Assembly (NCBI GenBank): GCA_030592845.1
Contig: JAUVII010000002.1
Span: 581-64,580 of the forward strand
DNA length: 64,000 bases
Source of the DNA: Candidatus Krumholzibacteriia bacterium
GTDB lineage: Bacteria; Krumholzibacteriota; Krumholzibacteriia; LZORAL124-64-63
Reading direction: 5' to 3'
The notes under the pieces are model-generated. The model did not search any database, was not told the origin of the DNA, and was given only the letters and a program-made list of their open reading frames with translations. Of the stretch, positions 1 through 64,000 are shown piece after piece (positions within the stretch are counted from its first letter, which is position 1; every line of letters begins with the position of its first letter). The translations under genes were made by a program, and so were the position numbers.

Positions 1-1
1 G

Positions 2-688
2 ATGTGTGTTTTGAAACTCCATGTGCGGGTACCCATGGACGCCTGGCGGCAGTGGATACGTCATAGAATGGCGTCGACGAATGAATCGAGTACTCGTTAT
101 TCCATCGCCATAGACGCCTCCCAGAAAACCGCCCCCGACCAGTGGCGCATCCAGGCCAAGGACAACAAACAGGGCAGCAGCGGATGGCTGGACGGCGATG
201 CCGGGACCGAATTAACCCGCCAGGAAGCCGAATTCCACGACACTGCCCGCGCCCTCTACAACGAGCGCCTCGAAATGGGCATCGCCCGCGAACAGGCCCG
301 CAAGGACCTGCCGCTGTGCACCTATACCGAAGCCTACTGGAAGATGGATCTGCACAATCTGCTGCATTTCCTGGCCCTGCGCATGGACCCCCACGCCCAG
401 CTTGAGATCCGGGAATACGCCAACATCATCGGCCGGGAAATTGTGGCCAATTGGGTGCCCCTGGCTTGGGAAGCCTTCGAGGACTACCGCATGGGCGCCG
501 TGGTCTTTTCCAGGATCGAGCACGAAGTCATCGCCGCGGTTGGAGCCGGCGATCACGAGAAGGCCGCCAGTATTGCCAGCGAAGCCGGGTGGCTCAAGAT
601 AGGCAAGTCAGGCAAGGTTCTGCGGAATCGGGAGCGGCAGGAGTTGGAAGCCAAGCTCGAACGGTTGAATCTTACCATTCCCTGGTAG
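2..688 (+). CDS. thyX: FAD-dependent thymidylate synthase ThyX, 5' end cut by window edge
   Basis: ThyX motif RHRxxSxxxxSxRY is present as WIRHRMASTNESSTRYS only ~20 aa into the ORF, so the real N-terminus lies upstream of the window. Stop TAG 686-688. Confidence 0.9.
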   Translation: MCVLKLHVRVPMDAWRQWIRHRMASTNESSTRYSIAIDASQKTAPDQWRIQAKDNKQGSSGWLDGDAGTELTRQEAEFHDTARALYNERLEMGIAREQARKDLPLCTYTEAYWKMDLHNLLHFLALRMDPHAQLEIREYANIIGREIVANWVPLAWEAFEDYRMGAVVFSRIEHEVIAAVGAGDHEKAASIASEAGWLKIGKSGKVLRNRERQELEAKLERLNLTIPW

Positions 689-693
689 ACACC

Positions 694-723
694 GGTCCCG
701 GCTCCCCCAAAGGAGCCGGGACC
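694..723. terminator. GC-rich hairpin between convergent thyX and ARPP-1 genes
   Basis: GGTCCCGGCTCC (694-705), loop CCCAAA, GGAGCCGGGACC (712-723) form a perfect 12-bp stem. Followed by ATCTTTC on the + strand. Confidence 0.6.
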
Positions 724-744
724 ATCTTTCAAGGCCGAAGCGGT

Positions 745-1760
745 CTAACCCGACATCTTCTCCCACAAATTTCCCGCGCGCATTTTGCTCTTGAGCATCT
801 GCTCCAGTGACTGGCGGTTCTCTTCCGCCGGCTTGGGGAAAAATGCGGCGTGAACCGTTTCCCCCTCGACCGCCAGCGCGGACCCGATCAGATCCTGCCC
901 GAGAAACCGGACATCCTCCCCCATGCCCACCGATTTAAATTCTCCTCCTTGCACTGCGCCATCGCGGCCAGGAAATCGGCCACCGGATCGCCCGCCGGGA
1001 CGGATCCCTCCTTGGTCATGCGCCGGGGCTTTGCAACCACCGCATCCACCGCGTAGCTGCGCAGAAGCTTGGCGTGCAACCCGGCATAGACCTGGGGCCG
1101 GGATACGAAGTCACAGCCGGCCAACTTGCCATCGATGAACGCCAGCAGGCCCGCCTGGTTCTCCTCCACCGCAAAAGCCGAAACGAAGGCATCGACTTCC
1201 TCACGGTGTTTCAGGAAGGTGTCGCTCATGGCGCTGGTGGGAGAAGACACGCCCGATTCCGCCGCCATCATCCGGATGTTCTCCCAGACCTTCATCTGGT
1301 CACTGGCGTAACCCCGGCCCTCGCTCAACGAGGCGTGGACCGATTTCATTTTTCGCGAACGGACATCGTGCCTCATGACGTGTTCCGTCGAAGAGAACTC
1401 ACGCGAACTGTAGGACCACCGCCCCTGCTCGGTGCAACTGACCGGGACCGTCATCTGCTCACCGGCGGCCACCATGATGGTGGTGTTCAGCACCCGGTTC
1501 TGCTTGGCCCCCTGCAGTTCCTCTCCATCCAGGATCAGGACGGCCGATTGCGCATTGTTTTTCAGGGCCAGGTCCGGAACGTTTCCCCCTTCGGAAACCT
1601 CGGTGATCACCACCTCCTTGACCTCCAGGGCCACATCCAGGGAGATGTAGTCCGGGCCGGCCGGTCCCCGGTAGCAAACCGGGTGGATGGTCATGTTTTT
1701 GTGCTGACGGGGTTTGCCGATTTCGATGTTTTTCAGGATTTCCATGGTGATGCTGCTCAT
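745..1760 (-). pseudogene. ARPP-1 / DUF6569-family protein with the reading frame broken near 940-955 (frameshift or assembly indel)
   Basis: ORF 888..1838 carries blocks I associate with this family (ITEVSEGGNVPDL, LILDGEELQGAKQNRVLNTT, VPVSCTEQGRW). Probable start is ATG 1760, right after GGAGAC. The expected C-terminal block (FKSVGMGEDVRF...GSALAVEGETVHAAFF) sits in ORF 745..954 in another frame. The 745..1760 span is 1016 nt, one short of a multiple of 3. Confidence 0.6.
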
Positions 1761-1947
1761 GTCTCCATACCTCCGGATCGGTGCGGTATAAATGGGCGGC
1801 AAGACAAGAAACAACCGTTTTCGATTTCTGCAACTCAATTTTCATTAATTATCGAACCGGAATCCCCGATGGGCCTTGCCATCGGGCCAAATAACGCTAA
1901 CATCGGTGCCATCAGTGAATAATCGGATCTCAAACAGGGAGTCAAAT

Positions 1948-2295
1948 ATGGCCAAGCGCGTCGACTGGTATTACCACCGCAAGGGCTGAACGAGCAGTGG
2001 AAGAGCGCAGGGGTTCCTTGCGGAAAATGTTTTGAACGTGAAGGAAGAGACCAGCGCCTCCAAAAAACTGGGCGCCGAGAAGGCCCTCGAGTTGGCGAAG
2101 GCCGCCAGCCGGATCATCGTGATGAAGGGCAAAAAAGTTTCCGACTTCGACATGAAAAAGGATGCGCCGACAAAGGACGAACTCCTGGCGGCAATGCTGG
2201 GCACCACCGGCAATTTGCGGGCGCCCACCATCGTGCGCGGCAAAACCGTGCTGGTGGGGTTCAATCAGGAAGTCTACGACAAGGTGTTGGGCTAG
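1948..2295 (+). CDS. ArsC/Spx-fold (YffB-like) redox protein with in-frame UGA (1987-1989), candidate selenoprotein
   Basis: ATG 1948 lies 6 nt after AGGGAG. Translation is MAKRVDWYYHRKG-TGA-TSSGRAQGFLAENVLNVKEE..., continuing in frame into track ORF 2032..2295. The UGA aligns with the nucleophilic Cys of ArsC (IYHNPACGTSRNTL) and YffB (YGIKNCDTCKKA). The C-terminus ...LVGFNQEVYDKVLG is typical of the family. Confidence 0.65.
2005..2022 (+). promoter_or_regulatory. SECIS-like stem-loop downstream of the in-frame UGA
   Basis: CGCAGGG (2006-2012) pairs with CCTTGCG (2016-2022), including one G-U pair. The apical loop starts with G. The stem begins 16 nt after the UGA, within the distance range described for bacterial SECIS elements. 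Confidence 0.45.
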
Positions 2296-3224
2296 AGCTC
2301 CAGCTTGAGTACAACCGGCAGATGATCGCTGATCAGGTCATCGTACTGATTAAACCCATAGGTCAGGAAGGTGTGCAGGGGAACCACCTGGACCAAAGTG
2401 GTCTTTCCCTGGAAGGAATCGAACAGCGGGGCCGAAATCAGGATGTGGTCAAGATGGCTGGGCCACTTGGGATAGGACCAACTTGACGTCGCCCCCTGGG
2501 CGATCTCCATATCCACGAACCGGTAGAGATCCGGGGCATCCAGGAAGGGCTGGAAAACGTTATTGGCCGCGCTGTCGGTCAACTCATCGTTGAGATCTCC
2601 CACCATAACCACCCTCTGCCCCGCGAAATTATCCCGGATGTATTCATCCAGCACCTGGCTGGCCTGCAGACGGAGGAATTCCCGATCGTCCGCGGTGCCT
2701 TCATCGATGGTCCCGTTCCCGCAGCACCAATAGTGGTTGTTGATAACCACGAAGGATTTCCCGTCGAAACTCCCGGACAGAACAAGGGGATTCCGGTTCA
2801 GCGGATCGGGCCAGGGAAGCCCGGCCAGGATTTCGTAGAAGGTATCGACCTCCAGCTTGCCGCCGGTCTTGTAGAGGAAGGCCAGGTTGATGTAACTGTG
2901 ACTGGTGGCCTGAAATCCATCCCAGCCATCGAGCCCATCGACCAGGGCCTTGAATTCCAGGGAGTTGGAGATTTCCTGAAGAGCAATGATATCGATATCC
3001 ATGGCTTCGACGGCCTGGATGACTTTTTCCACTGTCTCGTCATCAGCTTTGGCAAATCTCTCCAGGTTCCAGGTGGCTATTTCCAGGGTGGTGTCAGTGC
3101 CGACGGTGGCGCCGGCAAATGGGTTCACGACCACAGGCACGACAGATTTTTCGGAGCTGCCGCAGGACGCCAATCCGAAAATGGCCGCCAGAAGAAGAAT
3201 GCCGATGCCGATGCGCTGAATCAT
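2292..3224 (-). CDS. Endonuclease/exonuclease/phosphatase (EEP) family lipoprotein
   Basis: Signal peptide plus lipobox (LLLAAIFGLASC). EEP-like blocks include IATWNLERF, IIALQEI, MVGDLND and SDHLPV at the C-terminus. ATG 3224 is preferred over TTG 3233. Confidence 0.8.
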   Translation of the reverse strand: MIQRIGIGILLLAAIFGLASCGSSEKSVVPVVVNPFAGATVGTDTTLEIATWNLERFAKADDETVEKVIQAVEAMDIDIIALQEISNSLEFKALVDGLDGWDGFQATSHSYINLAFLYKTGGKLEVDTFYEILAGLPWPDPLNRNPLVLSGSFDGKSFVVINNHYWCCGNGTIDEGTADDREFLRLQASQVLDEYIRDNFAGQRVVMVGDLNDELTDSAANNVFQPFLDAPDLYRFVDMEIAQGATSSWSYPKWPSHLDHILISAPLFDSFQGKTTLVQVVPLHTFLTYGFNQYDDLISDHLPVVLKLEL

Positions 3225-3341
3225 TTGCCTCAATCAACCTCTCCCAGGATCCTGGTTATCTGACCTCAATACCTCTATAAGATGATAAAAAAGCCAAAAC
3301 AAAGCCAGTTTCGAAGTTCAGCATACCTGAAGGCCGGGGCG

Positions 3342-3980
3342 TCAATCCAGGGATCGTTCGAACCAGGATTGCCCCTGGAGGTCACCACGGCGGAAACCGA
3401 GCCGTTTCAGGTAGTCCCGGTGGGTAGCCCCGGCCGCCGGGCTGAGCATCTTGTTGATACCCCGCTCACGCCAGATTGGTGCCATCTCATCCAGAAAAAA
3501 CCGCGCGCAGCGCAGGTCGCGATAGATGGGAAGGACATAGTCCAGATGGATGCGGACTTCGTCCCCGTTTTCTTCGTACACCACCAGTCCCGCCGGGTTG
3601 ACGTTTCTGAGGATGAAGGTCACCCGGGGGTTCCTCAACGATTCAAGGCTGAAATCGGGAAAAAACCGCCCGATGTCGGCCTCGTGAAAGGTGAGGAAGG
3701 TGTGCAGATAATTGTTGTCCAAGCGACTGATGGACATCAGGGAGAAATAGTCCCGGGTCCGGCTCATTCTCCCCAGGTAATAGATATTGACCAGCACGAT
3801 GAACCCGTTGACCACCAGCACGGGATAAGCACCCACGAACCAGCCGTAAACCGCAAACGCCAGGGCGCCGGACAGATTGATCCAGCGAAGCCTGGCCAGC
3901 GAACTCATCATCAAGGAGATGGCCACCAGAAGAGATCCGGCATAGCCGATGAATTCCGTCCATTCCATCCAGGAAAGCAC
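3342..3980 (-). CDS. Membrane protein: YgjV-like 3-TM N-terminus plus GNAT-like C-terminal domain
   Basis: Three hydrophobic helices in the first ~70 aa. The C-terminus ends ...HRDYLKRLGFRRG, reminiscent of an acetyltransferase fold. GTG 3980 lies 8 nt after GGAGG and 3 nt after the MFS stop. Confidence 0.55.
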   Translation of the reverse strand: MLSWMEWTEFIGYAGSLLVAISLMMSSLARLRWINLSGALAFAVYGWFVGAYPVLVVNGFIVLVNIYYLGRMSRTRDYFSLMSISRLDNNYLHTFLTFHEADIGRFFPDFSLESLRNPRVTFILRNVNPAGLVVYEENGDEVRIHLDYVLPIYRDLRCARFFLDEMAPIWRERGINKMLSPAAGATHRDYLKRLGFRRGDLQGQSWFERSLD

Positions 3981-3983
3981 TTG

Positions 3984-5162
3984 TCACACCTCCTGTTCGG
4001 GAACGCGGATCTGCAGGCAGATGAAGAACCCGCCCAGCGCGATGGCCCCGGCCAGCACGAACACCCACTGGTGGCCGTATTTCTCCCAGATGAAACCGGA
4101 CAGTACGGGAAGGGTCATGGCCACCACGTGATCGATGGTGATACCCAAAGAAATCGTGGGCGTGATGTCGGCGGGATCGACGGCGATTTTTTTAAGGTAG
4201 GTGGTGCGCGCCACCCGCAGGGCGAACAGGATATGGTCGAGCATGTAGGCGCCATAAAGGATTCGCAAGTCCCAGGGCGCCGAAAAAACATCCGAGGCAA
4301 AGGCGTAGACCATGCACACCACCAGCAGCATGATCTCGTCGGTGGCCAGGACCTTGCGTTCCCCCAGCCAGTCGATCACGTCCCCCAACAGCGGACGCAA
4401 CAGTACCCCCAAAGCCGAGGCCGCGAAATACAGCAGGGCGATGGTGGACACCGGCACATCGTGAAGTGAAACCAGAACCCAGGTGCCGAAAACCATAAAG
4501 ATCTGTTTGCGGATACCGAACAGGGCGCTGATGGCGTAGAAGATGTGGTACTCGCGCCGGTAGACCATCCTGCGGCTGGGCGGATCCTCCTTGCCGATGG
4601 TCAGGCGCATGTAAAAAACGCCGGCGATGGTGGCGCTGACGCCCCCCACCAGATAAAAAAGGTCATACCGATCGCCCACGAATTTGGCCAAAAGCCAGAC
4701 AGTGCCCACGCCCAGGATGACGCCCATGTTTCGCGCCCCGCCCAGCTGCCCCAGGCGTCGCCCCTCGCTCCCGCGTTTCGCCAGTTTGAGGCCGAGAGGA
4801 CCTTCCACCGCGAAAATGATGTGATCACCCATGGACCAGACCACGATCCATATCACCAGCAGCGCCAGGCCGGGGGAGAGAAAAGCCAGCCCCAGGGCGC
4901 CCGCCGCGGTGGCGACCATGGCCAGGGCGGCGATCCGGCTTTCACGCATGTGGGCCAGCAGGAATCCCATCACGACAAAAATCAGGAAGCCCGGCAGCTC
5001 CCGGGGAAACTCAAGCCAGCCGCGGTTCCCGGCATCGAACCCGTGCACCTCGGACAGGTAGTTGTTGAGGGTGGAAAGGAAAATGCCGCTGGTGGCGCCG
5101 AAAAACATGGTGGCCAGCAGAACACGGCGGAAATCTCCGGTCACTTTACGGGCGATGTTCAA
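3984..5162 (-). CDS. MFS transporter
   Basis: About 12 predicted TM helices and MFS-like loop motifs. The TTG start overlaps the malQ stop (TTGA), suggesting translational coupling. Confidence 0.8.
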   Translation of the reverse strand: MNIARKVTGDFRRVLLATMFFGATSGIFLSTLNNYLSEVHGFDAGNRGWLEFPRELPGFLIFVVMGFLLAHMRESRIAALAMVATAAGALGLAFLSPGLALLVIWIVVWSMGDHIIFAVEGPLGLKLAKRGSEGRRLGQLGGARNMGVILGVGTVWLLAKFVGDRYDLFYLVGGVSATIAGVFYMRLTIGKEDPPSRRMVYRREYHIFYAISALFGIRKQIFMVFGTWVLVSLHDVPVSTIALLYFAASALGVLLRPLLGDVIDWLGERKVLATDEIMLLVVCMVYAFASDVFSAPWDLRILYGAYMLDHILFALRVARTTYLKKIAVDPADITPTISLGITIDHVVAMTLPVLSGFIWEKYGHQWVFVLAGAIALGGFFICLQIRVPEQEV

Positions 5163-6733
5163 TTGAATTGCCCTTCTTCCGGAGGGGTCGGATCCTCGCG
5201 GCGCGGCGCGGCCTGATCCGGCCTGCGCCGGTACAACCAGGTGAACCGGGCCAACCTGTCCGCGGCGGGATCGAGAAAAGCATCACCCGACATGCGCCAG
5301 TTCCAGTTGCCCTTGCCTTCACCCGGCAGATTCATGCGCGCTTCGCGGCCCAGTCCCAGCACATCCTGCATCGTCGCGATAAAAGTGTGGGCGGGCGACA
5401 TCATGCCCAGGCGGATCAGGGTCCAATGCGGTTCGTCGATGGCACACCCGGTGTATTCGGCCACCAGTTCCTTCGCGGCCGAATCGGCCAGGTGATTCCA
5501 CCACCCGATGGTCGGGTCGTTGTCGTGGGTTCCGGAATAGACCACGCAGTTTTTGATATGTTCGTGGGGAAGGAACACATTGTCCGGACCGCTCCAGGCA
5601 AACTGGAGTACCTTCATGCCGGGCAGGTTGAAATCATCGCGCAGTTTTTCAACGGCGGGGGTGATGACCCCCAGATCCTCGGCGATCACCGGAAGCGTCC
5701 CTCCCAGTTCGCGGCTCAGGGTCGCAAAGAATTCCGATCCCGGACCGGAAACCCATTTACCGTTCTCGGCCGTCTTTTCGTCGGCGGGCACTTCCCAGTA
5801 GGCCTCGAAACCCCGGAAATGGTCGATGCGCACCAGGTCCACCGTTTCCAGGCAGGCCTTGACCCGGTCAACCCACCACCGGTAGTCCTCCTGTTTGAAC
5901 CGAGCCCAGTCGTAAAGGGGATTGCCCCAGAGCTGGCCGGTTTTGCTGAAGTAGTCCGGCGGCACTCCGGCCACGCTGGTCGGCAGGCCCTTGGCATCCA
6001 GTTGGAACAGTTCGGGCCGGGCCCACACATCGCTGCTGTCGTGGGCCACGAAGATCGGAATGTCTCCGATCATCCTTATCCCCCGGGCCATGGCAAAGGC
6101 CTTGAGGTCGGACCACTGATGAAAAAACAGCCACTGCCGGAATTTGTGGGCCGATATGCGTTTGTCCAGCCGACGCAAAGCCCCGGCCAAAGCCTCGGGT
6201 TTGCGGTCCCTCAGTTCCGCGGGCCACTCGGTCCAGGGTTGGCCTTCCTGGTCTTCCTTCAAGGCCATGAATAAAGAAAAGTCCTCCAGCCAGGCCTGGG
6301 CGGCGCACCAACCGTCGAATTCTTTCCAGTGTGTTTGCGACGCCCGTTCCAGGAACACGGACCATGCCCGGTCCAGCATCTTCGTTTTCCAGGTGATGAC
6401 GGGTCCAAAATCAACCCGCTGTTCATCGAATCCGGGGCGACCCGACAGGTCGTTCGGAAGCAGCCAGCCTTCACGCTCCAGGCGGTCGAGACTGATCAAA
6501 AGGGGATTGCCCGCAAAGGCTGACAAGGTCTGGTAGGGGGAATCACCGAAACTCGTCGGCCCCAGGGGAAGGACCTGCCACAGGCTTTGCCCGCATTTTT
6601 CCAGCCAGTCCACGAAACGATAGGCGGAATCGCCCAGGTCACCGATGCCGTCCGGACCCGGCAGACAGGTGGGATGCAACAGGACGCCGCTGGCGCGGGG
6701 AAAAAGGGATTGGTTATTTGAAACCGCAGTCAT
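5159..6733 (-). CDS. malQ: 4-alpha-glucanotransferase (GH77 amylomaltase)
   Basis: GH77-like blocks: RASGVLLHPTCLPG, WGNPLYDW, IRIDHFRGF, IAEDLG, GTHDNDP. ATG 6733 follows GGAGAAAAC. The upstream 116 codons of the track ORF look non-coding. Confidence 0.9.
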   Translation of the reverse strand: MTAVSNNQSLFPRASGVLLHPTCLPGPDGIGDLGDSAYRFVDWLEKCGQSLWQVLPLGPTSFGDSPYQTLSAFAGNPLLISLDRLEREGWLLPNDLSGRPGFDEQRVDFGPVITWKTKMLDRAWSVFLERASQTHWKEFDGWCAAQAWLEDFSLFMALKEDQEGQPWTEWPAELRDRKPEALAGALRRLDKRISAHKFRQWLFFHQWSDLKAFAMARGIRMIGDIPIFVAHDSSDVWARPELFQLDAKGLPTSVAGVPPDYFSKTGQLWGNPLYDWARFKQEDYRWWVDRVKACLETVDLVRIDHFRGFEAYWEVPADEKTAENGKWVSGPGSEFFATLSRELGGTLPVIAEDLGVITPAVEKLRDDFNLPGMKVLQFAWSGPDNVFLPHEHIKNCVVYSGTHDNDPTIGWWNHLADSAAKELVAEYTGCAIDEPHWTLIRLGMMSPAHTFIATMQDVLGLGREARMNLPGEGKGNWNWRMSGDAFLDPAADRLARFTWLYRRRPDQAAPRREDPTPPEEGQFN

Positions 6734-6950
6734 GTTTTCTCCACGGAAATGGTTGGGCATCGGAATGGACCTACAAAGTAAGTGTGAGCCCCTCTTCCAG
6801 TCCAGAGCAACCTGTACACCTGCAGTCGGGCGGGCAATCCCGGTTCTGTTTCCTTTTTCATCACCCGACTTCTTTGTCCGTTGAGGCTGGTTGTGATTGT
6901 CGCAGCGTGATAAACTATCCACCCAGGACCGAGGATGAACCCTATCAATA

Positions 6951-8097
6951 ATGAGCATAAACATGATCCGCCACTTAAAGGGAGCAAACCGCTGGCTTGA
7001 GACCCGGGAAAAATGGGTGGTGCCTGTGGTGGCAACACTGCTGTTCTGCTTGCTGGTCATATATGTGTTTAACCGGGACATCCTTGACTTCGGGCCTTAT
7101 GACGGCAAGACCTACGAGTCGCTGGGCTGACGGGCCGCACAGGCGGACCACCTTCTATCTGAAGGCAACTTCGGCCACGCCTATTGGTCACCGAGTTGGG
7201 TAGTGACCATCGGTACGATGTATAAGATTTTTGGGCGGAATCCCCTTGTGATCCGAATACTGCTGGCCTTGTGTGCCGTGGGTGGAGGATTCCTGGTCAA
7301 CCTCTGGACACGGCGCCGGGGTTTGCCCCCACTGGCCTGCCTGCTCGCGATGGTTCTTACTGTATCAGGCCTCCTCGTTTTCCGTTCCACTGCCTATTGC
7401 CACTATGAGACTTTCCTGGGGTTCGGGTTGATGGTTTTCTCCTGGTTGGTTTTTCGCGGGAACCACTTGCTGGACCTGGGGAGACCTGTCGGATACGCGC
7501 TGTTGGTCGCGGCCGGCCTGTTATTCGGTTTTTTGACCCTCGTTGGTGGTGGTGTTCAGCCTGCTGGTCATCGGGGGTTGGACGGCACGCAACATGGTGA
7601 TCTTCGGAGAAATTATCCCGCTGACCAGCAATGGCGGCATCAATCTCTACATAGCCAACAATCCGGATGCAACCGGCGGATACATGAATGTGGAAGCCGG
7701 AGGCCATCCGTTTTATGACTCGGCGCATTTCAGGCGGCTTGCCCTGACCTACATGTTGGAGAATCCCGGACTGACGGCCCTGCGTATGTTGAAGAAAGCC
7801 ATCATGTTTTTTAATCCGCATTATGGGGATCAGGTTCCGGGGGTATTTCTCTTTGCCGTGGCCTTGGTGCGTTTTTTGCGAAAGAAGGCATGGCTGCATG
7901 ATGTTGAGGGTCTGTGGTTCATCACGATGCCGTTCGTTTTCATGACTATCCACTCTGTCTTCCACTATGAATTTCGTTACATCTTGCCGGTTTGGCCGAT
8001 GCTGGTCTGGGTTGGCGCGCATGCTTTCACGGGCTGGAACGTCAAGGAGTCAGAAGCCGCTCCAACACCGGCATGGGACCGGGCAGCCAACGATTAG
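6951..8097 (+). pseudogene. GT-C fold (PMT_2/ArnT-like, GT39-type) membrane glycosyltransferase, disrupted
   Basis: One reading frame is recoverable from three pieces: 6951-7127, an in-frame TGA at 7128-7130, then 7131 to ~7540, then a shift to the frame of ORF 7543..8097. Family-like blocks include YESLG, NFGHAYWSPSWVVTIGTMYKIFG and NGGINLYIANNPDATGGY. The span is one nt longer than a multiple of 3, and the ~382-aa product is shorter than typical family members. Confidence 0.55.
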
Positions 8098-8788
8098 CCC
8101 CACCCGGCTTTCCGGCGGCGGAATCCACCAACTGACCAAGGAGTTCACGCAGGACAGCCAGGCCGGTTGGAATGTGATCCAGGAAGGGATGCTTGCCCTT
8201 GACGTGACCCAGATACCCGTAGGCGCCCAGGGCCTGCATGATTCGCTGCAGACCCGCGGCCAGGGCCATGGCCCGGATATCCGCGGAAGTGAGAGAACCC
8301 GCGCTTGCGGCGGACGCAGCAAACCGGTCCAGAAGTTCAGCGCGTAATTCCCCACCGAGCGCGACGTAAGGATCCCATAGCAGCGACACCAGATCGTAGG
8401 TCAAGGGGCCCATCCGCATGCCCTGGAAGTCGACCAGGCGGATCCCATCATCCTGTAGATGGATATTTTGGGACTGGAAATCGCGATGGATCAAGATCCG
8501 GGGCTGGGCGGCCACCGTTTTGGCCAGGGAGTGGAATTCCCCGTCGATATCCCCAAGATCGACGGATGCCAGACCCATGTGCCCCATTAGGAAATTTTTC
8601 CTGAAATAATCCGTCTCCCAACGCAGGGATTCATAATCCAGGCAGCGGTCCACGGCCAGGGGGCACCGAATCCGTGCCTCGCTGGTGGCTGACTGCAGGT
8701 TCAGAAGATGGTCCACGGTCCGTCGATAGGCGTCGGCGACGGGTTCGGAGGCGAGGCCTGTAGGAATATCAGCCCAGCCCCCAGTCAA
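8042..8788 (-). pseudogene. Truncated paralogue of the AmgK (anomeric MurNAc/GlcNAc kinase) C-terminal half
   Basis: About 70% identical by eye to the last ~245 aa of the 15213..16898 protein (shared IHRDFQSQNIHLQD, LVDFQGMR, LQRIMQALGAYG). It lacks the nucleotide-binding lobe and the whole MurU domain. It begins at a TTG 4 nt after the upstream gene's stop. Confidence 0.7.
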
Positions 8789-8791
8789 TAT

Positions 8792-11700
8792 CTACTTTAC
8801 CAGAGCCATCTTCTGGACCTTGACCTCACCGCCGGTCCGGGCCTCGTAGAAATAGATACCGGAAGAGACACTGCCTCCCTGGTTGTCGGTACCGTCCCAG
8901 ACGATGGTCTGGTCCGCACCCGCGGGCCGGTTGCCATCGATCATGGTCTTGACCAACTGTCCGCGCACATTGTAGATGCAAAGCTTCAGATGACCAGCGG
9001 TCGGCATCGAATACTTGATCGTCGTGCTGGGGTTGAATGGGTTCGGATAATGGTTTGTCTGGAAGGTAATGCCGGGCAGGACCGGGGATACATCCTGGGG
9101 GTCACCCGCGACACCAAAGTACAACAGAACGTCCCTCAGCAATTGAGCACGGCCCGGCCGAAGGTTGCCGGCAGCCGCGGGATCCGTATAGACATACATC
9201 AGATCCACGGGCATGGAGATGACCCTGCTGCCACCGGCCAAGAGGTTCAAGGCGGCAGCGGAATAGGAGTACTGCCCACCCGTGGGATTATCGAATTCCG
9301 CGATCCGAAGAGCGGTTCCTAACACATTTACTCCGTCAAAGGAGTTGACATCGTAACAACCGCCGAAGGCAATCCAGGTCTGCAGGCTGCCGTTGAATAC
9401 CGGATTACCCGCAGTGACCCTGACCAGTGGGGTGGTCTGGTTGCCGATAAGCGGCCGGACATCGTGGGTCACCGTTGAAACACCCATATAGCCCTCAAGA
9501 AAAGCCTGGCCCTCGGATCCGGACTGGGCCAGATCGCTCGCCAGACCATCACCGGTCAGGAAGATGTCCTTGCCGCCCTGATCGAGCCAACCTGTCAATG
9601 TCGCGACATCGTTACCGGCATCATTGTTGAAGTCGCCGTTGGCCAGGGTGAAGATGCCCATTGCACCGCTGGTGTAGAGGATATCATCGTAGTCCGTCAG
9701 CAGGATGTGGCTGGCACGACCTCCAATTCCGTTACCAACGTCTGAGTCGGGACCGTTGACGAAATACACGTCGTAGTCCTCACCGACCAGCAGGCCGATG
9801 TTGTTCAGTGCGGAATGCCATTCATTCTCGCCGCCATAGTCGGCGAAGTCGTTGATGAACAGGATACCCGGCTGCTCGTAGCCACCGAAACCATTGTCAC
9901 GGATACTCGGCAGGGCACGGACCACAAACCTGGGGTCATAGTTCAGGGGATTCCCGAAACCGGTGCTGAACCCGGTAGTGTCTGCGGGTAGCAGCGCGGT
10001 CTGGGGATCGCTTCCCCCCCCCCCACCTATGGCGTCGGTAGCGGAGATGAAATAATGCAGTACGTCGCCCGGAAACAGGAAGCCTGTGTCGGGCAGGTCG
10101 AAGGCCCACTTGCCCGGAGTCCAGGGTTCGTTGCCGCGGATGGCCTTCATGCCAGGCACTGTACCCATGTCAGGCAGACCAGCGGTACGATACGGATCGA
10201 AGACAGGGTTGGCATCCAGGAGGTAGTGCAGTTCGGGATCACCGTCGAATTCGGCCCCGGCCCGGACAGGAACGAGGGTGAAGATTATGGAATCACCGGG
10301 ATCGTTACGCAGTTCCAAGGCTCTCGAGATGTTTTTTGCCGCATCGAAGCGAACACTGTGCGAACCGGGATCGCCCATGTCGATCGAACCGCGGTCGGGA
10401 AAGTTATCCTGGGCAATGTCAATCGTACGAGAGGACATACCCGGACCAAGGTAGGGAAAAATCTTGACGGTCACGTTGTCGAAGAAGGGTGCCGGGTAAC
10501 CATCGTTACCGATCCAGCCCCAGATCCAACCCAGTTCGGCGACGCTCAAGGCCACCTGGACTTCGTCGCGGCCGGGGTTCATCAGTTCGGTGATGTCGCC
10601 GCTGGGGGATTTGTAGTTCGGACCACCGTATCCAACAGTGTTGTAGTTCCGCCAGCCCTGATCCGTGATGATCTGAACGCCATTTCCGGCGGACCCGTCG
10701 GTATCAGCCGAACGGACATTCCAGATCCAGAAGATACCGGGAGAGTCAGAGGACAGGTCTTCGTGTACATAGACCTCAAAACTCAGGAAGATGCCGTCGT
10801 AATCCGGACCACCGCCGCCGTCCTTGGGGTGCGGCCAGGCCATGACGGGCGATTCAATCACGTTGTGGATGTATTCCGACCCGGCGATGAGACCACCAGT
10901 GGTGTTCACGATGTAGCCGCCTGGGCCGTAGCACCAGTTGATGCAGTCACTACCGCCGGTGCCGGGCACGACGACGCCGTCGTCGATGAAGGCGACCTGC
11001 GGGGTTGAGTTGGTTCTACAGGGATCGGCATCCACCAGGCCCGTCCAGATCCTGGAAAAGTCGCCGACACCATCGGGGATCCCGAGGTTCCAGATACCGA
11101 AATCGTCAGGATCGCCGCCGTGCTCGAAGTCCTCGAAGAAGTCCGCGTCAAATGCACCATTGACGATGTTGACGTTGATGTCGTCAACCTGGCAAGCGCC
11201 CGCGGTCGGCCACCGGCAACCCTCATCGGACCAGCCGCCATCGGACTTGAAGCGGAAGTACACCGCGATATCCGTGCCGTCCATGTACTCCTGGGGCAGG
11301 TAGGTAACCGAACCCTCGACAGCCACCGTGCCGGTCCCGTCCCAGCTCTGGATGTCGCCAAGGCGCTGACCACGGTACCTGTAGCTCAGATAGGTGTAAT
11401 CGTACTCCGGCTCACAGTCGTGCATCAGGGTGGCCGTAACGGTAACGGTGGAGCTGATGTCGGGGTTGGGCACGGTCTGGCGGAACTCGATGAGATCGTG
11501 CCAACCGTTGCCGTAACCACCAGCGACGTCGTTGGTATCGCAGGCGTCAAAATTGATATCGCCACACCAAGCCGCGTGGTTGGCGGGATTGGGCTGGTTG
11601 TAGGTGCTGACATTCCAGTGGGAAACTGTCGGCTGGGTGACGTCGTAGTGGGTCCAGCCGTTCCAGGCAGGATCCCCGTTGGCGTCCTCAAAGTCGCCGT

Positions 11701-11923
11701 CATAGTACGGCTCAAGGCCGCCGTCGCGGGGATCGGAATTGTTGGTCGGGTCGTTGGAGGCGGCCATCAGATTGATGGTGTCAAGCTCGGCCTTGTTGAA
11801 ATGGACGCTTCCGCCATGGATTATTGAGTTGCCCAGAGTCATTTGCGGGAGTTCCCCTGCGAATGAAAAAAGAGCAAACACCACGGCAAGCGCAAAACAA
11901 GCGAACATGGTGAGTTTCTTCAT
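8792..11923 (-). CDS. Large secreted protein with T9SS/FlgD-Ig-like C-terminal sorting domain, function unknown
   Basis: Signal peptide MKKLTMFACFALAVVFALFSFA (ATG 11923 after AGGGGGAAA). The C-terminal ~80 aa (YPNPFNPSTTIKY...IYNVRGQLV...WDGTDNQGGSVSSGIYFYEA...KMALVK) matches the Por_Secre_tail/FlgD_ig pattern. I saw no HExxH or other catalytic motif. Confidence 0.8.
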   Translation of the reverse strand: MKKLTMFACFALAVVFALFSFAGELPQMTLGNSIIHGGSVHFNKAELDTINLMAASNDPTNNSDPRDGGLEPYYDGDFEDANGDPAWNGWTHYDVTQPTVSHWNVSTYNQPNPANHAAWCGDINFDACDTNDVAGGYGNGWHDLIEFRQTVPNPDISSTVTVTATLMHDCEPEYDYTYLSYRYRGQRLGDIQSWDGTGTVAVEGSVTYLPQEYMDGTDIAVYFRFKSDGGWSDEGCRWPTAGACQVDDINVNIVNGAFDADFFEDFEHGGDPDDFGIWNLGIPDGVGDFSRIWTGLVDADPCRTNSTPQVAFIDDGVVVPGTGGSDCINWCYGPGGYIVNTTGGLIAGSEYIHNVIESPVMAWPHPKDGGGGPDYDGIFLSFEVYVHEDLSSDSPGIFWIWNVRSADTDGSAGNGVQIITDQGWRNYNTVGYGGPNYKSPSGDITELMNPGRDEVQVALSVAELGWIWGWIGNDGYPAPFFDNVTVKIFPYLGPGMSSRTIDIAQDNFPDRGSIDMGDPGSHSVRFDAAKNISRALELRNDPGDSIIFTLVPVRAGAEFDGDPELHYLLDANPVFDPYRTAGLPDMGTVPGMKAIRGNEPWTPGKWAFDLPDTGFLFPGDVLHYFISATDAIGGGGGSDPQTALLPADTTGFSTGFGNPLNYDPRFVVRALPSIRDNGFGGYEQPGILFINDFADYGGENEWHSALNNIGLLVGEDYDVYFVNGPDSDVGNGIGGRASHILLTDYDDILYTSGAMGIFTLANGDFNNDAGNDVATLTGWLDQGGKDIFLTGDGLASDLAQSGSEGQAFLEGYMGVSTVTHDVRPLIGNQTTPLVRVTAGNPVFNGSLQTWIAFGGCYDVNSFDGVNVLGTALRIAEFDNPTGGQYSYSAAALNLLAGGSRVISMPVDLMYVYTDPAAAGNLRPGRAQLLRDVLLYFGVAGDPQDVSPVLPGITFQTNHYPNPFNPSTTIKYSMPTAGHLKLCIYNVRGQLVKTMIDGNRPAGADQTIVWDGTDNQGGSVSSGIYFYEARTGGEVKVQKMALVK
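10014..10024 (-). repeat. G11 homopolymer (C11 on the + strand) inside the T9SS cargo gene
   Basis: Read directly from the sequence. It encodes the GGGGG in ...TDAIGGGGGSDPQT... and is currently in frame. Confidence 0.9.
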
Positions 11924-12218
11924 TGGTTTCCCCCTAGTGGATTTTGCGCAAATATTCCTCCAGTATTTTCCAACTAAATTTATTTCCATTTCCTCCAATG
12001 TCTTATTCTATCATTGTTGAACGCCCACTGTCAATATAGCAGCCCGTTTTTTGGGGACCGATGTGGCGATTACAGGCATTTCACCAAGCTCGACCACATC
12101 CGCGTGACAGACCATCTTACAGATTTCGATAATTATCTCTCAATTATTTACAGGTCATCAGGTTCCGTGATACAGTCAGGTCGGTCGTCACGGGATACTG
12201 CAGAATCCAGGAGAAACC

Positions 12219-15194
12219 ATGATCGGCAAGACATTCTCCCACTACACTATCGTCGAGAAACTGGGCGAAGGTGGAATGGGCGTTGTGTATCTGGCCGAGG
12301 ACACCAAACTTCTACGTAAGGTCGCTCTCAAATTCCTGCCTGAAAATGCCGTCCACGAGGCTGACAAGGTCCGCTTTCTGCAGGAAGCGCGGGCAGCCGC
12401 GGCGCTCAATCATCCCAATGTCTGTACGATTCACGAGATCGATGAGGTGGACGACCATGTCTTCATTTCCATGGAGTATGTGCCTGGTCAAACACTTCAA
12501 GATTTGATCGATTCCGGTGAACTGGATCGCGACAAGGCTGTGGAACTTGTAGTCCAGATCGCCTCCGGACTGAAGCTCGCCCATGAAGCCGGCATCGTGC
12601 ATCGCGACATCAAGCCCGCCAACATCATCGTCACTCCCGACGGGCAGGCCAAGATCATGGATTTCGGTCTGGCCAAGTTCATGAATCTCGCCCGAATCAC
12701 CAAGTCCCACACCACCCTCGGTACGGCGCCCTACATGTCGCCCGAACAGGTCCAGGGCAGTACGGTAGATCACCGTTCGGATATCTGGTCGTTGGGGGTG
12801 TGCCTGTACCAGATGGTTTCGGGACAACTGCCATTCGCCGAAGAACACAGCCTGGCGCTTATGTATTCCATCGCCAACCAGGAACCGGAGGCGCTGAGCG
12901 AGGTTTGCAAAGAGACTCCTGCGGCTCTTTCGGCCACCGTGAATTTGATGTTGACCAAGAAAGTGGATGAGCGTTACCAGAGCTGCGAGCAGTTGCTGGA
13001 CGATTTGAACCAAAGCCGAGTTAGACCGGCACCGTTGAGCTCCGGTAGGCGACGATTGATGTATGCAGGGGCAATTTTCCTGATTCTACTGGGTTTTCTG
13101 GCCAGTAAGATGTGGCCCACTCGGGAACCAACGACCCTGCAGGATACCGCCGCGAACAAGGTCGCGGTTTTGCCCTTCACCTACAAAGGCAGCGCGGAAA
13201 ACGAATGGCTCGCCGAGGGTATGATGGATCTGCTGATCAACACCATGGACGGTTTGAACGGCACCCGTACCGTCGATGCCAGTGCGGTCATCCGGGTGGT
13301 CCGGCAGGTTGGCGACTCGGCCACCCGGATCGACGGCTACGAGGTGGCGTCGCAATTGGCGGTGAACCGTTTCATTCTCGGTGAAATCATTGAGATCGGA
13401 GGAGGCCTGCGTATCAGCGCGGGATTATACGATGCTACGAATCGTCAGTCCCCTCCGATTCGTGGTGCTGCCGATGGGAAAGTTGCCGGTCTTTTTGCAC
13501 TGGCGGACGATCTGGCAGCCCAATTGATGGCGGGGTCCCAGACCGAAGGTGATCAGTCCGCGGCCAAGGCGGCAATCACCCGCACCAGCTTGCCGACGGT
13601 GAAATTATATATGGAGGGATTGCGACTGTATCGGAACAAGGATTACAAAGGCTCCAAGGCTACTTTCACTCGTGTTGTGGAACAGGACAGCCTGTTTGCC
13701 CTTGGCTGGTATGCGTTGTCGTGGTTCGGCATGGGCTCCAGCGAGGCCAGGAACGCGGCCAACAGGGCCTATGAGCTGAGCGACGATCTTCCACCTCGCG
13801 AACGCCGTCTGATAGCGGGTGCACATGCTCTTTTATTGGGTCGCCACGATGAAGCAGAAAAACACTTCAAGGCGGTCCTCGAGATCTACCCCCAGGATAT
13901 TTGGGCCCTGGAATCGATAATGGGGCTGTACTGGTCGACCAATGCCTTCCGCGGTCGTTCCATGTACGAGGCGATCAGTTACGATCGCCGTATCAAGGAA
14001 CTTGATCCTGAAGCGGGCAACAATTTTTATCTCAACTGGTACGCCATCGACATGCAGGATATGGAGTTCTTGGCGGAAAATGATTTTTGTGGTGAAGGTG
14101 CTTACCAGATGTGCCTCTGGAACACGTTGGTGCAGGCATACGACTCCTTGTCAGAATCGATCATGGATGAACTCAAGGATGTTTACAAAACCATCGCCGT
14201 TGACTACGGGCTGCCAGAGGTTCCAACCACCTATCCCGAGACCCCCTACTTGGTTGTCTCCGCACATGGATTCCACGATACCATCTTGATGAACTTCGAT
14301 GCGCTGCGGCCCAACCGGGACATTTCCTTGAAACTGGCCCACATGTTGACCGACCCTTCCGTGATTCCTCTTGCCCGCCAGAAGGGATGGTGGCGAATGG
14401 CCTACCTGTCAGCGGGTCGCGGAAGTGTGCAGGCATCTCAAGCATATCTGGACTCATTTCTCACCCTGGACAAGCCTCTGGAAGCGGAAGCACCACAATT
14501 CATTCCGGTTGCAGAGATGTATTCACGGGCGCAGCTGTTGGTTCTGCCTTTTCTGGCCGCAGCGCCCGCTGAACAGGACTCGATGCGTGCCGTACTCGAG
14601 CAATATGATCCATCCTCCGTTCCATATCTTTCCGGCTGGACGGAAAACGGAAACCACAGGTTGATTCGTTTGCACCTGCTGGGCCTGCTGACCTGTCAGC
14701 TCGGGGATCACGCCGCAGCCCTCGAGTACGCCGACCAGTTGCACCGCCTGGAACCGACCGAAATCACAGGAACCTCCGCGGTGGATCTTGCACTCGGTAT
14801 CCGGGCACGGGTGGCCCGGAACGAAGGTCGCGTACAGGAGGCCCTGACCATCATGGAATCAGCTCCCCGGCACGTTACCTTTGGCAATCATGAAATGTCT
14901 GATTTCCTGGAACAGTCACAGGAGCGTTACTTCCGGGGCGAACTTCTGGCCAGCCTGGGCCAGCACGATCAGGCCCTGCGGTGGTTCGAATCGACCCGGA
15001 ATGTCGCCTCGCTTCTTTTCAATACCATCCGCTTCTACAAAATGGCCCAATGCCACGACGCGCTCGGCCACCCGGCCGAAGCCATCGAGAACTATCGCCA
15101 GTTCATCCGGGTGTGGGCCGATTGCGACCCCGAACAGAAACCGCTGGTTGATGACGCCCGGGCACGCCTGGCGCAAATCGAATCCTCCGGGTAG
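12219..15194 (+). CDS. Ser/Thr protein kinase with TM anchor, periplasmic domain and TPR repeats
   Basis: Hanks-kinase motifs are present: GEGGMGVVYLA, VALK, HRDIKPANI, DFGLAK, APYMSPEQ. TM segment LMYAGAIFLILLGFLA. A VAVLPF-type domain and TPR-like C-terminus follow. ATG follows GGAGAAACC. Confidence 0.9.
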   Translation: MIGKTFSHYTIVEKLGEGGMGVVYLAEDTKLLRKVALKFLPENAVHEADKVRFLQEARAAAALNHPNVCTIHEIDEVDDHVFISMEYVPGQTLQDLIDSGELDRDKAVELVVQIASGLKLAHEAGIVHRDIKPANIIVTPDGQAKIMDFGLAKFMNLARITKSHTTLGTAPYMSPEQVQGSTVDHRSDIWSLGVCLYQMVSGQLPFAEEHSLALMYSIANQEPEALSEVCKETPAALSATVNLMLTKKVDERYQSCEQLLDDLNQSRVRPAPLSSGRRRLMYAGAIFLILLGFLASKMWPTREPTTLQDTAANKVAVLPFTYKGSAENEWLAEGMMDLLINTMDGLNGTRTVDASAVIRVVRQVGDSATRIDGYEVASQLAVNRFILGEIIEIGGGLRISAGLYDATNRQSPPIRGAADGKVAGLFALADDLAAQLMAGSQTEGDQSAAKAAITRTSLPTVKLYMEGLRLYRNKDYKGSKATFTRVVEQDSLFALGWYALSWFGMGSSEARNAANRAYELSDDLPPRERRLIAGAHALLLGRHDEAEKHFKAVLEIYPQDIWALESIMGLYWSTNAFRGRSMYEAISYDRRIKELDPEAGNNFYLNWYAIDMQDMEFLAENDFCGEGAYQMCLWNTLVQAYDSLSESIMDELKDVYKTIAVDYGLPEVPTTYPETPYLVVSAHGFHDTILMNFDALRPNRDISLKLAHMLTDPSVIPLARQKGWWRMAYLSAGRGSVQASQAYLDSFLTLDKPLEAEAPQFIPVAEMYSRAQLLVLPFLAAAPAEQDSMRAVLEQYDPSSVPYLSGWTENGNHRLIRLHLLGLLTCQLGDHAAALEYADQLHRLEPTEITGTSAVDLALGIRARVARNEGRVQEALTIMESAPRHVTFGNHEMSDFLEQSQERYFRGELLASLGQHDQALRWFESTRNVASLLFNTIRFYKMAQCHDALGHPAEAIENYRQFIRVWADCDPEQKPLVDDARARLAQIESSG

Positions 15195-15212
15195 CGACTC
15201 AACCGATTTATT

Positions 15213-16898
15213 TTAATCCAGAAGCCGCTCCAACATGGGCATGGAACCGGGCACCCAGCGGCCTGCCGCCTCCTTTTCCTCCCCCAGTTCACCCAGGATC
15301 TCCCGCAGGACAGTCAGGCCGGCTGGGATGTGATCGAGAAAGGACCGCTTGCCCTTGACGTGCCCCAGGAATCCGTAGGCGCCCAAGGCCTGCATGATAC
15401 GCTGCAACCCCGCGGCCAGGGACATGGCCCGGATATCCTCGGTACTGAAGGTCCCCGAGGGATCGGAAGCAAACCGGTCCAGAAGTCCGGCGCGCAATTC
15501 CGCAGGAAGGGCGACGTAGGGATCCAGAAGCAGTGACACCAGGTCGTAGGTAAGCGGGCCCAACCGCATGCCCTGAAAATCCACCAGACGGACCCTGCCA
15601 TCCTGCAGATGAATGTTCTGTGACTGGAAATCGCGATGGATCAACACTTGGGGTTGGGCGGCCACGGTCACGGCCAGGGCCTGGAATTCCCCGTCGAGTT
15701 CCGCCAGGTCGGCCAGGTCGGCCAGGTTCAGGCCCAGGTGTCCAGCCAGGAAGTGTTCCCTGAAATAATCCGTCTCCCATCGCAGGGCTTCATAATCCAG
15801 ACAGCGGTCCACCGCGAGATGGCACTCCGACCGGGCCGCGTCCGTGGCAGCTTGCATGTCCAGCAATTGGTCCACGGTCAGTCGGTAGGCTTCGGCGACG
15901 GATTCGGACTCGAGGCCGTCGCTTTGGACCAGGGAAAACAGGCTATCCGGACCCAGATCCTCCATCAGGACCGCATGTTCAGCCTCGGCAACGGACAGCA
16001 GGGAGGGTCCACCCAGGTTCCGGTTGGCGAGAAAACCCGCGATCTCTGTGAAGCGGTCGAACTCCTCGTCTTCCGGGGGGCTGATCATGGCTACGGCCGA
16101 CCAATCCCCCACACCCATCCTCCAGAACCTGCGGTCCGAACCGTGGCCGGTGATGCGGTCCAGACTCATCCCCTGGCAACCGGAATCACCTGCGGGCTGC
16201 GCGTGGAGGTACCGAGCCAGGGTCCCCAGATCGCTCCAGTTGAAATCGCCCGGAGCAAACCCCCTGACGCTTTCCGGGGCGACAGCCAAAGCACGCACCA
16301 GCGGATCGATAAGGGAGGAAAAGCCAGGCCCGATATCGGCCAAAATCCTTGAGGAGAAGACACCGATCCCCGTGTAAGTTAGATTCCGGGTGTCACCAGT
16401 GAAATTGCCGCCCGGCTGGCCGGCGATGCTCACGATACGGCCCTCGGCGGACAAGACAACCGAGTTGACCGCAGGCCAGTCCGTCAGCAGCAAAGTGGCC
16501 AGGGAACCGGACCGCAGATGCTCCGCAAACAGCTCTTTCATATCCGCGTCACAAAGGACGTCGCCGTTGTGGAGCAGAAAATTTTCCGCGGCGCCCAAAA
16601 AGTCACGGGCTCCATGCAGGGCGCCGCCGGTACCCAGGATTTTGGCTTCCGGGAACAGGATAAAACGGTTGCTGTCCGGCCTGTCGCCGACATGGGCTTC
16701 CACCATGGCACCCAAATGATGGGTATTGACGCCGATTTCCCTGATCCCGGTCCGGTCGAAACCATCAATGATTAGGTCCAAAAGATGGCGCCCACCCACT
16801 GGCAGCAGGGGTTTCGGGATATGGTCGGTGACCGGCTCCAGCCGTGTACCGTAACCGGCGGCCAGGATCATGCCCCGCAGGCCGCCGCGGTCATTCAT
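15213..16898 (-). CDS. Fused MurU-like nucleotidyltransferase + AmgK-like sugar kinase (UDP-MurNAc salvage)
   Basis: N-terminus ILAAGYGTRLEPVTDHIPKPLLPV is a sugar-1-P nucleotidyltransferase signature. C-terminus IHRDFQSQNIHL...LVDFQG is the APH/AmgK catalytic loop. The 561-aa length equals the sum of separate MurU and AmgK. The start overlaps the namZ stop (ATGAATGA). Confidence 0.8.
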   Translation of the reverse strand: MNDRGGLRGMILAAGYGTRLEPVTDHIPKPLLPVGGRHLLDLIIDGFDRTGIREIGVNTHHLGAMVEAHVGDRPDSNRFILFPEAKILGTGGALHGARDFLGAAENFLLHNGDVLCDADMKELFAEHLRSGSLATLLLTDWPAVNSVVLSAEGRIVSIAGQPGGNFTGDTRNLTYTGIGVFSSRILADIGPGFSSLIDPLVRALAVAPESVRGFAPGDFNWSDLGTLARYLHAQPAGDSGCQGMSLDRITGHGSDRRFWRMGVGDWSAVAMISPPEDEEFDRFTEIAGFLANRNLGGPSLLSVAEAEHAVLMEDLGPDSLFSLVQSDGLESESVAEAYRLTVDQLLDMQAATDAARSECHLAVDRCLDYEALRWETDYFREHFLAGHLGLNLADLADLAELDGEFQALAVTVAAQPQVLIHRDFQSQNIHLQDGRVRLVDFQGMRLGPLTYDLVSLLLDPYVALPAELRAGLLDRFASDPSGTFSTEDIRAMSLAAGLQRIMQALGAYGFLGHVKGKRSFLDHIPAGLTVLREILGELGEEKEAAGRWVPGSMPMLERLLD

Positions 16899-18072
16899 AA
16901 TACCGGAACTCCGCCGTCAATTCGTCGAAAGCCTTCAATTGTTCGGTCCAGTCTGCCTTCATCAGCCACGGTGACAGGCCCGCTTCCACCTGGGTCCGCC
17001 AGGTCTCTCCCCCGGCAAGGATATCGATGGGAAGTTTTTCCGATTCATATTCGTAGGGTGGTTGTTTCCAGCCGAAATATTCGGGCCACAATTTACGGAT
17101 CGCGGCGATGGCTGCCGTGTAGGTGGAAACCGCTTCGAAGATTTCGGGATCAGTTACATGCACCTGAACTCCGCCGCAAACTTCACCGGCAAATTTGTGA
17201 AATGTTGGTTCGAAATGCAGAGGCCGGATGCGGCAGCCAGGCAGGCTCCAGGCGGTCAGGATTCCCGCCAACGTATCGGGTTCCACATAGGGGGCGCCGA
17301 AAATTTCAAAGGGTCTTGTCGTGCCGCGGCCTTCGGAAACGGTGGTCCCTTCGAGCAGACATCCCCCCGGGTAGACCCGGGCCGTTTCCAGGGTCGGCAT
17401 GTTGGGCGAAGGCAGAACCCAGGGCAGCCCCGTGGCCGCGAAATCCATGTCCCGGGTCCATCCCTCCATCCAGATCACCTCCAGATCGAGGTCCAGCCCC
17501 AGCCAACGCGCGAAAAAATCCGCCAACTCACCCGCGGTCATTCCGTGGCGCATGGGGATGGGCGCCAACCCGACGAATGACTTGTACTCCGGATCCAGAA
17601 CAGTTCCTTCGGTATGCAGGCCACCGAGGGGATTGGGGCGGTCCAGGATCATGACCTGGACACCCTTTTCGACACAGGCCTCCATGCACAGCAGCATGGT
17701 CCAGATGAAGGTGTAGTAGCGCGCCCCAACATCCTGCAGATCGATGACCAGAACATCAATGTCATCCAGCATCGCGGCGGTTGGCTTGCGGTGTTCACCG
17801 TACAGGGAGTGAACCGTCAGGCCACTGCCCTGATCGGTATAGCCCTCCCATTCGATCATGTTGTCCTGGGTCTGACCCAGGATGCCGTGCTGCGGTCCGA
17901 ACAGGGTTTTCAAATCCACCGGGCCGGCTTCCTGCATCAGCATGAGGGCATGCCTGAGCCGCTGGTCTACCGAGGCGGGATGTACCAGCAGACCGACACG
18001 TCTGCCCTTCAACCGTGCAAACCCGTCTGCGGCCAGCCTGTCCAATCCCGTATTCACTTGTAACAAAACCAA
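16891..18072 (-). CDS. namZ: DUF1343 family exo-beta-N-acetylmuramidase (NamZ-like)
   Basis: DUF1343-like N-terminus: GLDRL...GRRVGLLVHPASV...LKTLFGPQHG. Start is uncertain (TTG 18072 or GTG 18057). Confidence 0.75.
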   Translation of the reverse strand: MVLLQVNTGLDRLAADGFARLKGRRVGLLVHPASVDQRLRHALMLMQEAGPVDLKTLFGPQHGILGQTQDNMIEWEGYTDQGSGLTVHSLYGEHRKPTAAMLDDIDVLVIDLQDVGARYYTFIWTMLLCMEACVEKGVQVMILDRPNPLGGLHTEGTVLDPEYKSFVGLAPIPMRHGMTAGELADFFARWLGLDLDLEVIWMEGWTRDMDFAATGLPWVLPSPNMPTLETARVYPGGCLLEGTTVSEGRGTTRPFEIFGAPYVEPDTLAGILTAWSLPGCRIRPLHFEPTFHKFAGEVCGGVQVHVTDPEIFEAVSTYTAAIAAIRKLWPEYFGWKQPPYEYESEKLPIDILAGGETWRTQVEAGLSPWLMKADWTEQLKAFDELTAEFRYYE

Positions 18073-18109
18073 CTCCCGGTCAGTTGTAATAATCCGGTTT
18101 GCAGCCGCC

Positions 18110-18418
18110 TCAGCCGTCCCACATGCGTTCGTAGGCGGCCAGACGGTCGGCGATCAGGGCCCGGGCCTCTTTTTCGTTCTTCAGGGGGCGGATGACCTTT
18201 TGCAGGGGCTCGGGATCCTCGACGATGGCCCAGCCAAGCCCCTTTTTCCCCGGCACCGGCCTGCGGACCAGCAGGATCCTGCCGGACATGTTGGTGTCGA
18301 TTTCCTCGACAAGGGGAAAGGTTTCGGCCATCGTCGGCCAAGCCGCCTCTTCCAGGGAAACGATGGATCCCGCATCCAGCTGTTCCACCAGTTTTTCGGG
18401 GGTCATTTTTTGAACCAT
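18110..18418 (-). CDS. Hypothetical 102-aa protein
   Basis: ATG start lies 2 nt after the GT4 stop. Codon usage resembles its neighbours. No motif recognised. Confidence 0.5.
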   Translation of the reverse strand: MVQKMTPEKLVEQLDAGSIVSLEEAAWPTMAETFPLVEEIDTNMSGRILLVRRPVPGKKGLGWAIVEDPEPLQKVIRPLKNEKEARALIADRLAAYERMWDG

Positions 18419-18420
18419 GC

Positions 18421-19581
18421 CTAACGCCCTTTCCCTGCGGCCAGGATTTCCACGGCCTCGGCCATCCGGTCCCAGGTATACTTGGCTTTTTCGCGGGTGA
18501 CACCCACGGAAAAATCCCCGGCCCGGTCCTCGGCAAAGAACCGGATGACCGCTGCGGCCAGGGCCGACGGATCATTCGGGGGCACCACAAAACCGGTCTC
18601 GCCATCGAGGACCACTTCCGGCAATCCCCCGACGTCGGTGGTCACCACCGGCAGGTCGTAGTTGTAGGCGATCTGGACGATCCCGCTCTGGGTGGCCGAA
18701 ACGTAGGGCAAAACCGCCAGGTCCGCCGCGAGGAAATAGTCCTCCACAACTTCGTCGGGAACAAAGCCGTCCACAAGCTGGATGATGTCCGCCGCTCCCG
18801 AAGCCTCGATGCGGTCCAGGTAAGGCTGTTTTTCTCCGTAGATGTCCCCCACGATCAACACGCGGACCTCATTGCCGAAGCGGGCCTTCAGGTCGGCGGC
18901 GGCGTCGATCAAATGGACAACGCCCTTGTAGGGTTTGATGAATCCGAAAAACAGAATCAACCGGGCTCCGGCAGGAAGTTCCAAGGCTGCGCGAGCTTCC
19001 GCCATGGTCTTGCGTTCCCGGCCGGGTTTTCCAAAATCGTACACCGGATGTGGAGTGGTGATGACCGTGTCCGGATCCGTGTCCGGCAGCACGGTGAACA
19101 GGTCCTGCCGGACCTGATCGCTCTGGGCAATAAAACCGTGCCCCTGCCTGAGGGCCAAACGTGTCAGGAATCGACCGAAGGGATATTTTTCATGAGGGAT
19201 GACGTTGTCCAGCAGATAGATGATCCGGATGTCCGTCCTGCGCCGCAACAGCCAGGTCACCCCGAAAAAGCCGGGAGCGAAAAAAGGAATCCAGAACTTG
19301 ATGACTACCGCCGCGGGCGCTTTTTGCTTGAGGTCACTGCTGGTGCGCCACCAACTCACCGGAGACCAGGGCACAAAACGGGGAAGGTTGGGATGATCCA
19401 GCCAAGGCGCGGTTTCCCCTTCCTGTTTGCTGCCGGGAAAAAGGAATCCGGGATACTGCCTGCGAAATGAAGACCAGAAAACCTCGTGTCCGCGACCGGT
19501 CAGGATCCGGGCCAGCATACCGAAATAGGTAACGATCCCGCCCCGGAATGGGGGCGCCGGGCCCAGGAAGGCCAGCTTCAC
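18421..19581 (-). CDS. Glycosyltransferase family 4 (GT-B)
   Basis: C-terminal GT1/GT4 block: VLPYVSATQSGIVQIAYNYDLPVVTTDVGGLPEVV. The GTG start overlaps the GT9 stop. Confidence 0.85.
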   Translation of the reverse strand: MKLAFLGPAPPFRGGIVTYFGMLARILTGRGHEVFWSSFRRQYPGFLFPGSKQEGETAPWLDHPNLPRFVPWSPVSWWRTSSDLKQKAPAAVVIKFWIPFFAPGFFGVTWLLRRRTDIRIIYLLDNVIPHEKYPFGRFLTRLALRQGHGFIAQSDQVRQDLFTVLPDTDPDTVITTPHPVYDFGKPGRERKTMAEARAALELPAGARLILFFGFIKPYKGVVHLIDAAADLKARFGNEVRVLIVGDIYGEKQPYLDRIEASGAADIIQLVDGFVPDEVVEDYFLAADLAVLPYVSATQSGIVQIAYNYDLPVVTTDVGGLPEVVLDGETGFVVPPNDPSALAAAVIRFFAEDRAGDFSVGVTREKAKYTWDRMAEAVEILAAGKGR

Positions 19582-20672
19582 GGGGTCCCCAACAGGTCGT
19601 TGACCGCGGCCAGGGCGGCTTCCGGTTTGAGGGTTTCCATGCAGAAGGATTCATTGCGGCAGCGGGGTTGGAAAAAACAGGTGCATTCCTGTTCGGGCGC
19701 CAGGATGCGGCCATTCCCGTAAAGCTCGAATTCATGGGGATTGAAGATATTGTTGAACAGCACCAGCTTTTTCCCCAGACCCAGAGCGATGTGCATGGCC
19801 ATGGTCACGGCGCTGACCACCAGGTCACAGCGATCCATCAGGCCGATGAAGGTCTTCAGGTCAAAATGTCCGGGATAACAGGCCCCCGTGGCATCGGCCA
19901 GGCGCCGATTTTTCGAGTCCTCCCCGGGTCCTCCCAGCAATACCACGCCGTAGCCTGCATTTTGCAGCAATCCGGCAAGCTGCACCCAGTACTTTTCCGG
20001 CCACAGCCGGCTGGTCCAGCGCCCGCCGCAACCGGTGTTCAGGCCAATCGTCGCGCGCCCCGCGGGAAGGTCGAAATCCGGAACCGATTCCGGACGGTCC
20101 AGCACATATGGCTCGCCCTGGAATTCATAACCGCAGATGGAAAAAATTTCCTCGGGATAGCTCAGGGTGCAGGCCTGGTTCACGTCGTCGAACAGACCGG
20201 TCAGGAACTTGGCCTCCGCCGCGGCCGCCATGGCCGGTGTGACACCCTCGGTCACCGGACGGCAGATCCCATCGTCCCCCAGCGTGAACCCCATGCGGCG
20301 GTCCGCCGAAATTTCACGGGCCAGGGCACAGGCCTGCCGGTCCTTGTCCAGATTGATCACCAGATCAAATGGCGTCTGCCGCAGCCAGACCAGGGTCTCG
20401 GTATCCAGCCTTACCGGATCATCCACCACCGCGGGCAGCAAATCCGGAAAATCGGTCACCCAGGTCACCAGATGATCCGGAAATTCCCGCCGCAGGGGAG
20501 ACAATACAGGGGTTGTGCGAATCACGTCTCCGGCGGCCCCGAGTTTGATGATCAGGATTCTTCCTGCGCGCGGGCGGAAATCCTCGCACCCATCGCAATG
20601 CACGCCCTTTTCCTTGTGAGGCAGGCAGGGCACATGACCGCGAAAGTGAAAACATTCGGGGCGGAAATTCAC
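19578..20672 (-). CDS. Glycosyltransferase family 9 (heptosyltransferase-like) with Cys-rich N-terminus
   Basis: ILIIKLGAAGDVIRTTPVL is the GT9 N-terminal signature. The preceding CxxxxxxC...CxxC stretch is an extra. Confidence 0.8.
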   Translation of the reverse strand: MNFRPECFHFRGHVPCLPHKEKGVHCDGCEDFRPRAGRILIIKLGAAGDVIRTTPVLSPLRREFPDHLVTWVTDFPDLLPAVVDDPVRLDTETLVWLRQTPFDLVINLDKDRQACALAREISADRRMGFTLGDDGICRPVTEGVTPAMAAAAEAKFLTGLFDDVNQACTLSYPEEIFSICGYEFQGEPYVLDRPESVPDFDLPAGRATIGLNTGCGGRWTSRLWPEKYWVQLAGLLQNAGYGVVLLGGPGEDSKNRRLADATGACYPGHFDLKTFIGLMDRCDLVVSAVTMAMHIALGLGKKLVLFNNIFNPHEFELYGNGRILAPEQECTCFFQPRCRNESFCMETLKPEAALAAVNDLLGTP

Positions 20673-20701
20673 GTCAGGTATTCCTTTGGCTGCACCACGC
20701 C

Positions 20702-21781
20702 CTACTGGGCGAGACGCTTTTCGATTTTCTGGAGCTCTTCGCGGGCCTGAACATCCAGTCCGCTTGGTAATCCATACTTCAGGGCCATGGTGTAGGCCCC
20801 CTGGGCCTGTTGGTGATTTTCCATCTTCCGGTAAAGCCGGCCCATATGGAAATAGATGATCGCCTCCCGGTCATGGCTACGGGTGTGCTGGAGGGCTTGA
20901 GTAAAGGCGTCGATGGATTCGAAGTTCCGGTCCAACTGATCCAGGGCCTGGCCCCTGAGCATCTGCAACCGGCTTTTCGAAGGGGAATCCAGGCCGTGAT
21001 CTCCACCCAGTAGATCATCGCAAACCGTCAGGGCGGATTCACCCTTGCCGGCCGCGAGCAGTTTCTCCACCCGGACCACTCCCTGAACAATTTCTTCGGG
21101 CAACGGAGCCCGCAATGCAGCCAGTTCCGATTTCAAATCCTCCGCCAGTTCCCGCATGTCCGGTGGCAGATCACCCTTGAGCGCTTCTTCGGCCAGGGAT
21201 TGCGCCCGGGAATAATAGCCCCGGTTGCGGAAAAAACCAGCCAACAGCACCTTGGCCACGGCATCTCCGTCATCTTCGCTTATTGCCGTTTCGCATTCCG
21301 CTTCGGCCTTGAGTCTCTGTCCGGACCCATAGGCCTCCAGGGCCCGGTTGACGTGATAGCTGTAGGCCGCGTGCACCTGGTCCCGTGGCGGGCCCATCAG
21401 ATCGACCGCGAAAGAGCCCTTCTCGTTCCGGGCAGTGATCACCACCATGACCTCTTCACCCTTGCCCCACGGCACGATGACTTCATGACGCATCCTGTCG
21501 GTCTCGTAATAGAGCAGGACTTCCCCTTTGACCCGCAGGACACTCAGGTCGCAATTCATATCCCCGCCGTCGACCATTAGTTTCCAGTTGCGGACCTGGA
21601 TTTCCTCAAATCCCACATGGAACTGAAATGATTCCCGGGGAGTGAGGGTAAAACTCTCGGACGACCACTTTTCCCACACGCCGTTCTGGGCCCAAGCCGC
21701 CGCGGCGGACAGGACAATGGCTATTAATACCGGGACAGCGGTCCGGATCTTGCGGGAAACCCCTTGGTAAGGCCTTATCAT
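20702..21781 (-). CDS. Secreted TPR-repeat protein
   Basis: Signal-like N-terminus (AVPVLIAIVLSAAAAWAQ). The C-terminal half has TPR-like repeats (AIIYFHMGRLYRKMENHQQAQGAYTMALKY). Confidence 0.7.
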   Translation of the reverse strand: MIRPYQGVSRKIRTAVPVLIAIVLSAAAAWAQNGVWEKWSSESFTLTPRESFQFHVGFEEIQVRNWKLMVDGGDMNCDLSVLRVKGEVLLYYETDRMRHEVIVPWGKGEEVMVVITARNEKGSFAVDLMGPPRDQVHAAYSYHVNRALEAYGSGQRLKAEAECETAISEDDGDAVAKVLLAGFFRNRGYYSRAQSLAEEALKGDLPPDMRELAEDLKSELAALRAPLPEEIVQGVVRVEKLLAAGKGESALTVCDDLLGGDHGLDSPSKSRLQMLRGQALDQLDRNFESIDAFTQALQHTRSHDREAIIYFHMGRLYRKMENHQQAQGAYTMALKYGLPSGLDVQAREELQKIEKRLAQ

Positions 21782-21993
21782 GGTGGTCCTTTCAACCGGT
21801 CTCAGATCATTTCAACCGGTTGTTGATCAAATGACCAGGTTAACTATAATCCGTGAAACGATTATTCCGGGGTCCGGTGCAGGGCCCTCGAGAAATCTAC
21901 CGGAAGACCGCCGGGAACTCAAGCCGCCAACTGGGGCTGTGATTCGTTCGCGCGTCAAACTTGAATGCATCCTGCATGACCACCAGGGAGGGA

Positions 21994-23052
21994 ATGATGA
22001 AAACAGGGAACATTCGGAATCGCTTCGGCAGGGCCGCTGCCATGACCGCGGTGGTCGCACTGGTTCTGTTGGGCGGCACTTTGCCCGGTTTCGCCCAGAC
22101 CGCCGAAGGGCACCCCCAGGATCTGGAGATCGAGATCATCAACGCCACCACCGGGGAACCCGGAACCGTGGACAGGATGGTTATCGAATACATTACCGCC
22201 CGCCGGAACAGCGTGGCGGATTTTGAACCCGACGGGTCCGCCTTTACGGCCCATGGAGTTCCGGTCATCAATAATGGCAAGTACATCGTCACCGTCTGGA
22301 AGGATGAGGTGCCCTACTGGTGGAGTAAACGCGGCCGCGAACTTGTGGATGGCCCGGTTGTCCTTCATGTTTTCGACACCGTTTCCAGCCTCGACGGAAT
22401 ATCCATTTCAGGTTTGAACCTGGTGTTGCGCCGTCAGGAATCAATGCTGCGCCTGGAATACATGCTCCATGTCGCCAACCTGGCCAAACCCCAGGTGACG
22501 GCCAACGGTTATCCTTCCACCTTCGAAATTGCCCTGCCGCCAGGAGCCTCGGAAATCGAGGCCGGCTATACGCGCGGACCCGACCCTACTTCCATCGCGG
22601 TAAACTTCTCCAGAAAAACCGCCGGTTTGTCCGTTCCCCTGACTCCGGGCCAGAACCAGATCCGTATCGAAGCCGTTGTTCCCTGGACCGACGGTATGGA
22701 AATCCCCGTGGGATCGAATCTGCCCGTCAATGCCTGGAGTGTCCTGACCTCACCCGTATGGCTGGAAGTCGGTTCGACCGATATCGAGGAAAACGACAGT
22801 GAACAGGTCCAGGGATTCCGCCGCTTTGCCGGTTTCCCCCTGGAAAGCGGCGAAACCGTCACCCTCCGGCTCAACTCCGGTGAACAGGCGGCCGGACCCG
22901 GTGAAGAACTGTTCACCAAGGAAGCCCCCGCGGAAAAGGATGCCTCCACGGAGGCCGATGCCGACGCCAAGGAGGGCGGGTCGCAGCTGCCCTTGATTTT
23001 AATGGGAATTGTGATCATCGTGATCGTTGTCGCGGTTCGCCGCCGCAGGTAA
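21994..23052 (+). CDS. Hypothetical secreted protein with C-terminal TM anchor
   Basis: GGGAGGGA precedes the tandem ATGs at 21994 and 21997. Signal peptide ...LLGGTLPGFAQT. C-terminus LPLILMGIVIIVIVVAVRRRR. Confidence 0.6.
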   Translation: MMKTGNIRNRFGRAAAMTAVVALVLLGGTLPGFAQTAEGHPQDLEIEIINATTGEPGTVDRMVIEYITARRNSVADFEPDGSAFTAHGVPVINNGKYIVTVWKDEVPYWWSKRGRELVDGPVVLHVFDTVSSLDGISISGLNLVLRRQESMLRLEYMLHVANLAKPQVTANGYPSTFEIALPPGASEIEAGYTRGPDPTSIAVNFSRKTAGLSVPLTPGQNQIRIEAVVPWTDGMEIPVGSNLPVNAWSVLTSPVWLEVGSTDIEENDSEQVQGFRRFAGFPLESGETVTLRLNSGEQAAGPGEELFTKEAPAEKDASTEADADAKEGGSQLPLILMGIVIIVIVVAVRRRR

Positions 23053-23107
23053 TGACCCAATTTTCGAGCCGGGGAACTCCCTGTTCCCGGCCGCACAAGG
23101 AGATTCC

Positions 23108-23956
23108 ATGTCCGGAACCATCGACCTGACCCTTGGCCACAGCCCCGACCCCGACGACGCCTTCATGTTCTACGCCCTGGCCAAGGACAAGATGGATACC
23201 GGACCCTACCGTTTTACCCATGTCATGGAAGACATCCAGACCCTCAACGAACGGGCTACCCGGGGGGAATTGGACATCACCGCCATCAGTGTCCACGCCT
23301 ACGCCTTTGTCCTCGACAAATACGCCCTGCTGCCGGCCGGGGCGAGCATGGGCTTCGGCTACGGCCCCATGGTAGTGGCGAAGGAAAAGATCGCTCCGGC
23401 GGATCTGGCCGGAACGACCATCGCCATCCCCGGCAAGATGACCTCGGCCTATCTCGAACTGCAGCTGGCCATCGGCAAATTCGAGGCCGTCCATGTACCC
23501 TTCGACGAGATCATCCCCCGGGTCGTCAGCGGAGAGTTTCCCGCCGGTCTGATCATTCACGAGGGCCAACTCACCTACCGGGACGCCGGACTCGAAGAGT
23601 GCATCAACCTGGGACGGTGGTGGTGGGAAACCACCGGGCGCAAGGACTGGCCCCTGCCACTGGGCGCCAACGCCATCCACAAGAAACATGGCGACAAGAT
23701 GAAGGACATCAGCGACATCCTGACCGGAAGTATTAAGTACAGCCTTGAGAACCGGCAGGCGGCCCTGGACTATGCCCTGGGTTGGGCCCGCGACATGGGC
23801 ATGGACCTGGCCGATGAATTCGTGGGTATGTACGTCAACGACTGGACCCTGGACTATGGCGAACGGGGCCGGGCGTCCATCAGGGAATTATTGAACCGGG
23901 GCCACGCTGCGGGATTGATTCCCGAGGTGAAGGAACTTGAGTTCGTCGAGGGCTGA
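23108..23956 (+). CDS. MqnD-family protein (1,4-dihydroxy-6-naphthoate synthase-like, futalosine menaquinone pathway)
   Basis: LGHSPDPDDAFMFYAL...EDIQTLNERA...IIHEGQLTY is collinear with Thermus MqnD (GHSPCPNDTFIFHAL...EDVETLN...IIHESRFTY). ATG 23108 follows AAGGAG. Confidence 0.75.
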   Translation: MSGTIDLTLGHSPDPDDAFMFYALAKDKMDTGPYRFTHVMEDIQTLNERATRGELDITAISVHAYAFVLDKYALLPAGASMGFGYGPMVVAKEKIAPADLAGTTIAIPGKMTSAYLELQLAIGKFEAVHVPFDEIIPRVVSGEFPAGLIIHEGQLTYRDAGLEECINLGRWWWETTGRKDWPLPLGANAIHKKHGDKMKDISDILTGSIKYSLENRQAALDYALGWARDMGMDLADEFVGMYVNDWTLDYGERGRASIRELLNRGHAAGLIPEVKELEFVEG

Positions 23957-23981
23957 TTGTTCGGCCAGAACTGACTGCGTG

Positions 23982-24011
23982 GGGTGAGGGTTTGAAACCT
24001 CACCCTTTTTT
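23982..24011 (+). terminator. Rho-independent terminator after the mqnD-like gene
   Basis: GGGTGAGG (23982-89), 8-nt loop, CCTCACCC (23998-24005), then TTTTTT. Confidence 0.7.
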
Positions 24012-24159
24012 ATTCGAGAAGCTCCAGCAGGCGGGGCAGGAAGATGATGATCGCCAGGACAATCAACAGCGGCACTACCCAGTTGCGCAGCGGCCTTCGC
24101 TTATGCTCATGATCAATCAGGCGTTTCCTGCGGCCCTCGGGGGGCCCGTCTTCGTTCAT
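24010..24159 (-). CDS. Unannotated 49-aa tail-anchored small membrane protein
   Basis: GGAGGA sits 4 nt before ATG 24159. Translation is MNEDGPPEGRRKRLIDHEHKRRPLRNWVVPLLIVLAIIIFLPRLLELLE, stop TAA. It appears to fall below the size shown in the ORF track. Confidence 0.45.
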   Translation of the reverse strand: MNEDGPPEGRRKRLIDHEHKRRPLRNWVVPLLIVLAIIIFLPRLLELLE

Positions 24160-24244
24160 ACCATCCTCCGGCTCGGAAATACGGGTACTTCAGAATGCCA
24201 GCCGATGGATCTTTTGCCAACAATCGATTCCGATCCGGGAAATG

Positions 24245-24964
24245 TCAGGACACGATGAACCAGTCCAGAGCCATCCCCACCACCCAATGGATGATCACCA
24301 CATACCAGATAGATCCCGTTTGCCGGGCGATCCCGCCGAAGGCAAGCCCCGCGGGAATGGCCGAGGCCGTTTCGGCAAAGGGCCTGCCGAAATGTGCCAC
24401 GACCGACAAGGCGGTCTGGATGATGTTTGCGCTGGCGAAACCGAATTTTTCCTTCAGTCCGAAGAGCAGGATTCCACGAAACAGGAGCTCCCACGCGGTA
24501 TAGTAGATAAATTGGAGGCCCCCATGCCTGGCAAAGGGACCCGCCTGTGAGGTCAAACCGGTATCCAGCGGGTACACGGCCCGGATTTCCGGCTGGGAGG
24601 ATGATAATTTCGCCATCAGGATCGCCACCGGAATTCCGATCGCCAGCCAGATGAGGCCCGTTTTGAACCGGCCGATTCCCAGACCGAGATCCCGGAATCC
24701 CATTCCACATAATGCCCGCGCGCAAAGCAGGGGAATCAGGCCGAGAATCAATCCGGCCGCCAGGTTGTGCCACAGCATGGAAACCGGCTGTCTCGTCATT
24801 TCCACCCAGGTGCGGCTGGCTCCGGTGACACCGATGACATCCGCCCGGGTCCAGTAATAGAACTGGGTCAGGGCGATCATGGCTACCAGAATGATCCAGG
24901 CCGGCCTGCTGTCATGCCCCGCTTTTTTGAAAGCGATGGATCGCACGGTAAACATTCTGCTCAC
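24245..24964 (-). CDS. CPBP-family intramembrane glutamic endopeptidase (CAAX protease/Abi)
   Basis: Motif 1 is WELLFRG. A later SVVAHF His motif is present. Multi-TM protein. Confidence 0.8.
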   Translation of the reverse strand: MSRMFTVRSIAFKKAGHDSRPAWIILVAMIALTQFYYWTRADVIGVTGASRTWVEMTRQPVSMLWHNLAAGLILGLIPLLCARALCGMGFRDLGLGIGRFKTGLIWLAIGIPVAILMAKLSSSQPEIRAVYPLDTGLTSQAGPFARHGGLQFIYYTAWELLFRGILLFGLKEKFGFASANIIQTALSVVAHFGRPFAETASAIPAGLAFGGIARQTGSIWYVVIIHWVVGMALDWFIVS

Positions 24965-25937
24965 CTCCCCCGATTCCCATCAGCCAGTTCAAAGTCTGCG
25001 AAACCCCGACCTTCAGGGACCGGGGCTCGTACCCCAGATGGGCCCTGCTGGTGGAGATGTCAATGGGCCGGTGTTCGAGAAAATTGTTCACCCAGGCAGG
25101 GGTGATACTCACCGAACCGCCGCACCACCCCCACAACGAGCAAAAATGGGCAAAGGGCAAAACCAGCTGGGGAGGAATTTTAACGACCCGGCGTTTGATG
25201 CCGGATATGTCCGAGATCAGAGCGAAGTACTCAGCCATGGATGCGTTTTCCCCACCCAATGCGTAGGCCTCGCCGCGACGGCCATTTTGCGCTGCCAAGG
25301 CGATGCCGACAACCACATCGTCGATGTGGACGTAATTGGCCTGCACATCTCCATCCGCCAGGCGAAACCGAAACCGGCCCGCCAGGTACAAAGCCATCAG
25401 CCTCGTCGTTCCGTTGGCGTCATTCCAGGGCCCCGGTCCATAGATCCGGGAAGGCCGGACAATCACGGCGTCATGGCCGTCGGCCATGTACTTCCGCACC
25501 AGGCCTTCCGCCGCCCGTTTGCTTTCCGCATATGGTGTGGGACGGCGCGACAACCCCCATGCAGTCGCGTACCTTGCGGGCGGCAATGCCGCCACCGAAG
25601 AGACATGGACAACCCGCCGTACCGAATGGCGAGCCGCGGACTTGAGCATCGCCGCGACGGAATCCGTGTTGATCCGGTAATATTCCTTCGGATCCCGCAC
25701 ATAGGCCTGGGCCAGGGCGGCCAGATGCATCACACGGGTGCACCCCGACACCGCCCTGTCCATGGCTTGATGATCTTCCAGGTTGCCTTCCACGATATCC
25801 ACCCGATCCCGCACGGATTTTTCCAAACGACCGGCATCCCTGACGAAAACCCGGATATCCTCCCCCGCGGCCAGCAGATGAGGCACCAGGCGCCCGCCCA
25901 CGAATCCCGTGGCACCGGTTACCAGAATCCTGTTCAT
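24912..25937 (-). CDS. NAD-dependent epimerase/dehydratase (extended SDR)
   Basis: ILVTGATGFVGGRL Rossmann motif and YAESKRAAE (YxxxK). The ATG overlaps the PAP2 stop (ATGA). Confidence 0.85.
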   Translation of the reverse strand: MNRILVTGATGFVGGRLVPHLLAAGEDIRVFVRDAGRLEKSVRDRVDIVEGNLEDHQAMDRAVSGCTRVMHLAALAQAYVRDPKEYYRINTDSVAAMLKSAARHSVRRVVHVSSVAALPPARYATAWGLSRRPTPYAESKRAAEGLVRKYMADGHDAVIVRPSRIYGPGPWNDANGTTRLMALYLAGRFRFRLADGDVQANYVHIDDVVVGIALAAQNGRRGEAYALGGENASMAEYFALISDISGIKRRVVKIPPQLVLPFAHFCSLWGWCGGSVSITPAWVNNFLEHRPIDISTSRAHLGYEPRSLKVGVSQTLNWLMGIGGGEQNVYRAIHRFQKSGA

Positions 25938-26887
25938 GACAATTCCCCCTTGCTGCGTGACCGGTTTCGGTCCGAAAGATTCAAACCCCTTCGGGCAACA
26001 TCCAGAGTGACCGCAACTTTCCCGACGGCAGGCCGGGACATATACAGCGCAACCAGTTTCTGCGTCACGACCGCGGTCGCCACTCCGGCCACCGCGTCGA
26101 TGGCGTAATGATTGTTGGTATAGATTGTGGAAACGACGATGAACCCCGCCCAGACCGAGGCGATCAGCCCCGTGGTCCGGCTGAAATGCCGGCGCACCAG
26201 CAGGGCGGCGGCCACCGATCCCGCGCAGTGGGAACTGGGAAAGGCCGTACCCAGTGAGTCGCCCGCTTCAAAGAAGGCGTTGATGACCGGGCCGAACAGA
26301 CCGCCCACGCCCTGAGCAACTTCACCTGACGCATGTGCCAGATCACGAGGACCCAGGACCGGCAAGGCCAGATAGATCAGGAAACAGACCAGGTAGGTGG
26401 AAATAAGGCCGAAGGTGTGGTATTCGAGGTCCCTCTCCCGTTTCCCGAGGGCCAATGCCACAGGGGGGCCGAGGACCAGCAGATAGTACGACAGGTAGGA
26501 CAAACCCATGATGTTCCGCAACCAGGTCCAGGACAGGAAAGAGGATAAGACCTCGTTCAGGTGGAATCCCAGGAAGGCCAGGTCCATGGCCTTGATGGAT
26601 CCGTCATGAACCAGTGGCAGAGTCAGATTGTACAACCATCCGATCTCCGACCAGGCCAGGGTCCACATGATGTAGGGGTAGATCCGGCCCAGAATTTTCA
26701 GGGGAGGCCGTGTATCGGATCCCACCCGGGGCATTTCCAGGAGAAGATAGGCCAGGCCGACGTGCAGAAACACCATGAACGGGGTCACCGATTCCTGGCC
26801 CGCTCGCATGACCCAGACTCCCGCCAGAATCACGTTGTAGGCCATCAGGAGAATTTCGACCCCCGGTTTATTATTTTTTAAATCCAT
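25934..26887 (-). CDS. PAP2-family membrane phosphatase / phosphotransferase
   Basis: PAP2 motifs PSSH (FPSSHCAG) and NNHYAIDAVAG. Multi-TM protein. ATG 26887 lies 6 nt after GAGGAG and overlaps the upstream gene end. Confidence 0.75.
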   Translation of the reverse strand: MDLKNNKPGVEILLMAYNVILAGVWVMRAGQESVTPFMVFLHVGLAYLLLEMPRVGSDTRPPLKILGRIYPYIMWTLAWSEIGWLYNLTLPLVHDGSIKAMDLAFLGFHLNEVLSSFLSWTWLRNIMGLSYLSYYLLVLGPPVALALGKRERDLEYHTFGLISTYLVCFLIYLALPVLGPRDLAHASGEVAQGVGGLFGPVINAFFEAGDSLGTAFPSSHCAGSVAAALLVRRHFSRTTGLIASVWAGFIVVSTIYTNNHYAIDAVAGVATAVVTQKLVALYMSRPAVGKVAVTLDVARRGLNLSDRNRSRSKGELS

Positions 26888-27858
26888 TGGTTTCTCCTCA
26901 GCCATTCGGCGGTTGCGGCAACCCCCGTATCCAGTGAAAAGCGGGGTCGAAACCCGATTTCCGCCATGGCGGATCCGGGGTCGCAAACCCAACGCGCCTG
27001 GGAGAGTTCACGCACCCGGTCCCGGTTCAGGACCGCTGCCCGGTGCCCCAACCAGGCCACCGCTTCGGCGGCCAGGGCAATGGGACGGGCGGCAGCTACG
27101 GGCACCGCGAACTTCAGGGGCTTGCGCCCCAGGACGTGCCCGATGGCCATTACAAATTCTCCCCAGGTGATGGACCGGGGATTGGCCAGGTTGTAGGTGT
27201 TGCCCACCGCGCCGGGCGTCATGGCCGCCGCGATCAAACCGTCCACCGCATCGGCCGCGTGGACGACGCTGACCTCGCGATCCCAGGGGCCGATGGTCAG
27301 GGCAAACCCCTTGGCCACCATGCTGAACAGCTTCAGGACCACCCGGTCCCGGGGTCCGTATACCGCGGGAAACCGGCAAATCACGGCCGGAACCCGGTTG
27401 GAATAGGCGTGAATCACCGCTTCGGCATGAAGTTTCGACCGACCGTAATGCGACAGGGGGTGAGGCGGCGTATCGGCCGTCAGGGTCCCTCCCGCCGGGG
27501 CCGGACCGACCGCGGCCAACGAGGACATGAACACAACCTTCGGTGGTGAACAGGAGCACCCGGCGGCGGCCTTCAGGATGTTGGCGGTTCCCTGGGTATT
27601 GACTCTGTAGCAATCGTCCGGTGTCCGCGCTTCGGTCAGGGCGGCCAGGTGGTACACCACGTCCGCGCGGCATACGATGTTTTGCAGCGCAGACGTCTCC
27701 CCCAGTCCGCAATCATGAAATTCGATGTCCAGCCCCTTGATCCATCCCCGGTGGGCCCCGGGCCTTTCGATGCAAACGACTTCATCGCCGCGTTCCAGCA
27801 ATTTTTCGACAAGGTGGCTCCCCACGAAGCCGGCACCTCCGGTAACTAGCGAGCGCAT
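26878..27858 (-). CDS. NAD-dependent epimerase/dehydratase (extended SDR)
   Basis: LVTGGAGFVGSHLV and YGRSKLHAE (YxxxK). Confidence 0.85.
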   Translation of the reverse strand: MRSLVTGGAGFVGSHLVEKLLERGDEVVCIERPGAHRGWIKGLDIEFHDCGLGETSALQNIVCRADVVYHLAALTEARTPDDCYRVNTQGTANILKAAAGCSCSPPKVVFMSSLAAVGPAPAGGTLTADTPPHPLSHYGRSKLHAEAVIHAYSNRVPAVICRFPAVYGPRDRVVLKLFSMVAKGFALTIGPWDREVSVVHAADAVDGLIAAAMTPGAVGNTYNLANPRSITWGEFVMAIGHVLGRKPLKFAVPVAAARPIALAAEAVAWLGHRAAVLNRDRVRELSQARWVCDPGSAMAEIGFRPRFSLDTGVAATAEWLRRNQWI

Positions 27859-28733
27859 GACAGTCTCCCTTCTTCACTTTGCAGGGATTTGATGGCGTTG
27901 ATGAGGACTTCGGGCTGTTCCTCGAAAATGAAATGACCCGCCTTGGGAACGGGCTGAACCGAGAACCGCGACAACCCCGCGCGCAGGATGTCGATTTCCT
28001 CGGCGGTCACCGAACCGGAATGGGGTGCCTGGCCTGCCAGCAGCAGGACCGGACTGGAAATATTGATGAGGTTTTCCTGCAGGGATTCGGGTTCCACGGC
28101 CCTCGCCATGGCACCGAGCGCGGCGATGAACCGATTCAGATCACCGTCGATATTCTTGAGGTAGCGGCCCAGGGTGCGCCGGTCGATCCAGGACCTGTCG
28201 CCCGAAGCCTCTTCCAGGTTGCTCTTGTATTTGTCCCGCAAGAGGCGTCCGCCACCCAGCTTGGCGACCACCGAGGCAAATTTCAGGGACCTGGCCACCG
28301 TCGGGGTGGCCGCCGATTCGTTGGGGCCGCCCTCGACCGAAACCACCGCCTTGACCAACTCCGGCCGACGGTAGGCAAGCCTGAGGGCCACCGAAGCGGA
28401 AACCCCGTGGCCCACGATGATGGCCCGCTTCAAATCCATTCCGTCCATAACGGCCGCCACCCGGTCCGCCTGGCCGGTCAGGGAGTAGTCCGCCTCCCTG
28501 GGCCTGCTGGAGGATCCGATGCCCAACGGTTCGATGATGACCGTCTGGAAGCCGGAATCATTGAGGGGGGAAACGATTTTCCTGTAACCATAAGCGCAGC
28601 CGGATAACCCCGGCAGCAGTACCACGGGATCCCCGGTTCCCGCTGAAATAACCGTCAGAACCTGTTCGGGAGCGACTTCAACCGTCTGCACCGTCCCCAG
28701 ATTCAACATCAGTAACAGCATCAATGTCGTCAT
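27846..28733 (-). CDS. Secreted alpha/beta-hydrolase-fold protein with non-canonical nucleophile elbow
   Basis: Signal-like N-terminus. Fold blocks VVLLPGLSG and the C-terminal AGHFIFEEQP (catalytic His region). The nucleophile elbow reads VGHGVSAS instead of GHSxG. Confidence 0.75.
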   Translation of the reverse strand: MTTLMLLLMLNLGTVQTVEVAPEQVLTVISAGTGDPVVLLPGLSGCAYGYRKIVSPLNDSGFQTVIIEPLGIGSSSRPREADYSLTGQADRVAAVMDGMDLKRAIIVGHGVSASVALRLAYRRPELVKAVVSVEGGPNESAATPTVARSLKFASVVAKLGGGRLLRDKYKSNLEEASGDRSWIDRRTLGRYLKNIDGDLNRFIAALGAMARAVEPESLQENLINISSPVLLLAGQAPHSGSVTAEEIDILRAGLSRFSVQPVPKAGHFIFEEQPEVLINAIKSLQSEEGRLSCAR

Positions 28734-29082
28734 GGGTTCCCCCCCTTGATATCACGAATCTTTTCTCCTGATCCGCGGGTTTATCGATTTCAAGGGGGAT
28801 TTTGCAAGGCAAGGACCGGGCAATATTTTTTCACCGAACAAATTTCAATTAATTTATTACCAACAACTTACATATCGCCTCGACGAAATCACGAAACATT
28901 TCCAACCCAGGTTTTCACCCAAAAAGTATGTTTTATTAAACACCCCGGTAAGCCCAATCACACACATTTCTTAGGTTGTGCCTCTGGAATTGTGTATGAC
29001 CAGAACACAGCCTTTTCGACGGTTCCAGGCCCGCTGGGGTATTGGATATCATTGCATAAAAGTCCCCCGGGGGTTCCTCCGG

Positions 29083-29102
29083 TGACAATATATATGTTGT
29101 CA
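29083..29102. promoter_or_regulatory. 20-bp palindrome, operator-like (site 1)
   Basis: TGACAATATATATGTTGTCA, i.e. TGACAA-N8-TTGTCA. Confidence 0.5.
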
Positions 29103-29114
29103 GAATCTTGTTTT

Positions 29115-29134
29115 TGACAATAAATATGTTGTCA
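29115..29134. promoter_or_regulatory. 20-bp palindrome, operator-like (site 2), overlapping a TTGACA hexamer
   Basis: TGACAATAAATATGTTGTCA differs from site 1 at one central base. Centres are 32 bp apart. TTGACA at 29114-29119 is followed 15-16 nt later by ATAATT/TAATTC. Confidence 0.5.
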
Positions 29135-29191
29135 ATAATTCAGAAATGACCCAGTTGAATTTTAATAACTTGGAAACAAACGACATAGCTC

Positions 29192-29215
29192 AAAAAAGTG
29201 CCCCGGGGGGCACTT
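29192..29215 (-). terminator. Rho-independent terminator (minus strand)
   Basis: On the minus strand the sequence reads AAGTGCCCC-CC-GGGGCACTT followed by TTTTG. It lies ~260 nt downstream of the 29475..30329 gene. Confidence 0.6.
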
Positions 29216-29357
29216 AGAAAAAATACAAGCTGTTGATAATAAATGATTTAAAGAGCTAAAAGTCCAACCAGGGGTCATACGGACCAAACACATTTTCAGA
29301 CCCACAACACCATTCTTTACGGGCAGCCTTCAGTGCTCGTGGGTTTCGGCCACTTGC

Positions 29358-29485
29358 TGCTTGGGTAGTCGGTTCGGGCATCGGCCCTCAGAAAAAAAGA
29401 TCCGGGTAATCCGCAGGGCCGAAGGCCTGAGGACATCCCGGATCTTTTTTTCTGAGGGCCGATGCCCACATCGATTACCCAAGCA
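29358..29485. repeat. 128-nt long inverted repeat / extended hairpin overlapping a stop codon
   Basis: Perfect 31-bp arms: GGGCATCGGCCCTCAGAAAAAAAGATCCGGG (29376-29406) and its exact complement (29437-29467). The 30-nt spacer has a small apical stem of its own (GGCC gaa GGCC, 29417-29427). Outer 10-bp arms TGCTTGGGTA (29358-67) / TACCCAAGCA (29476-85) include the TAA stop at 29475-77. Confidence 0.85.
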
Positions 29486-30329
29486 ACAATTGCACGGTAT
29501 CCACCAGCACCTGAATGTGCTCCCCCGATTCGTAATCGAGGGTAGAACCATGAATACTGTGAGGAATGGAGAAAATCACGAAGATCACCACCATGGCCGC
29601 CACCGCCCACCATTTGCCGCCCGATTTCCCGGGACCGGCTTTGCTCGAACGGATCACCGCAGTCAGCCACAGCAACGCGCCGACGGCAAGTTTGTTATCC
29701 GTCAGGTCCTCACCCAGAGGCCAACCCGTCCAATACGCGTCGAAAGCGTATTTCTGGACGATGGGTCCCAGGATCAACCCTCCCACCATAAGAAAACCCA
29801 GGGTGATGCGGGACAATATTTTCAACGAGGGCCCGTTACTCAGGGCCTCAAAACCGGCCCGGGTGGAAAACAGGAACGCGAGCACGATGGCAAAAATGTG
29901 CATGATCAGAACCGTGTTGGGGACATCGCCCTTGAACCGGGCCACGGCGGCTTCGTCCGACGGGACCTTCACTTTCTGGCCGTCCTTCAGGAATTCCACA
30001 TGGTACTCGACCTTGCCGGCCATACCCTGGCGGGGGATCAAGGCCCGCAGGACCTCCCCATCCCGTGCCATGGGCAACTCGATCCAGGGATCCTCGGTGG
30101 GGAAGCGCCGCCAGACAACCGTGGCCGACACGGCCTCGTCGGGCACGTGTACGGTTACCGGCATGTCGGCAGTGATGCTGTGGGTCCGCAGCAACTCGCC
30201 CTTGATGGGCGTGCCGACCAACTCGGTGTCAAATCGTTTTTCGTAGGTTGGTCCTGAAATTTTCTGCCAGACCAGAAAAGCGGCCGTCAGAATAAACGCC
30301 ATGACCCAGAGCAGGATGACACGCTTCAA
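29475..30329 (-). CDS. Hypothetical membrane protein (N-terminal anchor, ~120-aa exposed domain, 4-5 C-terminal TM helices)
   Basis: Hydrophobicity pattern only. TTG start after GAGGTAAGG. No motif recognised. Confidence 0.6.
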   Translation of the reverse strand: MKRVILLWVMAFILTAAFLVWQKISGPTYEKRFDTELVGTPIKGELLRTHSITADMPVTVHVPDEAVSATVVWRRFPTEDPWIELPMARDGEVLRALIPRQGMAGKVEYHVEFLKDGQKVKVPSDEAAVARFKGDVPNTVLIMHIFAIVLAFLFSTRAGFEALSNGPSLKILSRITLGFLMVGGLILGPIVQKYAFDAYWTGWPLGEDLTDNKLAVGALLWLTAVIRSSKAGPGKSGGKWWAVAAMVVIFVIFSIPHSIHGSTLDYESGEHIQVLVDTVQLLLG

Positions 30330-30390
30330 ACCTTACCTCACAATTTACAGGGCCCGCGGAATACCGCGGGCCCCCGGTTCAGGCACCAGA

Positions 30391-32343
30391 TCAGGCGCCG
30401 TATTTTTTGATCGCCGAATCCAGGCGCGGCAGCATGGCGAAGATAAACCCGGCCACCGCGAGAATGGCCACCGCCAACACGACGAACATGGTCGTGCCCG
30501 GCTCGAGCCCGCTGATGAAACCGGACATCTTGTTACCTACCGCCGTGGCCAGGAACCAGCCGCCCATCATCAGGCCGACCAGCCGCTTGGGCGCCAGCTT
30601 GGTCACCAGCGACAGGCCCATGGGCGACAGACACAACTCACCGAAAGTGATGATGAGATAATAATAGACCAGCCAACTCATGGCCGTTTTGGCCGCTCCG
30701 TCCTGCCCCAGCTTGGCCCCCACGGCCATGACCAGCAGCGAGATCGTCGTAATGATCATCCCGATGAATATCTTGCGGGCCGTGGTCACGCCCTTGCCCC
30801 GTTTGGCGCGCCAGGCAAAGAACCACACCACCAGTGGCGTCATGATCACCACGAAGAAGGGATTGAGGAATCCCGTCAAAAGTTCGGCGTTCATCAGACG
30901 GACATACTTGCCCGGCTCCAGCCGCGGCGTATCGGGCCCGGCATTGCGATAGACCTCTCCGAACGAGCCCTGGGACACCATGATCACCGGAATTTCGTCC
31001 CCCTCGATATTCCTGGTCAGGGCGACCTGACCACTGGAGGGGGTCTTATCGGGAACAATCTTGACGCTGGTGGTGGTCACCCCGTGGGCGTCCTTCGCTT
31101 CGGTGATGACGACGTTTTCATCCGGGAATACCTTGCACGCCAGACTGCCCACGAGATCGGGCTGGCCCGTGTAGTCGTGCACCGTGACCCCGGACATCCT
31201 GTCGGCCTCGATCATCTCAACCGTGGACTGGCTGAGGATCCGGGCGCCGAACATGGACTCCGCCTCCTCGGAAACGGTGAACAGGGTGCGTTCGTCAGGA
31301 CGGGCAAGGTCCGCACCGGCGTTACCGAAGTAGGATGGCATGGCCTTCTGGGCGTAGAATTCCGTGGCGGTGGGAATCCACTCCGCCCGGCGGTCGGTAT
31401 TGTGCTCGGCGAACACCGTGATCAATCCGCCGCTCAGATGCAGCACCATGAAAAATGCCCCACCGGCGATGTAGACCGGGATCAGGGCGGCCAGACCCGG
31501 CTTCTCCTGTGGGTTGGCCGTCCGCACCAGATTCAGGAAATAGCCCATGATCGGCAGCATACCGATGATGAAGCCGAAGGTCACGGGCCCGACGGTGTTG
31601 GTAACGAAGGGAACCTGCTGCCCCACGAAATACCCGGCAACCCCGAATCCTCCCGCGGGCAGCAGGATGGTCAGAAACATCTGGCGCAGTCCGAAATCAC
31701 CCGGCGCGGTGGTGGGTTTGCGATCGGCGTCCCCCAATCCCTTCCAGTTGAAGAGCAGGATCGCAACCCCGATCAGCATGCCCACTCCGGCTGCGGAAAA
31801 GGCCATGTTGAAGCTCCACAGGTTGCGCAGGGGAGCCGCCAGAAGCGCGGAAATCGTCGCTCCGATGTTGATACCCATGTAGAAGATGTTGAACCCGGCG
31901 TCCCGCCGGGGATCATCCGGAGCGTATAGATTACCCACCATTGCCGAAATGTTGGGCTTGAAGAACCCGTTGCCGAAACACAGCAGCGCCAAGCCGGCAT
32001 AAAAGGTCGGCATGCTGCGGATACCCAGGGAGAAATAACCGGCGGCCAGCAGGAGCCCACCGATCAACACCGAACGGCGGTAACCGAGAATCCGGTCGGC
32101 GATCATGCCGCCGACAAACGGGGTGAAATACACGAAGGCCATGTAGGTCCCGTAGATTTCACCCGCGGCGGAGGTCGTAAAACCCAGGCCGCCCCGTTCC
32201 TTGTCGATGATGTACAGGAAAAGGATACCCAGCATCAGATAGAAGCCGAGACGCTCCCACATTTCAGTAAAAAACAGGGCTTTCAGGCCCCGTGGATGCC
32301 CTTTGGGCGGGGCGCCGGTCATGGCTTGGGCTTGGGACATCAT
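30391..32343 (-). CDS. POT/PTR2-family peptide:proton symporter with a large inserted soluble domain
   Basis: GHPRGLKALFFTEMWERLGFYLM is the PTR2 signature. Tandem ATGs at 32343/32340 follow GGAGG. A ~190-aa non-hydrophobic insertion (AEHNTDRR...YVRLMNAE) sits late in the protein. Confidence 0.85.
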   Translation of the reverse strand: MMSQAQAMTGAPPKGHPRGLKALFFTEMWERLGFYLMLGILFLYIIDKERGGLGFTTSAAGEIYGTYMAFVYFTPFVGGMIADRILGYRRSVLIGGLLLAAGYFSLGIRSMPTFYAGLALLCFGNGFFKPNISAMVGNLYAPDDPRRDAGFNIFYMGINIGATISALLAAPLRNLWSFNMAFSAAGVGMLIGVAILLFNWKGLGDADRKPTTAPGDFGLRQMFLTILLPAGGFGVAGYFVGQQVPFVTNTVGPVTFGFIIGMLPIMGYFLNLVRTANPQEKPGLAALIPVYIAGGAFFMVLHLSGGLITVFAEHNTDRRAEWIPTATEFYAQKAMPSYFGNAGADLARPDERTLFTVSEEAESMFGARILSQSTVEMIEADRMSGVTVHDYTGQPDLVGSLACKVFPDENVVITEAKDAHGVTTTSVKIVPDKTPSSGQVALTRNIEGDEIPVIMVSQGSFGEVYRNAGPDTPRLEPGKYVRLMNAELLTGFLNPFFVVIMTPLVVWFFAWRAKRGKGVTTARKIFIGMIITTISLLVMAVGAKLGQDGAAKTAMSWLVYYYLIITFGELCLSPMGLSLVTKLAPKRLVGLMMGGWFLATAVGNKMSGFISGLEPGTTMFVVLAVAILAVAGFIFAMLPRLDSAIKKYGA

Positions 32344-32521
32344 CAGCCTCCGGGATGGGAAGGGTGGGCAACCATGGCAGGTAGCCATTCGGAAACCATT
32401 GAAGATACTAAAGATAATGGCGGTTACCCGCTCCGAGAACCGGGAAACCGCCATTTAAATCGCGGTCCGAAGCAAAATACCCCATTCGGGCACTCGGGAC
32501 CACTCATTTTTGGTTACAGGG

Positions 32522-33994
32522 CTATTCCACCCCGTGCATCAGGCGTGTCAAGGGCTTGGACAAAAGCATCAGGATGATCCCGATGCCCACCGCCACGAAG
32601 CCCATCTTGCCGAACAGACTAATATAGGTCGTCAGGCTTTCAGTCGGTGTCAGGACCACCTCGGCACCGCCTTCTCCCACCCCACCGGTGAGTTTGGCCA
32701 GACCCGCGGCCACATACATGGAAAAAGCGAAGGACAGGAACCAGGCGCCCATGGCGCTGCCTGTCATGTGCTTGGGAGCCAGCTTCGTGACCATCGACAG
32801 TCCGATGGGAGACAGGAACAGCTCGCCGGTGGTATGCAGCAGATACATGATGCCCAGGAAGATCAGGGGCACCAACGCTTCATCACCGACAAATCCCGCA
32901 CCCAGCAAAAGCGCCAGAAAACCCAAACCGAGTTGTACGATGCCCATCCCGAATTTCATGGGGATGCTGGGGTTCTTCCCCATTTTGGACAGCTTGATCC
33001 ACATCACCGAGAACACGCTGCCGAACAGGATGATGAAGGCCGGGTTGAAGAACTGCGTCTGGGAGGCCGGCATTTCATACAGGCCCATGATGTTGCGATC
33101 GACGTTGCGCAGGGCGAACAGGGTCAGGGAACTGCCGGCCTGTTCGAAGAAAGCCCAGAACACGACGTTGAAGGTCATCAGAATCATCAGGACGATGATA
33201 CGGTCCCGTTGGACACGGTCGCCCTTGAACCCCTCGCGCAACAGGTGGTAACACACGTAACCCAGCAGGCCCATGAGGATCCAGAAGAGGAGATCCTTGC
33301 CCAGGATGATGATGTCCGCGCCGTAGGTGATCAGGGCGTAAAGGGCGGGAATGGCCAGAATGGATACGCCGTACACCAACTTGCCGTACTTGCGCAGGGC
33401 CTCGGGGTCGTTGGGTTCGCCCACGCCTTCCAGCTTGTGCTGGCCCCGCAGGAAGATTGCGATCCCCATCAGCATGCCAATCCCCGCCAGCAGAAATCCC
33501 CAGTGATAACCGAATTTCTCGCCGAGGGGAGCCACGGCCACGGTGGCCAGCAGGGCCCCGATGTTGATACCCATGTAGAAGATGGTGAAGCCCGAATCCC
33601 GCAACGGGTCGCCATCCTTGTACAGGCGCCCCACGATGGTGGAGATGTTGGCCTTGAAGAAACCGTTGCCGACGATGATGGCGGCCATGCCCAGGTACAG
33701 CCAGGTTTCGGTGCCCCCGAGAATCATGAACTCGCCCATGGCCATGACGACCCCGCCGAAGACCACAGCCCGCCGGAATCCCAGAACCGAGTCAGCCAGC
33801 TTCCCGCCCCAGACCGGAGCGGCGTATACCAGGGCCGTGTAGGCGCCATAGATACCGATGGCTTTGGTATCGCCCTGCATGAGGGCGTCGGTCAGGTACA
33901 GGATGAGCAGTCCGCGCATGCCATAATAACAAAGGCGCTCGAACATTTCCGCGCCGAAGCACACAGCCAGGCCTCTGGGATGTCCCTGGGTCAT
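32522..33994 (-). CDS. POT/PTR2-family peptide:proton symporter
   Basis: GHPRGLAVCFGAEMFERLCYYGMRGLLILYL, plus the FYMGINIGA block. Canonical 490-aa length. Confidence 0.9.
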   Translation of the reverse strand: MTQGHPRGLAVCFGAEMFERLCYYGMRGLLILYLTDALMQGDTKAIGIYGAYTALVYAAPVWGGKLADSVLGFRRAVVFGGVVMAMGEFMILGGTETWLYLGMAAIIVGNGFFKANISTIVGRLYKDGDPLRDSGFTIFYMGINIGALLATVAVAPLGEKFGYHWGFLLAGIGMLMGIAIFLRGQHKLEGVGEPNDPEALRKYGKLVYGVSILAIPALYALITYGADIIILGKDLLFWILMGLLGYVCYHLLREGFKGDRVQRDRIIVLMILMTFNVVFWAFFEQAGSSLTLFALRNVDRNIMGLYEMPASQTQFFNPAFIILFGSVFSVMWIKLSKMGKNPSIPMKFGMGIVQLGLGFLALLLGAGFVGDEALVPLIFLGIMYLLHTTGELFLSPIGLSMVTKLAPKHMTGSAMGAWFLSFAFSMYVAAGLAKLTGGVGEGGAEVVLTPTESLTTYISLFGKMGFVAVGIGIILMLLSKPLTRLMHGVE

Positions 33995-34116
33995 CTCTAC
34001 TCCAGTGGTTGGGATGATGAAAAAATCCTGATTCGAATTGGAATCAAGCAGGCGGAAAACCCGGCAGGTTTTTCCGCTTCTGCATACTACGGTTCCACCC
34101 GAATTGCGTCAAGCTG

Positions 34117-34977
34117 TCAGGCGGGGCAGGGATCGTCGCTCAAAGCCGCGGCCAGGATGTCGTCCTGTTTTCCCCCCAGGTCCTTCCTCAACCCGGCCAC
34201 GAACTCCGCTTCCAGATCGAGCTTTTTCAATAGTCCCACGACCAGGGGATGGGTGTGGGGATCGAGTTCCTGCTCAATGATCAAGGCCAGCAGATTGCCC
34301 ACCGCCACGGCACGGACCACATCCTGGCACTCGCCGGCAAGCCGCGGATCGTGGTGGAATTCGATGGCCTGGCAAAGGACCTGCGGAAAGCCCCAGTTGT
34401 CGGCAAGCATCGCCCCGGCTTCGCAATGGTCAAAACCCAGAAGCCTTTTCTCGGCCCCCGTGACATCAAAGGCCGGTTCGGCCATCACCAGGGTTTTTTT
34501 GGTTCCCACGAGGTGGGCGTCGATGACCAGCATGCCCACGTCATGGACCAGGCCGGCGGTAAAGGCTTCGCATTTTTTCTTCCCGTGGCCCAGGCGGTCC
34601 GCGGCGAACGAAGAAGCGGAAGCCGCCAGGATGGAGTGGTTCCAGAACCGCTCGCGGCTCACGTTGTACCCGATCAGGTCCCGGCGCATGACCGGCGCCA
34701 TTCCCGAGGCGAAGGCCATGGTCACGACGGCTCGGTTTCCCAGCATGACCAGGGCCTCCTGGACACTGCTGACCTCCCTGCGGGCCCCGTAAAAGGCGGA
34801 ATTACTCATTTTGAGAACGTTTGCGGTCATGGCGGGATCACGCTGCAGGATACTGACGACGCTTTGGGCGCTGGCGTCTTCCTCGCGGAACAGGTAAAGC
34901 AGGTCGACGACCGTAGTCGGCAGGGATGCCAGATCGCCCGTATTTGCCACCAGATTATAGAGTGCCTTATTCGACAT
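34117..34977 (-). CDS. HDOD-domain signalling protein
   Basis: LPTTVVDLLYLF...ILQRDPAMTANVLKMSNSAFYG...AFTAGLVHDVG is the HDOD pattern. ATG 34977 (after GGGGGAAATA) is preferred over 34989. Confidence 0.8.
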   Translation of the reverse strand: MSNKALYNLVANTGDLASLPTTVVDLLYLFREEDASAQSVVSILQRDPAMTANVLKMSNSAFYGARREVSSVQEALVMLGNRAVVTMAFASGMAPVMRRDLIGYNVSRERFWNHSILAASASSFAADRLGHGKKKCEAFTAGLVHDVGMLVIDAHLVGTKKTLVMAEPAFDVTGAEKRLLGFDHCEAGAMLADNWGFPQVLCQAIEFHHDPRLAGECQDVVRAVAVGNLLALIIEQELDPHTHPLVVGLLKKLDLEAEFVAGLRKDLGGKQDDILAAALSDDPCPA

Positions 34978-35175
34978 TATTTCCCCCATTTTTGAATTTC
35001 AATGGACCTGCCGCTCCCATGAAACTGGCCAAAATCTTGCCTCCCGACCGCGGTTTTGCACCAGTGGTCGACGCGGATCATGGCAGATTGCCCCAAATCT
35101 CCTCATGGGGCCGTTTCTCACCTGATTCTCAAGGTTTTAATCAAAAATCGAGCCCAACGGGGAGCCGGGGAAAAA

Positions 35176-35916
35176 TTAGCGGGAATCCAGTCCGAAATGG
35201 CGGGCCAGTTCGAGGAATTCGGTTTCCAGATCCACCCAGCGGCCGGCGGCGCGGCTGTCCAGGGGAGTCTCCCCCAGGTTGACGATGGCCAGGCGGCCCC
35301 CGGCCTCCAAAGTGGCCAAAGGAACCGAAGCTGCCGGCTGGACCACCAGGGATGACCCCAGGACCAGCATCAGGTCCACCGACCCCGCCAGCGCGAAGGC
35401 CCCTTCCAGGGCGCCGACGGGCAGCATTTCCCCAAAAAAGGTGATGTCGGGTTTGAAGATCCCCCCACACTGGCCGCAGGTGGGCAGGCGGCCGGCCCGC
35501 ACCTCGGGAGCAACCTGCTCAAAGGTCGCCTGGAGGCCGCATCCGGGACATGAATGCGTGGCCGGTGAACCGTGAAGTTCGATCACGTTCCGGGAACCCG
35601 ACCGCTGGTGCAACATGTCGATATTCTGGGTGATGACCCCGCTGATCAGCCCCTGGGCTTCGAGATCCGCGCAAACGGTGTGAACGATGGCGGGACTGCG
35701 CTGATCAAGGGTATAGATGAAATCCCGGGCGTGTTCGTAATAGAAACCGGGGTCGCGCCGGAATTGGTCCAGGCCGAAGATGCGATCGGCGTCGAGGTGC
35801 CTGTAAATACCCTGGGGCCCGCGGAAATCAGGGATTCCGCTAAGGGTGGAAACCCCCGCTCCCGTAAAAACGGCGGTGTTGCTTGCGGATTCAATCATTT
35901 TGGCCAGTTCGGACAT
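35176..35916 (-). CDS. NAD-dependent protein deacylase (Sir2/CobB family)
   Basis: FTGAGVSTLSGIPDFRGPQGIY, QNIDMLH, the zinc ribbon CPGCG...CGQCGG, and LVLGSSL. Confidence 0.85.
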   Translation of the reverse strand: MSELAKMIESASNTAVFTGAGVSTLSGIPDFRGPQGIYRHLDADRIFGLDQFRRDPGFYYEHARDFIYTLDQRSPAIVHTVCADLEAQGLISGVITQNIDMLHQRSGSRNVIELHGSPATHSCPGCGLQATFEQVAPEVRAGRLPTCGQCGGIFKPDITFFGEMLPVGALEGAFALAGSVDLMLVLGSSLVVQPAASVPLATLEAGGRLAIVNLGETPLDSRAAGRWVDLETEFLELARHFGLDSR

Positions 35917-36013
35917 GTCCCCAGTATACGGATCGCGGGCCGGGGGACACCTCCTTTTTTGGGAAAATTCCCCTGTCCGGTCCGCGTGGCACGCCATCTG
36001 CATAACCCGGGTC

Positions 36014-36622
36014 ATGAAAAGTGATCGTGGAATGATTACCCTGATGACGGTCTTCAGCGGCATAGCCTCGCTGATGTGCCTGCTTGTGGGGCTCCAACTG
36101 CTGTCCCTGGAGTCACAGATCGGACAGGCGATCCCGAAGGCAACCCCCGGGGCTGAATTTCAGTTCACACGGTGGCAGACGGAAGCCCATACCGGGGCCA
36201 TCATGTCCCTCGGAGCCGGTATCCTGATTTTACTGTTTGGAATTCGCCACCACTACACCGCGGGAAAACCGGGCGGCAAAAGGTCACCGGAAAGCGGGGG
36301 TTCCGCCATGGATCTGGAATCTCTTTCGGTCCGGGTGTTCGAAGTGGACCAGGAGAACCGTTCGGTCGAGATCACTTCCGCCGATGACACCGTGCCTGAA
36401 CATGGGAGGCAACAGCCCAAAATCGTCTGGCACCCTTTGTCCGGCCAGGAGGACGACCCCCATCAGCCAGCCCCTCCGGTTTGCGACCCGGCAGATTCCA
36501 TCGTGCAATCGATCCAGGATGCCGTCTGGCCCGAAACCGCCAAAAACCGATCCCGTCACCCCGACCGCCAAGCGCGAAAATCATTCCTGGGCCGTATCAT
36601 CCGTCGACGTGGCCGCCGCTGA
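36014..36622 (+). CDS. Hypothetical 2-TM protein
   Basis: ATG 36014. Two hydrophobic helices are followed by an acidic and then a basic tail. The 3' end overlaps the convergent permease gene by 26 nt. No homology recognised. Confidence 0.4.
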   Translation: MKSDRGMITLMTVFSGIASLMCLLVGLQLLSLESQIGQAIPKATPGAEFQFTRWQTEAHTGAIMSLGAGILILLFGIRHHYTAGKPGGKRSPESGGSAMDLESLSVRVFEVDQENRSVEITSADDTVPEHGRQQPKIVWHPLSGQEDDPHQPAPPVCDPADSIVQSIQDAVWPETAKNRSRHPDRQARKSFLGRIIRRRGRR

Positions 36623-37913
36623 GCCGGGCCTTGAATCCCAGGCCTTCGATCACCCCGGTCACCGCTTCGGGTTGAAGGTCCGAACCGCGGACCACCGCGC
36701 GTCCGTCATCGAGGAAAACCTGGCAATCGGTGACCCCGTCCAATTCCGACACCGCCCGTTTGACACTGCCGGAGCAGTGACTGCAGTGCATGCCCTCCAC
36801 GGCAAATTCGATGGTTTGGGAATTATCAGCCATGGAACACTCCTGATTCTGGTCGCAACCGCAGGAATGATCCCTGCGGCGGGACAACCACCAACTCAAT
36901 GTCATCACCAGGACCAGGGCCGCGCCCGCGGCGTGGTCGAACCAGCCGATCGAATGGTGGTCGTGACCGAAGTCGGAAAACAGGGGCACCGCCGCGGCCG
37001 CCACCGGCAGAAGCCAATCCAGCAGCAGGCCGCCGCCAAAGGCACTGACCGCGACCGTTCCCAGATAGATGGCCGCCGTTTTGCGGCCGAGCACCCTGGA
37101 GATGGTGGTCAACGTGGCCGCGTTCGTGGCCGGCCCGGCTATCAGAAAGGCCAACGCGGCTCCGGGACTGGCTCCCAGGAAAATGAAACTGGCCGCCAGC
37201 GGGACACTGGCCGTGGCGCAAACGTAGATGGGAATGCCCACGATCATCATCAGGGCAATGGAAAGAGCTCCGGAACCGAGGAAACCGGCCAGGAAATCCG
37301 CCGGCACCACGGCGCCCAAGACCCCCGCGATGAGAAGGCCGACCAACAGGGCCCGGCCAATGTCCCCGGGCAAGGTGACAAAACCGTAGTCGAGGGCTGC
37401 CATCAATTTCGGTCCCAGACCCTGCGGCCGTTCGATGTCCCCCGAACCCGAGCCCTCGAGGCCTTTGCCATCGGGTGAGGATCGATGAATATCCGGGTCG
37501 AAAGTCTGCACCAGTCCCCCGCCCAACAACCCGGTCAACAAGGCCGCCACCGGACGGAAGATCGCGAAGAGAGGTCCCAGCATGGTCCAGGTCACCAGGA
37601 TGGAATCCACCCCGGTCTGCGGTGTGGAGAGCAGGAAAGCGGTGGTCGCCGAACGACTGGCGCCGTGCTGCCTGAGGGATGCCGCCACTGGAATCACGCC
37701 ACAGGAGCACAAAGGCAAGGGAACCCCGAACAGGGAGGCCTTGAAAACCGGTTTCATCCCCCGGCCGCCGAGATGCCGTTCCAGCCACACGGGGGAAATG
37801 AAGACCGACAGCAGACCTGCCACCACGAAGCCCAGCAACAGCCAGGCGGCCATGCGGGCGGTGACCAGCCAGGTTTCGATAATGATGTGTATTATCAATT
37901 CAATCATGGCCAC
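36597..37913 (-). CDS. COG0701/DUF318 (ArsP-like) permease fused to a C-terminal heavy-metal-associated (HMA) domain
   Basis: Permease block GVPLPLCSCGVIPVA. C-terminal ferredoxin-like HMA domain with GMHCSHC (MxCxxC). Confidence 0.8.
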   Translation of the reverse strand: MAMIELIIHIIIETWLVTARMAAWLLLGFVVAGLLSVFISPVWLERHLGGRGMKPVFKASLFGVPLPLCSCGVIPVAASLRQHGASRSATTAFLLSTPQTGVDSILVTWTMLGPLFAIFRPVAALLTGLLGGGLVQTFDPDIHRSSPDGKGLEGSGSGDIERPQGLGPKLMAALDYGFVTLPGDIGRALLVGLLIAGVLGAVVPADFLAGFLGSGALSIALMMIVGIPIYVCATASVPLAASFIFLGASPGAALAFLIAGPATNAATLTTISRVLGRKTAAIYLGTVAVSAFGGGLLLDWLLPVAAAAVPLFSDFGHDHHSIGWFDHAAGAALVLVMTLSWWLSRRRDHSCGCDQNQECSMADNSQTIEFAVEGMHCSHCSGSVKRAVSELDGVTDCQVFLDDGRAVVRGSDLQPEAVTGVIEGLGFKARLSGGHVDG

Positions 37914-37945
37914 AATTTAAGGGGAGCGGGATTTGGAGGCTAGGA

Positions 37946-39250
37946 TTATTCCTGGTCCCGGAAACCAGCTTCGGCTTCGGCCTGGCGGGCGGCGGCTTGC
38001 CCCGCGGCGACATCGACCCGGGTCAGAAGCCATCCCCCCACGGCAAAAAACACCACCAGGGACAGGATCCCCAGGCGACTGGTCCCGGTGCCCTGGCTGA
38101 CCAGACCAAAAACCAGGGGCCCGGCGACACCCGCCAGTTTGCCGCTGCTGGAATAGAATCCGAAAAATTCACCGGTGCGGTGACGTGGAACCATGCTGGC
38201 AAAAAGGGACCGGCTCAACGCCTGGGCTCCCCCCTGGACCGTGCCCACCAGCCCGGCCAGGACATAGAACTGAGGGGCCGTGCTGAGAAAGAATCCGAAA
38301 ATACTGATGACCAGGTATACGGACAGGGCCAGCAGGATCGCCGGCTTGGGACCCGTCCGTCGGGCCAGGCGGCCGAACAGGATCGCAAACGGGATACCGA
38401 CGGCCTGGGTCAGGACCAGCGCCCCGATAAGATCGGTCATGCCGATGCCGATTTCCGAACCATACGCCGTGGCCATCTTGACGATGGTGCCGATGCCGTC
38501 GTTGTAGATCCAGTAGGCGACCAGAAAGATCACCAGTTGGCGGTACCGCGTTATTTCCTTCAGGGTGGCGACCAACCGGTGGAAGCCCAGGGTCAATACC
38601 GAACCCGAAGCCTCGCCCGGGGTCCGTGGTGTGGCCGGAGGCTCGGGCACGAACCTGAACAGGGGCAGGGAAAACAATCCCCACCACACCGCGACGCTCA
38701 CAAAGGAAGCCCGGATCGCGAATCCCTTGTCGGGCATGGCGAACCAGTCGGGGTGCATGACCCACATCAGGTTGAGGACCAGCAGCAGTCCACCGCCGGC
38801 ATAACCCAGCCCGTAGGCCTGGGCCGAAAGACGGTCCATGTCCCTGCCGCGCGCCAGCCCCGGCAAAAGGGATTCGTAGAAAATGATCGATCCGGCAAAA
38901 CCGAAATTCGCGGCCACGTAGAGAACCGCGGCGGTGCGCCAGCCATCGGAGCCAAGGGTGGCGAACAGACCCGTCGCAAGCACACCCAGGCCCGCCATGA
39001 AAGCCAGGAACCGTTTGCGGCCGCCAATCACATCGGCCACCGCGCCCAGCAACGGGGCGGTGACAGCGATCAGCAGCAGGGCTCCCGCGGTCACGTAACC
39101 CCACAGGGCCGTGGCTTCGGCCTCGCCACGCCCCGCGGCAATGGCCCGTTCGCGAAAGAAGGGTGGAAAAAGCGCCGCCATCACCGTGGTGGCAAAGGCG
39201 GAATTGGCCCAGTCGTAGAAACACCAGGCGCGGGTGGCGCGGCGATCCAT
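37946..39250 (-). CDS. MFS transporter, UMF1/Atg22-like subfamily
   Basis: N-terminus WCFYDWANSAFATTV is typical of UMF1. About 12 TM helices. Confidence 0.8.
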   Translation of the reverse strand: MDRRATRAWCFYDWANSAFATTVMAALFPPFFRERAIAAGRGEAEATALWGYVTAGALLLIAVTAPLLGAVADVIGGRKRFLAFMAGLGVLATGLFATLGSDGWRTAAVLYVAANFGFAGSIIFYESLLPGLARGRDMDRLSAQAYGLGYAGGGLLLVLNLMWVMHPDWFAMPDKGFAIRASFVSVAVWWGLFSLPLFRFVPEPPATPRTPGEASGSVLTLGFHRLVATLKEITRYRQLVIFLVAYWIYNDGIGTIVKMATAYGSEIGIGMTDLIGALVLTQAVGIPFAILFGRLARRTGPKPAILLALSVYLVISIFGFFLSTAPQFYVLAGLVGTVQGGAQALSRSLFASMVPRHRTGEFFGFYSSSGKLAGVAGPLVFGLVSQGTGTSRLGILSLVVFFAVGGWLLTRVDVAAGQAAARQAEAEAGFRDQE

Positions 39251-39251
39251 T

Positions 39252-40037
39252 TCAGGACCCCCGGGGTTTCAGGGCGCGGGTGGCGAACATGGTGGGCATG
39301 TAGTCGCTGATGGGATCTTCGATATCCGGGCCGAAGTCGTCTTCATAGAAACCCGTCAGGATAAATCCGGCGCTGATCTGGCCGCCCAATTGATCAGTCA
39401 GGGTGTGACTGAACTCCATCGGCATTCCCTGTTCACGAAACCGTTTGAGGGTATCTTCATCGAGGCTGCCGACATCCGAATAGGGCAGCTTGTTCTGGAA
39501 TTTCACCACTCCCTTTTCCGCGAGTTCAGGATCGAAGCAGTAGTAGACCGGGTTTATCATTCCCGAAAGGAGAGCTCCCCCCGGTCGCAGGACCCGGAAG
39601 GCTTCCCGCCACACGGGCTCCAGGTCGGAAACGAAGCAGTTGGAAACGGGGTGGACGATCAGGTCGAAGCTCGCATCCGGGAACACACCGAGATCGGCCA
39701 TGTCGCCTTCGACGGTCTGCAATTCCAGGGCATCCCTCTGCGCCACCATCCGGTCCTGGGCCAACTGGGCCGGTGAATTATCGTACACCGTGACGCGGGC
39801 GCCGGCCGCCGCCAGAATCGGCCCCTGCTGACCGCCGCCGGAAGCCAGGCAGAGCAGGTCGCAATCCGTCAGATCGCCGAACCAATCTTTTGGCACCGCG
39901 AGTGAAGGAGTCAATATGATCTTCCAATCGCCGTGGCGCGCCGCTTCCACCACAGTGGTGTCCACCGGAACCGTCCAAAGGCTCTTCTCGGCCACCTTGC
40001 GGTCCCAGGCCAGCCGGTTGTAGTCGCGAATATCCAA
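39252..40037 (-). CDS. Class I SAM-dependent methyltransferase
   Basis: Motif I LLCLASGGGQQGP and post-I VTVYDNS. TTG start follows GGGAG. Separated from the MFS start by 1 nt. Confidence 0.8.
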   Translation of the reverse strand: MDIRDYNRLAWDRKVAEKSLWTVPVDTTVVEAARHGDWKIILTPSLAVPKDWFGDLTDCDLLCLASGGGQQGPILAAAGARVTVYDNSPAQLAQDRMVAQRDALELQTVEGDMADLGVFPDASFDLIVHPVSNCFVSDLEPVWREAFRVLRPGGALLSGMINPVYYCFDPELAEKGVVKFQNKLPYSDVGSLDEDTLKRFREQGMPMEFSHTLTDQLGGQISAGFILTGFYEDDFGPDIEDPISDYMPTMFATRALKPRGS

Positions 40038-40045
40038 GGGGCTCC

Positions 40046-40606
40046 CTACCAGTAGTAATAGATTCCCGCCTGGGGAATGACTTTGATATCTCCGCTGCTG
40101 CCGAGGTAGGCGAAATCACCTTCAATCTGAAGCGACCAGCGTTTTCCCATCAGGTATTCCATCCCCACCCCCGCTCCGTAATTCCAGTTCTTTTCTGTTT
40201 CCCAGACATCGGTGCGGACCTGTTCGTCGTCGTAGAAATAAGCGAATCCGGCGGAGATGAAGATGCGCGTGCGCTGGTCCTGGCGCAGGATGTAGTTCGC
40301 CTGGAGACCGATGTTGTGCTGTTTGTGGTCCCCCGTATGCCAGATGCCCCCCGAGACCTGGAAATACAGCCACCATTCCAGCGGCAGGCGGAAGGAAAGA
40401 CCGTGGCCACCCATTTGGCCGTAATGCAGACCGATGCCGCCCTCGAGAGTGTCGACCGAATCGTTCCAGTCGCGGACGCCGCCGTCCTGGGCCAGAGCCC
40501 CGGTCCCGGCCAGACAAAAAACAACGGCAACAAAGGCAATCGCCATCGCCTGCGCCGCCGGTCCGGAAATCCTGTGGTGTGTTCCTTCACGAATCCGGGT
40601 CAGCAT
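40046..40606 (-). CDS. Small outer-membrane beta-barrel protein
   Basis: Signal peptide ending ALAQ. Alternating aromatic/hydrophilic strands. C-terminal AGIYYYW is an OMP-type terminal aromatic. Start is uncertain (40606 or 40546). Confidence 0.6.
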   Translation of the reverse strand: MLTRIREGTHHRISGPAAQAMAIAFVAVVFCLAGTGALAQDGGVRDWNDSVDTLEGGIGLHYGQMGGHGLSFRLPLEWWLYFQVSGGIWHTGDHKQHNIGLQANYILRQDQRTRIFISAGFAYFYDDEQVRTDVWETEKNWNYGAGVGMEYLMGKRWSLQIEGDFAYLGSSGDIKVIPQAGIYYYW

Positions 40607-40832
40607 CCTGCCACCCCCTGCTGGGCTTGGGTTTCATCCTGAATTTCCGATATGATGCACCATGCTGGAGCAATATTCCATCAGGAATCCCTGACATCCC
40701 ATATGTCCTGCGACCCGTTAGCTCCTACCTGGGGAAAGGCAGGAAAAGGAGCGTTTGAATTGAGTGCGGAGGGAACTTAGTTTTACCCGTAATAGACTCT
40801 GAATAAAATTCACCAACCACGGAGAACCGTAA

Positions 40833-41426
40833 ATGAAATACCCGAAGTTTTTCGACACCATTGAAACCATAAAGCTTCAGGACAAACTGTCCGCTTTCCT
40901 GGGTTCGCTCGAGGACGGCCTCGTCGAGTTCAGTTACCTCGATGTAGTCAAGGCCACGGGCCACAGCTGCCCGACGGTCGCCGGCGCCTACCTGGTAACC
41001 CTGGAAGGATTGAAGGCTCTTTACAAAGATGAAATGCCCGTCCGGGGCGAGATTTTCGTTTCCTTCAGGGAGACCGCCGCCGAGGGCGTGGCCGGAGTCA
41101 TCGGCAACGTCATCACCCAGATCACCGGGGCCACGACCACTTCAGGGTTCAAGGGAATCGGCGGAAATTTCGCGCGGCACAGTCTGATGGAATTCGAAGC
41201 CGACACCAATGCCAGCGTACGACTCAAACGTCTCGATACCGGCGCCACGGTGGAAGTGACCTATGACCCCAGCGGAATCCCGGGCCATCCCCGCCAGCAG
41301 GAAATCATGGAGCGGTTGATGCAGGGTATGGCCACGTCCGAGGACAAGGCCGAGTTCGGGACCATGTGGCAGCAAAGGGTTGAGGCTATTTTCAACAGCA
41401 TCGACAAGGTTATCACAGTCGCCTGA
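40833..41426 (+). CDS. FmdE-like domain protein
   Basis: KATGHSCPTVAGAY resembles the GHxCPG motif of the FmdE family. GGAGAA precedes the ATG. Confidence 0.5.
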   Translation: MKYPKFFDTIETIKLQDKLSAFLGSLEDGLVEFSYLDVVKATGHSCPTVAGAYLVTLEGLKALYKDEMPVRGEIFVSFRETAAEGVAGVIGNVITQITGATTTSGFKGIGGNFARHSLMEFEADTNASVRLKRLDTGATVEVTYDPSGIPGHPRQQEIMERLMQGMATSEDKAEFGTMWQQRVEAIFNSIDKVITVA

Positions 41427-41444
41427 CAGTTCCGGGCCCGGGTC

Positions 41445-42071
41445 CTACCGGTAGGTGGATTTGAGGGTGCCCCAGCTTTCTTCCGTGGTCGGCACCTGGC
41501 CTTCGGTAACCACAAACACCGGAAGATCGGACGATCCGCTCGCCGGATACATTGGCAGTATCCAGCCGGTCAATTCCGCATCCCGATACCAGAAGTCCAT
41601 CTCGCCCTCGATCACATCGACCGTGGGATACCTCAAGCGGATTTCCCCAGGCCCCGACCCCAGGTAGCGCAACTGGAAAGACTTCAGGGTGATGTGCCGG
41701 TTACCCCCCACAGGCACCAGAGTGCCATAGCAGTATCTGTATTCGAAGCAGACTCCGGTGCAATCCGGGTGGACGGGTCTGGCTGCCTTGTCCACGAGTT
41801 CAAGGTTGGCGGTCAAATCGAGGGTGAAAGAGTAGCAGCCGATATTACCGACCGCCTCATCGCCCCGATCACCCAGGTGGGGATTTTGCGGGTCATCCAG
41901 AATGACATATACGGTAAGAATGTCTCCGGACTCGGCGGCGGCTGTCACCGCGCTCATCTGCTCGTCGGCATACACCCCCACGGCGTTCAGTTCCTGGGCC
42001 GGCGCCCCGCTCCAGGTTGTTGAACCCAGCACTCCGGCCAGGACCAGATACAAGATTTTGGTCGATCGCAT
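41445..42071 (-). CDS. Hypothetical secreted protein
   Basis: Signal peptide MRSTKILYLVLAGVLG...APAQ. AGGGGGAA precedes the ATG. Ends ...EESWGTLKSTYR. Confidence 0.6.
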   Translation of the reverse strand: MRSTKILYLVLAGVLGSTTWSGAPAQELNAVGVYADEQMSAVTAAAESGDILTVYVILDDPQNPHLGDRGDEAVGNIGCYSFTLDLTANLELVDKAARPVHPDCTGVCFEYRYCYGTLVPVGGNRHITLKSFQLRYLGSGPGEIRLRYPTVDVIEGEMDFWYRDAELTGWILPMYPASGSSDLPVFVVTEGQVPTTEESWGTLKSTYR

Positions 42072-42350
42072 GAAATTCCCCCTGCCGTCACCGTCGATGA
42101 AACCCGGTTGGTTCCGTCTGCTTTCCCAGCCTAAATGAAAAATGCGAATCCGGCAAGGTTGGCGGAGTGATCGAGGTCCATTTCAGTTGATCCCGGATTC
42201 TGATGAGATAAGTACTTTCAGCAATTGACCCTACGTTCTCAGCGGTGCTAGGGTTTGGGCTCGCTCCGGGGATATGATTTTGTGGCTGACATCCGCTACC
42301 CGCATCCCCTGCATTCACAAGTGATCCTGGTGAGTTCAAAAAGAACACGC

Positions 42351-44519
42351 ATGAAACCAGCCTCAGCCCTGAAATCCGGTCTGGCGGCCGCCGCCCTGAG
42401 CCTATTGTTTGTCGCCGGCGCAGCTGTCGCCCGGTCGGACGAACAACTTGCCCTGCCCGTCGGCAGCCGCCAGGGAGAGTTGGACTTCGACGGCGTCCTG
42501 GACGAACCGTTCTGGTTGACCGCGGCGTCCATCGACAGCCTGACCATGGTCGAACCGAACGTGGACCAACCCGCCTCCCTACGTACCGTCGTGAAGATCG
42601 TCACCGACAATGAGAACATCATCCTGGGCATTGTCTGCTACGACGATCCCGAGGCGATCACTGCCTATTCCAAAGCCCGTGACGTGTATCTGGGTAACGA
42701 AGACCACATCAAGTTCGTCTTCGACACCTACCGCGACGAGCGCAACGGATTCGTATTCGCGGTCAACCCGTTTGGCGCCCGCTACGATGCCCTGGTCGCC
42801 GACCGCGGCGAGGGTGAGAACGCTAACTGGGACGGGGTCTGGGATGCCAAGACATCCATCAACGCCGATGGTTGGAGCGCGGAAATCGTCATCCCGGTCA
42901 AGACTCTGAGCTTCAAGAGAGACTTGCGCGAGTGGGGCTTCAACATCGAGCGGCGCATCCAGCGGATGCTGGAAAAGGACCGCTGGTGCGCCATTAAGCA
43001 GGACTACCAGGTCATCAGCCTGGGTCAGGCAGGCCTGATAACCGGACTGCCCGAATTCGACCTGGGCCTTGGCCTGCTGGCGAAGATTTCCCCCACCGCG
43101 GGCTTTCACAAGAACAAGGGCTCCAAGACGGAATTCGACGCGGACCTTAGCGGCGACCTGACCAAACGGATCACGCCCGACGTTTCGGCCACCCTGACTT
43201 TAAACACCGATTTCGCCGAAACCGAAGTGGACGCCCGCCGCACCAACCTGACCCGTTTCCCGTTGTTTTTTCCCGAAAAGCGGACCTTCTTCCTGGAGGG
43301 CGCGGACATCTACGACTTCGGCCTGGGGCTGGGCTCGGACGTGATCCCCTTCTTCAGCCGCCGCATCGGGCTTTACCAGGGATCCCAGGTGCCCATCATT
43401 GCCGGAGGCAAGTTGAACGGGAAGGTGGGCAACACCAACTTCGGGGGGCTCTATGTCCGCACCGACAAGATCGACAACCTGGTGCCGGCCGCCGACATGG
43501 GTGTGGTCCGGGTCAAACAGAACATCCTGAAACAGTCGAACGTGGGACTGATCGCCACCGTCGGTGACCCAAGCGGACTGAAAAACAGCTGGCTGTCCGG
43601 CGTCGATTTCACCTATCAAACAACTGACCTGTTCGGGGACAAGAACTTCCTGATCGGTGCGTGGGGGCTGTACAACAACCGGCCGGATCTGCGGGGGATC
43701 AAGACCTCGTTCGGGGTCAAAATGGACTACCCCAACGACCTTTTCGACATCTCGCTCACCCACAAATTCATCGGCGACGCCTTTAGGCCATCCCTTGGTT
43801 TTGTGCCCCGCAACGGCATCAAGTACTACCGCGTGGGAATCGACTACATGCCCCGGCCCACCTGGCCGCGCATCAGGCAGTTCTTTTTCGAGACCTCGTC
43901 GCTGCTGATCACGGACTTGGACAACCGCTGGGAAAGCTACAGCGTTTTCACCGCGCCGGTTCATTTTCTGCTGGAAAGCGGCGACCGGTTCGAATTCAAC
44001 ATCCGGCCCGTCGGGGAAAGCCTGCGGGAACCTTTTGAAATCGGAGACGGTGTCATCCTGCCGGCGGACGACTACCACTATCTGCGTTACCGGCTGGAAT
44101 TTGAAACCGCGAGCAAACGCGCGATGAGCGGCGAGGTGTCCTGGTGGTTCGGCACTTTCTACAGCGGCACCCTGGACGAGCTAGCATTGGAATTGAGCTG
44201 GCGCCTGACCAGCAACATCATCCTGGAGGGCAGTTTCGAAAAGAACATCGTGGACCTGCCCGAAGGCTATTTCGAGCAGGACCTGATCGGCACCCGGCTG
44301 CAGCTGAACTTCTCGTCCGACCTGCAACTGAGCAGCTTCCTCCAGTACGACAACGAGAGCGATTCGGTCGGCACCAACACCCGCCTGCGCTGGACGATCA
44401 CTCCATTGACGGACCTGTTCGTGGTCTACAACCACAACATCCGGGAGATACCCGAGGATCAGTGGCAGTTCGACTCCAACCAGTTCACCGTCAAGTTGAG
44501 TTACGGGTTGTGGTATTAA
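42351..44519 (+). CDS. CBM9-like + DUF5916 outer-membrane protein
   Basis: Signal peptide. N-terminal block DGVLDEPFW...DHIKFVFDTYRDERNGFVFAVNPFGARYD...WDGVWDAKT...GWSAEIVIP matches the CBM9/DUF5916 pattern. Beta-rich C-terminus ends YGLWY. Confidence 0.7.
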   Translation: MKPASALKSGLAAAALSLLFVAGAAVARSDEQLALPVGSRQGELDFDGVLDEPFWLTAASIDSLTMVEPNVDQPASLRTVVKIVTDNENIILGIVCYDDPEAITAYSKARDVYLGNEDHIKFVFDTYRDERNGFVFAVNPFGARYDALVADRGEGENANWDGVWDAKTSINADGWSAEIVIPVKTLSFKRDLREWGFNIERRIQRMLEKDRWCAIKQDYQVISLGQAGLITGLPEFDLGLGLLAKISPTAGFHKNKGSKTEFDADLSGDLTKRITPDVSATLTLNTDFAETEVDARRTNLTRFPLFFPEKRTFFLEGADIYDFGLGLGSDVIPFFSRRIGLYQGSQVPIIAGGKLNGKVGNTNFGGLYVRTDKIDNLVPAADMGVVRVKQNILKQSNVGLIATVGDPSGLKNSWLSGVDFTYQTTDLFGDKNFLIGAWGLYNNRPDLRGIKTSFGVKMDYPNDLFDISLTHKFIGDAFRPSLGFVPRNGIKYYRVGIDYMPRPTWPRIRQFFFETSSLLITDLDNRWESYSVFTAPVHFLLESGDRFEFNIRPVGESLREPFEIGDGVILPADDYHYLRYRLEFETASKRAMSGEVSWWFGTFYSGTLDELALELSWRLTSNIILEGSFEKNIVDLPEGYFEQDLIGTRLQLNFSSDLQLSSFLQYDNESDSVGTNTRLRWTITPLTDLFVVYNHNIREIPEDQWQFDSNQFTVKLSYGLWY

Positions 44520-44525
44520 AGGCCC

Positions 44526-46991
44526 CTATTCCTCCCCGCAAACGGATCCGTCCGTTCTCAGGTCACCCGACCGGATGGTCAAGCTGAACGACCGGTAAAC
44601 CACATCGCCGTTCACGGGTGTATAGACTGTTCCGGAGATCACGCTCTCCATCTGGGCACCTGAGTTCGAGAGCACCTGAAGGACAGACGGGGAATCTTCG
44701 TCATTGATCGCAAACCAGCCGCGCTCACCTATCTGCCATCCGAAATGACAGCCCCAGGAGCCGGTAAGGCCAGGTATTGGGCCAACCTCCTCGAAGATCT
44801 GGACCGTGCCCAGCCCGTCGGCGTCCGGATCAATCTGGCCGAAAGTCATCGTGAAGGGACCGGTCTGGGTCCCAAAGAGATGGGCCGCGAAATCACCGCT
44901 CCAGGTGCCGTCACCCACGATGGTAAGGGACCAGGAACAGGAACAGGTGCCGGTTTCGACATGGGCCTGGCCGGAGATTTCAGGATCTTCCTGGCTGGTG
45001 GCCACGACCAGGACCTCTGCGGAGCCACCACTGGTCGGGGCTTTGAATACTCCGGTCGTCTGGTTGATGGTGCCGACCACAACACCACCGGTCGTGACCG
45101 GTGCCAGGGACCAGGTGACTGCCGTATTGTCCAACCCTTGGACATCGGCAGTGAAGCTCTCGGTTTTCCCGTTGGCCACGCAGATACCATCGGGGCTGAC
45201 GATGATCGTTGCCTTCTCGTGCTTGACCGTCACGATGTCCAGGCGGGGAGGATCACCGGCGGCGCGCAGGCCCTGCCGGCTCATGCTTTCCACAACCACC
45301 AGGAACGGGTACTTTTTTTCGTCCGTTGGAGTCAACAGCGGGCGAGTTCCCGGCTCGTTGGTTGCGTTGCCCATGCCGTCGTTCCAACTGCCCTCTTCGG
45401 GGCGCCAGTCCAATATTTCCAGTTCGGCGTACTGGAGGGTGGTGGTGATATTGACGACTTCCCCCGGCTTTTTCACGAAGACAACGCTGGGCACCGCCGT
45501 CACCTTTATCGCCTTGGTTTCAATGGGCAGATCGGCCGAGATGGTCTGGAATCCGAACTGCTCCGAAACGGCGCGAACCCTGATGATATCCGGGCCCACC
45601 TGGGCCGGACGGATTTCGCGCCACTTGGTGTCCACCGTTACCCTGCCGATCACGGCTTCCCCCCGGCTATAGGGAAGGTCGGTGATATCGACACGCCAAC
45701 GCTGGGAACAAAACTCCACCAAACCGCTGGGTTGGCCGTCCAGAAAAAATCCCACACTCATGCCGACATCGGTCATGGCTGCATCGCGCAAGGTCTCGCT
45801 TCCCTTGATCTTACCCAACTGGGCCGCACCAAGGCCCGCCCCCGCCAATTGCATGATTGCGTCGAAAATGGCCTTGTCGGCAACCCAGCCGTTGGATTTG
45901 GCGATCACGTTGACATCGGACCACCGGGTGAACCCCGGCTCGTCCTCCGACAACTCGGATTTATCGAGGGCGAAGTCCAGACTCACGAAAGCACTGGGGT
46001 AGGTGTTGGCGTAATATTCGCGGGATGTCTGGAAAGCGTAAAGGCCGGCTCCGGCCACCGCGGCCAAACCGCCGAGCCCGGGCACGAAGGCCGCCGCACC
46101 GAGGGCGAGACCCGTGGCGCCGAGAATCTGGGCCGGGGCCCCGTTGGGATCAGTCGCGATCTTGGCCTCGAAGGCCGTTTGCATCGCATCGGAAAGTTGC
46201 GGGGCCGTCGAGACGGTCGGCCCCATGTTGACGCAGCCATCCTTGGCCGAACCATCTCCATACCAGGTGAAGGCCGAAGTTTCGGCCCCGGTCAAATGGT
46301 CGATGTCCGCCTGCACCACCGAGTCCACCGGTGCGTAGCCGAATATGCGATCGAGCAGATCCTTGGCTTCGGCATCCAGGTAAGGCGAGGATCCGTCGGC
46401 AATCCGCGCCAGGCAATTCGGATTGTTCGAGTCGTCCACAAAAGACTGGGCGAACTTGAACGGCAGCAGGCGAGTCTCGACATCCTCAAAATCCAGGGCA
46501 GCCAGAGCCGCGAACGAACTGCCTTCAAGCACCGCGCGCTGGTCGATGTGCTCCCGCAGGACCGACACATAACGCGCGAAACTGCCAGGTGCGGCCGGAA
46601 GGGCTCCCAGGTCGAGATCCAACACCGGGCTGCGCGTTTCACCCGCGGCGATCAGCAAGCTGACCGGACCGCCTTCATTCGGAAGACCCGGATGAAATGG
46701 CGCCATGAACCACGGCAAACCTTCGGCCGGAATCTCCAATGGCAGCGTGAACAGATCAAGCCCCTCCTTATCCAGAAAAACGACTTCGTACGAGGTAGCG
46801 GCTTTCGCTGCGGGAATACCGCTGACGGAGATCCTGGCCATCGGCAGGCTGCTTTTGGTTGCCAGTGCAGCGTTATCCAGATCAGTGGTCTGACCTGGTG
46901 GTGTAGCAACGTCGTCACCTCCCCCGCATCCGAGAAAAAGGGCCGAAAACAATAACAACAGCAATAGGACCGGGTGTTTTAGATGGCGCAC
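44526..46991 (-). CDS. Large lipoprotein, function unknown (Big_2-like Ig domain near the C-terminus)
   Basis: Lipobox LFLGC. GTG start follows AGGAG. The Ig-like segment is SFTADVQGLDNTAVTWSL...VFKAP. Gly/Ala-rich hydrophobic segments are present. Confidence 0.7.
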   Translation of the reverse strand: MRHLKHPVLLLLLLFSALFLGCGGGDDVATPPGQTTDLDNAALATKSSLPMARISVSGIPAAKAATSYEVVFLDKEGLDLFTLPLEIPAEGLPWFMAPFHPGLPNEGGPVSLLIAAGETRSPVLDLDLGALPAAPGSFARYVSVLREHIDQRAVLEGSSFAALAALDFEDVETRLLPFKFAQSFVDDSNNPNCLARIADGSSPYLDAEAKDLLDRIFGYAPVDSVVQADIDHLTGAETSAFTWYGDGSAKDGCVNMGPTVSTAPQLSDAMQTAFEAKIATDPNGAPAQILGATGLALGAAAFVPGLGGLAAVAGAGLYAFQTSREYYANTYPSAFVSLDFALDKSELSEDEPGFTRWSDVNVIAKSNGWVADKAIFDAIMQLAGAGLGAAQLGKIKGSETLRDAAMTDVGMSVGFFLDGQPSGLVEFCSQRWRVDITDLPYSRGEAVIGRVTVDTKWREIRPAQVGPDIIRVRAVSEQFGFQTISADLPIETKAIKVTAVPSVVFVKKPGEVVNITTTLQYAELEILDWRPEEGSWNDGMGNATNEPGTRPLLTPTDEKKYPFLVVVESMSRQGLRAAGDPPRLDIVTVKHEKATIIVSPDGICVANGKTESFTADVQGLDNTAVTWSLAPVTTGGVVVGTINQTTGVFKAPTSGGSAEVLVVATSQEDPEISGQAHVETGTCSCSWSLTIVGDGTWSGDFAAHLFGTQTGPFTMTFGQIDPDADGLGTVQIFEEVGPIPGLTGSWGCHFGWQIGERGWFAINDEDSPSVLQVLSNSGAQMESVISGTVYTPVNGDVVYRSFSLTIRSGDLRTDGSVCGEE

Positions 46992-47317
46992 GGTTGGATC
47001 TCCTGGAGTGATCGGGGGGAAATTAGGCCTCTACGTATTTGTAAAAACGGATTTATGTATGGGAACCGGACAGATGTTCTCCAAAATAATCATGATGATG
47101 AAGTTTTGATCATTTGGAAAAAGAGCCAGGGTCCCATCCTGAATGATTCTCGCCCAAGACCATTCAATCCGGAAACCCTGGCTCATTTCGAAACATGACA
47201 GCGATATCCCAATTCCCGCAAATTCCCCACCGGCATGATGCCTGACCCTGCGATTTTTGGAATTTACTGCGACACACTTAATAAGAATCATTAAGATTAT
47301 GATAGAATGTTATCGCG

Positions 47318-47347
47318 TTGACAATGCAGGTAATTTAATCATATAAT
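47318..47347 (+). promoter_or_regulatory. Consensus sigma70-type promoter upstream of the PAS-LuxR gene
   Basis: TTGACA (47318-23), 18-nt spacer, TATAAT (47342-47). Both hexamers are perfect. It lies ~85 nt upstream of ATG 47434 in an AT-rich spacer. Confidence 0.55.
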
Positions 47348-47433
47348 GCCTAAGTTTACAGGCATAAACTATATGTTTTTGACACGCAATTTCATTTAGT
47401 TTTTACCTGGTGTTCGCTCCGGGAGGATTAGTG

Positions 47434-48249
47434 ATGGAACCAACTGGAAATCTCGAGCGCATTCTGGACAACCTGGAAGTTGGGGTTTCCATAACAACTT
47501 GGCACCCTGAAGACCCTGTCAAAGCGGAATATATCTTCGTCAATGACACCCGCTGCCGAATATCTGGGCAGTCCAGGGAGGAAATCATCAAACATCCTCC
47601 CATTCAAAATTTTACCCGCGAAACCAGGGTCCTGGCAGAGAAGTTGTTCTCAGGGCTCCGCGAACACGGACACTTCACCTTCGAAACGATCCTGATGCAC
47701 CGTTCAAACGAGGCCATTCCCGTACTGTTGCATATGAAACTGATCCAGATGGATGGAAAAACCGTTGTGATGAATGAACTTCACGATATCCGTCACTTCA
47801 AGGAGACGGAGTCGCTTCTGAAACTGTCGCGGGAAAGCATGAGCGAGATGTTGACCATGATCGACAAGGAGAAACAAAAGATCTCCGAGAACATCAAAAG
47901 TAATATGGGGCTGGTCCTCTACCCCCTGATCGACCAGATGCGGATCACCGCGACCGGCGCCCAAAAGGAAGTCCTGGATATCATGGTAAACAGGATCGGG
48001 CACATTGCCAGAGAGATGGGTGTCGTTGATCCGATCAATTCGTTCGGGTTGAACCTGACCAGGCGTCAGATCCTGATCTGCGAAATGATCCGTGACGGAA
48101 TGACGAGCAAGGAAATCGCCCGGGCGTTGGATTGTTCACCGAGCACGATCAATAATCACCGCAATATCATCCGCAGAAAACTGAAAATATCGGGGAGCGC
48201 GACGAACCTGCAGGCCTTCCTGAACAGTCCGGTCGGCAGGCAGACCTGA
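47434..48249 (+). CDS. PAS-domain LuxR-family transcriptional regulator
   Basis: The C-terminal HTH LTRRQILICEMIRDGMTSKEIARALDCSPSTINNHRNIIRRKL is the LuxR/FixJ type. The N-terminal ~110 aa are PAS-like. GGGAGGA sits 6 nt before the ATG. Confidence 0.8.
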   Translation: MEPTGNLERILDNLEVGVSITTWHPEDPVKAEYIFVNDTRCRISGQSREEIIKHPPIQNFTRETRVLAEKLFSGLREHGHFTFETILMHRSNEAIPVLLHMKLIQMDGKTVVMNELHDIRHFKETESLLKLSRESMSEMLTMIDKEKQKISENIKSNMGLVLYPLIDQMRITATGAQKEVLDIMVNRIGHIAREMGVVDPINSFGLNLTRRQILICEMIRDGMTSKEIARALDCSPSTINNHRNIIRRKLKISGSATNLQAFLNSPVGRQT

Positions 48250-48362
48250 GGGTTGGTTTGGGATTGCGGGAATTTGACGATAAGGTTGTGGCTCTGAAAA
48301 TGTGTCCGGATTTGGTGGAGGGGCGTAGATGCTGTTTTATCCAGCGAATATGACAGTTTGTC

Positions 48363-48394
48363 AAAAAGAGGTGCCCCCGGGGGCACCTCTTTTT
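48363..48394. terminator. Perfect 32-nt palindromic bidirectional terminator
   Basis: AAAAAGAGGTGCCCCC/GGGGGCACCTCTTTTT: a GC stem flanked by A5 and T5. Confidence 0.75.
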
Positions 48395-48550
48395 GATGTC
48401 TAAGCTGTTCCTACTGCCAGACACAATTTCGGAGGCACAACCAATGATATTGGTGACCGGCTGCAGAAAAACCTCCCCACTGTCCTAAACAAGCCCAACA
48501 TGCTACCCTGATTTCCCCCAACACTACGACTCACCCCGAAAGGCCTCCTT

Positions 48551-49702
48551 TTGCAAACCCCATTGATCGCCCCCGACCAGAGCTGGGCCATATGGGCCGT
48601 CCTGCTGGGCGCAGCGGCCTTCGGTTTCAAGGCCGAAAACACCAAGGTCGGCCGCAAGCTTTCGGGAGCCATCCTGACCATGGGTTTTACCTTCACGCTT
48701 TCGAACCTGGGCGTGATCCCCGCCGACAAAGTTCCGGCCTACGACGTGGTCTGGGGTTATCTGGTCCCGCTGGCCATCCCATTGCTCCTGTTCCGGGCCG
48801 ACCTACGCCGTATCCTGCGCGAAGCGGGCCCCACCCTGCTGGCCTTCGTGATCGGCGGCATCGGGACAATCATCGGCACAATCGTGGCGTTCAACGTGGT
48901 ACCCCTGGGCGAAGAGGGCTGGAAACTGGCAAGTATCTTTTCGGCCACCTATATCGGGGGATCGATGAACTACGCCGCGGCCGCCGAGGCGGTGGGACTA
49001 AGGTCGGGAGATCTGTTGAGCGCCGGCGTGGCCGCCGACAACCTGGTGATGGCCCTGTATTTCCTGGTCCTGTTCGCGCTGCCGTCGGTAACCTGGCTGC
49101 GCTCCCGCTATGTGAAGCGCCACACCGCCGTCGCCGAGGGATCCACCGAGTTGGAGACCAGCCGGCAAACAGCGGCCACCCTGCCTGATGTCCAGGGCGC
49201 CTCCCTGTCGCTGGCCATCGCCCTGGGCCTGTGCGCGGTCGGCTTCGGCCTGGCTTCGCTGACCGGCTGGCGGGGCGCCGGTATCCTGGTGGTTACCGCC
49301 CTGACCGTGGCCCTGGCCACATCCTTTCCCGGACCCTTCCGGAAACTGGCCGGAGCCGAAGTTCTCGGAACGTTCCTGATGCAGATCTTCTTCGCCGTAA
49401 TCGGCGCCAGCGCCAACGTCTTCGTGGTGATGAAAGTCGGCCCGGTGCTGTTCGTGTTCGCCGCCCTGATCCTGACCATCCACCTGATCTTTTTGCTGCT
49501 GGCGGGCTGGCTTTTGAAACTCGATCTGTCCGAGATGATCATCGCTTCGAACGCCAACATGGGCGGCCCTACCACCGCCGCGGCCATGGCGGTGGCCCGG
49601 CGCTGGGAAACTCTGGTTCTTCCGGCTATCCTGTGCGGTACTCTTGGATACGCCGTGGCCACCTTCATCGGGGTGGCGCTTGGTCATTGGCTGCGGCCGT
49701 AA
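48551..49702 (+). CDS. DUF819-family membrane protein
   Basis: Multi-TM protein. The N-terminal block WAIWAVLLGAAAFGFKAE...GRKLSGAILTM and overall architecture resemble DUF819. TTG start is uncertain. Confidence 0.7.
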   Translation: MQTPLIAPDQSWAIWAVLLGAAAFGFKAENTKVGRKLSGAILTMGFTFTLSNLGVIPADKVPAYDVVWGYLVPLAIPLLLFRADLRRILREAGPTLLAFVIGGIGTIIGTIVAFNVVPLGEEGWKLASIFSATYIGGSMNYAAAAEAVGLRSGDLLSAGVAADNLVMALYFLVLFALPSVTWLRSRYVKRHTAVAEGSTELETSRQTAATLPDVQGASLSLAIALGLCAVGFGLASLTGWRGAGILVVTALTVALATSFPGPFRKLAGAEVLGTFLMQIFFAVIGASANVFVVMKVGPVLFVFAALILTIHLIFLLLAGWLLKLDLSEMIIASNANMGGPTTAAAMAVARRWETLVLPAILCGTLGYAVATFIGVALGHWLRP

Positions 49703-49750
49703 GTTTCCGACCAGTCCGCAGGCCTTGTGATTTGGCGGGACAAACAACAG

Positions 49751-49788
49751 GGAAACCCGGCGAAACAGTCGCCGGGTTTCCTCTTTTC
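49751..49788 (+). terminator. Rho-independent terminator after the DUF819 gene
   Basis: GGAAACCCGGCG, loop AAACAGT, CGCCGGGTTTCC (12-bp stem), then TCTTTTC. Confidence 0.7.
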
Positions 49789-49805
49789 AATCTATCGGAC
49801 CTTCG

Positions 49806-51089
49806 TCACTCACCATCCAGGCATTTGTATTGGGCGCGGAATTTGTCCGCCCCGTTTTCCCCGATCATGAACTGGATATGTTCGCGTTGGGGAGAACCGC
49901 CCTCGAAGGTGATTTTCTTGTCCAGGGCCCGCACCCGGGCACCCGCCATATCTATGAACCCGTGCTGATTACCGTTCACGTCCGCGCTGAACGGAGGTCC
50001 CACGGCCTGGCCTGTGGAAGGATCGACGGGCACCGCCGTCAACGTCCCTCCGTAGCCCGCCTCATAGGAATACTGGCCGTATTCATCCACCATTGCGGAG
50101 GTGTGGAAATGCACGGGACCTTCGATCCAGAGGAAATCGTAGGGACCATCGCTGCAGTAGGGCCGGGGCACGAACTGCCCGAATTCAATGGTCGTCGTGG
50201 AACTGGTTTCATCCATGATCACGGCGGCCGGACCGGCCAGATGGATGACCATGGCCACACCGTCGTTGGGAATTCCCACCGGATCTTCCACCGGAGGCGG
50301 CGGTCCGCCGATCATGGCCAACAATTCCGGCGGCAGTCCGTTATAGACAGCGGGAATAATGTACCGGAAAGTCGGCGCGGTGGTGATCTGGCCGCTCGGC
50401 ATCAGGTCGGTCGCAGGATTGAGCAAGCCGGTGCGCATCATGTCACCGACCACCATGTCCTTCGCCGCGTTCCAACTGAGCACCTGGTGATCGGTGGTGC
50501 CGGGAATCAGAACTTCAAAATGCGCAGCACCAATGGTAATGGGAGAACCGTCGTCCCCCACCGCCCCGGTCCGGAAGAGGCGCAAATGGAACCGGACAGG
50601 AGAATAGTCACCAAGGGTGAGTTGGATGACCGATCCCCGCCAGGCGCCTTCGGTGGCGTAGTTCGACTGCACGCCGCCGCCGAGAGCATCTTTCCAGACC
50701 TGATTGAACGGGTAGGCATCCGGCAGGCCCAGAACCGAGCGGTCCCCATCCAGTCCGAGAAGAGCCGCGCGGATCTGAACCGGATCGGCATGCCCGGTGA
50801 AGATGAGATTGACCGGGTCCATGGGCACCCCGTCCAGTTTGGCGCCGGTGTAGGGCCAGCAGGTCAGGATGCGGCCAAAGCAATCGATGTCCACCAGGTC
50901 TGCGGGAATAATGCTCCCGTCCTGGACTTCGGTCTCAACACCCTTTTTATCCATGCCGATGAACTGGTCGGCCTGAGTCGTGGACTCGGGTTCGAGCGGA
51001 GTCTCCTGGGAACATCCGAAAAGGAACAGCAGTCCACCCAGAATCAGGATCGGCATCAGGATACTCGGGAATTTTCGGAAATTTTTCAT
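49806..51089 (-). CDS. Lipoprotein, function unknown (possible LssY-C-like N-terminal domain)
   Basis: Lipobox LFLFGC. AGGGGGA precedes the ATG. DPVNLIFTGHADPVQIRAAL is reminiscent of the LssY_C family (weak call). Confidence 0.6.
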   Translation of the reverse strand: MKNFRKFPSILMPILILGGLLFLFGCSQETPLEPESTTQADQFIGMDKKGVETEVQDGSIIPADLVDIDCFGRILTCWPYTGAKLDGVPMDPVNLIFTGHADPVQIRAALLGLDGDRSVLGLPDAYPFNQVWKDALGGGVQSNYATEGAWRGSVIQLTLGDYSPVRFHLRLFRTGAVGDDGSPITIGAAHFEVLIPGTTDHQVLSWNAAKDMVVGDMMRTGLLNPATDLMPSGQITTAPTFRYIIPAVYNGLPPELLAMIGGPPPPVEDPVGIPNDGVAMVIHLAGPAAVIMDETSSTTTIEFGQFVPRPYCSDGPYDFLWIEGPVHFHTSAMVDEYGQYSYEAGYGGTLTAVPVDPSTGQAVGPPFSADVNGNQHGFIDMAGARVRALDKKITFEGGSPQREHIQFMIGENGADKFRAQYKCLDGE

Positions 51090-51307
51090 GTTTTTGTCCC
51101 CCTAAAAGTTGAGCGCGCGAAAACCCGCGGATTGCGGATACATCGCGGCACTGCCGGAATTAAAATGGATTGTTGGAATATGGCTGAGATGACGGGGATT
51201 CCCCCTTCCCGGGCAAGTTGAGTCATTGTAACAGGTTCTTGAAAAAACACAATCATATTTTTGGCAGCTCTGCCCCCAGGGGACAACCCGATCAAGACCC
51301 ACCTGAT

Positions 51308-52879
51308 TTACGGAAATGTGCGATAAATCCGAATTGTTTCATCCCTGAACCGGATTGGAATGGTTTGGACAAGCGTATACGTCCTGAGAAAATCAGGGTT
51401 GGCGAACATCTCCGCATCGGGGATCCGGATGAATTCATCGTTTCCCGAAGAAACCAGGACCACTATATCAGGGTGTTTTCCCAATACATGATCAGAGTCG
51501 CTTTTAAAATGCTGCCGGCCGGTCAGGTGTGAAATATGCGGGTCGATGAGGCCGAACATGTCGACCACGGGCCGTTCACTGAGGTACCCCACCAAGCCGA
51601 TATCGCAAAGGGCTACAGATGAACCGGGCGGAGTGTTGTCAACAATCCACTCGGCCGTCTGCCGGTAACCGTCGGTGAGATAGGTTCCGTTTTTCACGAA
51701 AGGAAGGACCGCTTTCCCGGTCGCCCGTTCAACTTTGTAGACATTCACATATCCCATGGCCATCGTTCCGACCATGACAATGATCAGCGGCCATTTCAGG
51801 GCCCGGTTTTGTGATCCTGAGGCCTGCCGGGTCAATTGAAGAATGATGCCGAGGCCGGCTGCGCAACCCGCCGCCAACACCGGCAGAACCGGGACGTAGA
51901 ACCGGTAGAAATGCATCCAATCCCCACCCGCGGCGATCACCACTCCGGCTTGGACGATCACGATGACGGCGGAAAACAGGAAGGCCAGGGAGAGTTTCCG
52001 GTTGAACAGGTTGGCCAGGAACAGGCCGACAAGGATCGCCCCTCCGTTTTCCCGCAGAAAATCGAGGGAGTAATGGACGCCTTCAACGAAGGCCCTGCTC
52101 TCGCCGGTCATCTTGGCGTAAAAGGTATTCGGCAGGGGGTCGCCGTAATAGGCCCATTTCCAGGCAAACATGGATGTGACAACCACGAGAAGCGCGGCAA
52201 ACTCGATCCACATCAAGGCGGATGACGGCTTCGTCTCAAGGGGACCCTCACCTGTTGATTCAGGGGAAGGGACCTTGCTTATCCATGTACCGGCATGGCG
52301 CCAGATCAGGAACAGCAATGCGAAAACCACACCTTCAGGACGCATGAAAACAAGCAGGGCAAGGATCAACAGAAATATTCCGCTGCTGCCCGAAGTCGGT
52401 CTTTTTGTGGACGTGACAAATCCCGCCATGATCAGGGCCGCAAACGGCACGGTTTCCAGCCCGGTGGTGGAGTGGCGGGGCAGCATGGGATTGAGCGCGA
52501 GAAAAAGAGGGGCGGCCAGGGCGGACAATCCCGCCCCGGGCCACAGGATTCTGGCGGCCTTCCATGAGAGCACCAGGGCCGCCAACCCCGCCAGAAGCGC
52601 GGTAATCCGCAATACCAGCAAAGGGGCCAAATTCAGTTTAAGGGCAAGGCCGGCATAAAGAACCCAGGCCAGATTTGAATATCCTTCGACCCGTTCCCCG
52701 GGGTTGAACACAAGGCCGGAACCATTCACCAGATTTTGCGCGTAGCGCATGGAAATGAAGGCGTCGTCCTCAATCCACTCCCAATAGTAGAGGGCATGGG
52801 CCAGGTAAATCAGGCAGATGGCCCCCAGAAGAACCAGGGTTCTTCCGGTCAGGCTCATTGAAGGTTTTTCTCCCGGCAT
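51308..52879 (-). CDS. GT-C fold polytopic membrane glycosyltransferase candidate
   Basis: The first-loop motif EDDAFISMRYAQNLVNGSGLVFNPGERVEGYSN is typical of GT-C/arabinofuranosyltransferase-like proteins. More than 10 TM helices. Start is 52879 or 52858. Confidence 0.6.
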   Translation of the reverse strand: MPGEKPSMSLTGRTLVLLGAICLIYLAHALYYWEWIEDDAFISMRYAQNLVNGSGLVFNPGERVEGYSNLAWVLYAGLALKLNLAPLLVLRITALLAGLAALVLSWKAARILWPGAGLSALAAPLFLALNPMLPRHSTTGLETVPFAALIMAGFVTSTKRPTSGSSGIFLLILALLVFMRPEGVVFALLFLIWRHAGTWISKVPSPESTGEGPLETKPSSALMWIEFAALLVVVTSMFAWKWAYYGDPLPNTFYAKMTGESRAFVEGVHYSLDFLRENGGAILVGLFLANLFNRKLSLAFLFSAVIVIVQAGVVIAAGGDWMHFYRFYVPVLPVLAAGCAAGLGIILQLTRQASGSQNRALKWPLIIVMVGTMAMGYVNVYKVERATGKAVLPFVKNGTYLTDGYRQTAEWIVDNTPPGSSVALCDIGLVGYLSERPVVDMFGLIDPHISHLTGRQHFKSDSDHVLGKHPDIVVLVSSGNDEFIRIPDAEMFANPDFLRTYTLVQTIPIRFRDETIRIYRTFP

Positions 52880-52980
52880 TGTCCGACCATCCCTGGATAA
52901 ACTCTCTGGTTGCTCTTCGGCTCCTCCTTTATACTCGGTTTTTTCCAGAAGTGTCCACCGCTTTGGGAGGGTCCGGTCCA

Positions 52981-54093
52981 TTGAATTCCCTGCGCAAAAA
53001 ACTTCTCCTCGCGGCCGGAGCGATGGTGGTCGCTCTTGTCATCGGGGAATGCGGCTCCCGGATCGTTCTCCCCCTCCTGCCCGATCCGCCCGGTACCGGT
53101 TGGCTGGGTGACCCGGTATGCGGCTACCGGCTGCGCCCGGTCGAACCCGGTGATGTCCCGGAAGACGCCGACTCCCACATCAATACCCTGGGTTTCCGGG
53201 ACCGGAATCATACCCCCACTCCCTCCGGGGATGTTTTTCGTGTTTTGGCCCTGGGTGATTCGTTCGTTTACGGAGTCGTACCGGTTTCCGATAATTTTTT
53301 ACGAATCGTGGAAACCCGGTTGGGCCAAAGCGGAACGCCTGCTGAAGTGATAATGGCGGGGATCCCTGGATGGCACGGTGGCAACCAGGCGGCATGGCTG
53401 GAGGACCGGGGTCTGGCCATGGAGCCCGATCTGGTCATCATTAATTTTTTCGTGGGAAACGACGTGACCGGTTTGACCATTGGCGGCCGGGTCATCAGGG
53501 GAATTCTCTATCCGACCACCAGTCCCCGGCCGGTAAAAAATTTCCTGCGCAAATCCACCCTGTTTCTTCTTTTTGAAACCCAGGTTCTGGGGCCCCTCCG
53601 CTATTATGGCAAACAGGGCCCGGACTGGGTCATTCCACCGGATAACGAACCGGTCAATGAGCACTATCTCTACATGCTTTCCCAGAATCTGCCGGTTTAT
53701 CTCCGAAATCCCGGGAGCGACACCTCTGAACTGTGGGACCAGGCGGAAGACCACTTGAAACGAATCGACAGTATGTGCCTGAATGCCGGAATACCGTGGC
53801 TGCTGGTGTTGATTCCCGGCGAAGTGCAGGTGGATCCGGAAATCCGTTCCCAGGTCCTGGAGGGGTTGAACCGGGTTCCTGAGGATTACGATTTTGACGT
53901 GCCCCAACGCCGGTTGAAGGAATTTGCCCGGACCCGTCAGATCCCTGTGATCGATCTGTTGCCCGCCCTGCGGGAAGCTCACCAGGCCGAAGGACGGCAA
54001 TACGTTCCCAACGATACTCATTGGAACACCCGAGGCAACGCGACGACAGGAAGAGCGATGGCCGAAGAGATCATCAACGGGTTTTCAAGATAG
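52981..54093 (+). CDS. SGNH/GDSL-like hydrolase with N-terminal membrane anchor
   Basis: LALGDSFVYG (GDS block), IINFFVGND, and C-terminal NDTHWN. A TTG 52981 start (8 nt after GGGAGGG) is preferred over the track start 52858, which would overlap the divergent gene. Confidence 0.6.
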   Translation: MNSLRKKLLLAAGAMVVALVIGECGSRIVLPLLPDPPGTGWLGDPVCGYRLRPVEPGDVPEDADSHINTLGFRDRNHTPTPSGDVFRVLALGDSFVYGVVPVSDNFLRIVETRLGQSGTPAEVIMAGIPGWHGGNQAAWLEDRGLAMEPDLVIINFFVGNDVTGLTIGGRVIRGILYPTTSPRPVKNFLRKSTLFLLFETQVLGPLRYYGKQGPDWVIPPDNEPVNEHYLYMLSQNLPVYLRNPGSDTSELWDQAEDHLKRIDSMCLNAGIPWLLVLIPGEVQVDPEIRSQVLEGLNRVPEDYDFDVPQRRLKEFARTRQIPVIDLLPALREAHQAEGRQYVPNDTHWNTRGNATTGRAMAEEIINGFSR

Positions 54094-54128
54094 GCGACAA
54101 CACCGTTACTTTCCTGAAAGTTGACATC

Positions 54129-54716
54129 ATGAAAACAGTCTTCATCGTCATGGCACTGGCCATCATCCTGGCTGCGGGCATCAGTGTTTTTTTCCTGCGG
54201 GGCGCCCTGTCCACCGGCAGCCAGAAACCTGCCGGGAAAACGGCGAAGGTGTTGTGGGACCTGAAGACCAGGACCCTGTCGGGCGCGCCCGCTGACCTGG
54301 CGGATTGGCGGGGCAAGGTCGCCCTGGTGGTGAACGTCGCCAGCAAGTGCGGACTGACGCCCCAGTATGAAGGGCTCCAGACCCTCTACGGGGTATGGGA
54401 GGAAGAAGGTTTCGTGATCCTGGCCTTTCCCAGCAACGATTTCCTGGGCCAGGAGCCGGGCGCCCCCGCTGAAATCAGGGAATTCTGCGACTCCAACTAC
54501 GGAGTAACGTTTCCGATGTTCGAAAAGGTGAAGGTCAAGGGTGACGGCAAGGGGGAAATCTACAAATGGCTGACCAGTACCGGGCTGGAAGAGCCGACCT
54601 GGAACTTCACCAAGTACCTGGTGGGGAGGGACGGACACCTCATCGCCCGCTACGCCCCACGCACCAAACCGGACGACGCTGATATGGTGGCGGCGATTCG
54701 GAGCGCCCTGGAATAA
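54129..54716 (+). CDS. Glutathione peroxidase (Cys type) with signal/anchor sequence
   Basis: LVVNVASKCGLTPQY, FPSNDFLGQEPG and WNFTKYLV are canonical GPx blocks. The redox residue is Cys (TGC), not Sec. Confidence 0.9.
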   Translation: MKTVFIVMALAIILAAGISVFFLRGALSTGSQKPAGKTAKVLWDLKTRTLSGAPADLADWRGKVALVVNVASKCGLTPQYEGLQTLYGVWEEEGFVILAFPSNDFLGQEPGAPAEIREFCDSNYGVTFPMFEKVKVKGDGKGEIYKWLTSTGLEEPTWNFTKYLVGRDGHLIARYAPRTKPDDADMVAAIRSALE

Positions 54717-54722
54717 ATACAA

Positions 54723-54754
54723 AACCCCGGCGGAAATCCATTCCCGCCGGGGTT
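54723..54754 (-). terminator. Terminator hairpin between convergent gpx and nrdJ
   Basis: AACCCCGGCGG / CCGCCGGGGTT form an 11-bp stem. On the minus strand it is followed by TTGTATTTATT. Confidence 0.65.
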
Positions 54755-54844
54755 CCTGGCAGTCCGTTGCCTCAGGCTCGCTCCATCGATTCGGTTGAGC
54801 GGGCTCTTATGGCCAGGGGAGCAACCGATTCACGGGTGTCCCGA

Positions 54845-57817
54845 TCAGGAACAACCGGTCGTAGCTCCACAATTATGACATTTGTAGCAGGCTCCGCTGC
54901 GCACCGTCACCGAACCGCATTCGGGACAGGGCGGGCTGTCCGCCTGCTGCTGATAAATTGCCTGTTCGACTTCCATCGTGATGCGGGTCGGGCCGCCGGC
55001 GGAAGCCTCCATGGCCCTCAGGCCCGTGGCCGACCTCATTTCCTTTTCCTTGAGGGAAAGGGCTTCCCGGGTGTCGTCGGCGCCGTCGGGCAAGGTGCCG
55101 TCCGCGTCACCGGCGTGTTCCCCGAATTTCAGATCCATCCAGCGGAAGATATAATCCATCACCGATTTGGCGATGGGAATATTGGGATTGCTGGTGAACC
55201 CGCTGGGCTCGAACCGCGCGTGGCAGAACTTGTTGATCAGGACCTTCAACGGCACGCCGTACTGCAGCATGATCGACACGCTGGTGGCGAAACTGTCCAT
55301 CAGGCCGCTGACCACGGAGCCTTCCTTGGCCATGGAGATGAACATCTCGCCGGGTTTGCCGTTGGGGTACAGACCGATGGTGAGGTAACCCTCGTGACCC
55401 CCGATGGAGAATTTGTGGGTCACGGCCTGACGTTCGTCCGGCAGGCGCACCCGCTTGGGTTTGGGAGGCGCGCTGTGATCATCCACCTTGACCGGTTCGC
55501 TCGCCTTGTTCCCGGTGTTCAAAGGTTGCAGGCGTTTGGAGTTGTCGCGGTAGATGGCCACGGCCTTCAGGCCCATCTTCCAGGCTTCCATGTAGGTGAT
55601 GGCGATTTCATCCACCGTGGCCTCGGTCGGCAGGTTCACCGTCTTGCTGATGGCGCCGGACAGGAAGGGCTGCACCGCCGACATCATGCGCAGATGGCCC
55701 ATGTAATGGATGGACCTGACGCCGTTGGCCGGCCGGAAGGCGCAATCGAACACCGGCAGGTGCTCCTCCTTGAGATCGGGGGCGCCTTCGATGGTTTCGT
55801 GCTCGGCGATATAATTGGTGATCGACTCGATTTCCTCGTCCTCGTAACCCAGGTTTTCCAGGGCGTCGGGCACAGAATTATTGACGATCTTCATGATGCC
55901 GCCGTCGACCAGCTTCTTGTACTTCACCAGGGCGATGTCGGGTTCGACGCCGGTGGTGTCGCAATCCATGAGGAAACCGATGGTGCCGGTGGGCGCCAGA
56001 ACGGTGACCTGGCTGTTGCGGTACCCATAGTCGTGACCCAGGGCATAGGCTTCGCGCCAGACCGTCTCCGCCTCGTCGAGCAGATTCTCGGGCACCCGGT
56101 TGGCGGTGATGCCGTTGACGGCGGCCCGGTGCATGCGGATGACCTCGAGCATGGGCTCGCGGTTTTCCTCGTACCCCTCGAAGGGACCGATCTGGCTGGC
56201 GATCTCCGCCGAAGTCAGATAGGCCTGGCCGCACATCAGGGCGGTGATGGCCGCGGCAAAATCCCGGCCGGTGTTGCTGTCGTAGGGCAGGCCCCGGTCC
56301 ATGAGCAGGGCGCCAAGATTGGCGTAACCCAGACCCAGCGGACGGAATTTGTGACTGTTGGCCTCGATCTCCTCGCGGGGGTAACTGCTGTTCCCCACCA
56401 GGATTTCCATGGCCAGGGTCATGACCCGGCTGGCGTAGCGGAAGGATCCCGAGTCGAATTCCCCATCTTCGGTGCGGAACTTCATCAGGTTCAGGGAAGC
56501 CAGGTTGCAGGCCGAGTTGTCCAGGAACATGTACTCGCTGCAAGGGTTCGACGCGTGGATCCGGTCGGTGTTGCGGCAAGTGTGCCAGTCGTTGATCGTG
56601 GTGTCGAACTGCATGCCCGGATCGCCGCAGACATGGGTGCCCTCGGCGATCATGTTCATCAGATCGCGGGCCTTGTACGTATCCATGGGCCGGCCATCGA
56701 CCACCGCGAGGGTGGTCCATTCGCCGTCGTCCTCCACCGCGCGCATGAACTCGTTGCTCACACGCACCGAGTTGTTGCTGTTCTGGAAGAAGACGGAGTT
56801 GTATGCCTCGCCCCCGAAAGAACCGTCGTAACCCTGATCCATGAGGGCCCAGGCCTTCTTTTCCTCGTTCACCTTGCAGTTGATGAATTCCTCGATGTCG
56901 GGATGTTCGACGTCCAGGATGACCATCTTGGCGGCGCGACGAGTTTTCCCGCCGCTCTTTATAACACCCGCAAAGGCGTCAAAACCGCGCATGAACGATA
57001 CCGGGCCGCTGGCCGATCCGCCGGCCGAAAGGCTTTCACGACTGGACCGCAGCGTGGACAGGTTGCTGCCGGTGCCGCTGCCGTACTTGAACAACAGGCC
57101 TTCGGTTTTGGCCAGATCCAGGATACTGGCCATGGAATCCTCGACCGCGTTGATGAAACAGGCCGAGCACTGGGGCCTTTTTTCCACACCGACATTGAAC
57201 CAGACAGGTGAATTGAAGGCGGCCAGCTGGTTGACCAGGAGGTGACGAAGCTCCGCGCGGAATATTTCGGCGTCGACGGCGGTGGCGAAAATTCCGTCCT
57301 TGATACCCCAGTCAGCGATGGTATTGCCCACACGATCGATGAGCTGGCGCACGGAGGTCTCACGCTCGGGGGTGCCCTGACCGCCCCGGAAATATTTGGA
57401 GACGACCACGTTGGTGGCCATCTGGGTCCAGTTTTTGGGGATTTCGCAGTTGTCCTGCCGGAACAGGTTTTCACCCTTGTCGTTGACAATGGTGGCCGAG
57501 CGCATTTCCCACTCGATGGCGTCGAAAGGATCGACACCCTCGGTGGTGTATCGCCGCTCAATGGTCATGCCCTTGCCCTTGACCCGGACCGAATCGGAGC
57601 TCTCGGCCTGGTGAACGGCGAGGCCTTCATCGGCCAGGCCTTTCACGTCCACACCGTCCAATTCCAGACGGGCGGCCGCCTTGGCGGGTTCGGTGGGTTT
57701 GATTTGTTTTTTGGTAGCCATGTTGTCGGGAAGAATGTCCTTGTGAGCTTTCAAAGTGGTGGAATCTTTTTGTTTGATGCGATCCGCCATGATCCTCGCT
57801 CCTTTGTTCAGATCCAT
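54845..57817 (-). CDS. nrdJ: Class II (adenosylcobalamin-dependent) ribonucleotide reductase
   Basis: SNPCSEYMFLDNSACNLASLNL active-site block. C-terminal Cys cluster CPECGS...CYKCHNCG. 990 aa. ATG 57817 follows GGAG. Confidence 0.9.
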   Translation of the reverse strand: MDLNKGARIMADRIKQKDSTTLKAHKDILPDNMATKKQIKPTEPAKAAARLELDGVDVKGLADEGLAVHQAESSDSVRVKGKGMTIERRYTTEGVDPFDAIEWEMRSATIVNDKGENLFRQDNCEIPKNWTQMATNVVVSKYFRGGQGTPERETSVRQLIDRVGNTIADWGIKDGIFATAVDAEIFRAELRHLLVNQLAAFNSPVWFNVGVEKRPQCSACFINAVEDSMASILDLAKTEGLLFKYGSGTGSNLSTLRSSRESLSAGGSASGPVSFMRGFDAFAGVIKSGGKTRRAAKMVILDVEHPDIEEFINCKVNEEKKAWALMDQGYDGSFGGEAYNSVFFQNSNNSVRVSNEFMRAVEDDGEWTTLAVVDGRPMDTYKARDLMNMIAEGTHVCGDPGMQFDTTINDWHTCRNTDRIHASNPCSEYMFLDNSACNLASLNLMKFRTEDGEFDSGSFRYASRVMTLAMEILVGNSSYPREEIEANSHKFRPLGLGYANLGALLMDRGLPYDSNTGRDFAAAITALMCGQAYLTSAEIASQIGPFEGYEENREPMLEVIRMHRAAVNGITANRVPENLLDEAETVWREAYALGHDYGYRNSQVTVLAPTGTIGFLMDCDTTGVEPDIALVKYKKLVDGGIMKIVNNSVPDALENLGYEDEEIESITNYIAEHETIEGAPDLKEEHLPVFDCAFRPANGVRSIHYMGHLRMMSAVQPFLSGAISKTVNLPTEATVDEIAITYMEAWKMGLKAVAIYRDNSKRLQPLNTGNKASEPVKVDDHSAPPKPKRVRLPDERQAVTHKFSIGGHEGYLTIGLYPNGKPGEMFISMAKEGSVVSGLMDSFATSVSIMLQYGVPLKVLINKFCHARFEPSGFTSNPNIPIAKSVMDYIFRWMDLKFGEHAGDADGTLPDGADDTREALSLKEKEMRSATGLRAMEASAGGPTRITMEVEQAIYQQQADSPPCPECGSVTVRSGACYKCHNCGATTGCS

Positions 57818-57955
57818 CTGAACTCCTGAAAAATCCAGGATAATACCGATGTTAAATTGGTCAACCTGACCCGGGACGGTTTAACTCGCGACCCGATTAT
57901 CATTTTCCTGGCTTGAGGAAAAATGAGATCAAGCTTGATCTTCTATGTGCAAGCC

Positions 57956-57972
57956 ACCCCAATATATGGGGT
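57956..57972. promoter_or_regulatory. NrdR-box-like palindrome upstream of nrdJ
   Basis: ACCCCAATATATGGGGT has the AT-rich ATATAT core and C/G flanks of the NrdR box consensus acaCwAtATaTwGtgt. Confidence 0.45.
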
Positions 57973-58338
57973 AATCCGGCAGCCATTACCACACCCCCTT
58001 GTGGGTGTGTACGGACAATAATATTTACACCCGGTGGGCATCAAAACAAATATTTACAGCGGGGGTTTTACCGTCCGGCCCGCGATTTGAAACCCAAAAA
58101 AAATTGCGTTAAACCTTTGTTCCGGTCCCGTATGGGGCATTTACTATTTTTTGCAAAGAATTCACCTATGATCACGCCTCAACCCTCCCGGAACATCTGT
58201 CCAAAAACAATCAATCCCGGCCTTCGAAATAACACCTTGGTGTTAAAGGAAATATGATCAAAGGCCCGGCGGCCGTTTCACCAGGCGGGCCAACCGGTCC
58301 GGACACCCTGAAAAACACCCTTTATGATGAGTGAGAAA

Positions 58339-58752
58339 TCAGCCTGAATGGCTGCTTACGAGGTCTTCCACGATGCCCTTGATTCGGTCCCGGCCCAGAC
58401 GAAAGGCGGCCTGAACCTCCTCGGACGATCCCTCGGACGACATGGGATCCTTGACGGGCTTGCGCAGATGGCGTTCAGGAGCGGCAAGGGCAGGCAGGTA
58501 GCGACCGGCCTCATTGCTTAGGGTGACCACCAGATCGAAGGAATCCAGATCGAACCCGTCGAAGGTTTTGGTCTTTTGCCCCCCCATGTCCAGGCCGACT
58601 TCGGCCATGGCCCGCCGCGTGTTGTTGGTGATGGGATAGGTCAGCAAACCTCCGCTGGACACCTTCCAGCCGGGGGGAAACAACCGGCAGGCCCAGGCTT
58701 CAGCCATCTGACTGCGGCAGGAATTGGCGGTGCAGATAAACAGGATGTTCAC
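58339..58752 (-). CDS. Low-molecular-weight phosphotyrosine phosphatase / ArsC-fold protein
   Basis: P-loop CTANSCRS and a DP loop (VKDPMS). It lacks the two downstream Cys of thioredoxin-coupled ArsC (TLSNEAGRYLP instead of TLCGDAADKCP). Confidence 0.75.
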   Translation of the reverse strand: MNILFICTANSCRSQMAEAWACRLFPPGWKVSSGGLLTYPITNNTRRAMAEVGLDMGGQKTKTFDGFDLDSFDLVVTLSNEAGRYLPALAAPERHLRKPVKDPMSSEGSSEEVQAAFRLGRDRIKGIVEDLVSSHSG

Positions 58753-59270
58753 GAATCATCACCTTCGGATTCTTCGGTGATATCTGCGGTGATATCCACC
58801 AGGGCATCCCCTTGGCCGACAAGTTGTCCGTCCTGGACATGAACCGCGGCAACGGTGCCGGCCACCGGTGCGGTCATTTCCGTCTCCATTTTCATGGATT
58901 CCATGATGAGAACGGCTTGGCCCGCCTCCACCCTGGCCGCCTGTTCCACCAGGACCTTGACCACCTTGCCCGGCATGGCGGCGAAAAGACCTCCGCCGGC
59001 GGAAGTTTGTTCCTCATCATCGGCCACTTCCGGATCCGGCAGATCCAGCACATGCACCCTGCCGTCACAAAAAACCAGAAACCGGTCCCCGTCCCTGGCG
59101 ACCCACAGACGGCGGCGCCCCTGATGGGTGTCCACCAACCACGACCCGGTCTGATCCCGAATAGCCCGCAGAGGAGCTTCCTGACCATCGATCACCAGAC
59201 GCCAATCGTCGCCCTGTCGGGAAACGTCGACAGCGACCATTTCGTCTTCGCAGCGAAAGTTCAGCAGCAA
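58749..59270 (-). CDS. Biotin carboxyl carrier (biotinyl domain) subunit with N-terminal BT-like extension
   Basis: Biotinylation motif IMESMKME. TTG start follows GGGGGGGAAGGA. Confidence 0.8.
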   Translation of the reverse strand: MLLNFRCEDEMVAVDVSRQGDDWRLVIDGQEAPLRAIRDQTGSWLVDTHQGRRRLWVARDGDRFLVFCDGRVHVLDLPDPEVADDEEQTSAGGGLFAAMPGKVVKVLVEQAARVEAGQAVLIMESMKMETEMTAPVAGTVAAVHVQDGQLVGQGDALVDITADITEESEGDDS

Positions 59271-59314
59271 TTCATTTTTCCTTCCCCCCCGAGGTCCATT
59301 ATCCCCGAGGAGCT

Positions 59315-60883
59315 TTATTCCAGGCCTGACATGCGGAATCGTCCCAGATACCGCCAGGGAGTATCCCTGCGGTCCGAAAGCCCGGCCGAGCGGTCGGATC
59401 CCGGCCCGGAGCCCCGGTTGAGGCGTTCATATTCGTCCACAGCGGCTATGACCAGGGCCAGGTCGCCGTCTTCGGTAAGATCACCGCTCCAGTCGGGCAG
59501 ATGTTCCTCCAGGAATCCCGTATGAAGCCGTCCTTCGGCAAAAGCGGGTTCCTGCAGGATGGCTATCAGGTACTCCACGTTGGTCGTTACCCCCAGGATG
59601 GCGAATTCCCTGAGCGCCGTAACGGCCCGGTCGATGGCGGCTGCACGATCCTCACCATGAAGGCTGAGCTTGGCCATCAGGGGGTCGTAATACATGCTCA
59701 CTTCGTCGCCCTGCCGGACACCGCTGTCGATCCGGACACCCGGCCCGACAGGTTCGTGCATCAACCGGATTTCACCCAGCGAAGGCATGAACCCGGCCGC
59801 CGGATCTTCGGCGTAGATGCGGCACTCGATGGCGTGCCCGCGGGTGGTGAGATCGTCCTGGCTCCAGGGCAGGGGACGCCCCTCCGCCACCCGGATCTGT
59901 GTCCGGACCAGGTCCGTACCGGTCACCAGTTCGGTTACCGGATGTTCCACCTGCAGGCGGGTATTCATCTCCAGAAAGTAGAAATCGCCCCCGGGCCCGA
60001 GCAGGAACTCGACCGTGCCGGCCCCTTCGTAGTCCACCGCCTTGGCGGCGGCCACCGCGGCGCGCCCCATCTCTTCCCTCAGTTGGGGTGTCAGGGCGGG
60101 GCTGGGCGTTTCTTCGATGATCTTCTGGTGACGGCGCTGAATCGAACACTCGCGCTCGAACAGATGGACATGGTTGCCCTGGCTGTCCCCAAAAATCTGG
60201 AACTCCACGTGGCGGGGCATTTCGATGAATTTCTCCACATACACGGTGCCGTTGCCGAACGCTCCACGCGCCTCGCGGGATGCTCCCTCGCAGGCCCGGA
60301 CCACTTCATCGGGGCTTTCGACCAAACGCATTCCCTTGCCCCCGCCTCCGAAGGCGGCCTTGACCATCAACGGGTAACCGACCTCGGCACAAACGGCACG
60401 GACCTCGGCAGCCGGGTACTGGCCTTCGTCATCGGGTGCGGGCAAAAGAGCACCCGGAACCACGGGGACACCCGCCTTTTCCATGATGGCCCGCGCGGCG
60501 GTTTTCTCGCCCATTTTTTCGATGACTTCCGGCGAAGGTCCGATAAAAATGACCCCGGCCTCGTCGCAGGCCCGGGCAAAGTCGGCGTTTTCCGCCAGAA
60601 AACCGTAGCCGGGATGGATGGCGTCGGCATCGGTTTCCCGGGCAACCTCCAGCAGGCGGTCCATGCGCAGATAGGATTCGCCGGGTTCGGCCGGTCCGAT
60701 GGTCACCGCCAAATCGGCAAGTTCCGCGTGCAGGGCGTGGCGATCCACTTCCGAACAAACCGCTACCGTTCCGATCCCCAGTTCGCGGCAGGCGCGGATT
60801 ACCCGCACGGCGATCTCACCGCGGTTGGCCACTAGAATTCTGCTGATGGAATGCAATTGTGGAGTCTCCTTGCCGGGGCTCAT
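59315..60883 (-). CDS. Biotin carboxylase subunit of acyl-CoA (methylcrotonyl-CoA-type) carboxylase
   Basis: ILVANRGEIAVRVIRAC, HPGYGFLAEN, and the ATP-grasp block GGGGKGMR. ATG 60883 overlaps the upstream stop (ATGA). Confidence 0.9.
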   Translation of the reverse strand: MSPGKETPQLHSISRILVANRGEIAVRVIRACRELGIGTVAVCSEVDRHALHAELADLAVTIGPAEPGESYLRMDRLLEVARETDADAIHPGYGFLAENADFARACDEAGVIFIGPSPEVIEKMGEKTAARAIMEKAGVPVVPGALLPAPDDEGQYPAAEVRAVCAEVGYPLMVKAAFGGGGKGMRLVESPDEVVRACEGASREARGAFGNGTVYVEKFIEMPRHVEFQIFGDSQGNHVHLFERECSIQRRHQKIIEETPSPALTPQLREEMGRAAVAAAKAVDYEGAGTVEFLLGPGGDFYFLEMNTRLQVEHPVTELVTGTDLVRTQIRVAEGRPLPWSQDDLTTRGHAIECRIYAEDPAAGFMPSLGEIRLMHEPVGPGVRIDSGVRQGDEVSMYYDPLMAKLSLHGEDRAAAIDRAVTALREFAILGVTTNVEYLIAILQEPAFAEGRLHTGFLEEHLPDWSGDLTEDGDLALVIAAVDEYERLNRGSGPGSDRSAGLSDRRDTPWRYLGRFRMSGLE

Positions 60884-61782
60884 GAGTCCCCGCCTTCGTT
60901 GGAGGGCAGGGTCCAACCCGCTTGGTCGCCCCATGGCGAGGGAGCCTTGGCCAGGAAGGAATCCAGGGCCGCCTGGGCTTCGGGCCCGGTCCGGGCCTGG
61001 GCTATCATCCGGGCAGCCAGTTCACCGCTGCGGGTAAATCCCAACGACTCCACCCCGTCGAGCAGGCTCTTGCACACACCCAGTGTTTCCGCCCCGCCCC
61101 GCAGCAACGACCGGACCGTGGATTCCAGAAGGACATCCAGTTCCCCGTCCGCGGCCAGCCTGTCCACCAGCCCGATGCGATGGGCTTCGGCACCGTCGAT
61201 CACGTCCGAGGTCAGGAAATAGTGGCGGGCCGCGGCCTGTCCGATGCGATCGACGACCAATGGCGCGATCACCCCCGGGACCAGACCGAGGCGAACTTCG
61301 GAAAAGGAAAACCGCGCGCGGAAGGCGGACACGACGACATCGCAGGCCGCAATCAATCCAACTCCGCCACCGAAGGCCGCCCCCTGGACCCGGGCCACCA
61401 CCGGCGCCGGGCAGTTGCGCACCGCCCGGAACATGGCGCCCATATCCAAAGCGGCCGTCATGTTCTCCTGATAGTCGGCCTGGCCCATTTCCTTCATCTC
61501 ACCCAGGTGCGCGCCGGAACAGAACACCTCGCCTGTCGCTCTCAAAACAATGACATGGGGCCTGAAACGGCCGGCGGAACCGATATCCAGGGTGCCGTCC
61601 GCAAGAGTGGCCTTGCCCGTATCAAGGGGCAGGGGATCACGGTAGGCCACGGTCTCGAACAGTTCCCGCAGCACGCCGATGGTCTCCCGGTCGAAGGCGT
61701 TTTTCACCTCCGGCTTGTCGATGGTGACAACCAGCACCCGCCCTGCGATTTCCTGATGAATCCCCTGGTTTATTCCCATCAT
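60880..61782 (-). CDS. Enoyl-CoA hydratase/isomerase family (methylglutaconyl-CoA hydratase-like)
   Basis: Crotonase blocks: FCSGAHLGEM, GAAFGGGVGLIAACD, EVRLGLVPG. Confidence 0.85.
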   Translation of the reverse strand: MMGINQGIHQEIAGRVLVVTIDKPEVKNAFDRETIGVLRELFETVAYRDPLPLDTGKATLADGTLDIGSAGRFRPHVIVLRATGEVFCSGAHLGEMKEMGQADYQENMTAALDMGAMFRAVRNCPAPVVARVQGAAFGGGVGLIAACDVVVSAFRARFSFSEVRLGLVPGVIAPLVVDRIGQAAARHYFLTSDVIDGAEAHRIGLVDRLAADGELDVLLESTVRSLLRGGAETLGVCKSLLDGVESLGFTRSGELAARMIAQARTGPEAQAALDSFLAKAPSPWGDQAGWTLPSNEGGDS

Positions 61783-61788
61783 TTTCTC

Positions 61789-63396
61789 CTACATCCTGTA
61801 GATGCCGAATTTCACCGGCGGGATGGGTGCGTTCAGAGACATGGCCAACCCCAGGCCCAGAACATCGCGCGTCTGCACCGGGTCCACGACGCCGTCATCC
61901 CAAAGGCGGGCGCTGCTGTAGTAGGCATGTCCTTCGGTTTCGTATTTGGCCAGGATGGGGTCGACGATGGCCTTTTCCTCGTCGGGAGTGAGGCTTCCCC
62001 CGGCCCGGGCCACCTGGTCCTTCTTGACGGTAAGTAGCACACCGGAGGCCTGTTCGCCGCCCATCACCGAGATTTTGGCCTGGGGCCACATGAACATCAA
62101 ACGCGGCTGGTAGGCACGTCCGCACATCCCGTAGTTGCCCGCCCCGTAACTGCCGCCGACCACGACGGTGAACTTGGGCACGGTGCTGTTGCTGACGGCG
62201 TTGACCATCTTGGCGCCGTCTTTTGCTATGCCGCCGTGTTCGTAACGTTTGCCGATCATGAAACCGGTAATGTTCTGCAGAAAGATCAGGGGAATCTTAC
62301 GCGCGTTGCACAGTTCGATGAAGTGGGTGGCCTTGAGGGCCTCTTCACTGAACAGGATCCCGTTGTTGGCCAGGATGCCCACGCTGTAACCGTGGAGTCG
62401 GGCGAATCCCGTCACCAGGGTGGTGCCGTAGCGGGGTTTGAATTCGTGCATCCGGCTGCCGTCGACGATGCGGGCGATGACCTCGCGGATATCGAAGGGA
62501 AACTTCGGATCGTGACTGACCACGCCGTAGAGTTCTTCGGGATCGTAGTAGGGCGGCTCGGGTGCGTCGCAGGGTCCGCCCAAAGATTTTTGGCGCCCCA
62601 GGTTTTCAATGATATCCCGCACCAGGCGCAAGGCGTGCGCGTCGTCGTTGGCCAGGTAGTCGGCTACCCCGCTGATGCGTGTGTGGACATCGCCGCCACC
62701 GAGGTCTTCAGCGGTAACCTCCTCCCCCGTAGCCGCTTTCACCAACGGAGGTCCCCCCAGGAAAATGGTGCCCTGTTCCTTGACGATCACCACTTCGTCG
62801 CTCATGGCCGGCACATACGCTCCGCCGGCGGTGCAGGAGCCCAGCACGGCGCTGATCTGCGGAATGTCCATCGCACTCAAGGTTGCCTGGTTGTAGAAGA
62901 TGCGCCCGAAATGATCGCGGTCGGGAAATACCTCGTCCTGCATGGGCAGAAAAGCGCCGCCCGAATCAACCAGGTAGACGCAGGGCAGGCGGTTCTCTTT
63001 GGCGATCTCCTGAGCCCTGAGATGTTTTTTTACGGTGATCGGAAAGTAGGTGCCCCCTTTGACCGAGGCGTCGTTGGCCACGATCATCACCTGGCGGCCG
63101 TGGACCTGACCGACACCGGTGACCAATCCCGCCGCAGGCACCTCCGAGGGGTAGACCCCATGGGCGGCAAGTGGTGAAAGTTCAAGGAAAGGAGTACCCG
63201 GATCCAGAAGGGCCTCGATTCGATCCCGCACCATCATCTTTCCCCGGGATAGATGGCGCTCGCGGGCCTTTTCACTGCCCCCGCGGCCAATGTTTCCCAA
63301 CAGGGCGGCCAGATCGGCGGCTCGCTGCCGGTTCAGCCTGTCGTTTTCCTTGAAGGCCGCGTCCTGGGTATTGATCTGGCTCTTGATCCGTTTCAT
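61789..63396 (-). CDS. Acyl-CoA carboxylase carboxyltransferase (beta) subunit, methylcrotonyl-CoA carboxylase type
   Basis: 535 aa. Blocks: [45 protein letters not shown]-like ([15 protein letters not shown]). AAGGAG precedes the ATG. Confidence 0.9.
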
Positions 63397-63535
63397 CCCG
63401 GCTCCTTGTAGGGGATCAGGACATCCACCCGTGAGCGAAACTCCCCGGCGGATGGATGTGGCAAATAAGATATGTCGCTGGGGATTATAGACCCTGCCGG
63501 GGGCAGGGTCTACAGTCAGGTATCGACAAACCGGG

Positions 63536-64000
63536 TCAACCCTCGGTCTTTTTTTCGGCTGCGTCCTTCAACTTGTCGTTGGCCATGATGGCGATTTCGA
63601 CCCGTCGGTTCTCTGCCCTGCCATCAGCGGTCTCGTTATCCCCAATGGGCTGGACCTCGCCGTATCCCATGATGGTGAACCTGGGCACCTGAACGGCCGC
63701 GCCTTCCAGGATCGTAGCCACGGACTGGGCCCGGTTGCGGGACAGGGTGAGGTTGTAATCTTCGGAACCCGTGGCATCGGTGTGGCCCTCGATGAGGATG
63801 TCGGTATCCTCGTATTTGTTGAGGACTTCCGCCAGCTTGATCAGGTTGGCCCGGCCCTTGTGCTGGACCGAAGCGCTGGAGACATCGAACAGGATCCCCG
63901 AATCAAAAGTGATCTTGATGCCTTCGCCGACCCTTTCCACGGTGGCGCCTTCGAGATCACGCTCGATCTCGGCGGCCTGGTCGTCCATGTAATCGCCGAT
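63536..64000 (-). CDS. OmpA-family C-terminal domain protein, 5' end beyond the window
   Basis: [12 protein letters not shown]...[26 protein letters not shown]...NRRVEI is the OmpA_C pattern. The frame stays open to position 64000. Confidence 0.8.

Follow-up and report, generated by a model that had tools for sequence, protein, structure and literature searches.

Selenocysteine (Sec)-containing proteins related to the arsenate reductase ArsC are an established group of bacterial selenoproteins. ArsC-like selenoproteins were listed in the 2006 survey of bacterial selenoproteomes (PMC1794560), UxxS and UxxC forms of them appear in the surveys of Zhang and Gladyshev (PMC1794560; PMC2398784; PMC9312934), and both groups are listed in the 2022 review (PMC9312934). 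That such proteins had been reported in computational surveys was stated, correctly, in the preliminary description of the DNA considered here. The gene at positions 1948-2295 (+) of the window, by which is meant the whole 64-kb stretch of DNA that was analysed, resembles the NCBI family NF041106 and its equivalents in these surveys, the groups named "Arsenate reductase (ArsC) 1, UxxS" and "Arsenate reductase 2 / ArsC-like, UxxC" in its N-terminal Sec, its UxxS motif and its downstream SECIS element with a loop G. From NF041106 it shows no material difference. UxxC and UxxS alternate inside that one family. Because the family, the position of its Sec, the UxxS and UxxC motifs and the SECIS were published in 2006-2008 and are covered by an NCBI model, the locus does not represent a new system. 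The gene belongs to a family that is already described and curated, and within it is an ordinary member, with nothing new in kind. Judged from its sequence, it very likely encodes a 115-residue selenoprotein of the ArsC/Spx/YffB fold (NF041106), in which the UGA at 1987-1989 is decoded as Sec.

The frame of the selenoprotein is opened by the ATG at 1948-1950 (+) and comprises 115 codons, with a sole TGA at 1987-1989 and a terminal TAG at 2293-2295 (Table 1). It reads MAKRVDWYYHRKG over the first 13 codons, followed by the TGA and then by TSSGRAQGFLAENVL..., with no further interruption up to the TAG. The mechanical ORF list has a single entry in this frame, the 87-aa ORF that starts at the TTG at 2032 and ends at 2295. 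The preliminary description had made the same observation on the ORF list, and all of its coordinates for the ATG at 1948, the AGGGAG Shine-Dalgarno sequence with its 6-nt spacer and the TGA agree with the present reading.

Table 1. Positions of the predicted selenoprotein gene, its signals and its neighbours in the window.
Feature	Position	Strand	Basis or remark
thyX (Pfam Thy1)	2-688	+	Same strand as the selenoprotein gene and upstream of it
316-aa ARPP-1-domain protein	888-1838	-	PF20208, 300 bits; between thyX and the selenoprotein gene
Weak sigma-70-like promoter match, TTGCCA-16-TAACAT	1876-1903	+	9/12 consensus; 1 found against 0.4 expected; a pattern match, not functional evidence
Shine-Dalgarno sequence AGGGAG	1936-1941	+	Direct reading; 6-nt spacer to the ATG; protein conservation in relatives starts at the same Met
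Predicted ArsC-family selenoprotein CDS, 115 residues, Sec at residue 14, TAG 2293-2295	1948-2295	+	Translation, NF041106, PF03960, tblastn
Predicted UGA Sec codon (U14), motif U-T-S-S	1987-1989	+	TGA in 81/81 related loci; TGC/TGT in 6 Cys-form homologues
SECIS-like hairpin	2006-2022	+	5' arm CGCAGGG 2006-2012, loop GUU 2013-2015, 3' arm CCUUGCG 2016-2022; codons R-A-Q-G-F-L-A
Invariant loop G-U, presumed SelB contact	2013-2014	+	83/83 Sec forms; the G is the third base of a Gly, Glu or Lys codon
87-aa TTG ORF, a truncated call and no separate gene	2032-2295	+	ORF list; P0001 is the same truncated product in public databases
Endonuclease/exonuclease/phosphatase (EEP) gene	2292-3233	-	Convergent with the selenoprotein gene; 4-nt overlap of the two stop codons (2292-2295)

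With the Sec entered as Cys, the translation matches the NCBIfam model NF041106, "ArsC family (seleno)protein", at 122.5 bits against a cutoff of 85 (E = 1.1e-35), residues 5-110 of the protein being aligned with positions 1-107 of the 107 in the model. Entered in the same way, it matches Pfam ArsC (PF03960) at 32.9 bits against a gathering cutoff of 24. The scores for TIGR00014 (arsenate reductase, glutaredoxin type; 13.3 bits against a cutoff of 106, E = 0.093) and TIGR01617 (Spx/MgsR; 32 bits against a cutoff of 75) are below the respective cutoffs, and by these curated cutoffs the 115-aa protein is neither a true arsenate reductase nor an Spx. Structural comparison is based on an AlphaFold model (pLDDT 89.3) of P0016, which at 61% identity is the closest of the Cys homologues. 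In this model, strand 1 (DWYYH; E4-10) is followed by the Sec/Cys site, with which helix 1 begins. Its best PDB matches are Spx, YffB and ArsC-related uncharacterised proteins (TM 0.5-0.58); glutaredoxin and NrdH come next.

Spx/MgsR (1Z3E, 6GHB, 3L78) gives the best structural and PDB-sequence matches. U14 aligns with Cys10 of Spx, the sequence U-T-S-[C/S] falls on C10-T-S-C13, and the LR(R/A)P and VG(F/Y)N motifs are shared. The TM score is only about 0.55, however, and the 115-aa protein is without the C-terminal tail of Spx, while a beta-hairpin (55-68) in the P0016 model takes the place of the Spx helical subdomain. Unlike Spx with its CxxC redox switch, the window allele reads U-T-S-S and has no second Cys, whereas most of its relatives read U-T-S-C. 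YffB (PA3664, 1RW1), 3GKX and 2M46, which are small single-domain proteins, match over the full length with profile E values of 1e-7 to 2e-4 and with Foldseek TM scores of 0.56-0.58 for the P0016 model, but they are Cys proteins and share only about 15-22% identity. R773 ArsC is a member of the same PF03960 superfamily, and its nucleophile, Cys12, occupies the position of Sec14 in the alignment. Its motif, C12-G-T-S15, resembles UxxS. Within the arsenate-binding Arg triad of R773, as aligned at 15% identity, R91 (LRAP) is plausibly the counterpart of Arg94, no counterpart of Arg60 is evident, and that of Arg107 is ambiguous. The earlier alignment of the UGA with Cys12 of ArsC and with the Cys of YffB holds both on sequence alignment and in the PDB profile matches. 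No ars genes (arsR, arsB/acr3, arsA or arsD) are found among the neighbours of the gene, which are thyX, the ARPP-1-domain gene, the EEP gene and MalQ.

The protein search returned 363 relatives, and a tblastn scan of species representatives (one genome per species) yielded 80 loci matched over residues 1-115, to which the window sequence (L001) was added to give 81. The closest loci (63-84% identity) belong to Krumholzibacteriota MAGs, and the remaining ones to Planctomycetota, Acidobacteriota, Myxococcota, Gamma- and Alphaproteobacteria, Gemmatimonadales, Binatia and Spirochaetes. TGA is found at the identical codon in all 80 species-representative loci and in L001 (81/81), down to 51% protein identity. 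Full-length homologues with Cys at the UGA position, reading DWYYHRxG-C-xx-C, are also present (P0016, P0061, P0063, P0081, P0093, P0098, P0101 and P0102), and the DNA of six Cys homologues has TGC or TGT at the UGA codon. One Cys member, P0063, is itself named "ArsC family (seleno)protein" by NCBI. Over the 13 codons before the Met, column conservation is 11-31% (about 15%) and stops are present. Conservation sets in abruptly at the Met (M 83%, D 93%, W 98%, Y 100%, R 100%, G 93%), and there are zero stops from the Met to the UGA. The pairing of Sec with Cys, the conservation of the 13 residues upstream of the UGA and the occurrence of the TGA beyond this one allele had been among the points on which, in the preliminary description, a selenoprotein would stand or fall, and all three come out in its favour. 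Its expectation that standard callers would miscall the gene is likewise borne out, as most close relatives in the databases are fragments of 85-87 aa or about 101 aa that start just past the UGA position.

The motif following the Sec is split within the family, with UxxC in 72/81 loci and UxxS in 9/81, the latter being the window sequence and 8 other species loci. Their Ser codons differ (AGT, AGC, TCA, TCC), which points to several separate origins of UxxS. The UxxS proteins, including the window allele, have zero cysteines anywhere. Located at the start of helix 1, in the position of Spx Cys10 and ArsC Cys12, Sec14 would act as the redox nucleophile, and in the window allele its selenol would be the lone redox-active residue. 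As a U-T-S-S protein without any Cys could not form an intramolecular selenenylsulfide, it would have to be recycled by an external thiol, in a manner like the monothiol C-x-x-S chemistry of R773 ArsC.

The SECIS-like hairpin at 2006-2022 starts 16 nt past the UGA and is part of the MFE fold. The single-sequence fold of this region is no better than that of shuffled sequences (z = -0.9), and Rfam gave no SECIS or other meaningful match, either for the window at the gathering threshold or for positions 1900-2350 at E <= 10. It is the comparison with relatives that supports the hairpin. Around the same three bases, at a fixed offset from the UGA, 83/83 Sec forms have a stem of 4 bp or more, and in 81 of them it has 5 bp or more. 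It exists in two versions: CGCAGG...CCUUGCG, coding for QGFLA, is found in 59 sequences, and GCGUCCA...UGGACGC, coding for SKFLD/E, is found in 22 sequences at the same place, with the register shifted by one base. In 58 version-1 sequences, pairing occurs in 92.2% of cells, compared with 37-65% when the 3' arm is slid. Changes on both sides affect 4/8 pairs (42 cells), e.g., G:C to A:U and G:C to U:A. The covariation score of the 58 version-1 sequences was reached by 0/500 shuffles, although the sequences are phylogenetically related, so that the shuffle and Fisher figures overstate independence and should not be read as probabilities in the strict sense. No assumption of sequence independence underlies the slid controls or the synonymous-site contrast. 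The codon that supplies the loop G in the 83 Sec forms is GGG (39), GAG (21), AAG (21), AGG (1) or TGG (1). What had been noticed in a single sequence, a hairpin 16 nt past the UGA with a loop starting with G, is thus a conserved and covarying element with an invariant loop G-U.

Six Cys forms provide a control. The loop G is present in 1/6 and the stem is lost in 4/6, and stem and G occur together in 0/6. Two of these forms (L082 and L085) lost the loop G synonymously, with GGA in place of GGG for Gly, and the QGFLA peptide is relaxed in Cys forms (QAFLE, QDYLA, DAFLV). In the 66 nt that start with the Cys codon, L085 and L086 keep a stem of 6-8 bp at the SECIS position, with an A replacing the loop G. 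On sequence grounds, these stems look like remnants of SECIS elements left by recent Sec-to-Cys conversions; a "remnant SECIS" in Cys forms recently derived from Sec forms has been described previously (PMC1794560, Fig. 4).

Like the SECIS of the E. coli fdhF type, the hairpin is a stem-loop that follows closely on the UGA inside the coding sequence and has a G-U in its apical loop. This G-U is located at +27/+28 from the U of the UGA, compared with +23/+24 in fdhF. A bulged U is not evident, and the stem has 7-8 bp and the loop 3-6 nt. The hairpin with its apical G-U would function as a bacterial SECIS, bringing SelB-GTP-Sec-tRNA(Sec) to the ribosome. We infer that Sec is actually inserted in the source organism and that its insertion is SelB-dependent, and the redox mechanism set out above is proposed in the same sense.

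One alternative is a pseudogene, a Cys-type gene of the ArsC family in which the TGA arose by nonsense mutation or through an error of sequencing. Cys-form homologues are known, with P0016 the closest at 61% identity, and Sec machinery is not seen within the 64-kb window. Against this, 81/81 independent assemblies have a TGA at precisely this codon, at protein identities as low as 51%. The reading frame is undamaged before and after it, and a dedicated covarying hairpin follows it, which leaves a pseudogene with a negligible probability. The true gene could also be the 87-aa ORF from the TTG at 2032, with the 13 codons upstream of the UGA being non-coding or a separate leader peptide; this is what gene callers produce, and dozens of database entries have 85-87 aa. 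Yet these 13 residues are among the most conserved of the protein (W 98%, Y and R 100%), the equivalent residues of Cys homologues make strand 1 of the model (E4-10), and the strong Shine-Dalgarno sequence precedes the ATG at 1948, not the TTG at 2032. The truncated product would, moreover, be without the redox motif and helix 1, and a short gene of this kind is very improbable. As both the TGA and the upstream residues are conserved among relatives, an isolated nonsense mutation is excluded, and so is a short gene of its own downstream.

If UGA were reassigned, to Trp as in code 4 or to Gly as in code 25, this site would hold a standard amino acid and not Sec, and one public homologue, P0080 (L088 501-848), is indeed stored with a Trp there. 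This entry also has a terminal Trp, its source contig having been translated with code 4, so that its true TGA stop is shown as W as well. Code-4 translation, as in P0080, is another route to mis-recorded selenoprotein genes. In the window, TGA is the stop codon of 18/39 genes, including NrdJ and MalQ, whose family matches reach the end of the ORF. Besides 1987-1989, no credible gene with an in-frame TGA, and no other selenoprotein candidate, was found in the 64 kb. A reassigned genetic code is excluded by the 18 genes ending in TGA together with the single credible in-frame TGA, and its probability is practically nil. A genuine selenoprotein gene whose hairpin merely mirrors amino-acid conservation (QGFLA) and carries no RNA signal has a slim chance of being correct. 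The stem does sit in strongly conserved codons (F 94%, L 98%), and the z-score of the single-sequence fold is unremarkable. However, 83/83 Sec forms keep the third-position G whether the codon stands for Gly, Glu or Lys, while it is gone in 5/6 Cys forms, and Cys forms without it keep similar peptides, such as those with the GGA Gly codon in L082 and L085. Pairs show changes in both arms, the stem as a whole has an alternative version, and the QGFLA peptide is itself relaxed when Sec is replaced by Cys. The preferred explanation is accordingly a selenoprotein gene with its own RNA signal, as outlined at the outset.

Among 40 ORFs covering most of the 64-kb window, NCBIfam identified no selA, selB or selD, and ARAGORN found no tRNA-Sec in the window. 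Run on the 80 related loci, it found no tRNA of any kind within the +/-3 kb around them. A literature search on Sec use in Krumholzibacteriota gave nothing relevant. The gene flags its source organism as a likely Sec user, and this organism very probably has the Sec-decoding trait. The main value of the locus lies in annotation: Prodigal-style callers truncate the gene, most public copies are 85-87-aa fragments, and one is a wrong-code translation. The selenoprotein content of Krumholzibacteriota-like MAGs is therefore undercounted, given the truncated public copies.

The only neighbours that recur across loci are thyX and the EEP gene. The convergent arrangement of the EEP gene is kept in 12 close relatives. 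In about 17/87 loci, from at least three phyla and including the closest Cys form, thyX is found on the same strand, directly or closely upstream. It is immediately upstream in L004, L006, L014, L015, L019, L028, L051, L066 and L082, which represent Krumholzibacteriota-like, Planctomycetaceae and Binatia genomes and the closest Cys form, and it is about 0.8-1.9 kb upstream in 7 more loci and in the window. The ARPP-1 gene of the window appears to be an insertion relative to loci in which thyX adjoins the selenoprotein gene. The adjacency of thyX may reflect a functional link and is the only functional hint found. An unlikely but specific proposal is that the Cys-free UxxS proteins are single-selenol enzymes and that the family has its role in nucleotide metabolism or flavin-dependent thymidylate synthesis and not in arsenic or general thiol redox. 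If a thyX-linked role were true, it would be the first clue to what this orphan family of selenoproteins does.

Two further regions of the window touch on Sec. At 3342-5162 (-), ORFs of 392 aa and 212 aa with coding-like GC3 share one frame, with a single TGA between them at about 3986. NCBIfam gave no match for either ORF, and the TGA was considered as a Sec site and rejected, the ORFs being judged two adjacent same-frame genes. At 54021-54716 (+), a homologue of glutathione peroxidase, whose family has Sec forms, carries a Cys (NVASKCGLT). This ORF has a long N-terminal extension, and its true start is probably further downstream.

Follow-up and report, generated by a model that had tools for sequence, protein, structure and literature searches.

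In Escherichia coli, e14 and phage 21 integrate at the 3′ end of icd and bring a replacement 3′ end with them; integration of this type involves a site-specific integrase, a short att core and an element that is a coherent unit. The flanks of variable loci (gnd and galF beside O-antigen clusters, and the flanks of capsule loci) show hitchhiking divergence, and at O-antigen and capsule loci a clean double crossover usually swaps genes of a single functional class, those for polysaccharides. Orphan 3′ fragments left by C-terminal displacement are known from rhs loci, CDI loci and the T6SS effector-immunity arrays of Vibrio cholerae, and this displacement is attributed to homology-facilitated illegitimate recombination, or HFIR (PMC5361080 and the rhs/HFIR papers cited there).

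The locus analysed here lies in a window of 64 kb (the whole stretch of DNA under study, 64,000 nucleotides) from a metagenome-assembled genome (MAG) that is 82% complete with 4.3% contamination, hereafter the source MAG. It contains a MurU-AmgK-like fusion gene and, downstream of it in the same orientation, a sequence homologous to the 3′ part of that gene only, designated amgK′. The latter is probably the stranded tail of a second amgK allele, the scar of a cargo exchange at a recombination hot spot between amgK and GH77. The parts of the locus are as follows.

6810 to 15214, no strand: insert of 8.4 kb (~6810-15214) specific to the source MAG, relative to the empty site of relative L044 (GCA_030591085.1)
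6939 to 8097, plus strand: decayed gene for a GT-C-like membrane glycosyltransferase, interrupted by an in-frame TGA (7128-7130) and by a frameshift at a T-run near 7540
8042 to 8788, minus strand: amgK′, putative orphan 3′ fragment of a MurU-AmgK-like gene, a 248-codon open frame
8051 to 8760, minus strand: region of homology within amgK′, equivalent to codons 327-561 of the full gene
8759 to 8791, minus strand: junction, 33 unique nt separating the cargo gene TAG (8792-8794) from the start of amgK homology at ~8760
8792 to 11998, minus strand: T9SS-sorted cargo protein, 1068 aa, with a FlgD_ig/Por_Secre_tail C-terminal domain
11999 to 12218, no strand: divergent intergenic region with promoter-like sites
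12219 to 15194, plus strand: Ser/Thr protein kinase with TPR repeats (STK), 991 aa
15213 to 16898, minus strand: MurU-AmgK-like fusion, 561 aa, NTP_transferase (9-235) plus APH-type kinase (249-477)
15219 to 15930, minus strand: repeat copy within the full-length gene, as aligned to amgK′

As in displacement at rhs, CDI and T6SS loci, a conserved 5′ region would here have served as homology anchor, the incoming DNA would have supplied a new 3′ end together with the genes downstream of it, and the old 3′ end would have been moved downstream and left as a promoterless fragment; there is likewise no integrase, and the modules at the one site vary by lineage. Unlike in those systems, the anchored gene is a peptidoglycan-salvage-like metabolic enzyme rather than a polymorphic toxin, and the cargo consists of T9SS substrates, kinases/regulators, sugar-metabolism genes and envelope glycosyltransferases. 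The tails also appear to be functionally equivalent alleles, not alternative toxin domains, so nothing suggests that the orphan stores an alternative function, and there is a single orphan, unlike in T6SS arrays. With e14 and phage 21 the locus shares an intact target carrying a substituted, diverged 3′ end and a displaced fragment that forms a direct repeat beyond the insert, but it has no recombinase, att core or coherent element, and the fragment is internal to the variable region. As with gnd and galF, synonymous divergence (dS) rises to a local peak in the core genes bordering this exchange locus and their phylogenies are incongruent, as of alleles imported with the locus; unlike at O-antigen and capsule loci, the cargo is heterogeneous, and in two lineages an out-of-register crossover appears to have left flank duplicates.

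The AmgK-MurU route of MurNAc salvage is known in Pseudomonas (PMC5371407), and NamZ is known from B. subtilis (PMC8054146). Here too the two halves of the gene have MurU and AmgK as their best families in NCBIfam and PDB and a NamZ gene adjoins, but both presumptive activities are fused in one polypeptide. The fusion gene is the last of a conserved GT9-GT4-NamZ operon and directly follows the NamZ gene, with overlapping start and stop. Its match to the APH profile spans positions 5-230, indicating a complete kinase fold, and the best PDB matches of its MurU half are the MurU structures 8hhd and 4y7t. Scores nevertheless lie far under the equivalog cut-offs, at 124 bits for NF045761 (MurU; cut-off 250) and 82.9 bits for NF045759 (AmgK; cut-off 550, amgK′ scoring 64.6), although the latter is still the best-scoring kinase family. 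On scores of this order we describe the gene only as MurU-AmgK-like.

The last ~238 codons of the fusion gene are repeated in amgK′. By MAFFT and repeat finding, positions 8051-8760 align with 15219-15930 in blocks that are 77-82% identical in nt; over the 231 codons of a codon alignment the two copies agree at 78.1% of nt and 71.9% of aa, and BLASTP matches 167/239 residues (70%, E = 9e-114). A preliminary description of this DNA had reported homologous, same-orientation copies at 8042-8788 and at the 3′ end of the gene, ~70% identical in protein by eye, and both points are borne out (78% nt in pairwise alignment, both copies on the minus strand; 70-72% aa as computed). Its limits of homology need adjusting at one end: homology does finish within a few bases of both stop codons, but on the 5′ side it begins only at ~8760, leaving the 33 nt at 8759-8791 unique. 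For the same reason the short copy abuts the cargo gene as an open frame, its TTG (8788) lying 3 nt from the TAG, but not as homologous sequence. The 9-nt tandem repeat noted in the full-length copy was confirmed at 15703-15727 (2.8 copies, 100% match) and is unique to that copy, being absent from amgK′ and from six relatives.

What remains in amgK′ is the C-lobe of the kinase alone, with the catalytic loop HRDFQSQN and DFQG present but neither N-lobe nor MurU domain; it covers only positions 111-230 of 239 in the Pfam APH profile, an incomplete kinase fold, and only 115-303 of 324 in the NCBIfam AmgK profile. The frame has zero stops, and the indels separating the two copies (12, 6 and 9 nt) all preserve it. 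Family-invariant residues are kept at 48/50 positions, and the changes, at 2/50 invariant and 4/98 near-invariant positions, are all conservative. The two copies differ by a dS of 0.54 with a dN/dS of 0.34, within the range of ortholog pairs (0.14-0.37), and are the only two amgK tails in the whole 3.7-Mb MAG. The amgK′ frame is in frame with the cargo gene, separated from it by the TAG and one codon, and starts at a TTG, with no ATG and no obvious ribosome-binding site. Retention of 48 of 50 invariant residues suggests that amgK′ diverged while it belonged to a working gene and that its truncation is recent. It is best explained as a gene fragment and not as a functional stand-alone gene, its open frame probably reflecting how recently it was cut off.

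Some 20 full-length fusions from other assemblies are nearer to amgK′ (71-76% aa) than the resident gene is (70%), but nothing exceeded 76% identity to it among 5.8 billion proteins or JGI contigs in a donor search whose protein query, of chimeric length, let full-length fusions compete, and neither a ‘before’ genome nor a donor of the event was found among the sampled genomes. The dS of 0.54 between the copies exceeds that of the split between the source MAG and its sister L043 (0.28-0.35). On these comparisons amgK′ appears to be a different allele rather than a recent copy of the resident gene, although the data also admit a sister relationship of the two: trees built from the 3′ part, whether from nucleotides or from protein, are star-like, and the pairings short+full, short+G001 and full+G001 all survive AU tests (p = 0.34 for sisterhood of the two source copies). 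The 5′-part tree of the fusion gene, by comparison, resolves the source MAG with G001 at 100/99, where the 3′ tree is unresolved. The fusion gene is itself mosaic, 95-97% identical to L043 over codons ~261-410 and star-like beyond, and by raw identity it is the tail of the full copy, not amgK′, that is nearer L043. Thus, while the proposal that a stranded 3′ end was displaced is supported, the claim that the displaced fragment is the original is not: either tail may be the resident one. A reciprocal-chimera (Campbell) signature was sought in site patterns against L043 and rejected, there being no clean reciprocal switch but a 240-nt tract in which the full copy equals L043, followed by near-equal three-way patterns.

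Exactly two intact genes lie between the copies, as first described: cargo at 8792-11998(-) and STK-TPR at 12219-15194(+). The cargo gene belongs to a paralog family with 61 matches in the source MAG, the closest (79% aa) on contig C359. Its homology to six paralogs ends at 8792-8793 in 4/6 cases and earlier, at 8838 and 8877, in 2/6, never past the stop. The STK gene, convergent on full-length amgK across a gap of 18 nt, has an ortholog in G005 with 91% aa identity, compared with 71-81% for the neighbouring NamZ and MurU-AmgK genes of the same genome pair. At the nucleotide level, the intergenic region 11999-12218 and the 5′ part of the STK gene are 89.5% identical to G005 contig C374, against 77-81% for core DNA, and this conservation ends exactly at the cargo start codon. 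Such unusual similarity to the G005 copy suggests recent transfer of STK. Because G005 carries STK and its promoter region without the cargo gene, and because cargo homology ends at the gene's own stop, the STK-cargo ‘cassette’ is not one unit but a set of modules with separate histories.

On the other side, the 3′ end of the GT-C gene overlaps that of amgK′ by 56 nt, convergently. No close homolog of it was found in 81 family genomes or at relatives' loci (best 40% aa), and it was discarded as a donor marker on this account; its two lesions suggest an older resident. The GT-C gene lies between amgK′ and the conserved GH77 flank, so that the short copy sits inside the insert and not at its far border, where it had been placed. 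The right edge of the insert is the amgK stop codon, and the left falls within a conserved motif of 26 nt that lies ~90 nt ahead of the GH77 start codon (ATG 6733). A sigma-54 promoter was considered for this motif, which lies downstream of amgK, but read by eye its spacing is off by one. In composition the insert falls at the 99th percentile of tetranucleotide distance, but it is only mildly atypical (GC 0.569, versus 0.591 for the window) and its composition is not diagnostic.

Comparison with relatives shows that amgK and GH77 were ancestrally neighbours in this Krumholzibacteriota family and that the interval between them has been refilled, with cargo that differs lineage by lineage. In the close relative L044 it is empty, with 95 bp between the flank homologies; amgK is followed there by GH77, as a synteny comparison called for by the preliminary description reveals, and GT-C has no close homolog at relatives' loci. 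The flanks in the source MAG are collinear with single contigs of relatives (86.3% and 85.0% identity to L044). Elsewhere the site holds a 201-229-aa gene (L045-47), a 561-aa gene (L043), CHAT-TPR and a T9SS cargo gene (G001), LuxR-PAS with a BNR-repeat gene bearing a T9SS tail and a TIG gene (G004), a sucrose-metabolism cluster (G005), an S8 peptidase and a T9SS cargo gene (L033/L035) or Wzy_C (G015 and L034), this last being absent from the 64-kb window. In 4 MAGs of the genus the contig ends ≤720 bp from the amgK stop. Two amgK contigs in G005 overlap by 249 nt at 98% identity; this reflects strain heterogeneity, and a second amgK copy in that genome was rejected.

Divergence peaks at the site. 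Between L044 and L045, dS is 0.21 in NamZ, 0.24 in MFS and 0.22 from codon 151 to the end of GH77, but along amgK it runs through 0.57 and 0.69 to 0.90 at the 3′ end, and it is 0.52 in GH77 codons 1-150. A dS of 0.21 in NamZ against 0.90 at the amgK 3′ end argues strongly that the tail travels with cargo, the amgK 3′ part, and less so the GH77 5′ part, acting as an imported homology arm. Import along with cargo would also explain why the amgK tails of otherwise close genomes differ by 20-24% nt. The two copies of the source MAG, at a dS of 0.54, lie within this allelic range. In L043, which is L044-like on the GH77 side (96.7% identical) and over the first 400 nt of the alignment (3′ end of NamZ and start of amgK, 93-96%), the 3′ two-thirds of amgK fall to 79-88% per 200-nt window. 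This part of amgK, a copy of the terminator/motif and the 561-aa gene appear to have been imported, with the resident copy of the motif kept; a ~65-nt diverged direct repeat brackets the insert, the same architecture as in the source MAG.

We therefore favour the following course of events, as read from the architecture of the locus. In the lineage of the source MAG an incoming fragment, [amgK 3′ allele - STK - T9SS cargo], would have been anchored by homologous recombination inside amgK, while its far end met codon ~327 of the resident gene in an illegitimate joint, a process that would amount to HFIR, or C-terminal displacement. Presumably the joint is the 33 nt at 8759-8791, where no repeat is found. 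The active gene would have gained the incoming tail, and the resident tail, with its old neighbour GT-C, would have been pushed downstream, its N-lobe, MurU domain and start lost. A mirror version, in which the anchor lay in GH77 and the incoming piece was [amgK′ - GT-C], is mechanistically just as possible, and the layout would be no different had a circular fragment entered by a Campbell-type single crossover.

The preliminary description thought a segmental duplication equally possible. In its fullest form this would be an old in-genome duplication of the 3′ half of amgK with later gain of the genes between, amgK′ being selected as a stand-alone C-lobe protein (for instance a pseudokinase, substrate-binding subunit or salvage regulator). 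We consider it unlikely, even though a stand-alone gene under selection would show the same intact frame and a dN/dS of ~0.3, as amgK′ does with its 248 open codons, its dN/dS of ~0.25-0.34 and its intact catalytic-loop and DFG-like motifs, and even though sisterhood of the copies is not rejected (AU p = 0.34) and the resident copy has the highest full-length nt identity to amgK′ (78%) among the sequences compared. A drifting truncated fragment (dS ~0.27) should show stops and many changes at invariant sites; an old duplication is disfavoured because amgK′ has no stops and only 2 conservative changes at the 50 invariant sites. The second copy is absent from 7 other genomes of the genus, and from L043, L044 and L045, so that a duplication as old as the dS of 0.54, exceeding the L043 split (0.28-0.35), would require repeated losses. 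A stand-alone protein would moreover have no ATP-binding N-lobe and only a TTG start, 3 nt past an upstream stop and with no visible ribosome-binding site. Nor was a conserved stand-alone short family, which would have told for this reading, found in a search of 5.8 billion proteins with amgK′: of the six short matches inspected, five were frameshift-split fusion genes from long-read assemblies and one lay too near a contig end to tell.

The resemblance to an island carrying a replacement 3′ end, also raised in the preliminary description, extends to the empty site in L044, the lineage-varying cargo and the divergence peak centred on the site, and direct repeats of a gene 3′ end do bracket foreign genes of somewhat atypical composition (99th percentile; GC 0.569 vs 0.591) while the gene stays intact. 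A site-specific integrative element in the 3′ part of amgK that later lost its integrase is nonetheless very improbable. Each ORF in 6810-15214 could be assigned, and no recombinase is among them; the flanks are conserved core genes, and integrase (as originally stated), excisionase, transposase and tRNA are all lacking. A duplication of att type is short, with nearly identical copies, whereas the only bracketing repeat here is the amgK segment, ~720 nt long and 22% diverged (78% identical), with no att-like repeats besides. The cassette is pieced together from modules of separate history and is not one unit, the GT-C pseudogene lies beyond amgK′, and other lineages fill the site with unrelated non-mobile cargo, one having its ~65-nt flank repeat elsewhere. 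We attach just as little weight to an assembly chimera, in which the contig would join two co-occurring congeners at 8759-8791 and amgK′ would be the end of another organism's full-length amgK. The source is indeed a MAG (82% complete, 4.3% contamination), assemblies of several congeners break near the locus, and the copies differ by a species-level dS. However, the joint runs from mid-gene to 33 nt that are unique and follow an unrelated gene, with no shared repeat to mislead an assembler; within the bin neither side of the joint recurs on another contig, nor does any such contig include an amgK 5′ half that fits amgK′; on either side the flank is collinear with a single contig in relatives, and equally similar (86.3% and 85.0% to L044); and L043, an independent assembly, has an analogous flank repeat.

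The preferred reading, a scar of cargo exchange, most likely represents a type of event already known, with no new mobile element, mechanism or gene family. It is a long shot that the amgK tail does more than hitchhike and serves Krumholzibacteriota as a portable homology arm in a system of cassette exchange that needs no integrase. In such a system each cargo module (T9SS substrates, kinases/regulators and envelope enzymes) would circulate together with an amgK 3′ allele of its own, and stranded tails such as amgK′ would be kept as silent alleles or as internal recombination sites, through which the cassette between the two direct repeats could later be excised or re-assorted.

For annotators the finding is a warning that the 248-aa ‘phosphotransferase’ is a probable gene fragment. 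The locus is a clear non-toxin example of a several-fold peak of synonymous divergence around a cargo site, and scars of this kind would mark recombination hot spots in MAGs and may explain both contig breaks and apparent partial paralogs. It also indicates how accessory genes may enter an uncultured lineage of the FCB group without mobile-element machinery, by homologous recombination anchored in a conserved operon-terminal gene, with an out-of-register far joint leaving a dated scar.

The 3′ end of amgK is present twice in the window, which is contig C63 of a 363-contig MAG (G000) of 82% completeness, and these are the only copies in the G000 genome. The short ORF, 8042-8788(-), encodes 248 aa and matches codons 327-561 of the 561-aa gene at 15213-16898(-), with 70% identity between products (BLASTP, E = 9e-114), 78.1% nt and 71.9% aa identity in a codon alignment of 231 codons, and four collinear blocks of 78-88% recovered by a repeat finder. 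The preliminary description of a duplicated amgK 3′ end was therefore accurate. Three internal indels, of 12, 6 and 9 nt, separate the copies, the last corresponding to one extra unit in a 9-nt perfect tandem array (15703-15727, 2.8 copies). This array is found in the full-length G000 gene alone: the short copy lacks it, as had been described, and it was absent from 6/6 relatives compared.

The full-length gene, which overlaps the NamZ gene, encodes NTP_transferase and APH-type kinase domains; its top curated families are MurU and AmgK, both at scores far under the equivalog cut-offs, and its nearest solved structures are MurU. Only the kinase C-lobe is encoded by the short ORF, whose sole start is a TTG in frame with the neighbouring cargo gene, with no ribosome-binding site evident in the sequence at that start. 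The short copy had been said to adjoin the cargo stop, which is true of the ORF (the TTG lies three bases past the TAG), but true homology starts 33 nt after the stop. That exactly two genes lie between the copies was also borne out; these, and the gene beyond the short copy, are as follows.

12219-15194, plus strand: 991-aa Ser/Thr kinase (STK) with TPR repeats, transcribed divergently from the cargo gene
8792-11998, minus strand: 1068-aa T9SS-sorted cargo protein
6939-8097, plus strand: GT-C-like membrane glycosyltransferase gene, with weak PMT/Glyco_transf_22 matches

Relative to L044, the equivalent locus of a related genome, G000 carries an 8.4 kb insert (~6810 to 15214) with the order, along the amgK direction, STK (convergent), T9SS cargo gene, short amgK copy and GT-C gene (opposite strand). 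The short copy thus lies inside the variable DNA rather than at its far border, where it had first been put, since the GT-C gene is also within the insert. Among 81 family genomes the GT-C gene has no homolog closer than 40% identity; it is disrupted both by an in-frame TGA (7128-7130) and by a frameshift, located at a T-run near 7540. Its 3′ end overlaps that of the short copy by 56 nt. A minus-strand ORF at 7357-8022 (221 aa) is its antisense shadow. The GH77 (4-alpha-glucanotransferase) ORF, 5159-7081(-), 640 aa, is too long at its 5′ end: judged by relatives and by the conserved region upstream, translation starts at the ATG at 6733 (524 aa), and the ~115 surplus codons run into lineage-specific DNA.

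The kinase and cargo genes do not form one unit, because a relative, G005, has the kinase without the cargo gene, and because the cargo gene is a member of a much enlarged paralog family (~1050-1090 aa; 61 matches in G000, 26-67 in congeners) in which homology with the six paralogs examined stops at the cargo stop codon or sooner, never past it. G000 paralogs occur on contigs C359, C105, C207 and C245, and in the genus the paralogs often stand in tandem, at most five in a row (G007:C60, G001:C103 and C8). The kinase and its upstream intergenic/promoter region share 89.5% nt identity with G005:C374:1-995, compared with 77-81% for core DNA of the same genome pair, and the neighbour in G005 is different, an MscS-like channel with a cNMP-binding domain; together these suggest that the kinase module was transferred laterally not long ago. 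Such kinases number dozens in the genus (up to 40 matches in G007).

The gene order GT9-GT4-NamZ-[MurU-AmgK] ... GH77-MFS is kept throughout the family, while the content between the amgK stop and GH77 varies in almost every lineage.

L044 (GCA_030591085.1): site empty, flank homologies 95 bp apart
L081: gap apparently minimal, amgK and GH77 matches ~90 nt apart
L045-47: one gene, 201-229 aa
L043: convergent gene, 561 aa
G001: ~9.8 kb with a CHAT-TPR protein and a T9SS cargo gene
G004: LuxR-PAS, a BNR-repeat gene with a T9SS-type sorting tail, and a TIG protein
G005: cluster of sucrose synthase/SPS/S6PP/fructokinase
G015 and L034: Wzy_C
L033 and L035: S8 peptidase and a T9SS cargo gene

Contigs end ≤720 bp from the amgK stop in four genus MAGs, and in G005 two contigs (C65 and C223) both end inside amgK with a 249-nt overlap at 98% identity (5 mismatches), which indicates strain-level assembly-graph forks at amgK. 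Downstream of the locus in relatives, the ThyX (Thy1) gene (L045:18974-21043, L046:10613-12682; 689-aa product) is interrupted by an intein that bears the signature of an HNH-type homing endonuclease.

Divergence between the close relatives L044 and L045 peaks at this hot spot, about four-fold: dS is 0.21 in NamZ, rises along amgK (0.57 in codons 1-260, 0.69 in 261-330, 0.90 in 331-end), is still 0.52 in GH77 codons 1-150, and falls to 0.22 in GH77 codons 151-end and 0.24 in MFS. Trees agree with this: that of the amgK 5′ part is resolved, with (G000, G001) at 100/99 and (G002, G003, G004) at 95/96, whereas that of the 3′ part is star-like, with none of the tested groupings rejected. The amgK tail thus appears to come in together with the cargo. 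The full-length G000 gene is itself a mosaic: a ~450-nt tract (codons ~261-410) is 95-97% identical to L043:967-1420 (dS 0.06 in codons 261-326), compared with 80-91% in the rest of the gene, and represents a recent homologous-recombination tract common to both lineages. Past codon ~410, informative sites fall into nearly equal classes of 48 (full-length and L043 alike), 38 (short and L043) and 33 (full-length and short).

Between the short and full-length copies dS is 0.54, compared with 0.28-0.35 for the same gene between G000 and L043 and 0.58-0.73 between G000 and L044/L045; the divergence of the short copy is well within the allelic range of the hot spot. Its dN/dS against any relative is 0.21-0.34 (0.14-0.37 for ortholog pairs), and it differs from the consensus of 32 aligned family sequences at 2/50 invariant and 4/98 near-invariant positions, always conservatively (L/I, L/M, V/I, F/Y), faring no worse than genuine full-length genes. 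Neutral drift of a truncated fragment for a time equal to half of this dS would be expected to leave several stops and many invariant-site changes; the conservation therefore suggests that the short copy diverged while still belonging to a functional full-length gene, and that its truncation is recent. Some 20 full-length fusions in other assemblies are slightly nearer the short copy (71-76% aa) than the full-length G000 copy is (70%), none close enough to be its donor.

L043, an L044-like genome, repeats the G000 layout in miniature, with an amgK-anchored import, a far joint upstream of resident sequence, and a duplicated flank. Against L044, its first 400 nt aligned (NamZ 3′ end and amgK start) are 93-96% identical and its GH77 side 96.7% over 482 nt, the latter starting exactly at a conserved 26-nt motif, but the 3′ two-thirds of amgK reach only 79-88% in 200-nt windows. 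Past the imported tail come its own diverged copy of a terminator-like hairpin and motif, the 561-aa gene and then the resident motif copy, forming a ~65-nt diverged direct repeat around the insert. The far joint would be intergenic in L043 and at amgK codon ~327 in G000. The GC-rich hairpin, followed by the motif (CAATGATATTGGTGATAGGCTGCAAG), sits within the amgK-GH77 interval of several relatives, where it marks insertion boundaries.

L044:7230-7295
L043:1940-1997 and 3900-3962
L045:11730-11790
L024 (G004):9265-9300

Only the last ~7 nt of the motif remain in G000, at ~6825; a copy with 3 mismatches occurs elsewhere in the window, at 48441-48465. The motif might act as a promoter or an operator, or be a site prone to recombination.

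What the evidence supports best is C-terminal displacement through a pair of crossovers, one homologous and the other illegitimate (homology-facilitated illegitimate recombination, HFIR), a process already put forward for rhs, CDI and V. cholerae T6SS effector-immunity arrays (PMC5361080 and references therein); we infer both the crossover types and the direction of the event. As the newcomer we favour [amgK tail - STK - cargo], given the similarity of the kinase and its promoter region to G005; [short tail - GT-C] would be the displaced resident, since the GT-C gene is already decaying and the resident copy is distal in L043. In raw identity, however, the tail of the full copy is closer to L043 than that of the short copy. 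GH77-anchored import, or a Campbell-type single crossover, could produce the same picture.

Other explanations appear improbable. An integrase-borne island, which the layout had brought to mind, is very unlikely: the window contains no tRNA, none of the genes of the insert is a recombinase, and the repeat finder recovered no bracketing repeat, hence no att pair, other than the amgK copies. An assembly chimera is unlikely to a similar degree, as the joint is not located at a shared repeat, the bin has no alternative contig, and each flank runs collinear with single contigs in relatives, the identity being equal on both sides. Slightly less improbable, though still doubtful, is a selected stand-alone C-lobe protein, for which there is no comparative support: amgK is single-copy in the seven other genus genomes, and of six short database matches inspected on their contigs five are pieces of frameshift-split fusion genes, the sixth sitting too close to its contig end to be classed.

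Orphan 3′ fragments left by C-terminal displacement are of a known kind, although here the fragment derives from a peptidoglycan-salvage-like gene rather than a toxin, and the explanation is one of ordinary population-genetic mechanics at a variable locus. The short amgK ORF serves as an annotation warning; its main value is that it marks an integrase-free hot spot of cargo exchange in an uncultured phylum.

Follow-up and report, generated by a model that had tools for sequence, protein, structure and literature searches.

Phased palindromes carried by a MITE-like element as putative operators of orphan mobile mystery protein A repressors in a Krumholzibacteriia genus

The mobile mystery A/B operon, annotated for example on the Bradyrhizobium barranii plasmid pBb323S2a (WP_166354031 and WP_166354033), pairs a TIGR02612 protein ('mobile mystery protein A') with a Fic protein of the TIGR02613 type. 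Our literature search on mobile mystery protein A returned only passing mentions, with no published function or operator. In the cI/Cro system of phage 434 the operator is 14 bp long and reads ACAA-N6-TTGT, and several adjacent operators overlap divergent promoters. The Correia elements of Neisseria are MITEs with regulatory cargo, comprising outward promoters, an IHF site and a terminator-like hairpin. The consensus of the NrdR box is acaCwAtATaTwGtgt. NrdR sites are 16 bp AT-centred palindromes that are separated by a spacer of 15–16 bp, with their centres about three helical turns apart, and that overlap the promoter (PMC12051234). The pair of palindromes described here appears to be best explained as a variant of two known kinds of system, Xre/antitoxin-type autoregulation and MITEs with regulatory cargo. 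We consider it probable (roughly 0.7) that the two sites are operators of the orphan mobile mystery protein A repressors of this genus and that they were delivered to this locus by a MITE.

The window, by which we mean the whole stretch of 64 000 nucleotides from a Candidatus Krumholzibacteriia bacterium, contains a spacer of 741 bp between the start of a minus-strand alpha/beta-hydrolase–SDR–PAP2–SDR operon (ATG at 28733) and the stop codon of a minus-strand gene encoding 284 amino acids. The GC content of this spacer is 44.9%, compared with 59.1% for the window. A preliminary description of this DNA had reported a low-GC spacer of about 740 bp holding two near-identical palindromes, and its coordinates and sequences for the latter are exact. 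Boxes 1 and 2 (Table 1) differ at a single central base and their starts are 32 bp apart. The TTGACA hexamer that overlaps box 2 and the ATAATT element downstream of it had been pointed out as well; both are present, the latter at 29135–29140.

The palindrome pair is a real and highly non-random motif. Considered within the window only, the degenerate pattern does not reach significance, with three matches at two mismatches or fewer where 1.7 are expected. The genome that was scanned (G000) is an assembly of 3.70 Mb in 363 contigs with a GC content of 59.5% and a completeness of 82%. Exact TGACAA-N8-TTGTCA occurs 14 times in these 3.7 Mb, where base composition predicts 0.08 occurrences, and when half-site spacers of 0–15 bp are compared the enrichment is seen at 8 bp only. 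A genome-wide PWM scan, as had been suggested alongside the preliminary description, finds further occurrences: about 30 sites at about 17 loci, compared with none in the reversed genome. The majority of these sites form pairs that are exactly 32 bp apart, and triplets are found at two loci.

Table 1. Positions in the window of the boxes, the surrounding module and the MITE-like elements.
Feature	Position	Strand	Remarks
MITE-like element, 336 bp, with the whole module inside	28974–29309		Terminal inverted repeats; lineage-specific insertion, judged from sequence comparison
Left terminal inverted repeat, GGTTGTGCCTCTGGAATTGTGT	28974–28995	+	22 bp; one mismatch to family consensus
Inner pseudo-palindrome, CTGGGGTATTGGATATCATTGC	29034–29055	+	Inner inverted repeat of nested repeat family
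GC hairpin 1, core CCCCCGGGGG	29062–29075	-	A-run before it on + strand; conserved in all modules, column identity 0.87
Box 1, TGACAATATATATGTTGTCA	29083–29102		Perfect 20 bp palindromic putative operator; mean column identity 0.91 in 13 modules
Box 2, TGACAATAAATATGTTGTCA	29115–29134		Palindromic putative operator; column identity 0.90; preceding T completes TTGACA (29114–29119)
Short unit, A-rich unstructured segment	29135–29197	+	Candidate small RNA body or protein-binding DNA
Conserved core of short unit, TTAATAACTTGGAAACAAAC	29162–29181	+	Core GAAAACAAAC, identity 0.91, equal to boxes
GC hairpin 2, GTGCCCCGGGGGGCAC	29198–29213	+	A-run before; T-run after in other copies
Right-arm block, TTGATAATAAATGATTTAA	29233–29251	+	Long MITE form; common to C70, C214, C300, C109 and C256
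Right terminal inverted repeat, ACACATTTTCAGACCCACAACA	29288–29309	+	22 bp; decayed, 4–5 mismatches
Short MITE, 159 bp	48284–48442		Same terminal-repeat family; no boxes; contains TGACAGTTTGTCA

The boxes are part of a larger repeated module, of which 13 copies were aligned. The module opens with a pseudo-palindrome (GGATAT..ATATCA), followed by an A-run and a GC hairpin, box 1, a 12 bp spacer, a T together with box 2, a segment of about 60 nt and a second hairpin. The segment of about 60 nt contains the core TTAAYAYRTTGAAAACAAAC, and the second GC hairpin, GTGCCCCCGGGGGCAC, is followed by TTTT. Over the 13 modules the column identity is 0.90–0.91 in the boxes, 0.91 in the stretch GAAAACAAAC and 0.81–0.87 in the hairpins, and it amounts to 0.4–0.7 elsewhere. 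Between the boxes it is 0.52, the inter-box spacer being constant in length at 12 bp and variable in sequence. The T ahead of box 2 is retained in 12 of the 13 copies. The preliminary description had recognized in this arrangement the layout of a dimeric repressor, and the conserved phasing of three helical turns, together with the constant inter-box length, is consistent with sites of the operator type. Its proposal of a plus-strand unit running towards a GC hairpin also holds, in that a conserved short unit ending in a hairpin lies downstream of the boxes in about 12 copies.

Hairpin 1 is predicted to be terminator-like for leftward transcription, and its equivalent in the C70 copy is scored as a minus-strand terminator. 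Hairpin 2 of the window copy has no T-run (CTTAGAAAAAA), whereas other copies have GCACTTTT, in which the run consists of only four T. Modules without the outer terminal repeats (C222, C287 and C122) are bordered on both sides by the inner pseudo-palindrome sequence, which in C150 flanks a lone hairpin.

In the window the entire module lies inside a MITE-like element. A BLAST search against the genome shows that only 28971–29251 of the spacer is repeated, and about 280 bp of the element are 84–86% identical to the copies in C70, C214 and C300. The genome contains about 46 terminal-repeat ends, including ten inward-facing pairs, and the elements bounded by such pairs measure 159, 193, 336–401 and 1227 bp. 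The MITE forms of 159–401 bp are multicopy and have no conserved ORF. The copy of 1227 bp (C143) has the same terminal repeats and an ORF of 369 amino acids, the product of which is transposase-like with a weak IS1-family match at its N-terminus, and its N-terminal part contains a zinc-finger and HTH region. This putative transposase has 3781 database relatives, mostly encoded alone on contigs of about 1.2–2 kb and labelled only 'transposase-like'. In the C300 copy both the terminal repeats and a 9 bp target duplication, TAACTATTC, are perfect. The flanks of the window copy match at six of nine positions (CATTTCTTA versus CCATTCTTT), and several other copies show no duplication. The sequence ACACAATTTCAGAGGCACAACC was considered as a shared 5′ leader or Shine–Dalgarno sequence and rejected, since it corresponds to the terminal inverted repeat. 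The shorter palindrome TGACAGTTTGTCA at 48351–48363, which had been put forward as a relative of the boxes, does exist but is unrelated to them: it is not conserved in other copies of the short MITE and is, from that comparison, a coincidence.

Like the Correia elements, the element in the window is short, non-autonomous and intergenic, has terminal inverted repeats and comes in nested or modular length variants, and its cargo consists of promoter-like, putative protein-binding and hairpin features. It differs from them in that the cargo comprises the putative operator pair of a specific repressor together with a short unit, in that the partner IS protein is uncharacterised (369 amino acids, weak IS1 similarity at the N-terminus) and in the length of the target duplication (9 bp).

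The element is specific to this species. Four sister species, G001, G004, G005 and G007, have an alpha/beta-hydrolase ortholog (75–83% identity) in synteny with the downstream membrane-protein gene, and both ends of their spacers can be aligned, the long hairpin at 29358–29485 included. The block of about 336 bp with its terminal repeats and boxes is absent from the syntenic spacer in all four. Conservation of the sites in orthologous spacers, which the preliminary description had raised as a check, is thus lacking; the sites came with the MITE insertion. Because the boxes are absent from the four syntenic spacers, the window palindromes are, as judged by this alignment, a lineage-specific MITE insertion that followed the split from the sister species and not an ancestral control region of the operon. 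For annotation this carries a warning: here a conspicuous 'regulatory region' is transposon cargo and not the native control of the adjacent envelope-lipid-like operon.

The candidate binder of the boxes is an HTH_3/Xre-type protein of 156 amino acids, which has three paralogs in G000, located on other contigs. The two complete paralogs score 144.4 and 162.9 bits against the TIGR02612 model, for which the cut-off is 122.6, and the third is cut by a contig end. The PAS-LuxR protein that had been named earlier as a candidate regulator is indicated by nothing in our analysis, which points to the TIGR02612 Xre-family protein instead. Single or degenerate box sites lie directly upstream of the TIGR02612 paralogs of G000 at two loci, and two or three boxes are found 30–70 bp before the ATG of the TIGR02612 gene in G000 (two loci), G001, G003 and G004. 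In the latter three species the ortholog occupies the same place, with a fused MFS/spermidine-synthase gene after it and the same hairpin-ended short unit in divergent orientation to it. An in-frame stop interrupts the G001 gene. The own-promoter box of paralog C160a reads AACAA..TTGTT and not GACAA..TTGTC.

The distribution of the boxes within the genus agrees with this assignment. There are 25 boxes in G000, 15 in G001, 12 in G003, 13 in G004 and eight in G005. G002, which has no TIGR02612 gene, contains one box-like site at two mismatches, and no boxes are found in G006, in G007 or in 33 genomes of other genera. The TIGR02612 gene is present in G000, G001, G003 and G004 and was not found in G002, G006, G007 and G005 (the last being 76% complete). 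The terminal repeats of the MITE, on the other hand, occur in all eight species of the genus and in 13 other genera. Comparison of the two phyletic patterns indicates that the boxes follow the regulator and not the transposon. The boxes are thus linked to the xre gene by position, by phyletic pattern and by the protein–operator co-variation described below.

No Fic partner is located downstream of the TIGR02612 gene in G000, and tblastn identifies none anywhere in this genome (best E = 0.23; 82% complete). On the available assemblies the TIGR02612 regulator of this genus is an orphan without its usual Fic partner, which suggests that such a regulator can persist after the partner is lost. The candidate binder is above the TIGR02612 cut-off, and an in-phase array of AT-centred palindromes lies ahead of its gene, as is the case for the homologues on the plasmid and in other phyla. 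The genus departs from the mobile mystery A/B arrangement in the missing Fic protein, in the position of the gene beside the MFS/spermidine-synthase gene and its pairing with a divergent hairpin-ended short unit, and in the amplification of the putative operators to about 15 loci.

Among solved structures, the best sequence match of the regulator, at an E value of only 0.011, is to the HTH of the phage 434 repressor, and the alignment spans helix 2 and the TQQS recognition helix. The two systems share the half-site core ACAA/TTGT and an arrangement of several adjacent operators that overlap divergent promoters, the latter being predicted in the present case. Compared with the operator of phage 434, the putative operator here is longer (20 bp, ACAA-N8-TTGT with flanking TG/CA, versus 14 bp) and the period is 32–33 bp. 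An additional helix at the N-terminus and a C-terminal half of about 60 residues that is helical are also predicted for the protein, although the model from which these are taken is of low confidence. This model was obtained with AlphaFold2 from an alignment of three sequences and has a pLDDT of 62 and a pTM of 0.38; as a consequence, a dimer or tetramer geometry is unsupported by it.

Homologues outside the genus point to the same design with different half-sites. A query of named genomes with the regulator gave two distant matches, one of which is from Ca. Tenebribacter. Immediately ahead of the ATG of this homologue, which is 42% identical, lie three GTCAAT-N6-ATTGAC palindromes with a period of 33 bp. 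In each of seven further genomes of the phylum (G195, G080, G078, G072, G047, G081 and G082) the homologue likewise has three in-phase AT-centred palindromes directly upstream; those of G195 are three copies of TACAAYATATATGTTGTA. The annotated mobile mystery protein A/B operon on the Bradyrhizobium plasmid is directly preceded by four ATAAG-N6-CTTAT sites that are exactly 33 bp apart, and on a Rhizobium plasmid the homologue is directly preceded by four or five ATCAG-N8-CTGAT sites with a period of 32–33 bp. The recognition helix and the half-site co-vary: (K/Q)QSVAR is found with GACAA, QQAVAR with TACAA, KQ(N/W/Q)(I/V)S with GT(C/A)AA, R(S/N)S(I/V)SA with GTCATAG or GTAATAC, and P(P/Q)SLQR with CAGCAT. 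The Fic partner (mobile mystery protein B) adjoins the homologue on the Bradyrhizobium plasmid and at each of eight loci sampled from other genera. It is about 195 amino acids long, contains the motif HPFxNGNGRHxR and is encoded 0–44 bp 3′ of the TIGR02612 homologue. As far as can be judged from these sequences, the palindrome arrays with a period of 32–33 bp reveal a previously undescribed operator design that would be family-wide. A predicted DNA target and operator design can in this way be assigned to mobile mystery protein A, which is widespread on plasmids and mobile elements.

A mechanism can be proposed in which each 20 bp box, TGACAA-YAWAYATR-TTGTCA, is bound by one dimer. The invariant phasing of 32 bp, or three helical turns, would place two dimers on one face of the DNA, so that cooperative binding is possible. 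A distance of 18 bp separates the TTGTCA half of one box from the AT-rich centre of the following box, and together these may form interdigitated divergent −35/−10 promoters that a bound repressor would occlude. At the locus of the regulator itself this would result in autorepression of xre and in control of the divergent hairpin-ended short unit of about 65–85 nt. The module in the window has no xre gene and consists of hairpin, box, box, short unit and hairpin. Simple deletion of xre was rejected as the origin of such orphan modules, since no hairpin follows xre and the next gene there is that for the MFS/spermidine synthase. In the C70 copy the promoter scan detects a leftward TTGTCA-18-TATATT promoter that matches at 10 of 12 positions and extends across both boxes, followed by a hairpin terminator. 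In the window copy the scan yields neither a sigma-70-like promoter nor a terminator, the candidate −10 hexamers TAAATA and CATATA are without the conserved final T, and no −10 element passes for the TTGACA hexamer in the window or the C300 copy.

In evolutionary terms, an antitoxin-type repressor may have outlived its Fic toxin and become domesticated, after which the MITE would have copied the two-operator switch to a dozen or more loci. This would be a clear example from bacteria of a MITE spreading the operator pair of a specific repressor. Events of this type are believed to remodel regulons, and their documentation in prokaryotes is poor. A bolder combination, in which interleaved −35/−10 palindrome arrays are the operator design of the whole Xre–Fic family, the repressor has been domesticated and the MITE has spread a repressor-controlled multicopy sRNA regulon, is in our view unlikely to hold in its entirety.

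Other roles of the boxes have to be weighed against that of putative operators for the TIGR02612 regulator. Their location inside a mobile element, and the presence of an N-terminal zinc-finger and HTH region in the putative transposase, could mean that they are transposition-related sites bound by the IS protein or by a host factor. This is very improbable: the box-free species G002, G006 and G007 and the 13 other genera contain the IS and its terminal repeats in abundance, the short and medium MITE forms have no boxes, and there are boxes at xre promoters and boxes unaccompanied by terminal repeats. A transposase-binding role is ruled out by the phyletic pattern. An identity as NrdR boxes is suggested by the inner 16 bp, ACAAYATATATRTTGT, which resemble the NrdR consensus and, with a spacer of 16 bp, fit the geometry of NrdR pairs (PMC12051234); the protein is, moreover, encoded in the genome. 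The boxes can nevertheless hardly be NrdR sites. Their consensus differs from that of NrdR at specificity positions, none of the approximately 17 box loci adjoins an nrd gene, and upstream of the single RNR gene (ATG at 57790, minus strand) there are other palindromes and no TGACAA box. NrdR is present in all eight species of the genus and boxes are present in only five, and across phyla the half-sites co-vary with the TIGR02612 proteins. Neither the position relative to nrd genes nor the phyletic pattern is that of NrdR, and this identity was rejected. The preliminary description had further proposed that the boxes act at a distance on the minus-strand alpha/beta-hydrolase–SDR–PAP2–SDR operon. 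The module is indeed upstream of and divergent from this operon, and in six of about ten modules the hairpin 1 side faces the 5′ end of a gene. Action on the operon is nonetheless improbable. Its orthologs in G001, G004, G005 and G007 are preceded by the element-free spacer, which argues that the native promoter of the operon is independent of the boxes. The boxes are also 350 bp from the ATG and are separated from the operon by a GC hairpin that, read on the minus strand, continues into TTTT. With a GC hairpin on either side, the module probably affects the adjacent operon only slightly.

Two readings are compatible with the boxes being operators of the TIGR02612 regulator, and our confidences are for this reason not meant to sum to one. 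In one of them, which was the main idea of the preliminary description and which we put forward tentatively and with the odds somewhat against it, the boxes gate a multicopy sRNA, and about 12 repressor-controlled sRNA genes have been spread by the MITE; if true, transposition would have built a regulon out of the copied switch and its sRNA. A length of about 65–85 nt would be expected for the RNA, with its end at hairpin 2 (29198–29213) and its promoter formed either by TTGACA (29114–29119) or by TTGTCA at 29097–29102 together with the AT-rich centre of box 2. This agrees with the core GAAAACAAAC being as conserved as the boxes, with the retention of the T that completes TTGACA, and with the distance from the short unit to the T-run GC hairpin, which is fixed in most copies. 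The short unit is never found away from the boxes, and in four species it stays divergent from xre in intergenic DNA that is otherwise unalignable. Against an sRNA, a canonical −10 element is absent, and the structure that RNAalifold finds conserved is a 4 bp terminator stem only, with no compensatory changes. An Rfam scan of the spacer yields no family, apart from spurious miRNA-type matches on the long hairpin and a weak CRISPR-DR match, and complementary targets of the conserved core are not enriched. Hairpin 2, moreover, looks bidirectional, being preceded by an A-run and followed by a T-run, and the latter has been lost in the window copy. Small ORFs in the short unit were considered on both strands and a coding function was rejected, since the copies conserve neither reading frame nor start codon and differ by indels of 1 and 4 nt. 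The other compatible reading, which is doubtful, takes the orphan pairs as neutral or sink sites on the MITE that would at most titrate the repressor and thereby buffer xre expression. In keeping with this, the genes that adjoin the approximately 15 modules are functionally unrelated to one another, the hairpins on both sides would insulate the module, and the insertions are species-specific. Over their whole length the long MITE copies share about 85% identity, and conservation among them may therefore reflect recent copying. However, in the older, decayed copies C240, C222, C103 and C122, from which the outer terminal repeats or the short unit have disappeared, the boxes are still near-perfect and the 12 bp spacing is exact, which argues for continued constraint on binding.

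The IS-like element on C143, a contig of the same genome assembly (G000) as the window, has a paralog on C49. Its product is a 369-aa zinc-finger/HTH 'transposase-like' protein, in which the Pfam DDE domain is absent and which matches IS1 only weakly and only at its N-terminus. The relatives of this protein (3,781) are found mostly alone on contigs of ∼1.3 kb, and the element may therefore be a member of an uncatalogued IS family.

Repeat elements and palindromes, with positions in the window unless a contig is given
Feature	Sequence	Position	Remark
IS-like element, 1,227 bp		G000 C143:5811-7037	Outside the window; 22-bp terminal repeats shared with the MITE family
Inverted repeat	CTGGGATATTGGATATCACTGC	29034-29055	Second, nested repeat layer
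Long hairpin		29358-29485	Adjoins the MITE, beyond the limits of the insertion
Palindrome	ACCCCATATATTGGGGT	57956-57972	Upstream of the RNR gene
Palindrome	ACACCCACAAGGGGGTGT	57991-58008	Upstream of the RNR gene
Direct pair, ∼30 bp apart	TGTAAATATTATTGTCC + TGTAAATATTTGTTTT	58013-58058	Upstream of the RNR gene

The nested inverted repeat lies on both sides of a lone GC hairpin in C150:4130-4322, while in C222, C287 and C122 it flanks the whole box module. That it surrounds either unit suggests that the intergenic repeats are assembled modularly. A module copy at C140:14700-14880 is devoid of the hairpin-2 segment, and its box-proximal unit crosses the AGAGG-containing terminal repeat to reach a 264-aa ORF, which starts 9 nt past this repeat and has no Pfam match. 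Promoter donation by the element to this ORF is possible.

The long hairpin is retained in the orthologous spacers of three sister species (G001, G004 and G007). Copies of the apical ∼55 nt are present on C158, C305, C347 and C23, and the hairpin is therefore a repeat family separate from the MITE.

Contigs of G000 frequently end within the MITEs (for example C64, C256, C300/C180, C39 and C140), and the flanking sequence with which C300 ends resumes on C180. It follows that these repeats are one of the main reasons why the assembly is fragmented.

Upstream of the ribonucleotide reductase (RNR) gene (ATG at 57790, minus strand), a candidate NrdR control region spans 57956-58058. None of its four listed sequences matches the TGACAA box.

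A paralog of mobile mystery protein A, the proposed box binder, is present in C134:480-5529, with a 931-aa TPR-CHAT protein on one side and a convergent AbiEii/AbiEi toxin-antitoxin pair on the other. This locus has the appearance of a defence island or a mobile island, whereas the paralog on C160 is syntenic and chromosomal.
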